DNA of 64,000 nt from Catajapyx aquilonaris (lineage: Eukaryota), in the NCBI GenBank assembly GCA_000934665.2, contig KZ537989.1, positions 62,001 to 126,000 on the forward strand. Reading direction: 5' to 3'. A program made the position numbers and the translations under genes. This document shows, in pieces, positions 1-64,000 of this stretch; within the stretch, counting starts at the first letter, position 1; every line of letters starts with the position of its first letter. The notes beneath the pieces were generated by a model. It saw only the letters and a program-made list of their open reading frames with translations, did no database searches and was not told the origin of the DNA.

Positions 1-3000
1 AGAGGAAGCATGGGGGGAGGTATAGGATGCGAATGAAAGAGTTTTTTTTTTTTACGACCCGCCCACATTTTTGGCAGACCTTTTTTTTAGTGCCTATAAT
101 AACACTCTTCTTGGTTTTCATCTGAAACTGGTGGTTGGTGGTGAGGGTGAAGGTTTTCAGGTTAGGTTTCTGTGCTCAAGTTGTCTAAGGATTTCCGCGA
201 AGTGTTTTCTTCGTAGGTATATCCATGAGCGGAACTGTATCTGGAAAACGAAATGTCTCCGAAAATTACTTCATGTGGAAGTATTCACTGCGTTACAGTA
301 GTGCTTTGTTACAGCCTGAGCCCTTTATTTTAAATAATACGTGCCGTAGCTTTAGTTCGGCCAATTACACTGGCCAAGACCTTCACCTGTTGCATTGAGG
401 TCAAATTGCAGTGCACAGTACAAAGATTTATGTGCAGAGTCTAGTCGTTCACTGGCCGGGCTGATGGACTGAAATCATTATCGACATAGCATTGATGGTC
501 CCGATGTATCAGCATCGATGAGCGAATCCCTCAGGCGGAAACCCGACATGACTAATAAGAATTCCGAAGGTGTGAGCAATCAAAAATGCTGCGTTGCGAA
601 GGTGTGCGTGATTATGTCCAGCGGTTTGTCTTCCGTGGGATGGCCAATAATTTATGGGGTGCACCGTATGGTAATTATCCTTAGCACAAGATGCATGGGT
701 CCGAGGTGTGGAAGTGACTTTTGAACCAACCATAATTGCGCATTAGGAGCATACGCGGAAGGCAAACTGCAACTTGTGTAACTACCCGAATTTTGCTACC
801 GGTTGGTATGGTAGGCTGTTGCGGAAACCAAACCTTCAGTGTATATGGTGGGAATTTTTCAAATTACAATTTACAAATCGTAGGCAATTAGTAGTCAGTA
901 TCGAAAATTAAACAGACCGCGGTTTGACCACCATTTATTGGCTCCAGTGAGCGCAGTGTTTCGACGTCATTGTGACGCAAAGGGCCGGATTCCTGAGATC
1001 GGGTTGGTTACCTCGGTTTTTGCGGATCCGGGTTTTGAACCCGGTTTGAGTCAACACGAATCTGCTGGCTGACCACACCTTGAGAACCGTGTGGGTTCGA
1101 TCCGTTTAGCTGGTAGCATTATTTGTTGGAGTGTTCTCAACTCGATTAGATGCAGTGGGAGGCCCCCACCGGCTTAATTGAAATAAATCGTGCCTCCAGA
1201 CAAGAACCAGCGCTGAATATTTGGCAGAGTTCCCCGTTCAAAGACCTCTCGCGTTGGCTCCAAACGGAGTTCTCTTGACCTTGAATCAAAAAGCGTGGCC
1301 GATTCAACCCCTGTGTGTGCATGGTTACATCAAGCTCTGTAAAAAAAATGTTCAAAAAAATCTAGTTTATCTCGGTTACAGACAAGTGTTGCATTCGGTA
1401 TGATACAATGTGGGTCAACTCGTGCCATTACCATACACGTGCATTGCTTGTACAGGAAACGGAAGGATATGAAAAGATGCATAAACAGTCACGGATCGCA
1501 CCTAGAGGGCAACGGTTTTCAACGGTTTCATGGATGATGAGAGGTTGTTAGGTACATATTGGTCGCATGGTGTTATCTGCTATAGAAATGGTATATGTCG
1601 AGGCGTTTCCTGGATGGTGACTCGTTCTGGTGGAGAAAGGGAAGGTCGGCTAGGAATTTCGACACGTCGTTGTCACCTTATTCGTCTCTGACTCAGGAAT
1701 CCATTAGCGAAAGGTCGTCCCCCCACTTCCTCCAACACACCGCGGCTATTTACACTCGATTGACACTTCGATACTGTACAGCGTCGACATTACTATACAC
1801 CCTCGATAATTATAAGAATCGTTGAGTGCACCTGGTTCCTTCTGGCTGGCCGCCATTTCGGACAAGCAGAGGCCCTCGTACGTGAAGATGAGGGCCGTCG
1901 ATGACCTTGGCAGAAATACCCTTTCTGTTGTGGTACCCTTGTTTCCATCTTCCCCGAGCCGCGTAATGGCCGAGAGTTCCTGAAGGACGTGCCTCTTCCC
2001 ACTGCTAATGGCAAAGGAAATTATTTTGCGCACGGCACCGGAAGCGCCTTCGCACCACGTTGGGTCGAGGTGATGTCACGTGCGGTTTTTTCGGGGTCGG
2101 ACGCGTATACCCGCGCGCCGTACATGGCATGGTGGGGGGATTAAAAATGGCGGACCTCCCCGGAGTTTGAGGGAATTCCTGGACCAAAGAAACGTGTATT
2201 CTTAAGGCTGACAGGCACGTCCTTTGGATGGGAATTTACGTCGGGGTCGCGCGTCTAGTCTGCTTCCCCACAACAGCTGGTGTCAAGCTTGGAAAACACA
2301 GGGCCACGGAGGGACGACATTGTGCATGTGTGTGCGCCCAGTGTGTAAAAAAAAAAAATAATAAAAATATGGCGGATTGCTCAAGACGGAGAACAGCCGA
2401 GAGGCAAAGCCGGAGAATTGTTTGTGTGTGCTCGATGCATTTGGCATTTCCATTGTCATGACTTGACATCGGTGCCGGTTTGTGTTCATGCGGAGGAGTA
2501 TTATTTATGCGGCGGGAATCAGGAAGTGAAGGCCTAATTATGGAGCTGTGGAATCTTGTCCTCCGGATGGCAAATGGAGCGATTAGTAGCGGAAATTGCT
2601 AATAGCCGATGGTGCAATCCTCCGCCTCCACGACAATGTTCCAATACTGGGGAGTAAAATTTTAGCAGATGCTTCTAGGAAAGTGCAATAAGTTGATCAA
2701 CTGTATGCGACCAACACACAACAGAACTGTTCCCGTGAAGGACTGTTTTTTTAACGTCATGGTTCACGTGGCCGCTAAGGTCAGCACCCTTTCCGTTCAT
2801 GTGTGTCTGCGACCGATGCAGGACTTTGAGAGCAACAACATAACCGGGGAACTGTATAAAAAAAATATTGGAACGAGCGTGGATGCGCAGAGGATGATAA
2901 TTTCCCCGGGAGTGAGTCGGAAGCACATGGCGGTGGACAGTTAAATGACAGATGACAAAGGTCAGGGTCGACGTGCTCCGGCGATGGACTCAGATGCACG

Positions 3001-3929
3001 ACACGGATAAGCTTGGGGGACTTTCTAGACCGGAGTTTATTTTCAACGTGACTCCTGGGAGGAATGTAAATTTATCTCTGCACTTCCAGCCCCCCTCTGA
3101 CTACAAACAGTAATGGTTTCACTATATGGTGCGAAGAGGTCAAAGCACCCGGAATCCCCTCTTCCTACCCATTGAAATTGTCTCCTGCCCTCACCTTCTT
3201 TCCAAGTCAATCGAGATCAAATTGGGTACCGTACCTTACTAATCACGATTTTAATCAAAGAGGGGAAGGTAAAAAATTAGCATGGATCCACTTTAATTAT
3301 TCGGGTGCCACCTTGACGTCCGCTAATGATTCGAAACCTGCGGAAATTACTTTAGACCGGTCGTAAATTTAATATCGGGCTGTGACGTCAGGAAGCTGAC
3401 AATGTCAAGTTTATTCATACGTTTTTCCTGGAGCATGGGAAAGTTTAGGGTACTGTCCCTCCTGGAAAAAAAAAAAACGGGACGTGTGTCCCATGAAATC
3501 GGGGTGGGTGTGGAGCCGGGGAATGGTGGGGTAGGGTTCGTGGCTGGGGGGCCTTCACCCGAGGACGGGGGAATCGATGGAAAAGTCCCTGCCCTAGCTG
3601 CTCTGTGCCATTGCCTCGCAGGGGGATCCATATTCATGCTCCTCCGGGGTGTGCTCCATACTGCCTTTTGTCTTCAAGTATCGGCCCTGCCACTAATTCA
3701 TCCTGGGTGGACCGAATTACTTGGGAGGGTGGGGGAGGAGAATAATAATAATAAAAAAATTTGTATGTGTTGGGGGGTGGCAATAATTGCAGGGATGGGC
3801 TTCATTGCTTTGGTTGTCTGGAGTCTAGAGTAGATACTGGATCTTGGAATGGTGCCCGAGAGGGATGAGATAGAGACTGACTCACTCTGCTGCAGGTTTT
3901 TTTGAAAGGGGTTGGGGGGGGGGGGGGGG

Positions 3930-3950
3930 NNNNNNNNNNNNNNNNNNNNN
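3930..3950. other. Assembly gap (N run) preceded by poly-G
   Basis: 21 N directly after a G homopolymer; a single N also follows a poly-G at 55562. Confidence 0.98.
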
Positions 3951-4537
3951 AAGACCCTGCAGTCATTTTTTTGGGCGTGAAAATTGCTGGTCGCTATTTT
4001 GGCGGTTCTTGGAAATCACTGCCTTGTGGCTTGGGGTGCGGTGTAATCGAGGGGGTAAAAAAAACTGTGTTTGTGCAAGGAAACTTGCGTGCCGGGTTTT
4101 AATATTCATGGATGAGGCAATGGCGTATCCTCTGATATTTGCAAGTTGCTTGTTGGCGCTGTAACCAGTTTTTTAAAAGAGGGGTGGGGAAAAAAGGCAT
4201 TCTCCCAAAAATGGCCCGTTTTTTCCTGGACATGTGTATTGTTACAGGGACTGCACAAATGGATTAGGATTATGGAGTTGGATGGGGGGTAAGAAACTAG
4301 AATTGCGTTCTGCCCCGCTAGCAAGCACATAGCCCGAAACGATTTTGAGTGGGGGGACCATGACTGGCAAAAAGATTGTTAAAAAAAAAAGGCCAGTTTT
4401 GAAGAATGCGAAGATGGTGTGAGTAATGGTGCGTGACAAAATCCGAGTCGGGGTTGGCGTCCTTGAGCGGGAATATTGGGTGTCCTCAGTCGCGGGATAC
4501 AAATGACCTTTGATTAACGGAGTTTTGTCTTTTCCAG

Positions 4538-19963
<15,426 letters not shown>

Positions 19964-22007
19964 GCCCTGGCCACCAGTTATGTGAGTCTAGTAGGAGACA
20001 ATATTTCTTTATGTGAGTGACCAAAAAGGATTATAAAAAGTACTGTTCAGTTCTTTTACAAGCTGCAATCACACTTCTCCTGTAACTTTTAGAGCCTGGA
20101 AACTGAACCACAGTGGAATGGTCAGTATTTACGATGCTTTTCTCCCCCTCTCCCCCTTTTTATGTTTCATATTTTTTTAAATGTCTGTGCACCTGATAGC
20201 AGGCTGAGGTGCCAAACAAATGTATGTCAAGTGGGGCTGCCTTTTGTATCTGTGGAATCTTTAGTTTCATAGAGGCCTTTAGGTTACATTCATCAGCCTG
20301 CTGCTTAGAGAGATTCATATGAGACATGTCTAAAGTGTACAGTGTGTTTTTTCTTTGTCCTTTTTATTCCTTTGGAGAATTCTGTAGGTGAGTAGTCATA
20401 CTATTTGGACTGTAAAGAGGGGTTTAAAAAGGGGAAAAAAGAAGTGGGAAATTGAAATGGAGCAAAGTTCTTAGTCCTTCCTGGTTGGAATGATGTGCAC
20501 CCATATTCACACGTGTCTTTTTCATACCCGTGCTTTGACACACTGATTTTACACTTTCGAATTTTGGATACAAGCCCTGTGAGGAGTCTTTGAGGCAGAG
20601 TGTGAACCAGGAAGGATTGCAGTTTATAGCTGTTTGTATAGAAAAGAGTTTGGGAGGGTCGAAAGTTGCATTTGGACTGCAGAGCCTTCAAATGCATTTT
20701 TTGATTTCTGTCAGTTCAGAGTAGCGTTCAGTTCGGTCTCCTTTCTGTTGGTGCTGTAATGTGTACACTGTTTTTATATTGTTTACCTTCATAAACGCTG
20801 ACAACTTTTTTGGTCTTATTTTTTGTTTTTAATTTGGATGTTGTCACTTTTAATGAAAAGGTTATTTTTTCCTCTACAATTGTCGAGTCAGATATGATTA
20901 GTGTTTTCTCTGCGGAGAGAAAACAGGCTTTGGAAAGAGGTTTGAATCAAAGACTGACTTAATGAGGGACAATCTTTTGGATTTCATTGATGCTGTGCCC
21001 TCCCCTCAACGCACTTGAACTATTCTATCCCATCAGACATTGGCAGGCTAACTCGGTGCATAAATGGATTGCATGGATGATGCCCTCTTTTGCCTATGGG
21101 ATAGTTATAGTCAGTTCCTTAGGTTTTAAAGTCATGCCTGTGATTTGCAACTGCCAGGGAATTGCACAAACGAGGGAGATAGTCAGCGTTGTTTTTCCCC
21201 ATTTTTTTCTTGTTTTTTTCTTTTGTTATGTGTTTCATTTTAATTACCCACTTGGTTACACTTTGAATTCCACGAGTAGACTTGAACCCATTTAAAAGAA
21301 AAATCAAGAAAAAAACTCCAGTGTTGTGTGATCAGTTGCATTTCTTTTCTTGCATTCGTATGTCATGTATACTCTAGCTCGTAATTTTAATTTTTCACTG
21401 CGCTGTGGATGATGAGGCTTGGGAGTGATCATTTAACCATTGCCCCATTAAAAGGCACAACATTTCAAAGGAAAATGAAACAATGTGAAAACCTGCAGTG
21501 GAGTTGGCACTTTTTTATACATCTTGATTCAAGGATTCAATGAATATGAAAAAAGAGTATTGTACACTATTTCCTTCAAGTAATTGCCAGAGCGGACATG
21601 TTTGTACTTGGTCATAAACTTGGGATTAAATGTGTTTGACCAACATATGCTGCGTTGTTATCCTTTTCACATTATTTTAGAGCAAGGAGCAACCTCTTAA
21701 CTAGTGACGGATGATGGCCTTGAGAAATTAGACAAGCCAGCTGTCTCTAATCTAGAGATTAACCTCCTTTTGGGAATCTATTACAGCAGAGTGAAGCCAG
21801 ATTTTCCTCACTGCAGGCATCTAACATCAGAACACACAATAAGGTAAATATTTGCATTCCAGTGCTGGTTGTGGGAATGGAAGGAATTGTGAGTTAATCA
21901 CCATGGGTTGACCCCAGCCTCGACAGTTAGCAATGTATGCAGAATATATTTTGGATAAACGGTGGTAATTATCCTTGCAAATTTAATGCTGTACCAATGT
22001 TATACAG

Positions 22008-22136
22008 CAGGGCTATTCAACTGGTAGACCGCCAAGATATAAGTTACAACTACATATCACAATATATTGGAAAAAAAGGTTTTCAGAAATGACCCCTGCT
22101 TGACCGGAATTGTCATAAACTAGTTGAATAATCCTG
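22008..22136. mobile_element. hAT-type MITE (129 bp)
   Basis: 8-bp TSD TTATACAG at 22000-22007 and 22137-22144; TIR cagggctattcaact / agttgaataatcctg (13 of 15 match). Confidence 0.85.
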
Positions 22137-23500
22137 TTATACAGTATCATTACTTAATATTGCTCCTTAGCCTTGACCAGAAATTTAGTGCATTGTTCTC
22201 CATAAGGCTAGGGCCAAGTGGATCAACATGAGTGAAGGTTAACTATGGAGTTACTAATGTGTGTAAACAAGAACTACTGTAACACCATAGTTTTTCCTGC
22301 AAGTAACAGTTTTTGTAGTTCCTCACAAGTAAAGGTGGCTCAATATGTGTGACATTATTTTGTAAAAGACAACTCTCATAAATATAACACCATGCAAATA
22401 CAAGTATGATTCAAGTCTAGTGTGGAATCCATGCCACAACCGCTTACTATGCCGCTGTGTAGGGGTGTACATGACAGGAAACGGTGTGACATGCAGCCTT
22501 TATGCGCAAGCATTCTTACCACAAGGGCACTCACTCCTTTCCTCTGCCTGCTGTAAATAGAGCCATTCTCCTCATTCTCACTTTGTGATTGATTTATTGT
22601 TTCTGCCCCAAGAAGTGGAGTCAATATCTGCCCCCTAACCTGTTGGTCTCCCCTTGACTGATAAAATGCAATCATGCAACTGCTGCACAAATAAACGGCA
22701 CTTGACTTATCAGTGTTGATACTATGTAAGCTTAATGTGAGTTAGTACATGTCCAATGGAAGGCAATGATATCATTATTGTGCAATATGTCAGTGATTAT
22801 ATGTTGGGATGCAAACGAGACTCGTGAGAGTGCTGCGGTGACAAACTTGAAAGCTACACCGCTTGACATCAGCAGAAACAGTGACACAGTGTACAGGAAG
22901 CTGCCCCGGTGCATGCCACAAATTATTGCCTGCTTGCACCAGTATTTGCAGTGCTGCAGAGTCGCATCATTTCCTGTCTCCTTTCAGTTTCTGAATGGAA
23001 GCGAGACGGTTGCAAAGCCCGCGCGGGAAATAGGCACGACCACAGGATTTGTGAATAGCAATTAGGAAGAAGCCTGCTTGTAGGTATAGAGTATTGTAGG
23101 TTCAAATCAGTTCAAATTGAAGTGGCCCGCCACACTTTATGCCCACACTATCGATTAGTAGTAACATCTTCTTTCTTATGGAATTGTTATTTCAAGTAGC
23201 TGCTTAATATAACTTAAACACTACTGAGCGCGAGAAATGATTGCGAAAATGAAGTAGCTACACATGGAAGCTACTAGGTGAATTATAAATGGTAGAGATC
23301 ACAGTAGAGTTGGTAGTCGATAGTGCATCGATGGCAAGATGGCGCTCTCTTGGTGCACACAAGGTGCGTGATGTGTGTGTCAGGTGAATACCTGTCCCTC
23401 CGGCAGGTGGGCTGGCAGAGAGACAGGCTGGTGTGGCTTGGCTGGCTCGCAGGGAGAGAGAGGGACGAGGAGGAGCAGCCAGGAAGGAGCTGGTGGAACA

Positions 23501-26225
23501 ATGGCTCCCAGGTGGTGGGTGGTGTCCCTGCAGCTCTGCCTCTTCGGGTTCATCAAGGAGCTCAGGATCTCCGAGCCCTTCATCACCCCGTACCTGCTCA
23601 GCCCATACCAGAATCTTACCAGTGATCAGGTACTACTCATCGAAACATTTGGACCCTTTCATGCACGTGGTCATTTTCGTTACTGAATGTGGCGAAGGTA
23701 TAGTGTCTTGCTGACATTTTAGGTCTTTTCTCAAGGAAGTGGGGCTTGTCTTGGATTGTTGCAGGTAAATCATGAAGTGTACCCTGTGTCCATATACTCC
23801 AGCCTGCCTCTGCTGCTGCTGGTCTTCCTTGTCACGGACTTCCTGAGGTACAAAGCAGTCATTGTTTTGGAAGGAATTGCATATGTTATCACGTACTGCC
23901 TCCTCATTTGGGGGAAAGGAGTTCCCACTATGCAGGTGAGATATGCTGTCTTTGCTGGAAATACTACCAGAAGTGAGTGGCCATAAAGCCAGTTATACAG
24001 TAATTGCTGGCAGCTGCAGGCTTCTTGCTTGCTTGATTATTATTATTCAGCGATCAGCGATGATTATGAATTTTTCATTAGTAATTTTTTGCATTATGTC
24101 AGTCGTCCCTATAATATTGTCAGTGTCTATCCTACATTTCTTTTTCTTTTCCAAAGGTGGTGGAATTTTTTTATGCCATGGCCAGCTCAACAGAAGTGGC
24201 TTACTACACGTACATTTATGCCAAAGTGGACCCTAAATATTACCAGCGTGTGACCAGCCACACTTATGGCGCCATCCTTGTGGGTAAATTTCTGGCTGGG
24301 GCTACGTCTCAGGTTGTGGTGTCCACAGGGTTACTCAACTACTGGAGTCTAAATATTGGCACGCTGACCTTTGAGATTCTGGCTCTGATAGTTGCCTTGA
24401 CCCTACCAAGAGTTGAGCACAGCATTTATTTCCACCGGGCAGAAGATCCAGATGCCGGTGTCAGTTCTCCGCAGCAGCTAACCTGTGGACAAAATGCTAA
24501 GAAAGCATATATGTACCTGTGGGATGACTTCAGGGCTGCCTTTTCCGACAAGTACGTGGTCAAGTGGTCCATATGGTGGGCTGTTGCTGCGTGTGGTTGC
24601 ATGCAGGTGGTTACCTATATCCAGCTGCTGTGGGATGAAGTAGGCAATGCTCAGGAAGATACACAAAAATACAATGGAGCAGTTGAGGCCGTCCACACCT
24701 TGCTTAGTGAGTCAGATGCATTGTTTTCTTTTGTAGCAGAATTCTCATAATGGGGCCATCATTATTTACCACTCTTGTTTTAAACTTAGAGAAGGGGTGG
24801 TTGGAGTATTGTATTCTCAAGTTTATCATTTAACCGAGGCTTGCACTTCCAGAGCAAATCTCTTACATTCGATCAGTGGTTCTCACTGGGTGGACAATCA
24901 ACTGATGAAAAAACACACAAAAAAAACACTGTATTTCAATTTTACTGGCAAGTGACAATTTTCTTATCAGGAGGGCTTAAAGTGGGCTGCAGGAGCTTCT
25001 CCATGAATGGGTTGCTGTCAAAGGCATTTGAGAAACAAGATCCAGTGTGTTGCCTCTGCAAGCAATGTTGCTGATGAATATTACAAACTGAATCATAAAA
25101 ATCAGACCTGCATTGATTCACTATTGTACTTGAGTTCAGAACTACTGTCAGGTGCACTGGGAAGTCTGAAGCCAGTTATGCAACATGTCCTTTTTTTCGA
25201 AGTAAAATATTCGAAGGTTTGTAAGGAAAATTGTCCTCCCATCAATATGTAACTCTTGTTTTTACGAGCCTTATGTAATCTTTCCTTATACCTCCTACAA
25301 ATGCACCACTGTTTGCCATGAATATTATTTGCCCTCCTTTTCCCATCCCAAAAATTATTTTGCTTAATTTTACCTGGGTTGGTGACCTAGAATTATCCTA
25401 GAGCCAGTGAGGGGAACAAAGGGTAGGTCGGCATTTATGGGGGTTTATGCAGGAGTTGTATCATACACACTCAAGAAAATTGCACAAATTTTGCAAAGAT
25501 GTAGAAAGGGTGCAGACAATGTGACATGCATGAATAACGTGACTCGAAGCCATCTCTTTTCTATAGTAATGCTCAGTTGTGTTACATGCAATATGGCTGG
25601 CCTACTTCTGTTTCTTCTAAGAATTACTGAAATTACAGAACATATCTTCGACACTGATTACATTATATTGCAGGTGCTTTTGCAACATTTTTGATTGGTG
25701 CTGTCAGTGTGAAATGGGAAGTGTATGGCAATGTAGTCTTGGCAATGCTGTCACTAGTGGAAGGCGTGCTCCTGACCTGTGCAGGACTCATACGTAACTT
25801 ATGGGTGACATACATCAATTATGTCTTATTCCGTATGATCTACCAGATGATGCTCACTGTTGCAAGGTAATTATATGATTCAATTGCAGTTTAATGAAGG
25901 CAATACTGAATTGCAAACCCTACTTTGCAGTGCTGAAGTTGCACGTAAGATTCGTCCAGACAGCCATGGATTGGTGTTTGGCATTAACACTTTCCTGAGC
26001 CTCGCTGCGTCAACTATCCTGACAGCCATTGCAGCTGGTGAGAGTGGTCTGGCGTTGGCTGCTAGCTGGCAGTTCGTAGTGTATGGGGGCTTGTACCTAG
26101 TACTAGGTGCAGTATTCTTAATCATTGCAATTGTCGTGTGCTGCCAGGGTTCTGAGAATTCGGAAGAGTCTCAGCCAACACTTAACCATACCAAGGAAGA
26201 GAAAAATGACCTAGAACACATTTAA
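23501..26225 (+). CDS. SLC19A: SLC19 family (thiamine transporter / reduced folate carrier) MFS protein, 5 coding exons
   Basis: Exons 23501-23629 (LCLFGFIKELRISEPFITPYL), 23765-23935 (VFLVTDFLRYKAVIV), 24157-24706 (STEVAYYTYIYA...KWSIWWAVAACG...YNGAVEA), 25674-25866, 25931-26225 (GLVFGINTF); GT-AG, phases consistent, motifs diagnostic of the folate-carrier family. Confidence 0.93.
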
Positions 26226-26741
26226 TAGCTCAATTTAATGTATGTAATGATTTTAGTGTGATGATACACATGTAAATCACTCATGTTGCAGTATTATCAT
26301 GAGACTATAATAAGGCCACAACAGAAGATGGTGACAGCCAATGTTGACAAGTGCTGTATACAGTCTAGTCCAAATAGTCAGGAATTATGTGCATTCCTGT
26401 AGTTATTTTTGTGGGCGAAAATATATTGTTTAGTCTTTATGCCTTGCATTTCATATACATAACATGTTTACCAAGCCAGTTTTGCAGAAAAGGTGAAGGT
26501 CAAGCAGAGGGGTTCATTGATCTGACCATCTCCGGACTCCCTCCCAATCCTGATGCCTATCATGTACCTGGTGGGAGGGGAGGGATCCTAATTGGTCCCA
26601 AACAGGTTCCAAGGCTGTTTTTTGTGGGACTCCTCCATGCCCACTTGTGTTTATATTCAGTTGCTGTCAGGGAAGATCCCCTGAGGGGAATGAAGGTGCA
26701 ATGAACCTCTGGTCATACGGCAGGTTAGAAGCAGCGGAAGG

Positions 26742-29700
26742 ATGGAGGAGACGGACCTACGTCTGATCCTTAGGCTAATCTTGATATATCTCCTGCTTCA
26801 AAGGGGATTTTCTGCTGAGGAAGAAGAGCAGGAAAGTAGCAGGTAACTACCATGTGAATTGTCTGTGACCAACTGAGCATGCTTTAACATGTAATGTCAA
26901 TTGTTCCCAAGTCAAAGACCAAGACCGACCCCTTCGCCAGCACCATTGGGTCCTCCGATAGCCAAGTTATCAAATAAATCAGGGTATCGGGGTGAGAATG
27001 TCAAGTCACCTGCTGGTCCCCATGTAGCTTTTAAAGGCATCAGGTTTGCGAAGCCTCCTATTGGAGAGCTGCGCTACCAGGTGAGTCATTATGGCATAGA
27101 CACCAAATTGAGTGCCAATTTAAATACTCTGTTGTTAGGCTCCAGTGAGAGCTGATCTGCCAGTTGGTATTGCTGATGCACTAGAGTTTGAGCCACCATG
27201 CCTGCAACTGGACCCACTTCGCCTCAATTCCACCAAGGGTAGTGAGGACTGCCTCTTCTTGAATGTGTTCACCCCAAGGGTAAGATAATATCAAGATCTA
27301 ATCTTTGATCAACTTTTTACATGTTACATGATTCTGATGAGTTATGATGATGACAGTTATTTTAAGTCCATATCCAACAGGAAGGGAAATTAAATCATGA
27401 GGTCAATTTTTCTTATTTGGATTATGTTTCAGCTGCCACCACAAGGGACCGGCCACCCTGTGATGGTGTGGTTTCATGAGGGAGGCTTCCAAAATGGGCA
27501 GGCCAGCTCCTACCTCCCAGACTACTTGGTGCGTGAGGGTGTCATTGTGGTCACAACACAGTATCGGTTGGGGCCAATGGGATTCCTCAGTACTGGAGAT
27601 CGGCACATGCCTGGAAACTTTGGATTGTTGGACCAAGTATCTGCTTTAGGCTGGGTCAGAGACTACATTACCGCATTTGGAGGTGACCCAGGCAGGGTGA
27701 CATTGTTTGGTACTGATGCTGGTGGCCTCAGTGTTGGGTTGCACATGTTCTCACCCCAATCCAAGGGATTATTCCATGCTGCCATATCCCAGAGCAGCTC
27801 TGTTCTAGCTCCTTTTGCAATACAGCGTGATCCATTAGTGCACTCGAGGCTAGTGGCACGAGAATTAGGATGTGGAGGTGGAGAACTGACGTCTCTGCAG
27901 ATTACGACTTGTGTGAGGCAGAGGTCAGCCAGGGAGACATTGCAGGCAGAGGCCAGGGCAGAGGAGGTGTGGCAGGAGGACCCATTGAAGAGGCCGCCAT
28001 ACTCATCTGCCCCAGTGGTGCAGCCTAGTGGCTTGCCAGATGGTTTTTTGCCAGTGCATCCACTTGAGGGACTGCTTCGGGGAAACTTTACCAGGGTGCC
28101 ATATGTGATGGGTGTGGTCAACCATGAAGGAGCCACTGATGTTCTGAGTGAGTCCTCTCGTTTCCCTGTTTTTCAAGCACCAGTGCATATATTTGCTAGA
28201 ATCCTGAAATTTTATGGGACATACAAATAATATTTATAATCACATAGGCAAATTAGAGACTGTTGGATATATAGGCTATGTTGTATATCTTTCAGATTTT
28301 GTTATTCCTCTGCTCTTGAACCGGACCATTGAGAACCCTGACTACATGCAGGAGGTGTATCTTCCATCTTTGGCTCATGTAGCTGAAGTGGATCGAAACC
28401 AGGGTGCATTTGTGGAGGCCATGCGATTCCAGTACTTCATGGATGATGACTTGAGAACCATCAAGCCTCTGGAGGATGCCCTTGTGAAGGTTAGCAGTTC
28501 TACATATCATTATAATTATTTGTGTAACTTACTCACACAAGCATTTGATTTTCAGCTGTACTCTGATTTATATGTGGTTGCTCCAGCAACACGGGCAGCT
28601 GAAATGTTTTCCAGGCGCATCCCTGTTTTCTTTTATGGATTTGAGCACAATGGACAGAGGCCACTTATGGAGCTTTTCTCATCTGGAGCCTCCAGACGGT
28701 TGCGCAGGCCGGACAAGCCATTTGCAAGAGGTATTGTGGCCAGATGTGTAACCTTAACCTATCACTTTACCAGGAGCTTTCTTTCAAAGGGTCAAGTAAG
28801 GGAAGAGTTACACAAGTCTAGTCCATTATACAAATCTTAGACCTGACAACACATTACTGGCACAGAATGGGTAGCATCAAATGGATACAATGATTCCAAT
28901 GAACTTTTAAAGATTTTATCAGACATTATACAGAGTGTCTGTAAAGTTACTGTGGAGTGAATGAGAAATGACGAAATGTGGTATATAACTGTATTTTTTT
29001 GTGATGAGGGTTGGGAGAGATTGTGAGAAAGGGAGGGCACAAGTGTGTGAACTGTTGGCAAGTCTATGGGGGCCATTTCCAACACCTTCTGTATGAGGTA
29101 AGGCATAATTGGTTAAGTGTGGTTTATGCTTCCAGAGCATGGTAACTTTACTGCCACTTTACTGGTCTGCAGAATTATTAATAGGGGTTTTGGGTGAAAA
29201 TTACGAATGTTGCATATCGTTCACACACAAGCGATGATTTTATGCACACACTGCATTATTTTAAATGAGTTGCTGGTAATTGGTTCCAACCTGTTGAACC
29301 AATTACCACATATAACAGGGGGCTCCATTGTACCATTAATTGCTCTGGTTAATTATGTGGGGAAGTTATTATAGGTCTAAATTTACTACAACTATTGTTG
29401 CCTATAGGGAAGTATGTGACTCACGGTGAAGAGCTGCTCTACCTGTTCCGCTTCAAGCATCCAGGCACTGGGGAGATAATAGAACTGACAGATGAGCGTG
29501 ACATACGAGTGAGAAACATTACAGCACGCCTTTGGTCAAATGTTGCCAAATTTGGGTATGTTTAGATTACTTTAGTGGAAAACTAATCACTGCAACACAT
29601 TTGTGGTATTTGTAGGTACCCAACACTTTCTGGTGGATTTCTGCCTCCTTGGCAGCCACAACAAGCTGGAGCTGGTCAGCCCTTCTATCGCATAGGGGTG

Positions 29701-29853
29701 AACCCTGGAATGCATCGTTCCATGCCACACAGGCGCATGTTGTTCTGGAATCACCTGGTACCACGCTTAGCCAGGGCCAATATCTGCACAGAAGAAGAGG
29801 ATGAAGATGATGACAGTCGAGAGAGGAGGGACCTTCCTCCAGTCATTGGATAA
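26742..29853 (+). CDS. Secreted carboxyl/cholinesterase (type-B carboxylesterase fold) protein lacking the catalytic serine
   Basis: Exons 26742-26842 (signal-peptide-like; start uncertain), 26912-27080 (FKGIRFAKPPIGELRY), 27139-27279 (GSEDCLFLNVFTP), 27433-28147 (PVMVWFHEGGF, YRLGPMGFL, GNFGLLDQ, FGGDPGRVTLFGTDAGG, GVVNHEG), 28296-28489, 28556-28730, 29408-29555 (VTHGEELLYLF), 29616-29853 (TAA). Confidence 0.92.
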
Positions 29854-30000
29854 TAATCATTTTCTACTTGGCAAAGAGGGCAGGAATAGTGCAGTTTGGA
29901 ATGTTGTCTTTCAGACTAATTTGGCCAAAAACTATTAGTTGAAATGCTACGGAAATCAACTTATTTTTAATATAGATATTGAAATATTACTTTTCATAGA

Positions 30001-30006
30001 AATAAA
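30001..30006 (+). terminator. Candidate polyadenylation signal of the esterase-like gene
   Basis: AATAAA about 150 nt after the stop, followed by T/GT-rich sequence. Confidence 0.6.
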
Positions 30007-30989
30007 ATGATATCTGCATATTTTGTTCTTGTTACTGGGTGGTTCCATTTCAGATCAGCCAGTGAGTGAAAAAAGGTGTCTAGTGATAGTCATCGATTTT
30101 TTGAAAAAAATATATGTCAAACCTACATCCAATTGAACTCTTGTGGAGCAATCAGTTTTACGAGATTAAATTTAGTTATCGAGATATTAATATTTCTTTG
30201 AAGGGGTACCAAAATCACGATCAGGTGAAGACGCACTTTTTCCCGCTTTTTGGCCGTGGGAAACTTATGGGTTACCTACTTATGTGTTACGTATGGGTTA
30301 ATTATTCGTGGGATAAGGGTTACTTATGGGTTACACACTTATGGGTAACCTATGGGTAACCTATAGGTTACCTTATGGGTCACTTATGGGTTCCCTACTT
30401 TTGGGTTACTTATGGGTCACTTATGTGTTACGTATTGGTCACTTATGGGTCACTTATGGGTTACTTATGGGTTAATTCTTTATATGGGTTACTAATGCGG
30501 TAATTACGTATGGGTAACTTCAGGGTTACGTATGGGTAACTTATGGCTCACTTATGGGTTACCGGTACCTACTTATGGGTCACTTATGGGTTACCTACTT
30601 ATGTGTTGTGTTATGTATGGGTTAATTATTTGTGGGATAAGGGTTACTTATGGGTTACATACTTATGGGTATCTTATGGGTTACATACTTATGGGTTACC
30701 TTATGGGTCACTTATGGGTATCTTATGGGTTACATACTTATGGGTTACCTTATGGGTCACTTATGGGTATCTTATGGGTTACATACTTATGGGTAACCTA
30801 TAGGTTACCTTATGGGTCACTTTATATGGGTTCCTACTTATGGGTTCCCTACTTATGGGTTACTTATGGGTTACTTATGTGTTACGTATGGGTCACTTAT
30901 GGGTTATTACTTATGGGTTACCTACTTATGGGTTAATTATGTGTGTTAAAATGGGTTAATTATGTATGTGTTAAAATTGGTTAATTATA

Positions 30990-31411
30990 CAGGGTGTATC
31001 TGAACTCAGTGCCCCGACGTATATGACTGCCTTCCTAGCCACCAGAGGATCGATTTAAGTATAGGAGTCATATGTCTGGGCAGCCTCATTACTGAGATAC
31101 ACACTAGCGATTTTTGCCTAATCGCTCCTTCTGACTTTTAAATAGAATTTTCTGGTGTAACTAGCCAAAGAGGCCTTACCACCTGTGGGCAACAAACCAA
31201 CAAAGTCCCGCCCCCAGACCTTCCAGAGCCTTCTGACTGGGGGAGGGTTCGATGGGTGGCCTAACCGACAGGATATTTTGTACTACATGTTTGCGGCCAA
31301 TTATCTCCGTAATGAGGCTGCCCAGACATATGACTCCTATACTTAAATCGGTCCTCTGGTGGCTAGGATGGTAGTCATATACATCGGGGCACTGAGTTCA
31401 GATACACCCTG
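30990..31411. mobile_element. Tc1/mariner-type MITE (422 bp) inserted in the satellite
   Basis: TA|cagggtgtatctgaactcagtgccccga ... tcggggcactgagttcagatacaccctg|TA; TIRs about 110 bp, near perfect; reconstructed empty site gttaattatatatgggttta exists at 33261-33280. Confidence 0.93.
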
Positions 31412-33424
31412 TATATGGGTTTATTAAGGGTTACGTATGGGTAACTTGTGTTACTTATGGGTTACCTACGTATGGTTAATTATTTATGGGTTACTTATGG
31501 ATTACTTATGGGTATTTCATGGGTTATTTATTTATGAGTTGGTTACTTATGGGTTACCTACTTATGGGTCACCTACTTATGGATTGCCTACTTATGAGTT
31601 ACATACTTAAGGGTTACTTATACGTTACTTATGGGTCACTTATGGGTTACCTACGTATGGATTAATTATTTATGGGTTAATTATTTATTGATTACAAATG
31701 CGGTAATTACTTATGGATTACTTAAGGTTTACTTATGGGCCACTTATAGGTTACTTTTGAGTTACTTACTTATATGGGTTAATTATTTGTCGGTTAATTA
31801 AGGGTTACGTATGGGTAACTTATGGGTTATATACATACGTATGGGTTAATAATTATTTATTGGTTACCCCTGTTGTAATTACTTACGGGTTACTTTAGGG
31901 TTACTTGTGGGTTACATACTTATGGCATAATTATTTATGGATTACTTATGGGTTACCTACTGATGGGTCACTTATGGGTTACTTATGGGTCAAATTTGGG
32001 TTACTTATGGGTTACCTACGTATGGGTTAATTCTTTATATGGGTTACTAATGCGGTAATTACGTATGGGTAACTTCAGGGTTACGTATGGGTAACTTATG
32101 GCTCACTTACTTATGGGTTACCGGTACCTACTTATGGGTCACTTATGGGTTACCTACTTATGTGTTACGTATGGGTTAATTATTTGTGGGATAAGGGTTA
32201 CTTATGGGTAACCTATGGGTTACCTTATGGGTCACTTATGGGTATCTTATGGGTTACATACTTATAGGTAACCTATAGCCTATACTACTATAGGTTACCT
32301 TATGGGTCACTTATGAGTCCCTTACTTATGGGTTACTTATGGGTCAAATTTGGGTTACTTATGGGTTACCTACTTATGGGTTAATTATGTGTGTTAAAAT
32401 GGGTTAATTATGTATGTGTTTATTAAGGGTTACGTATGGGTAACTTGTGTTACTTATGGGTTACCTACTTATATGGGTTAATTATTTGTCGGTTAATTAT
32501 GGGTAATTACGTATGGGTAACTTATGGGTTATATACATACGTATGGGTTAATTATTTATTGGTTACTAATGTGGTAATTACTTACGGGTTACGTCAGGGT
32601 TACTTATGGGTTACTTATGGGTTACCTACTTATGGCTAAATTATTTATGGGTTACTTATGGGTTACCTACTGATGGGTCATTTGTGGGTTACCTATTTAT
32701 GGGTTAATTATGTAAAAATGGGTTCATTATATGAGTTAATTATGGGTTAATTAAGGGTTACATATGGGTAACTTGTGTTACTTATGCGTTATTTATGGGT
32801 TACCTACGTATGAGTTAATTATTTATGGGTCACTAAGTGTTACTTTGGGTTACTTATGGGTTACCTACGTATGGGTTAATTCTTTATATGGGTTACTAAA
32901 TGCGGTAATTACGTATGGGTAACTTATGGCTCACTTACTTATGGGGTTACTTATGGGGTCACTTATGGGTTACCTACTTATGGGTCACTTATGGGTTACC
33001 TGCTTATGGGTTACCTACTTATGGGTTACCTACTTATGGGTTACGTATGGGTTAATTATTTGTGGGATAAGGGTTACTTATGGGCAACTTATGGGATACA
33101 TACTTATGGGTATCTTTAATATGGGTTACATACTTATGGGTAACCTATGGGCTACCTTATAGGTCACTTATGTGTTACGTACACGTATGGGTCACTTATG
33201 GGTTACTTTATGGATCACTTCTGGGTCACATTTGGGTTAATTATGTATGTGCTAAAATGGGTTAATTATATATGGGTTTATTATGGGTTTATTAAGGGTT
33301 ACGTATGGGTAACTCGTGTTACTTATGGGTTACCTACGTATAGGTTAATTATTTATGGGTTACTAATGCGGTAATTACTTATGGGTTACATAAGGGTTAC
33401 TTACGAGTCACTTATGGGTTACTT

Positions 33425-33765
33425 TTTTTAAATATATACTTCGTGATAGGGCCATGGGCCCTTATAGGGGAATGGAATACCACCATTTTTCTGCAATTTT
33501 CTACTTTTTCTTCTAACTCCGCTGCAAGGATGAAAGGACATGGGGTAAGGATAGGGATTTTGGGGAGGGAACATAGGTGCAAGTGCAATGTCGACAAATG
33601 GGTCATGTGCTGTTCCCCAGAAGGCTAGGTTGCCAGACACCTCCTTGGTGCAGGTCAGAGACCCTCCCGACGCAGGTGAAAGGAAAGTTCCCCAGGCGGG
33701 GATCGAACCTGGGGCCTTTCACTCAGCAAGCCGAGACGTTACCATCTCGGGCACCACACCTCCCC
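33425..33765 (-). mobile_element. tRNA-derived SINE (about 340 bp)
   Basis: Minus-strand head GGGGAGGTGTGGTGCCCGAGATGGTAA (A-box-like) ... GGTTCGATCCC (B box, + 33699-33709), unrelated body, short 3' hairpin, A-rich tail; flanked by cttatgggttactt at 33411-33424 and 33766-33779. Confidence 0.8.
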
Positions 33766-34099
33766 CTTATGGGTTACTTACTTATGGGTTACCTACTTAT
33801 AGCGTAATTATTTATCGGTTAATTAAGGGTTACGTATGGGGAACTTATGGGGAACTTATGGGTTGCTTATTAACATTTATTATTAAAACAAATAACCACA
33901 ATAAAGATGGGTATGGGTAAAAAAGAACTTTCCATGTTCCTGTAATAACTGGCCGTGGTCTGCGAGTGACCCTAATACCATGCAAGTAAAAATTAGGGTG
34001 TGACATTTCCAGTGTACCGATTGCAAACTCGGTGTTTATCATTGTAACCGAACATTGCGTAATTCCTCGCACAATGTCACCCGGACGCAAGGAAACCGG

Positions 34100-34937
34100 C
34101 TGGTAGAACACTTGCTGCCGCTGCCGGTATAAAGAGCGGTAACAAACACGGAAATTGTGGCGTTGAAATGGTCCTCTGCTAGGAGAAGAGATCTTACCAC
34201 CGGATGCAAACTCATTGCCTCCCCACGTCTCAGTTTGTCTCTGGCTTCAGTCATGTAGACTTCAAAATATATGAACCGACATATACAGTCACACGATGAC
34301 CTTTGAGGTTCCGGGTCATGTCCGTAAACAAGTATCTTCATCTGACCTTCTGACCTCGGTAGAACCCGAAGTCCACAATGGAAGGCTGACCCTGATCGCA
34401 GAAGAAGCAGACGAAGGTCAGCCTGAGTCCCCTGCCCCTTCCCCGGAGAGGCCATGAGCTTGAACCTGACCCCTGAGGTCATGGTGTCTTACAGAAGGGC
34501 CTGGTCCATCGCAGGACGAGTGGTGTTTGAGGATGTGGAAATGAAGAAGAAGGGGTCGTGTAGGTTCCTGACCCGGAGGGAGGAGGAGGTGTGGACCATC
34601 AGGAAATGAGATATGAGGGGAGGGAGGGATGGGAGTGGTGGAGATGACGATGGACCAATGAGAAGGATGTTGAAGGCGCAGGGTGGACCAGGACTTCATC
34701 TCTGCGGACATGCTGGTGAAGGAGAAGGGCTCCTCCTGCGTGACCCCTGCTGACCCTGGTGATGATGGGTAGGAGGAGGAGGAGTCCATCACGGTGGTCA
34801 CCCTCTCCACACTCCCTCTGGTCAGGAGGTCACGGATCCAGTCCACTGGGACCCTCTTCACCTCCCTTCCCTCACTATCACTATCTGTATCTCACACTAT
34901 CTTGATGAAAGAGTCTTCCCACACCCGGCCCTGAGGC
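34100..34937 (-). pseudogene. Decayed fragment resembling a divergent ionotropic receptor (IR, variant iGluR): N-terminal region and start of S1
   Basis: Stitching frames gives ...LTFVCFFCDQGQPSIVDFGFYRGQKVR*RYLFTDMTRNLKGHRVTV... then ...VRSLLLAEDHFNATISV, recalling IR motifs CxxC..G.P, LFPDxxxNxxGxxxxV and LAxxLNFT; in-frame stops (e.g. TGA at 34338-34340) and frameshifts; strong acceptor tcttcttacttcag at about 34938. Confidence 0.55.
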
Positions 34938-35531
34938 CTGAAGTAAGAAGACGAGCAGAGAATGTTCCAGATCTGGTTCTGATAATGCGACACTGGTATT
35001 CGCATATGGCCAGATATGGCAGTGGGCAAAAGTGCAAGTATCACCTATCACACAGAGTAGAACTATTGTTACCATGTTCAGGCAGTAAAACTTGAACGGC
35101 ACAAGTTTTGATACGATTCCCGTATTAAATAATATATCGGGTACCGTATACTTTACGTTTGTCCAGGACACAACCACTTTTGCCACCTTTCCGTACGACT
35201 TTGCTGTGCGACAAGGTGTAGGCCTATGTATAACAGAAGTATTCACAGACTACAGGCTTGCCCTGTAATTAGGTGTCCATCAGTTACCCAGAACAGTAAT
35301 GTTCATGCCGTGAACAGCAATAATTACGTTCCCTTGTACCAAAAGTGCTTCCAATTTGGGCAATTGCCAGGTGCGCCTATCAACGTAACTGATCTACCTG
35401 CGACATGTTGGAGTGTTTTATAATTTAGCGCAGATCCATATTGGTCGGCATGCTTTATCCTTCATTTGCTGACATGTATTCTATGTAGTCTATGTAGTCT
35501 AAATACAGTAGTGAAGTACTGTATAGTCTAT

Positions 35532-35922
35532 GTACAGACCGGTCCAATCGGTCCAGTCCAGTCAGTGCAGGCAGTCCAGCAGTCAGTACAGGTCCATCCA
35601 GTCAGTCAAGTCCAGGCAGTCCAGTCCGTACAGACCAGTCTAGTCAGTCTAGTACAGGCCGTCCAGGCAGTCCAGTCCAGTCCAGGAAATCCAGGAAGTC
35701 CAGTCAGTACAAACTAATCCAGGCAGCCCAGTCCACAGTCAGTACAAACCAGTCCAGTCAGTACAGGCCAGTCTACTCAGTCCAATCCAGTACAGGCCGT
35801 CCAGTCCAGTCCAGGAAGTCCAGGAAGTCCAGTCAGTACAAACCAGTCCAGTCAGTTAAGGCCGTCCAGGCAGTCTATAGGCAGTCCAGTCCATGCAGTC
35901 TATAAGGAAGTCCAGTCAGTAC
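35532..35922. repeat. Degenerate CCAGT/CAGT-based tandem repeat
   Basis: Runs of ccagtccagtcagtacag, ccaggcagtccagt and ccaggaagtccagt. Confidence 0.9.
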
Positions 35923-36481
35923 ATCATAATTATGGCATGTGGGTTTTGATCAAGTCCTTGTATCCGTCTCGTACATGATACGTGAACTTGCAGTCACACA
36001 TCTCGATTCTTTACTATATGATAGTGATTATTAATTTATACATATTTCATATCCCAGTTGAACGACAAAGGCCATTAATATTCTCTGAAACAAAAAAAAT
36101 AATGACGTCGACTTAGTTGATGGCAGCTGCTTCTTTAAAAACCACTGGGATAATCAAAGCGCATATTTTCAACGTCACCTAAGAAGGAACTCGCAACCAA
36201 TTACAATGCAAAGAACTGGTATAATAATTTGTTACAATAATTTGTCTTCTCCCTCGACACCCTCCATCCTGCAACACACTTTGGACGCAGCATGCAACTC
36301 TTCAAGCTACTAATCAGACACTGAGTGAGAGGTGCCCAGTAATTATATTTTGTAAGCAACGTGACCCTCAATTTGAAGGGAAGGAATAAACAGCAACGTT
36401 CCTTATGGTCAACAATATTATTTTCATTGAAATGATGAAACCAACAAGAATGAGAAAAAAACCAACAGTGATGATGGATGA

Positions 36482-36889
36482 TCAGTAAGGCGAAGGCAGA
36501 GAGTCTCTAGCGTTCTGCATGCAGAGGGGTAAGCTCTCGACGGATCCTCTTCCGTATCTGGGCACTGCGTTTCCGCCCTCAGCCTGGTGTCCCGGGGACC
36601 GGTGGTACGTGAACACCACCACACTGTGTCCGTGCAGCTTCGGGTCTCCTGGATAGGTCACCACGGAGACCAGTCGATATCCCAGTTGCTCCAGGGCGTT
36701 GGTCAGATCGATGGCAGGGTGGGTCTTGGGGTGACCCCTGAACTCCACCTTGCTGGGTGCCACCAGGTCGGGCGGATCCCAGAACACCCGGTTCAGGTAC
36801 CGCATCAGCTGGTGCACCTCCCGGTTGCATAGGCCTTCCACCACATGGGTCGAGCGGTACGCCTTCGAAGTCACGATCACGAACGGCAT
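36482..36889 (-). CDS. GFRP/GCHFR-like small-domain protein, paralogue A (135 aa from MPF; CDS intronless; longer N-terminus possible)
   Basis: MPFVIVTSKAYRSTHVVEGL...HPAIDLTNALEQLGYRLVSV...VVVFTYHR; frame is open upstream to 37090; clear homology to the gene at 38324-39261. Confidence 0.75.
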   Translation of the reverse strand: MPFVIVTSKAYRSTHVVEGLCNREVHQLMRYLNRVFWDPPDLVAPSKVEFRGHPKTHPAIDLTNALEQLGYRLVSVVTYPGDPKLHGHSVVVFTYHRSPGHQAEGGNAVPRYGRGSVESLPLCMQNARDSLPSPY

Positions 36890-38323
36890 CTTCTCACTCT
36901 CGAGTGCCCGGGGTACACCACCGACGTAACGGACTTCCTGGTCAGATCTGTGCCCTTTCGGGTATCGGTACGTCCTGGCCGCTCCGATCGATCCCGGCCC
37001 TAACGCAATGCCATGGAAAGACGCAGGCGCCCGGGTGGCAGGTGACGTCATGCACAATGTTAAAGGCACTGTCGAAACTGTGCCATTCACAATACCATTT
37101 TCAGTATAAAAAGAGGAAACTTTGGAAAGGGCAGATTACTCCGCATTTGTTTCTTTGGTGGACGTACAGTACAACTTGTCAGGTTATTACTAATCAAAAA
37201 TGGACTCGACATTTTATCAACAGTGCAAAAGTTTCTTGAGCCAGCAGAAGGTTTGATGAGGATTAGCAATTAACAAGCTCCATCGAGAAAAAAAATTATG
37301 TTTTGCAGGAGTCATAATCGTGACCCAGAACTGGTTAGGAATGATCTCTGGGTTGACCATGCATTTTTGAATTATAAACATGTAAAGCTCGAGTAATTGC
37401 TTTTTAAAAATACAAAAGAGGCTGCCATTAAAAAATGCCCAGCAGGTTTGACCTTTCACACATTTTGCAATAGCTTTCTAGTTTCTGGCAATTGCACTAT
37501 CAACAACAGAATTCATGTTCAGCGTTTGACTAATGAAATGGAATGAAGTACAGTAACTATTGCTCTATATATCTATAGTATATCATGATGTATGGAAAAA
37601 AAAAACTGTCGAATTCTGCCACATTAGGTATATGCAATGGTTTTAAAATTCTGGAATTAAATATTAGTCACAAACCTATGCCTTGTTTTACGAAACGCTG
37701 CTTCTCCTCGGGCTATCCTCAGAGCCTAAACTGCGGTATGTGGTATAGGCTATCATCAATATCATCATCATCATCTTATCATAATAATAACAGTCGTTTA
37801 AATAATGTAAGGGCTACTTTAAAACACTGGCATAATTTGTAATATCCAGTGTGCACTGACTTCAATTTCATTTAGTCAAATATTTTATATAAAAGTGTAT
37901 CTGTAACAAGTATGGTACTGAACTTGAACACACCAAATATTTCAAAAATTTCATCCTTAAAAAAGTGGGCCCGTTTGTGTCAAAATGGATTAAGCTGACT
38001 CTAAACACCAGCTTGTACAATTTCTCACATGATTACATTATCATATTATTTACATAACAACAAAATGCGAATATCAGCTAAATCCGTATTATTTGAATAG
38101 AGGCACAACAAACGCAGTTTAAAAATGGTCTTATGGAACAGTAAAGACTCCTCAACCGTTCCATTTTTCAATAATACAGTATCTCTAAAATATTACTTAA
38201 CCTATAAATAAGCAGCGATGGTCGACATATTAATTTCTTCAATTTCAGTGGAAAAGTACGAGAGTTTGGCTTCAGCAGGGACATGACCAGTTTGCATTAG
38301 AGATTTGACAACGACATAGAGCC

Positions 38324-39261
38324 CTACTCTTCCCCTTCTGCTTCTTCGGCTGGAGGCGCAGTAGGGGTGGCAGGGTCAAAGGGGTCCTCCTCTCTGAGTT
38401 CCTCTGGGGGCAGAGGGTGGGACAGGTACCCAGGAGAGGGTGGTGCTGTGTTCGGAAGTGACCTTCCCCCGTCCGGCCCGTCCCACCCGGACTGACCCCA
38501 TCCCCTGATGGAGAGATTCTCCGATGAACCCAGAGGACTGTTAGGATTTGACCTCCTGGTCCGCACCGAAGGAGGTCGAGGAGGGTACAGGGTGGGCATT
38601 GAGCCCCTCCTCTGGGTCTCCTCCACCAGCCTGGCATGAGCTGGATGAGTCCCAGCTGAAACGGACAAGGCTGATTTATTGGCCTGAAGTTGCCGAGCAG
38701 ATGACCTTTTGTACCTGGAGTAGTGGCGAGAGGCGAGGGCGGGCGGGAGTGCCTGCTGGTTGGGCTTCGACGTTGCATGAACTCTACAGGGGTCATGGCG
38801 GCCAGGGCAGCCTCGTAGGACGGAGGGGCTCCCGAGGCAGTGTCGTCGTCCCTGCTGTTATTGGGCACTATCACGCTGGGAGGCCTGCTGGTGGGGGTCT
38901 GGGGCGCCGTACTTGGGAGAGGACGGTGCATGGTCCAACCGATGATCCTGGTCGAGGCATACCCGTCATCGTCCGAGTAGCCAGCCACCGAGATCAGCTT
39001 GTACCCAAGGTCCTCAAGGGCGTTAAGAAGGTCTGTTGTAGGATGATTGGTCAGATTGCCCTGTACAAACCAAGTACAATCAGTGTACTACGCCGAACCT
39101 GACTCATGTAGGACTACCTTGAATGCCACCTTGCTCTGGGTGATGACCTCCACCTGCGTCCATCCAGTTCTGGCCGCGACCTGTCGCACCTCGAACCACG
39201 TAAGTCCTTCCACCACATGGCGAGAACTGTACGACTTCCTCTTAACCACCACATAAGGCAT
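38324..39261 (-). CDS. GFRP/GCHFR-like small-domain protein with long Pro-rich tail and PPxY motif, paralogue B (273 aa, 3 coding exons)
   Basis: Exons 39261-39118 (GCCAAC-ATG; MPYVVVKRKSYSSRHVVEGL...SKVAFK), 39060-38715 (GNLTNHPTTDLLNALEDLGYKLISVAG...IIGWTMHR...APPSYEAA), 38655-38324 (TAG); 57- and 59-nt GT-AG introns with matching phases. Confidence 0.82.
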
Positions 39262-39726
39262 GTTGGCTCCTCCAGCAGGGGCGCTGACCTATAGCTGCCT
39301 CCCACGAAGAAGAAGGCACCGAGAGAGATATGTTCCGTTACCTGTTGCTGCAAAATGGCCGCCCGGGTCGTCAGCAGGACAGCCAGTGCTGCACCGTGGG
39401 TATTACCTTGCCCGTGGCGTCTGTTCGTCCGCCCTTCTCGATTTACCAGCAGCACCAGCGGGACGGGACGCTCATTTCACTTGTTTTGGCGCAGTTGGAC
39501 GACGTCACTGACGACGACGGGCCTGGGTTTCTATCGATTGGGTTGGGACGCGCAGGGCTGCCTGGCTGGCGTTTAAGCTATGGCGCCACTTCCCACATCA
39601 CTGCCCTTTGCCATACAGCGGTCCCTTTTCACGCAGACTATACGCAGCAGACATAATGTCGCGTGTTACGTCCATGCAATCCCACCGTCATTTGACGCTG
39701 ACGCAGGAGGTGTGGGTGGTGGTATT

Positions 39727-40270
39727 TCACACATTGTGTCCCAATGACTCATCTGGATGAATCACTTTCAGGGAGTTAAATGCGCCAGGGCCCAACTGAC
39801 ATTTACCAATGACATTTTCGTAGAATTGCTCACTGAAAAGTTGGCCATCATTTGCCATCATATTAATCCAGCCCACCTTTTCATTTCCCTTCATATTTGT
39901 CATGTACTTACGGCAGTAATATTCTGAGGCGAGAGGCAGGTTCTTGCTCGTAGCAGCCTGGACGTAATTCACTTCCCTTGAGCAGAGCATCTGCCGGTGG
40001 TATGAGGTTAGGAGGGTTAATGGCGTGGACGTTGACTTTGCAGCTGCAGGTGCTGGTGTTCCTGCGGTCTAGGACGCAATTGCCAGGTCAGCCTCGTTAG
40101 TTGACTGCTGCAAAATGGCACGGCCTCCTGTTTACAGTCCTTTACTCCGCAGCTGTTGACCTACTCAGACGAAGCGCCTGGGTGATATGCGTCTTGCACA
40201 TCAGTGGTACATGTTGGGTAGCCATGAAGGGTCAGGATAACCCACAATATGCTGACTCGGAAGGTTTTGC
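39727..40270 (-). other. Possible additional spliced exons (small unknown protein, or 5' UTR of paralogue B)
   Basis: Good acceptor (long pyrimidine tract + tttcag, about 40271) and a gtaagt...cttttcag intron at 39911-39833; one splice path gives an open frame ending ...QFYENVIGKCQLGPGAFNSLKVIHPDESLGHNV*. Confidence 0.3.
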
Positions 40271-43200
40271 TGAAATCGATGGGTATAGGTGAGGGGACAA
40301 GAGATGAAAGCGGAAAAAGGAAGGAGGGAGAAGAGTAACGAGCCAAATGAAAACTTAATAAAATAACCGTCTTTGGATTGCCTTGCAGGGCTGCGGATGG
40401 AAAATTTCCACTTGGACGCACCCAATTCATTCTAGTCTCCCCCCAAATGCTAATGAAGCACTAGAAACCAAGAGCGTGTCCAAACAGAATGCTTGTAAAA
40501 AGAAGGGAGGTGGGGGAGGCTCAGCAAGAAAAGAGGCGATCCCACAGGAACTTCCTAATTAGGATCCAATTTGCCTTCCCTTCAACTGCCTTTGACTCAA
40601 AAACGAGATGAATCAATGTGATGAGGACTCGGGGAGGAAGAAATCTAGAGACAAAAACTGTAAGAAGTGTGTGAGCATCAAGCTAATGGCGGGGTTTTCG
40701 GCAACAAAATTCCTGCATGTTGCGGCTCATAGCAGAGCTTTTAAAACGGAAATCGATGCAAACTTTCGGTTCCCTGAGAATCGGGGAGGGAGGCTGAGCA
40801 AAGTGTTCTGAAACTGTGTGCAGCGGCGGAGTTTTTGGTACACAAGTGCCAGGGACGCAGACGCTCGTTTGATCCCTGCTAGGTCCGTTTGACAAGAAAA
40901 TTGTCTTGGCAGAGCCCACGGAGAAAAGGGGGATGTCGATAGTCACGTGGACAGTGATTTAAGACGATGTGGGGGAGGATCCATTTTCTGTTCAGGTTTC
41001 CAAGGATTTTTCCAAGGATCATATTCTTCGGGGGATCCCACAGCACTTTTCTAATATGAAAAGTAACAAAGTCGATTATACCACACAGTTTATTCCATTG
41101 GGGTATAAAGAATGGTAGCCCATTTTCTTTCATCAAAAAAAAAGGAATTTATTGAGTTGCTTACAACTATGGTAGTATTTACAGAGGATACTTGCGAATA
41201 GTACCGGTGAGGAGATCAACGTATACATGAAAAAAAAATCAATTTCGATTTTTTTTGGTTCTTTTTTATGTGTGAGGGTAGGTTGGCCCATGTAATGAGG
41301 ACACCTTTGGGATTGTGCCCGGGAAAAAGGTCTGGGGAGCAGTGGCTTCATTGCAGTTCCCGCTCCGAATTTCCGCCAGATGGGTTTCCGATCGGGTTAA
41401 CGCAATTTCCCTAGTCAATTTGGCCCCGCTTTGGCTTCGGAGGAGGAAGAGCCTAGTTCCCCCCCTGCTGCCTTTTTCCCTGGGTCTCCCACTCTGGCAA
41501 CCGTGGTCTCAACCACTCATTTCTATTTCCACAACAATTGGAAACATAGGAGAGGCCAAGGTTGCCATCCCATATCTGATGAACCCCGGTTCCTCGAGAA
41601 CCAACGTGAAAGGAGCGAGAACGACCACATGATTGCAACATGTTGCATAGTCTACAATAGCACAGTCACATTTTATTTCTCAGTAAAATTTCATCATATT
41701 CGTCTCTGTAAAACTGACACTTTTACTCTTCCCACGTATCTGACTAGAGCAAATCTTTACCTCCTGAATGAAATGGCATCTCCACTTTTTTTTTGTCTGA
41801 ATGGCACCAAAGCACTAAAATGTACAATTATGGCGACACCGACCACTGCACAGTCGCTCAAGTAGCGTCACTGACGAACCCTCCTAACTTCCAGAAACCA
41901 CAAGGCACACCCTCTTGGAAACAAGGCTTCGGCCAGACAGCTTCGCTAATATTGAGCAAAATGATGAAACTGGGAATATGTGTACTGGTCCTCCTTTCCT
42001 AACACCCAGGCTACCACAAAAAACGGCCAAAAGCTAAAAGCGACTGTACAGTGGTCTATCCAATGGAACAGGACGGCTGCAAAGTGAGACTGACCGCCAC
42101 TAATTCGAATTAATTTACCTCCCACTCAGTCGCAGTTGGTTTACTCGGTTCCTATTCCATCCCATGGGATTCGTCAGTCTTGGGGAAGCCAAAACTGCAC
42201 TTTTCTGCCATACCTTGTTAACTAAACAGCTAACAGATGTAAAAAAAATTTAGTCATCAGTGTTATTTCGTTGCTACAGGTACATAAATTTGACTGCACT
42301 TCATAGGCGCCCTCGCCTAGCAAATAAACATATCTCACTGGTTATTTTTTCCCATGCAGCAGCCATCTGATTGCCAGTCATCGCCACCTCTTCACGATAC
42401 GTGAGACTAATAATAGTCATAATACAATAATAATAATAATATTATAATAATAACAACAACAACACAACCTTGTAGGAAGAGAAATATGACGAGTCAGTGG
42501 CAAGCTTTTCCACTCGGGATAGAAAGGAAGCTTCTTGCTACACAGGGTGGGGGAGGTGGTGGTGGAACATTATTATTTTTTCGTTTAAGCTTATGCAAGA
42601 AAGGGGACGAAAGGAGTTAATTAGGGATAAAAATTACTTGCCTATTAAAATGGCACTTGACTCGGGATTGGTGTTCCATGGAAGGATTGTAGGAATGTCA
42701 ACATTTCGTGTTTTGTATACCATACGTTAAATGCACACAGTAGAGAAGGGAGTGTTTCTTGGGTCCTATGACGCGTGCAGGAGAAAACGAGATGAACAGT
42801 GTGATAAGCAACACTTTGGTGAACCTGTACACAAGAATTAGCATTGTTCGTCTTTTTGGTATCCAAAAAGTGGATGAAATCATAATCACAACAATATAAT
42901 CTAAGAAACCACTCCTTTCTCTACTACCTGTAATGACACAGCATTGGCTAGAACACTTGGTTCGTTTCGTTAAATCCCCCCTCCCCCAAAAAGTAAGGAA
43001 TCGTCCTGCTCTCTTTCGCTCTCTCGTTCTCTCAAAGAATTATGTACAACAATTAAAAAGATCGAGATCCCTAATACTCAAGGCATCCACTGTCACTCAC
43101 TCTCACGACATATACTCGAATCTTTCACATTTTCTTCTCCTCTCGCTACCTGTCTCTCCTGCGGGGAAGAAGAAAAGTTTAGACACGTCAAGGTCCGCTT

Positions 43201-43321
43201 ATTGCTTCCGTTTCAAACACAAGCCATTGTTATTTTTCATTGCTGCAAAGGAGTGGGATGGGAGGAAGAGAATTGCCTTCAAGAGCCATTTTCTTTCCAC
43301 GCTGTTAAAATACGGAGTAGC

Positions 43322-43348
<27 letters not shown>
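43322..43348. repeat. (CT)n microsatellite
   Basis: About 13 CT units, in the presumed 3' UTR of the LRR gene. Confidence 0.9.
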
Positions 43349-43355
<7 letters not shown>

Positions 43356-44251
43356 TTGAAATTGGTCCGTACGAGGGAGATTATCATGGAAAAGAATCAC
43401 AACCAGTTTCAAAGGCTCTCTCATGGTGGCAGAAAAGCTGTAGTGAAACACTGCTTAACATGAAACGTGAGAACCTTTCGAAATGGCGAAAAGCCCAATT
43501 CCTTTAACTCTGACTGACACTTTCTATGTAAAGATACAGGAAACACAGAGAGGTTGTCGAAAAATCATTCTGCCAATTTTAGACACAAGCCACAACGGGA
43601 CACAACAAGTCAGTTGGCAGCCTTCAAGTGCTGCAATCCAACTGTGTACCAGTCACGAAGAAATGCACACAAATGTGCAAAACGAAATAAAAATCTTACC
43701 GGTCCCCTCCCCATTCCTCTCCAAACACAACAATGAAATGAACATTTTCTGTATACAAATAACAAAATAAAATTATAAAATCACACGCATCACTTTGGTG
43801 TCTGGCACAAAAGCAGGGGGAAAGGTATTCAAGAGAGAAAAAAGAAAGAGGGACATCTAGGACTATGGCCAGAGTTAGTCACCTGCCTCTGCCACCAGTT
43901 AAAACCACCACACACAAGAAGAAACTATTCCGAATGAAGGAGGTCTTCACCGCCAATCACTGGGAGGCCCATTTCAAAATGGAATGTCCAAATGGTTTCA
44001 CCTCGAGGGGTCATGTAAAGGTCGTGGCAATAACCTTGTTAAAGCTTGGAATGGCTTCTGGGTGCAGTTCCTCTCCCCTGGTGGGACCCTCCTCCTCCTC
44101 CTCCGCCTCCTTCTCCATATCCTCCTCCTGCTCCTCCACATCCTCTGACAGCTCTGGCAGGATGGCCGTTGGGCCTGTTGAGCATGGGTCGGGTGGCGAA
44201 CCCCAATTCCTGTGTCCCTCTGTGACCCCCGACCCCGACCCCAACCCCCCA

Positions 44252-46170
44252 TCACAACTCAGTCACAGGTATGGGCTTGAGCGTCTGCTGCTGATTGTAG
44301 GCTGCGCGCACGATGTAGTCCTCATCACCCAGAGTCTTCTGGTACTCGTGCTCTTTTCCACCCAGAGCGTGGTTGTTCCACTTGTAGTCTTTGAACACGT
44401 TCTGCATGCGCTTACGGTAGCGGTACAGGAGGAAAGCCAGCAGGGCCAGGAGTCCCACCGATGCTACACACACTACTCCGATGATGGCCTGCTGCTGAGA
44501 GTGGTGCAGTGCACACGACAGGTCATCGGAGGTCAGCGACTGCATCGGGCGACCCTTCAGTTCTGTTGGCGTTGCACACGTGACCTGAAATTAGAGCACT
44601 CTTAGTTACTTGGCCACTCAATTATGCTTACACATATGATAATTACACTGTGCACTGCACACAAAATTAATGATGAGTGTGAATGAAAAAATTATATGAT
44701 GTGCAGCACAGTGAAGAGCTTGAGATTGGAAGGTGTGTCCTTGGGGGTACTTAGAAGTTAATGAGGCACACCAATGGATGATCCATGGCAACAACCTGAG
44801 TACTGCTGCGCAGGCAAAAGTGTTTGTCAAGTGATGACATGCAACAGATATGTGTAAACAAGTGTGCAGGTTGAATCACTCACCTGGGACATGTTCTTGG
44901 TGACTAAGAGGTCCCTGAGCCACAGCTGCGAGCAGGAGCACTCGAGAGGATTGTCCCTGAGGTCTAGGCTCTTGATGTCAGACCAGGCGGCCAGGCCAAT
45001 GCTGAGCCCAACAAAGTTGTTGTCCCTCAAACTGAGGTGACGCAGGTTGGGCAGCCCCGTCAGAAGACCGTCTGGCAGCTCCCCCAGCTTTTTGTTGCTG
45101 TTCAGCACCAACGTGTCCAGATCCATGTTTCTGGACAGGGCTTCCTTGTCGATGGCCAGCAAGTTGGGTGACCCGGTCACGTCCAGTAGTCGCAGTCGCT
45201 CCAGACCTTGGAAGGCGTGAGCAGGGATCACCTGGAACAAGTTCTGCCCCAGAAGGAGCTCCTCCAGACGGGACAACTTGGCCAGGGCCTTCGTAGGCAC
45301 CTCCAGCAGGTCGTTCTCCACCAGCTGCAGCCGACGGACAGATTCCACACCCTGAAATGCAGTGTTCATGTTAGCTAATTCATCATACACACACAAACCT
45401 TATGTAACTGTGATGCGGATGTAAACCTGAAATGCGTGGGTGGAGATGTTGGACAGCTTGGACCCGCTGACGTCCAGAGTGGCCAGCTTGGGCAGGTTCC
45501 CGAAGGCGTTGTCCCCAAGCAAATGGAATTCGTTGGCACCCACGTGCAGTTCAGACAGACTTGGAACCGTGGCCAGGGCAGATGTGGGTATGCTCTTCAG
45601 GTTGTTGTCGTCTAAGTACAGCACCCGGAGCTCGCTCAGCCCAGCAAAGGCGTTGGGGTGTATCCTGTCAATGCTGTTTTTGCCCAGGTCTAGCTCCTGC
45701 AGGTGAGACAAGGAGGCGAACAAACGCTCGCCCAGCTCCTGCAGATAGTTGCCCCTCAGACTGAGCACCACCAGGGAGCGCAGCCCCGAGAAAGTGCCGC
45801 TCTCTAACTGGGTCATCTTGTTGTGATCAAGGTGCAGCTCCAGTAGCTTCTTCTGCGCCTCGAAGCTCTTGGCCACCACCGAGACCAGCTGGTTTTCCGA
45901 GAGGTCCACATGCAGCAGCTCCCCGTAGAACTGGAAGGCCGCCTCCACCGTCTTGATCCGGTTATTCTTCAGCTGCAGCCGCTGGATGGATGGGTTGAGA
46001 GTGATGGGCAGCACATCCAGGTTGGCATCTTCGCATGTGACCACCAGTTTGTCATCGTCGCAGGAGCATCCGCTGGGACACACCCCTGCAGTCCCCGGCA
46101 CCCAACTCAAGGAGAAGACCAAGGTGACCAGCAGGAGGACCGCTCCTCGGCGACGCAACCTCTGCTCCAT
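44252..46170 (-). CDS. trn/caps: Tartan/Capricious-type LRR single-pass membrane protein (514 aa, 3 coding exons)
   Basis: Exons 46170-45427 (signal peptide; LRRNT CPSGCSCDDDKLVVTC; LDVLPITLNPSIQRL; LRRs), 45351-44884 (LRRs; LRRCT NPLECSCSQLWL), 44584-44252 (VTCATP; TM IIGVVCVASVGLLALLAFLLY; ends PVTEL-TGA); all phase 0 GT-AG. N-terminal motif and PVTEL tail are characteristic of Trn/Caps. Confidence 0.92.
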
Positions 46171-46761
46171 ATTTCCACGTCCGCACCAGGCAGACACCGT
46201 CCGTCTTCTACCTACAAGTAGGGAAGAAGGAGACAGCCTTAGCAATCTGGGTTGTCGGCCAGGATGAGTGTGACAACCCCGATAATAGAGCTACCCAGCT
46301 ATCCCCAGCACCTTGAGATCGATGGATTGCACTCTTGTTTATATCCCGAGGGAGAGGTGCGGCTCAGACAGACTCCCCGATTCCCACATTCGGCTTCCGA
46401 AACCCGTTTAAATTACGAGCACCGAGGAAACTAATGTCTTCGGGCTGTACAAACCGTTTTCCCCGCCGAGACACGGAACGTCCCAAGTCGCAGCTGCGGC
46501 CAACGATGCGATTTGCAGCACAGAAACGGGCAAAAATCCTTTCCTTCCTCGCATGGGAATGGCTCCTATAAATTCGCCCTCTCCAACCCCCCAGTTTTTC
46601 TCCACCTCCCCACCCACAGCTACCCACTACCACCCTACAAACCGCCGCCTTGATTCATTTCTCCCAGAGTAAGAAATCTCCTGCCGCAACTTGTTGCCAA
46701 CTTTTCGCGCAAATTCGCACTCTATACGCACACGCTCCCACCGGACTGCGCCACTGTCGCG

Positions 46762-46801
46762 GAGTGACCGTTGGGATGACGGTTGGAGCCAACGGTCACT
46801 C
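46762..46801. promoter_or_regulatory. Perfect 13-bp inverted repeat about 600 bp upstream of the trn/caps ATG
   Basis: gagtgaccgttgg (46762-46774), 14-nt spacer, ccaacggtcactc (46789-46801); function inferred only from position. Confidence 0.35.
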
Positions 46802-49800
46802 AACCTGGGCAGCCATTTTTGCATCCCCTAGGATAATTATTAACTCGGTTTCTGCCCTGGGTTAAGCTCTAGCAGTGAGTTTTGTCCCTTCTGCTCCATT
46901 GTTCCCTGATTTACGAGGCGTTGGCTTGGACTATGCCGCTGCCTTGCAAAGGCCCGGGCACAGCTCCTCCAGAATGGGCTAGTCGCATGTGGAGGTAAGA
47001 GCATATTGTGCCCTCGAGACACTACCGGGGGTTGGAAAGAAAAGAGCTGGCTGGGAAAAGCTCGGCTCTGTTTCATGTATACTCCGAAATATAGTCACTG
47101 CCTCGCCCCAGCTTTTTGTGGCTTCCATGATGAAGCATCTTCTGTGCTCTGCTGCTTTTCCAGACTCGGACTTGGAGAAGAGAAGCTGCACCCACACTTT
47201 CGAACGAATCGATGCTACTGTTGGAGGTAAAATATAGCTCCAAGGTGCCAGGAAACTTGACATATTTTTAACGGGGTTTTCTGTCGGAGTGCTGACTCAC
47301 ATACGCCAGCGTCATGTATGCAGGGATTTTTCTTTACTGCAGTAAAAAAAAAAATGGCGCAACACCAGCTGTGATGGAAAAATAAGCCATCCCATGACAG
47401 CAATTTTGATGCGATCAAAAGCTAGCATCTGCTCAAAAGTGCTTGAAAAAGGCACTAGTCGCCTATGAAATAGCTGTTTCATTTTTCATTAGGTTCACGC
47501 AGGTCGAATATGCGTTACCTCGTAATTATTATAATTAACTGAACTTTTCCGGCTAATTGAGCATTTGGTAGCAACTTATGATCATTCCAACTCTGTGATA
47601 AACGGCATGACTTCTCCGCAGAGAGCATTTTAAATCATGAGATGCGCGAGTAAAAACACCCATGTCTAATTAATTTGCTGGCGCTGATTACTGCGCTAGC
47701 GATAAACTGCCAATAACAACCAAATTAGGGCAGCTTCCTGTCAAAACCCGCTCGTTTTACCCTGTACAAAATTACCGCGCATTGATCCGGTTATTTATCA
47801 CGTTGTTGACTATACTTTGAGGCCAAACAATCTTACTGCCTCCCACAGATCCATTCTTACCAAGCACTACCTCTATGTAAATATTAACCCATTTCATCCT
47901 AGTAACACGTTCAACATGACCGTACATCCAACTTTGCACTCAATATCTACCCACCGAAAAAGTTTCACTGTTTCAAAAAGTTTGAAAAAGTACAGCAAAT
48001 CTGCCCATTTGCACAAACACTAAAACCAACTCTTGGTACTAATATGGCCCAGCTCAGACTCACAAATTATGCTAGTTGTAGTACGGGGTCTTCTTACATG
48101 CTATACGTACACTCTCCTTTTGACCTACATTTCAGCCCATTCGTCAGTCCGCAAATAGGGCCCCCTGAAAACATTTGCAACAATGGGTCGGCATGTCGCA
48201 AATTGCCCACATGAGCTCCTCCGCCCGTTTTTAGCCCCAGAAAAATGGGGACCCGCCTCTTTTCGTCGAGGAAAAAAAGAGGCCAGAATAACGGGGGAAG
48301 CCCCTCCGAAAAAAGGAGAGAAGATGGCTGCAGAAGAGGAGGGACGTGAAGACATTCGTTATCACTTGATTGTGCTCTCAACCTAGGGCAAATCCCCAGA
48401 CCGGAAATTGCGTTCTCCGGAAGGCTCGTCACCAAGGCCCCGGTTATCTCCCCGTTGGCATTGTGAGGCCCGAGGCAATCCCCTTGCTACCACCCGGGGC
48501 CGGACAACAATGCCCTGGCAGCGTCACCACCACCCACCGCAGCAACCACGCAAAAAGAGACGGACACGCAGCAGTACCGGGGAACCCTCGCCATCTTGCA
48601 GCCAAATGGGTTTTAACTGCAAATGAGATCCCGGGAGCAGGGGAAAAGGGTTAAACGACCCAGACGGAGCGTAACAATGTCAGTCCCGGTCAAACCTCAT
48701 CGGGAATTCCGAAGCGCGACGGAAGAGGGAATTAGGCCCGGAGCACTTGTGCCTCGGGAACCATCCACTCCTGGCCGGGTGCAAGAGGGCGTAGCCATAA
48801 AGGACCTTCCAAACTGCTCTAAATTAATGAGAAACGGCCTCTACGACACTGTAAACCAAACCCGAGGCTTGGCTTTCCTATATGGTATGCGGTAGCATCA
48901 GCCTGAAAACAATCATGGGAATGGACGGGGGCTTCACACACCCCACAGCACAGGTGTAAATGCAGGCTCCGATGGTTCCAGGAAGGAAAAGGACCGGAGT
49001 AATGTACGTTGGACCGTGCAACTGATAAAACAAGTTCAGGACGCATCATAAATCGGCCTTGGGATGTGCCATAAATCATGCCTCGACTTTGCACCTCATG
49101 TGCCATATGACAGAACCCATTTATTTTTTTTAAAAGGACGGACAGCCTGCGATGCGACTTTATCAGGTCATATCGTAAGGCTGAGAGGGTGATGACCACC
49201 TGGAGAGGTCACTTCCATCTAGAATAACCTGGTGGACCATCCTCAAACGATCGTTAGGCAGGTTTACTCTGGCTCGGCACGTCAGCTAGCGCCCTCTTTC
49301 CGTATTGATCCGGGCCTGCACCCGCCACCTTCCTCTGTTCCTTTCCCATCCTGGACACTACCACTTTTTTAGACTCCTCTCTATACCTATTTTTTTTGTA
49401 TCAAGCAAAACCTTGGGCTAGAGTGTACACTGACTTCCAAATCGCCCGCCGCCCCTGCTTTCTCTTGGTCAACATCAACTTTATGGAGGGAAAAAACTTT
49501 GGGAGCTACTGAAATTATCTGACCCGATGTGTTCACTTCTAACGCTAAAATGTAGGGTTAAACAAATGTTTACCTTCCAGGTCACGTCATGCACATTTTA
49601 TGAGGATTCAGCAAGCAGTGTGGCTTAGCCTACAGTACTGTTGGGCCTACCTCAAGATACAGAACAGCGGAATTATCCAGTGCAAACTTCTTGACAGGAT
49701 CAAATCTAATCAGCTTCAATACCCTTTGGGGATGGTGTGGTAAGAACTTCAGGCTCACCCTGAGAATAACCGTATTGTTTTTAGCGCTTTTTTTGACAAC

Positions 49801-52800
49801 CATGTATTAATCTACAATTACATGAAACCTGCGAAGTATGACTCGAAGGCATCAGTGTTATGGAAAGGGGAACATACCATTATACTACGGCTTCCTAGTT
49901 GTCAGTCATCCACAGCCCTGATACGGGTCTAAACGATTACTTCCTTTTTCGACATTTAAACAAACGGCTCTCCAAGCTTTGACGTGGGTGGTGCGCCCCC
50001 GGTTTCAACGACCTCTCCGACAATATTTCTAGCATGGGGGCGACGAAAGACAACAAATTTGTCTAACTCTAGTCTAGGTGACTTCCAGACCCATCGATCT
50101 GCAGTTGTAGTTGCGGAGATTCCCGGTTTAAAGAATATCCGGTTAGACAGCAGCCAGCTTTAGGGTTTGGGCCCAGCTTCTTCCTTCCGTTCCTCGCCTT
50201 CTCCTAGCCCCCACTGCCGCCAATCTCACTTTCTCAAGGATCTCGTCCCAGTCCCTAATCCCCTCCCCAGTCCGTGCCCAGAGTCCTCCAGCCGGCTAAG
50301 CCTCCCTTGGGATCCTCTTCCACTTGATTCTCCCTTGGCTTCTGCCTGCTGCTGCTGGCTGCCCAAGCAAAGACAGAGAAGGAGGAGAGGACAAGAATCA
50401 GATATTCACTTCACCTTCTTCTTCCCGGGAGCGACCACGCGGCCTCCCGCGCTCCCACGCGTCATGGCCATCCACTCAATGAAGCACTGCTCTAGGACTT
50501 CTAATCTGGTTTCCTCCAGTCGCTTGGATGAACTTGGGGAGAACAAATCCTAGACGACGTTTCCATTGACGTATGGAGTCGGAACATACTTTTTGTTTCC
50601 CAGCAACTCAGCGAGGCCTGAAACGGGCCTGATACCATCTTGCAGAAGAACAACAAAAAACCAAAGAGGGGGCGGGGGATTCGTTGCTTCCTAACCAACT
50701 AATAGCAAACTCCGGAAGTTGGTTAAGAAGTGGTAAAGGAGACACTGAACTTTACTCCTGGCATAGGGTCTTCCAGCCCCTACTTCACCTCATCACTTTC
50801 CACCTACATGGAGCGGAAAAGGGTCGCTGCTGAGCTCAACTAATTTCGGTTGGCGGTAACAGTTTTCCGCGCAGGCAAGCTGTAGTTTAGCCAATGTTTA
50901 AAGTCACACTGCTTACCCGACAGACCTTTGAGACTAATTTGAAGTAATCGTTGTCTAACTGCGGCGCCCGCGTTTGCGAAAGGTGCTGTTTAATCAGCTG
51001 CTCCCGCAGGAAGATTTAGTGAAACGGAAGTTACACGACCGCTTTTCACATTAACTGCCGCCCCGGCCCGTTTCCACAGCACTGCCGGGATTCATAAGGA
51101 GGCAGCACGGATCACCCTGGCATTACTCAGCTCACTCTGTACTCAGCACCACTGGCTACATTTTTATAGGAAAATTTCCTGCTGGCTGCTTCTTAATTTT
51201 TATGCTCCCCCATTGTGCTGTATAAATCTGCTGGAAAACTTTTCCCCGCAATCATCCCTGCGGCACTACTGGTTACTACATGGCCGTTAGGCTATTTAGT
51301 ACGGCAAATATTTACATAATAACGTGTATATGAACATGTGCACTGCCTGCTGGCTGCTCACTTTAGCATACATGCCCTGTATGCTCATCATATATGTTAC
51401 ACACACTATAATATTCCCTGAATTCGGGGCTAAGGAAGCGCACCGGTCCAAACAGATAACAACAAAACCAGCAGCCAGATTACATGGATGCCAGCAGAGT
51501 ACACATGTTATAATCGCATTAGTCAGCAACCTGATGTAGACATCTATGTTGATCCCATGTAGTGGTCCTCACGTGTAAGCCTAACCCACACCTCCCTAGC
51601 CAAGCCTCCCTAAGCCACAATCGGCCTGGATATCCAGGTCGGACATGCGTCCACGCCTGGATTCCCCGGAAACTGGGAAGGGATTTGGACCAAGGCAGAT
51701 AACGAGATGAGGATCCTTTGGGATGGAGGACAGGGAGGATTCACTTATACCTCCCCTCCCTCTCTCAGGGACCTGGTTTTGGGTTGCAAGCTGGGTCGCG
51801 CATATGTATAGGTGACCCCCCTCCTCTAAAATCCTCTGGCCATAAATCTCCGGCCACAAATCCGCGATGATGCAACTCCAACCCCCAAACTGATCTGCTG
51901 GGCGCTACTCCTCGTGATTGATGGCCGGTCAATTTCCCAGCCCGATGACAGCTTTTCTGTCCCATACCCCACTCCAAAACTCCCAATCGAATTAACCTAT
52001 CCCATTGTACCCACCTTCCCTTTAAACAATCCCTATTATCATTCTCAACAGCTGGTGAGAAGGAAAAAAAAAAAACCCACACCAACCCATACCCCCTCGA
52101 AGCTCCATTACCTCCAAACTCGTCTCCAGAAAGTTTAAATGGATTTTTTGGCTCCGTTTTCTTTTCATCCCTGTCGAGACTCCTTTTTCGCAACGGTTTC
52201 TGACAGTTTCACGTAGAAAAAGGAGAAAAAAAGGGAAGGTTGGCAAAAGGAGATGAGGAATTCACCCCCCGCCCGCTTTTTCCGCATTGTGCTCGCATTT
52301 CCCCTTAGGATTTGAACCCACATTAAATTCCGGTAATATGCTGCGGATTTCTGCCCGTTACCATTTCCACCATAACGGCCCTTCTCGTTTTTACGGCAGT
52401 CAGTCTTCCATCACTCAGACAGTTTCGTGTTCTCCCCTTCGGGATAAGATGCTGATGGCAACGCATATAAATTGAGGGGGGAAATGGGAGGGGGGGATTT
52501 ATATATCTGCAACTTTCCGCAATTAGCGTCCAAACTCTGCGATAACAACAAGGTTCATCAGTCACTGACAACAGGTCAATTTTTATTTTGTTGCAATTTG
52601 GTGAGCACTTTTTAGTCACAAGTCCAACCCTGAGAGGAACTTTTGAACCACCCTGTAGTCTCGAAGCTATAGACACCTTCAGGTTCGATCATTTGAGAGT
52701 ACATTTAAAGTACCCGAAGGTTGATTAAAATGTTGCAGGGGATGTCAGGTTCGGCCAAGCCTATACCGAGAGCTGTGGTTTCCATGTAGGCATGAGTGGT

Positions 52801-55800
52801 CACAGTTGCTCCTGCAACGTTTCGCTCTCGATGCCTGCGGTGCATGTGCGTTGCAGCAGCATCAGGCATATATACCAGGGGGGTTGTAGAGAAAACAAGG
52901 GGAGGCAACCTTTCTCCCGTGGCTCATAAAGGAGCAGTAAGTAAATACCTTCTTCCACCATATATCCATTTACCCGGGACAGAAACACTGGGGTTTTCAC
53001 GCGACCTATACTAATACTTTAAGCAAAAATACAGATATATGCGAAAACCTCCTGGTGTATTATGATTGGTGAACCATTACCCCCTGGGCAAGTGCAAAGT
53101 GCAAAAAATGGAATTCCAGCCGCCGTTTCCATCCGGGCAAGCTGCAAATGCGTAAGCCCCAGCTATACCGGAATCCGGGTTTTGCCAGACAAAAAGCGCC
53201 TATCTATAGGCAGCACGTCGCGCCTTCGGGAAAAGCTCAAAGCCTGGAGCCAGGGGAAAACCCGTGCTGCTGCAACGGTGTAACGGATAGCACAATTGAT
53301 ACCCAGCATTGTAGCGCACCGCAACGTAGCGACAGACATTTTCTCTCTTTTTTTTAGACTGAAACCGGGTGTGGGGGGTCCGGGGCTTAAAACCCTTCGG
53401 ACACTCGTAACTCAAACCTCCTGGTCCGTAAAGGCGGATAAAATTTTCACCTCTCCTTAGTCGGAGGGCCCTCGCCGAATGGACGCACACAGACGTAGCA
53501 GGTTTACAAAGGAGACCATAAAGCGCTCCTGTGGGCCATGCTAACCGCCTCCAGCCCTTTCCATTAGTTTCATCTCCGCTCTCGGGTTATGCTCCGGAGT
53601 TTCCTTACTCCTTGGCCACGAGGGTTATATGGAAGCCTGGAACTGGATAAAGAAAGTGCGGGACACATGTCGGCCGTCGGGTCATCGATTATTCATCTAG
53701 GGTTGTTTTTTTTTTTGAAAAAAAAAGTCGTTACATAACCATGCTCTCGCATTTTTGAGGGGGTTGCAAGCTTGGTATCACGGCTATGGATCCCAGTGGA
53801 AATTAAATTCTGCTCCATTAGGTATGAAAATAAAGCGCGGGTAATTGCGACGTCTTGTCTCATTGTCGTGCTCAAATGAAACGAACGGTTTCAACCTCCT
53901 TGATTATACTTTTAAAGCTAATTATCTACAAACCCGTAACGAGGCGGGAATTAGCCTGAAAATTTCTTTGATAAATATGCGCTTAGCTTTAAACTGGCGC
54001 GCAGCTGGCAGCAAATACGGCAATAATTTTATGATCTCTTCCAACCCCCAACCAGGAGCGATGCCAACAATGCGGCCTCTACACATCTACAACTATCCCC
54101 TTTGGCCAGAACAGCATGAATCCCAGCCACACTCGGCATTATGCAAACTCTGAGAGTCCTCTCCGCCAGCATCTGACTTGGAAATGCTGGCTCCGGGGGA
54201 CTAATGGCTGCCAGACTCCCACGCTCAACAATGGTGCAACCCCCCCTACTCTTGATTTCGCCTACTGCCTCGCAACAATACGGCTTGAATGTTGACGTCT
54301 TCTGGCCTGGAGCCATTCAGGTGCCAACTTTGCCAGTTGGAAAATCTCCGGGGGTTCTCTTTTCTTCTGCCACTTGACAAAAAGGAGCTTGTCCTTCTAC
54401 AGCCACAATCATCGCCAAAGTGCCCATTTTTGCTCCAGGCGTCTCTTGAATGTTTGCCAAAACGCGCCCACCTATATGTGCACAAGTGCTCCAGTGTGTG
54501 AGGACTAGTCCGCCCATGTGAAGGGTCACACACGGTCATCTCTCCTTCAATATGATCTGAATAAAGACGCGCACACAAAGGCTTGCTGAGATTCGTGCAA
54601 TTTCATTTCATTTATCAAAGGCATAAGGTATCATTTCCACGTATTTGACTTGTGATGCCTTTGAAACAATTATGCCGGTCCCTGACAATTTTATTAGCTT
54701 TTCGAAATAACTTTTTGATGAATTGGAATCGTTCTGCATCGAAGCACTCTCCGCTTTTATCTCGCAGGCTGTACTACAATAAAATATGACTCGCTTTGAA
54801 CGGCTTATTATGCCGTTTCAGACGACCTTAATTGCAGCGGTAATGTCAATTAAGCTTTATCAAATGACTCCAATATTTGAGAAGGACGATTGCAGGGCTG
54901 TAGCTTATTGCGATTGTGGTTGAGTCACTGTGTTTATGCAGTTGTGTATTCGAGTGAGTTACTCGGGGTCAGCGTATACAAGGATATGGCAGATTTGTTT
55001 ATGCTGTAAAGTGTGCAGGCATGTAGGTCACGGTTATATCATCATACAAACGACTGTCCAGACAATTTGTATCCTTCCTATTGGTCAAAATAATACAATT
55101 CTACCAGCATTTCACTCCAAGCTCTGGAGATTTCATGCTGAATTTCGCCAAATCCACACACGAGAATCCCCCGTGTGAAATCCCACATGTTCCCTTTGCG
55201 TGGTCGTCCAGCGGCCATGATTCACGCCACACTGACGTCAGTAGTGACGCTCTCAACTTATTTGAAATCCTGCACATCTGACGCCTACCAAACGAGGCGG
55301 CAGCAGTCCTGGACCCGGAAGAAATGACGATATCTCCTGGGTCCTCCCTCAAAGGCTGGTACATCCACACCCATCACCCACATGCCAGCATTCCAGCAGG
55401 ATCCTTCACTATAACCCCCTACCATACACCCCTCCTCTCTTCAACGGCTCATTACAAACGCCTCCCAAAGAAGGAATTCAATATCGGCCTCGTCTTTCCT
55501 CTAATTCCAGGCATGGAATGCAGTCTCAACTTTCGGTTGGGGTGGGGGGGGGGGGGGGGGGNTAGGGCCATCGACTCCGCAATTAGAAGACACCCAGGAG
55601 GATTTTTCAAAAATATGGGGACCAACCTATGCACAAACATAGCGTCCAATAATTAACCGCACATAGCTAATATCGAACTCATTTACATCCCTATAGTTTT
55701 TTTTTCTATTATTTTTTATGGAGCTGAAGGGAGGGAGACTTACACCATGCATTAAAATGTCCCTGTCTCTTCCTTACGACCCTGGAGAGTTTAATTGAAC

Positions 55801-58800
55801 ATAAACCAGCTCGGAATGAACCCAAAGTGGGTGAATAATTTAGCTAGCTGGAGTTGGCGAAGGGGAAAGTACTGCTGGGAAGACAATGAACTTCCGAAAA
55901 TGATCCATCAGACAAAAGGACGCGAAGGGGGCAGCACCAGCAGGGGCAGAATATACATTTTTTTGGGGTGGAAGAGATGGGGGGGACATACATTCCCGAG
56001 GGTACAGATGGGATAATTATACCCCCAATGACATTTGGGTATTTCTGGAAGCTGCAAGAAAATATCTCCATTTTTGGAACGCGTCGAGGGAGGAAAATAT
56101 TGGCAAAAACCTTAATTGGCAAAACTGGCAATGCCACTTGCGGGTTGACTTTGTCCGGGTGGGAAAACATCCCCGAGGAATCCTTCCTAAAACTTTGTGC
56201 CCCCGCCATTTTTGCGGCGTCGCTAATTAGGCTGCCGTGCAAATTATTCGACCATCTCTGGCCGGGTAGGATGAAGAAGTGGACTCCTCCAAAAACCAGA
56301 GGAATGCAAATAATAGTCGGAGAGTCAAACTTGCGCTGACTTAAAGTGCAATCTCGCACGCTCTACTTGCCTCTAATCCCATTTGCCAGCGTCTTTGCCT
56401 TCTCCTCTTGCTCTTCCTCTTACAACCCCCACCACCACCACCATTTCAAACCAACCCTCCGATGCTTCTTCCTTCAGGCTAGTCTTGCGCAAATTTCATG
56501 CCCAACTGCTCTTCCCCTGGCTGGTGTTTGCTCAAAAAATTTCAGCTCCAACTTTTGCCTTATGTATTGCGCAACATTGCCTTTGGGATATGAGGAAAAA
56601 AGAAATCGGTGGTACCCACCTGTGTGTACATATACTGGGCAATGTGGGCGTGCAAAGGAGGCCAAGGTAAAGGGCACTCGAGTTCATTATCAAAAATTCA
56701 ATTACAGTGTGGGGAGGCTTTCATGTGATAACGGTGTCAGTTTATATGATGGAGTGTATGGGCAATCTCAAGACATCATTGCCAAAAATGATAAGTTAAC
56801 ATGCACTTGTGGTCGATATGCTTCAAAACGCAACGTATGACACGTGCGTACATTCCGTCGCGTTTTAAACGCCCGACCTTGAACGTTCCGGTGGTTGGTA
56901 TCCGCAGCAAACTGCCCCGAACAGACTCATTAGCATCTCGCGCCAGCCTCCTCCTGTTTAGCATTTGACGCAATTATCGCTCCCTCCCCTCTTCAAATAT
57001 TTATCCCAATCCGCCAGATCAATTCCTCCCCACTCCCCCCACCCCTCCATTTTTTTTGTGTGTACCCTAGGTTTAACCTTACCTTGACCTGGGGGCAGCC
57101 AGCCAGCCAGAGTTGCCAATATTCTCAGTCCTCATCATGCCTGTAAAGAGGATCGTGTTTAATTAATAAATGATGACCATGATGTTACATGATAGACGCT
57201 ACAGCTGCCGCCTGGCGCTCATTGCCAACTCCGACTCCAACGGCGGACACCCGAATGCAGCGCCGAAGCGGGAAACCCCATCCCTATTTCACATTTTAGC
57301 AGTGATTGTAGTCAAAATCCTGCACTATCCTCTGCAGTAGTGCCATAAATCATCACAATGGTCCAAAAACATGACAACCCACTGAAAGAGGGATGGTCCA
57401 ACTGACGGAAATCCCCCTCCGGAGCAAACATGATTGGAATGCAACGGGGGTTCCCCCCACCCCTTAGGCCGATAGAAAGGGGGGTAAAAAAAGGGGCCTG
57501 CAGCCCCGTGAACCCGGCTGCCAGCTTCTCCGTGACCTCTCCCCGTGTTTACCCTGAGCAAACAGAGCAAAATGCCCTGGAGAATGCTGGGTAGGAAGGC
57601 GTCTGGCAAGCTGACTTGATACATGCCTCCGTTTCCAAAGGTAATTGGATTGGGAGAGGACTTGGATGGGTGGGGGGTGGGTTATGAGGCCTGGGGTATA
57701 TGCGTTCGTTAGTGTGCATCAATTCAGCTTGGATGAACCACACAAGACGAACTATCACGTCTTCCTGGCCAAGACAACCTCCAGCATCAATCAAGGGGAG
57801 GATGGGGAGGATATTGTAATAATAGTTATTATTATGGCAGGCACATTGCCAGGATCCCAACACCTGATTTTACAAGCTGCTACCAACGTCAGCTTGTTGT
57901 GTACCAACAGCATGGGGGGAAAGTGATTGATTTTATAATTTCATATCCATTTATACACAGCCATCCGGCATTAGGCTAATTGCTGGCTGGGGAAAAATGC
58001 GGAAGATGCACGTAGCTGATGCCTACATTTTCAGTCCTATATTTTTTTTACGGGCAGTAATTAACTTTTAGACTGTGCAAATAAGTTGAGGGCTAATTGC
58101 GTCGCGTAATTTAAACGATCCTGATACCGTGAATAGGACGGGCTCATATATGGGTTGTCTTTCGTCCATAACGGGTTACGGGCCCACAAACCCATTTCCA
58201 CGTCTCTTTTTCATCGCAAGGGAACCATATAATTTTTTTTTTTTCTGAGCTCCACCTTCCGGGGGTTTTTTTTTCAATCAACGTGATCTAGGGAGTAACT
58301 CTTGGCCTCGGTGAAGACAGGACCGAGTGACCTCTGGCCCAATCAAGAACCAAGGGCACCCCAGGGCGCCTCCAACCGCGATCTCGATTAGGACCCACTT
58401 ACTGGCGTCACTTGGCGAGATAAAAAAGAAAAGATGAAGACGTTCATCCACGCCCAACATCTCAAGAACCCTCTTTTTGTGCTCCTATTTATTTATACTG
58501 GTGAGACTTCCGTGTTTTTTCATCCTTGACCCAGCTTCAAAATATGGGAAAGTAATACAATACCCGGTATAGCGTGCACTGTAGGGGGGTGTTTGATCGA
58601 ATAACCAAATGTGCAAAAATCCAGGAATCAAATTCGAGTGGAAGGCCTCATGCATTCAGTTAATTTCTAACCACTTGACAATACCCTGTTATAACGTGCT
58701 GGTACAACCTCTGGAGAGTGAAGAGGCGAGGATGAAGCACGCTTCAAATCATGCCCACACTATGGGTTTCAATTATCCTACTTTGCAATTGATTCATCAA

Positions 58801-61099
58801 ATTATCTCACCCTCCCATAATCAGTAATAATAATCATAATAATAGTTGTTGTTGTTGTTTAGGCAGGAATACTGCAATATTTTGTCTTGTTTGGTATGGG
58901 GACAGTAGGGTGGTTGGTAATGGTGGTGGGGGGGTAGAAGAGTAACAGGCTTCCAAAAAATGCTACTCCTACTCACCCTGCAGCAGGGCTTATTTGGCTT
59001 GGAAAATGCCTTGCTAGCACACTTGGGGAACCAACTCGCCTCCTGCCGAGTATCGACTTCGTCTTCCTCATACTAAGAAAAAAAGAGGAAAGGGGTGGGG
59101 TAGGGAGCAAGAGGGAAGATTCTACCACCCACCATTTTTTAGTGGGTAGGGGGGTAGGGTGGAAGAGGCTTTCAGAGATAAATCTCAGTGTGTCTGCACG
59201 TAGGTGAAGAAGAGGTATTAGGATTTCCTTGCCACACCGGGGCCGTCTTCATGCAGCGGGGTTATAAAAATAGGGAAACGAGACTCGATTTGTTATATTG
59301 GTAAGGAGGCGGGGGTGCAGGTCTGGAAGACGACATTTTAGGCAAAAAGACTATCGCAAGAAACCCCGGAGAGCCTCGGGACCTACTCCAAATGACGGAG
59401 ACATCGGAAGACTCGGAGGAAATGAGGTACACTCTGTTGCAAAGGATGGCCTTATAAAAAATAACGTATACTCCCTACCAGATAATTGCATGGATAGGAA
59501 TAAATTCTATATGACACACACAAAAAAAGTTCTATTCAATGCGCAAAAGTTGTACGCCTGAAGCTGAACGGATGGTGGAAAAGTACAAAAGCTAGTTGGA
59601 AAAAAACGCATTAATATCAGGTTTCAAAGTGAATCCGGGCGTTCAAACCTTCATTACACGGTATCATATATCTAGGTCCTCGGTTTTCCAGATAGGTACA
59701 AAAAAAACTGATGCAACGAGGTTCCATTCCATTTCACCCTATGCAACCAGATTCAACACCTGGAAAACAACCCTCAAAAACACTGACACTGTTTATCCCT
59801 CAAATACAAGCGTAGTCCAAACATTTTTTTCGAAGCGGCCCTCTTCTCTTTCTAAACCCTACAGAAGTGGTTTTATGAGGCTCCCAAAGGGCTCCTCTAC
59901 CACACTACCGACCAGCTCTCTGGAGCCCCCAACCCAACTTTACACAAAGCGATGAACCGCTTCAAGTGAGCAGCATTCAAAGCTGATGAATATTTGACTA
60001 TCCATATCCGTACCCCCCTACTAGGAGTCAACCTGCCTTCTTTTACTGCTTGCTCCAGAATGCCACTGTCAAACTATTTTTTTTTCCGCAAATAGTTTGG
60101 ATGGAACAACAAAGGGCAGGTACGTCCCCCGTTTTGCTATTCCAGATACGTCTTATCGGTGCTCATAAAACCTCGGAGCCATAAAAGCCCGATACGAAAG
60201 TCCGTCATTACCGGAATTTTCTCATTCCGTCCAGTGTACGGTTGGCCACGCATACCAAGCTCCTAAATAAAGAAATAAACCGGTTGGGATCATTACTGGC
60301 GACAAAAATGTTGGCCCCAGCCAAGATCCTAAACGTCGAATAGTTTCCACGCAGTTTGTCACCTGTCCGTGGGGATGAAACAAATAGATTTCACACCGAT
60401 GCGGAGTGTTTACAGCGGCCATAAAACCCAGCTAACATGTCAGGCCTGTGACGCAGACCCCGCTTTTGCCTGGAAAACCTTACGCTATACTTTCCATATA
60501 CGGCATATTCCCCAACTCTGCTAGTAAAAAAAAATTTCACCAACAAATCGATCGTGCAATGGTTTTGGCTGCAAACTCAGTAAAACTGTTCAATTTCATG
60601 CTAAAATTTGCAGAAATTTGCTCTGCCTTCCAACCATAAAAAAATATGTCTGCATATTGCATTTTCCTTCATGCCTGGCGGGAATTGGCGGATTTCGAAC
60701 AGCTTTCAAAAAACTTGTGCTCCGGGATGACAAGAGTAGGCTCCCCAAATTTCATTACGACCTACAGAGCATGCCATATGCAACGTCGCAATACCTGACG
60801 TCATCTCCGGCTCGAGTCACATGATAGCAAAAAAAACAAAAAAATGACTGACAAGCCTAAGCCTGCAGGACCAGTCCTTCCCATGACACGTAACTAGCTA
60901 AATTCAATTACTATTGGATTTTTCCAGGCATGAATCTAGCACACGCACTAATTATAATTGAAAAGTCTTTTCTGGGTTTTTTTTTGTACCATACCCGGAA
61001 ATCCCTGCAGCAGGTAGCTTAATTTGGGAGGCCCCTACAGCATCAATCTATAATCTCTGTAAAAAAATCGAGTTAAAAAATATTGAGCGCACTCTTGCA

Positions 61100-61184
<85 letters not shown>

Positions 61185-61188
61185 GTTA
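61100..61188. repeat. (TAT/ATT)n microsatellite
   Basis: About 29 trinucleotide units with two TGT interruptions. Confidence 0.97.
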
Positions 61189-64000
61189 TGCTTAGGGAAC
61201 AGGCAGTCCTTTTGCCTTGGCATCAACAAAGAAGCGACTTCTCAACTTCCCCAGGTAATTTGCATGCAAACGGCCTTCCCACAGTGACCGCCGTCATGCA
61301 AGGGGCATCCAAGAGCCCCATCTTCCCCTCGGGCTGCCCCCGTTAAAATATACGAGAGGATGTGTGGACCACACAAACCTAACTTAGAGGCTCCATTTAA
61401 AACGGGGCCGATCTTTTAAACCTGTCTACTGCACGTCCCATAGATGGCTCTGGCTTGCACTTTACGGCCGAGGTTAAGAGGCCAGTTTTCACTCCCTGAA
61501 TGATACCTACGAGTTTGCTCTCCAATGTCTAAGTCCCTGCTGCTTTTATACGTCGTCCTAAATAGCCTTCATAACTAAGAACTCTTTTTAACAATGTTGT
61601 AAAACGTTGGGAATCCTTCGGGGCTGGATCGCACTCGGGCGTCGCGATTAATTCTCCATCTGGTGGGCCATTTTCAACGAACCTGTCCGATTCGGCTCCT
61701 TCACTGTACGTTAAGCTGTCCTTCGCGATTACGGCTACAGACAGGATTCTAATAAAATTGTCTAGCGTTACCGGGCACCAGAACAATTCGGGCTGTCTGC
61801 TCTCACCAGTTTGAAAAAAAAAAGAGTTTGCGACGTTTCAGAATTATTTCCCAAGCGCTTTCAGCACGACTTATCCTAGTTTAATACGCAACCTGTGTGA
61901 CAGGCGATGAGACAAAAAAGCGCTTTGAAAAAAGAAAAAAAAGGGATCCTCCACGCGACATTTAAATAACTGCTCGGTGTCAGGTTGGCGTGTGTGTTTT
62001 GTCGCCGGAAACATCACTTATGCGTCGAAGAACATGGAAACTTCATTAGAGGGCTATAGGGATGTGTTTTATGCAAAATTAAAGCGCAGTGCTTGCTATC
62101 TGCCGCCATAAATAGTGCGGGCACAAGGTAAACAGCCTGTTAACTAGGTGAAATTAAAATTGCGCCCGTGGCACTCGTCTAATTTGTATACAGTCTTCAA
62201 ACAGGCCCTTTCGTTATACAACAATAATTTCCTTTGACGCCATTTATATGCACGCAGATATTTCCAGAGCTGCCAATGACATTTTCATGTTTCCGTACAC
62301 ACAAACAGGCCAAAATGTTGCCCGAAACCCTTTTTGCCTATTTTCAGATCCGCGTCCTGGTTATCGATTCAGCATCGTTTTCATATAACACCGTAAACAA
62401 CGTGTTTATCGAGGCTGACCTAGCTAGGTCCTAAGGGCATACCGCCACAGGATGTGTCGTAAGATGCTCTGAATTGGCACGTGGAGACTAACTTTGCATA
62501 CGAAAAAGCGAGGGTCCGAGATAAGCCTTCAGAAATGGGGTGGAGTTCTTCTTCAGATATCTACCCACACCCTTTCGGTCACTCACCTCGTCATTGGGGT
62601 CACCTCCAACTTAACGCCCCTTTTTTGTGACCACCGCTGCCAGAAATAGAACCCTACCAGACCATCAGTGACATGCGGCCAAAACTGCGCACAGTAACTC
62701 GTACAATTACAGCCAACTGCGATCCACAGGAAATATTACGCGTTTCACACCAATTCCGAATTTTATGCCGTTGTCATTGGGCCACTTTGATGACTAATCG
62801 GAGGCAGTTTCGAATACCCCCCCCGAACTGACACGGGGCTGAATTTAAATTTTATTGCATCCATTTTTCTCCGCCAATAATCTCCGGTCATCAATTCAAC
62901 GCATGAATTACGACCATCCCGCTTATTACTATTGAAAGTACGACCGGTAACGAGTCATACACAGAAAAAGACCCGACCATTTGAATGTCCTCCCCATCCA
63001 GCTTGATATAAATGGAAACCACGACCCTAGCCGACATGGCCACCCACACCTCCCCCAACTAGTTACGTTTAATTTCCAATTTGCAAATATTTACCCACCC
63101 GACGCACGGCCAAGTTGCTGTGCATCCCATAACCAGCAAATTCTGATTCAGCAGAATGCGATTATACATATAGCCAGGTAAACAAAAACCGGTGGGCGGG
63201 GGAGTAGGGCCAGCATCATTCCAGCCCTGGTTAGCAAAAGGGCCTGCCAACTGAATTATTCAAGGGGGGGGGGGGCCTCCCACGAATGAGCGCTCCATTT
63301 ACTGTACACCTGACAAAATTCCATCAATTCAAATGGAATCACCATGGTTCCTTATGTACTGGCCACCTGTGCTCTCAAATAATGAACATGCCCCCGAAAG
63401 GCAGATAAATAAGTCAAGCCCTAATCTGACATTATGCGGATAGTCTGAATGTTTCAGTTGGTACGCCTGACCCGACCGATTTGCAGGGTTGGATATATTT
63501 ATTTGATAGTTCGACCTCCCATCCACCAGAGGCGCTGCCTTTCCCATTGCGCAGGCGCACAACGGAGGCTAATCAGAAGTATCGGTCATACAACGACATA
63601 TTTTAATATTATAAATTTACTTCTTTAATTTTATTTATTGTACGAAGCGTATATATGGCTGTTTATAAGCCTTTCAAACTTGGCACCATTGCTGGATCTT
63701 TATTCCCCGTCTGTTCCTTCCTCCTCCGGGGCCTCCCGCCAGCCAAATATTTCGTCCCTTGTCGACTTAACTTCACCTTGTTCGCTCGGGCCCGCAATTG
63801 CCAAGAAAAGGCCGACTCCGGGCACTTTGCACTACACTACATCCACTCACTCCGTCTTTTCCACATCAATATTTCATTCCCCTTACTCTGCCGGTAACTA
63901 CCAGCACAACTTTCCTCCCATCAAATTACAGCATGCATAATGTTTCTGGCTAGGTGGCTAATGAAGGCCTGCATTCGGCCATGTAGGTCTAGGCCATATG

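Follow-up and report, generated by a model that had tools for sequence, protein, structure and literature searches.

Do two small neighbouring genes of Catajapyx aquilonaris, whose products resemble GFRP, the feedback regulator protein of GTP cyclohydrolase I, encode regulators of GTP cyclohydrolase I (GCH1), or has the same fold been put to another use? The window analysed here is a stretch of 64,000 nucleotides of contig KZ537989.1 (handle C47 below), and a preliminary description of it had pointed to a tandem pair of minus-strand genes, here called A and B, with a common N-terminal domain. This was borne out by alignment. In the domain, 41 of 94 residues are identical, the Smith-Waterman score is 196 (best among 300 shuffles, 43), and all motifs that had been quoted for the two proteins are present. 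The features of the pair are as follows.

39261..38324, minus strand: gene B, three exons, 273 aa, with exon 3 and intron 2 predicted
39261..39118, minus strand: B coding exon 1, 48 codons long, from the Met-Pro start through the domain's first half, matching A residues 1-51 at 46%
39117..39061, minus strand: B intron 1, 57 nt, GT..AG, with an in-frame stop inside
38715..39060, minus strand: B coding exon 2, with the rest of the domain as far as 38923 and then the beginning of a Pro/Ser/Thr-rich tail, matching A residues 51-97 at 43%
38815..38826, minus strand: PPSY motif from a motif scan, B residues 127-130, context APPSYEA, a candidate WW-domain ligand
38656..38714, minus strand: B intron 2, predicted from splice sites and a dip in GC, 59 nt, GT..AG
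38324..38655, minus strand: B coding exon 3, predicted from the sole open frame and the GC drop past the stop; disordered tail with an acidic end and a TAG stop at 38326-38324
36890..38323, minus strand: spacer from the B stop to the A start, 1434 nt, partly under contigs of run X1 (37649-38217, 37158-37449 and up to 37149)
36889..36482, minus strand: gene A coding sequence, ATG to TGA, 135 aa, one frame, intron-free
36596..36889, minus strand: A N-terminal domain, from an AlphaFold2 model (pLDDT 85.8, pTM 0.79) and fold searches
36485..36595, minus strand: A C-terminal tail, 37 aa, Gly/Pro/Ser-rich by composition, with LPSPY at its end, an ending kept by the outside relative P0002

The domain of B had been said to appear only after a 57-nt intron is spliced out, and this is what we found. 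A stop lies inside the intron, the unspliced ATG-to-stop frame of B is 57 aa long and was therefore missed by the track of open reading frames, and a single contig of run X1 crosses the proposed junction 39118/39060 with precisely those 57 nt missing (depth 2.1; shorter side 71 letters). The joint in this contig suggests that it derives from RNA. Gene A is spanned by another X1 contig (36410-37149) with 0 differences and 0 gaps. X1 covers neither exon 3 nor intron 2 of B, nor most of its exon 2, nor positions 37450-37648, and the GC content that helps to place intron 2 is 0.62-0.63 in the flanking exons, 0.47 within the intron and 0.40 past the stop of B. If intron 2 were not removed, B would be 310 aa long. 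Neither the domain nor the PPSY motif depends on this prediction, as both are encoded upstream of intron 2.

Between A and B, identical positions number 58, 57 and 34 of the 94 codons at the first, second and third codon position, respectively, and this profile is that of conserved coding DNA. The modelling described below and the spliced contig support the conclusion that the two paralogues are real genes, transcribed and coding for protein. Each is the other's closest sequence, and together with their tandem arrangement this makes a local duplication likely; the tree support for the A-B clade is just 61/0. The X1 depth across the spacer (3-5) is similar to that over A. The poly(A) signals AATAAA and ATTAAA do not occur in the spacer (0 vs 2.4 expected, P(0)=0.07), nor do they occur in the 532 nt past the stop of A. 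X1 contigs are strandless and none of them joins B to A. FlyBase loci with polycistronic mRNA only have gaps of at most 319 nt according to the accessible part of PMC4528330, far below the 1434 nt between B and A.

When the A model was compared with 48,161 representative chains, all six top-ranking matches belonged to the fold of GFRP, the KCTD C-terminal domains (CTDs) and the T. cruzi protein Q4D6Q6, with Z scores of 7.8-10.8 against 6.0 for the next, unrelated chain. Q4D6Q6 itself ranked best (6xyb; Z 10.8, rmsd 3.0 over 93), followed by chain FQ of 6sga, a trypanosome mitoribosome-assembly chain (Z 9.1), KCTD1 (9foi; Z 8.7), GFRP (Z 8.6, with the lowest rmsd, 2.2 A over 74 residues) and the H1 domains of KCTD16 (6qb7; Z 8.1) and KCTD12 (6m8s; Z 7.8). 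Foldseek on A agreed (GFRP, E 5.5e-4), and the model of another paralogue, C, had the same six chains as its top six. These model-based comparisons support the placement of A in the GFRP/KCTD-CTD/Q4D6Q6 fold superfamily. The GFRP-like fold of the preliminary description therefore holds at the level of the superfamily, and not for GFRP specifically. B would share the fold, given its 41/94 identity to A.

Evidence for the fold from sequence alone is weak. The Pfam family GFRP (PF06399) had no match to A alone, and its match to B exon 2 in an exon-by-exon scan (E=0.012, 15.9 bits) fell below the curated cut-off of 25 bits. An alignment of A with canonical GFRP was no better than shuffles (z 2.0), and the family profile recovered GFRP chains among PDB sequences at just E 0.17-0.4, behind the designed protein Peak6 (E 0.003). 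We treated Peak6 as a chance match, and likewise the Pfam matches of A to UB2H (E 0.04) and RHD (E 0.26). Kinship among the folds of the six leading chains has been published (PMC7618933, bioRxiv 10.1101/2024.06.14.599007 and PMC6851490, each as far as the accessible text goes).

A and B are part of a larger set. In the 286-Mb genome, four contigs carry GFRP-like paralogues, at least nine in all with A and B included, and these counts are lower bounds. The paralogues outside the window are located as follows.

Contig C138: paralogues C, D, E, F and G and two partial pieces, within about 11 kb
Contig C238: paralogue H, whose model ends at its first coding exon
Contig C1002: paralogue I

The earlier suggestion of a locally duplicated family therefore needs widening, as the family is genome-wide. 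The tree splits it by a branch with 91/92 support, with A, B, C, H and I on one side and D, E, F, G and GFRP on the other. The two partial pieces on C138 have probably decayed. On the same contig, a splice donor lies within 15 nt past the stops of D and E, and acceptors lie ahead of E and F. All 10 full models (the nine paralogues and GFRP) begin with Met-Pro at their predicted starts, at identities of 16-44%; in paralogue E a Thr is inserted right after it. Pro2 is the sole nearly invariant column of the family alignment A2, and Pfam GFRP matches 6 of the 13 family rows (best E 1.8e-7).

A canonical GFRP gene with three exons was found on contig C4131, above the Pfam cut-off and matching human GFRP at E 1.2e-10. 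It retains GIGQT and ECGPT (GVGQT and EVGPT in human), segments of the types G-[VI]-GQT and E-x-GPT, which we take to be the effector/GCH1 face of GFRP. In the alignment, neither segment is present in A or B. The two proteins are identical to this GFRP at 21-22 of 81 residues (about 26%), and their last hairpin has an insertion of about 9 residues relative to it. GCH1 itself is encoded at one locus, on C926. Since the canonical GFRP is encoded elsewhere, the conclusion that A and B are not the organism's canonical GCH1 feedback regulator is supported, in keeping with the earlier suggestion that they are not classical GCH1 regulators.

That A and B are stand-alone proteins also stood: none of the 19 BTB_2 matches in the genome falls on C47, and the coding sequence of each gene opens at the first strand of the fold. 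The KCTD8/12/16 H1 family (PF23110) had a single match in the genome, on C6342, and none to A or B at E up to 10. This C6342 locus gave no score with the family profile, and the same was true of weak genome matches on C4382, C1463 and C5142, which were dropped. Neighbouring genes in the window carry CNH, folate-carrier, carboxylesterase and LRR domains; among them are presumably misshapen and tartan/capricious.

Among known systems, GFRP resembles A and B in layout. All three are stand-alone small domains with a Met-Pro start, an LExxG[YF] helix-strand motif and a terminal W/F-T-x-x-R/K strand. Unlike GFRP, they lack its specific segments, have longer loops and carry added tails of 37 (A) and 179 (B) residues. 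The C-terminal and H1 domains of KCTD proteins, described as partner-binding pentameric rings (PMC7618933, PMC10348674, in the parts accessible), resemble the A model in fold (Z 7.8-8.7) but have a BTB domain on the same chain, whereas the domain of A and B is N-terminal with a predicted free Pro, at 11-13% structural identity. The kinetoplastid proteins Q4D6Q6/Q586B2 (6xyb) and 6sga chain FQ are tetramers from a distant lineage, tail-free and 14-16% identical to A; Q586B2 is reported to be secreted, whereas inspection of A and B revealed no hydrophobic signal peptide. The first match in the ESM Atlas for both A (0.92, 213/256 features) and C (0.90) was a cluster labelled 'Putative LOC100869493 [Apis florea]', which holds 100-aa proteins with no common Pfam family and is a lead without alignment or E-value. 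A and B also have motifs in common with paralogues D-G of C138, and B and C differ by their PPxY tails. From the Atlas lead, the family is probably arthropod-wide. In one Atlas search just 2 of the ten best named matches were of the same family, and this weakens the family label given by that search. Next behind came nucleocytoviral (0.88-0.90), GFRP and KCTD H1 clusters, again as leads without alignments. A fold search among viral proteins yielded a single match at E<0.001, to a BTB protein of Pandoravirus. Because the nucleocytoviral Atlas rows are leads and the viral fold match is a single one, we make no claim of gene transfer.

Homologue searches otherwise returned a single outside relative, P0002, which is 96% identical to A. 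It was the one match among 5 candidates in the search with A and again the one match among 536 in the search with the 13-row family alignment. A search with the exon-2 region of B gave 0 matches among 105 candidates (lengths 144-459 only). Of 6 matches from a search of representatives, P0002 is a real one and the other five were dropped: P0004-P0007 consist of HYR-like repeats and P0008 of repeats of another kind, with scores of at most 12.6 bits per repeat that add up. In single-protein scans, 0 of 2 pattern matches on viral contigs and 0 of 601 on metagenome contigs were confirmed. As the databases are mostly prokaryotic and metagenomic, such blank searches do not show rarity. P0002 differs from A at 2 of 98 residues in the domain and by 3 substitutions and 1 deletion in the 37-residue tail. 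Its gene call begins three codons earlier than A, and A itself has an in-frame ATG upstream, at 37051. We found no study of a GFRP-like arthropod family in the literature that we could cover, most subscription papers and supplements being outside its scope, and the accessible text of a 2026 KCTD review (PMC13361646) does not mention GFRP, insect or arthropod.

The tail of B holds the PPSY motif, which the preliminary description does not mention. The added tails had been called disordered, and their low-complexity composition and the pLDDT of 47-62 over the tail of C are consistent with this; that of B is 20% proline. PPxY motifs bind WW domains of Nedd4-type ligases, and PY-motif adaptors of Nedd4-family ligases (the Ndfip or arrestin-domain type) present PPxY or LPxY in an accessible disordered region. 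Two of the nine paralogues, B and C (PPPY in the context APPPYDV), have a PPxY at an aligned position past the domain; it is absent from A, whose LPSPY end is not a canonical PPxY, and from the 6 other paralogues, with H read to the end of its first coding exon. The motif was noticed post hoc, and in shuffled tails it arises by chance at a rate of 0.04-0.11 for B and 0.08 for C. HECT domains of any kind gave 59 exon-level matches in the genome.

We consider, at roughly even chances, that A and B may be ring-forming adaptors without a BTB domain, B possibly recruiting WW-domain ubiquitin ligases. Since the solved members of the fold are pentamers or tetramers, A and B would assemble as four- or five-bladed propeller rings, each by itself or together with paralogues; a pentamer is not assured, because the best structural match, Q4D6Q6, is a tetramer. 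The outer face of the ring would bind a partner protein, as the KCTD CTDs do with G-beta-gamma and GFRP with GCH1. Such a role is suggested by analogy with GFRP, which has been described as a scaffold (PMC7750480, PMC4543619), and with KCTD5, whose CTD binds five G-beta-gamma (PMC10348674), each in the accessible part of the source. The disordered tail of B, with one PPSY per subunit, would provide multivalent binding to WW-domain (Nedd4-type HECT) ligases, a B ring exposing four or five such motifs together, and A, with its short tail, might tune the composition or specificity of the ring. Having no BTB domain, A and B would not recruit Cullin 3. A bolder version is doubtful: A, B, C, H and I might be 'BTB-less KCTDs', combinatorial ring-shaped substrate receptors in which multivalent PPxY tails for Nedd4-type HECT ligases replace Cullin 3 recruitment, with B and A translated from a single dicistronic mRNA, the mixing of rings thereby fixing how many ligase-binding tails there are.

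The adaptor role leaves the invariant Met-Pro start unexplained. In the tautomerase superfamily, an N-terminal proline serves as the catalytic base after removal of Met. A and B might likewise be proline-1-dependent enzymes, with a free Pro as catalytic base, or small-molecule or ion sensors, their tails serving only to localise or turn over the protein. In favour of Pro1-dependent chemistry are the Met-Pro start of all ten full models and Q586B2, a homologue from T. brucei of the top structural match, which was chosen for the proline after its first Met and has moderate tautomerase activity (PMC10899635, accessible part); the central channel of KCTD1 has moreover been described to bind ions (PMC7618933, likewise in part). 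We nevertheless regard this reading as unlikely, because GFRP, a described scaffold (PMC7750480, in part), starts with Met-Pro itself, no further polar residue is invariant across the paralogues, the activity reported for Q586B2 is weak, and the earlier start of P0002 together with the upstream ATG at 37051 leaves the N-terminus of A a predicted one. Among the best 50 rows of either wide fold search (A and C), there was no tautomerase.

The Met-Pro-aromatic start is also one of the likenesses to GFRP, together with the LExxGY and WTxxR motifs, the shared fold with its lowest rmsd to GFRP and the Pfam matches to 6 of the 13 family rows. A and B could on these grounds be divergent GCH1 modulators, which would bind GCH1 or form joint assemblies with canonical GFRP and so regulate pterin synthesis in a tissue-specific or dominant-negative way, and this is conceivable since a clade of A, B and GFRP was not rejected (p-AU 0.08). 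We think it improbable, however: identity to the canonical protein is low, the last hairpin carries its insertion, GCH1 and a canonical GFRP are already present in the genome, one of each, and the TQIR..E-GP and GxGQT segments are replaced. These segments are presumably the phenylalanine-site residues of GFRP, reportedly those of Maita 2002. Much less credible is that A and B are duplicates of a GFRP-like gene that have no function or are decaying, for which the two partial pieces on C138 and the scarcity of outside relatives (one for A, none for B) might speak; their frames are intact, their splice sites canonical and one contig spliced, divergence is greater at the third codon position than at the first and second, and the changes between A and P0002 are concentrated in the tail. 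Least credible of all, to a degree that we consider negligible, is that they belong, as exons or fragments, to a longer KCTD-type gene with an upstream BTB domain. The fold is common to KCTD CTDs and a BTB/POZ protein ranks first among the viral matches (E 4e-4), but A and B each open with their own ATG-Pro at the exact GFRP start point, C47 carries none of the BTB_2 matches, and the sole H1 match lies on another contig with no family-profile score.

To our knowledge, the stand-alone form of this fold is known in animals as a single gene, GFRP, with one job. The fold and its use in ring adaptors were already known, and relatives of A and B apparently stand as uncharacterised proteins in arthropod annotation; what differs here is the tailed form without BTB, with PPxY in B and C. 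That one genome holds, in addition to an intact GFRP-GCH1 pair, nine or more divergent stand-alone paralogues suggests that the ring has been reused for other partners. A common origin of GFRP and the KCTD C-terminal domains has been proposed (PMC7618933, accessible part), and stand-alone paralogues would be natural intermediates for it. A and B are small and easily expressed, which puts the size of the ring, its partners and the chemistry of Pro1 within direct reach of experiment. Provided that the PPxY tails work, they would provide a route from ring to HECT ligase that is parallel to that from KCTD to Cullin 3.

Most of the spacer between the tandem minus-strand paralogues B and A (window 36890-38323) lies under contigs of the sequencing run X1, and neither AATAAA nor ATTAAA was found within it. 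Read-through or long UTRs are possible there. At the start of A, an upstream in-frame ATG (window 37051-36890, minus strand) could add 54 residues. This extension does not look conserved, since P0002, a relative of A with 96% identity, starts just three codons ahead of Met-Pro. On the 5' side of B (window about 39342-39288, minus strand), a donor-like site at ~39341 and an AG immediately ahead of 39288 suggest a short intron in the 5' UTR.

The other features of the window around A and B were as follows.

6400-18900, plus strand: neighbouring gene for a kinase with a CNH domain
24100-26200, plus strand: neighbouring gene of the folate/thiamine-carrier family
27400-28800, plus strand: neighbouring carboxylesterase gene
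about 30000-33950: extended degenerate satellite whose units are of the AGTAACCCATA type
34039-34891, minus strand: coding-like GC-rich stretch 3' of A, in which several reading frames of 68-157 aa stay open
about 35500-35900: degenerate short tandem repeat of GACTG/GGACT type, in the interval separating A from the 34-35 kb element
44250-46290, minus strand: neighbouring LRR transmembrane gene

The coding-like stretch at 34039-34891 had no Pfam match at E 0.01 and no X1 cover. The satellite has a strong strand skew, and its part at 33500-33770 is a repeat at high depth in X1.

Further GFRP-like paralogues are clustered on another contig.

L017:6256-8874 and L018:135-6933 (contig C138, about 68.2-78.9 kb): five complete genes (C-G), along with two incomplete pieces and a gene with ankyrin repeats

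Splice donors lie within 15 nt 3' of the stops of D and E, and acceptors precede E and F; this layout suggests a spliced, polycistronic mRNA. Canonical GFRP, on contig C4131, is directly followed on its 3' side by two ORFs (L020:1290-1802 and 467-1330, minus strand), one of which we take to resemble the histone chaperone ASF1 and the other cytochrome-b5-reductase.

In the ESM Atlas, two unnamed clusters of 91-111 aa, mostly from Nucleocytoviricota, scored 0.88-0.90 against A and C. These may represent stand-alone viral members of the fold of A and C.
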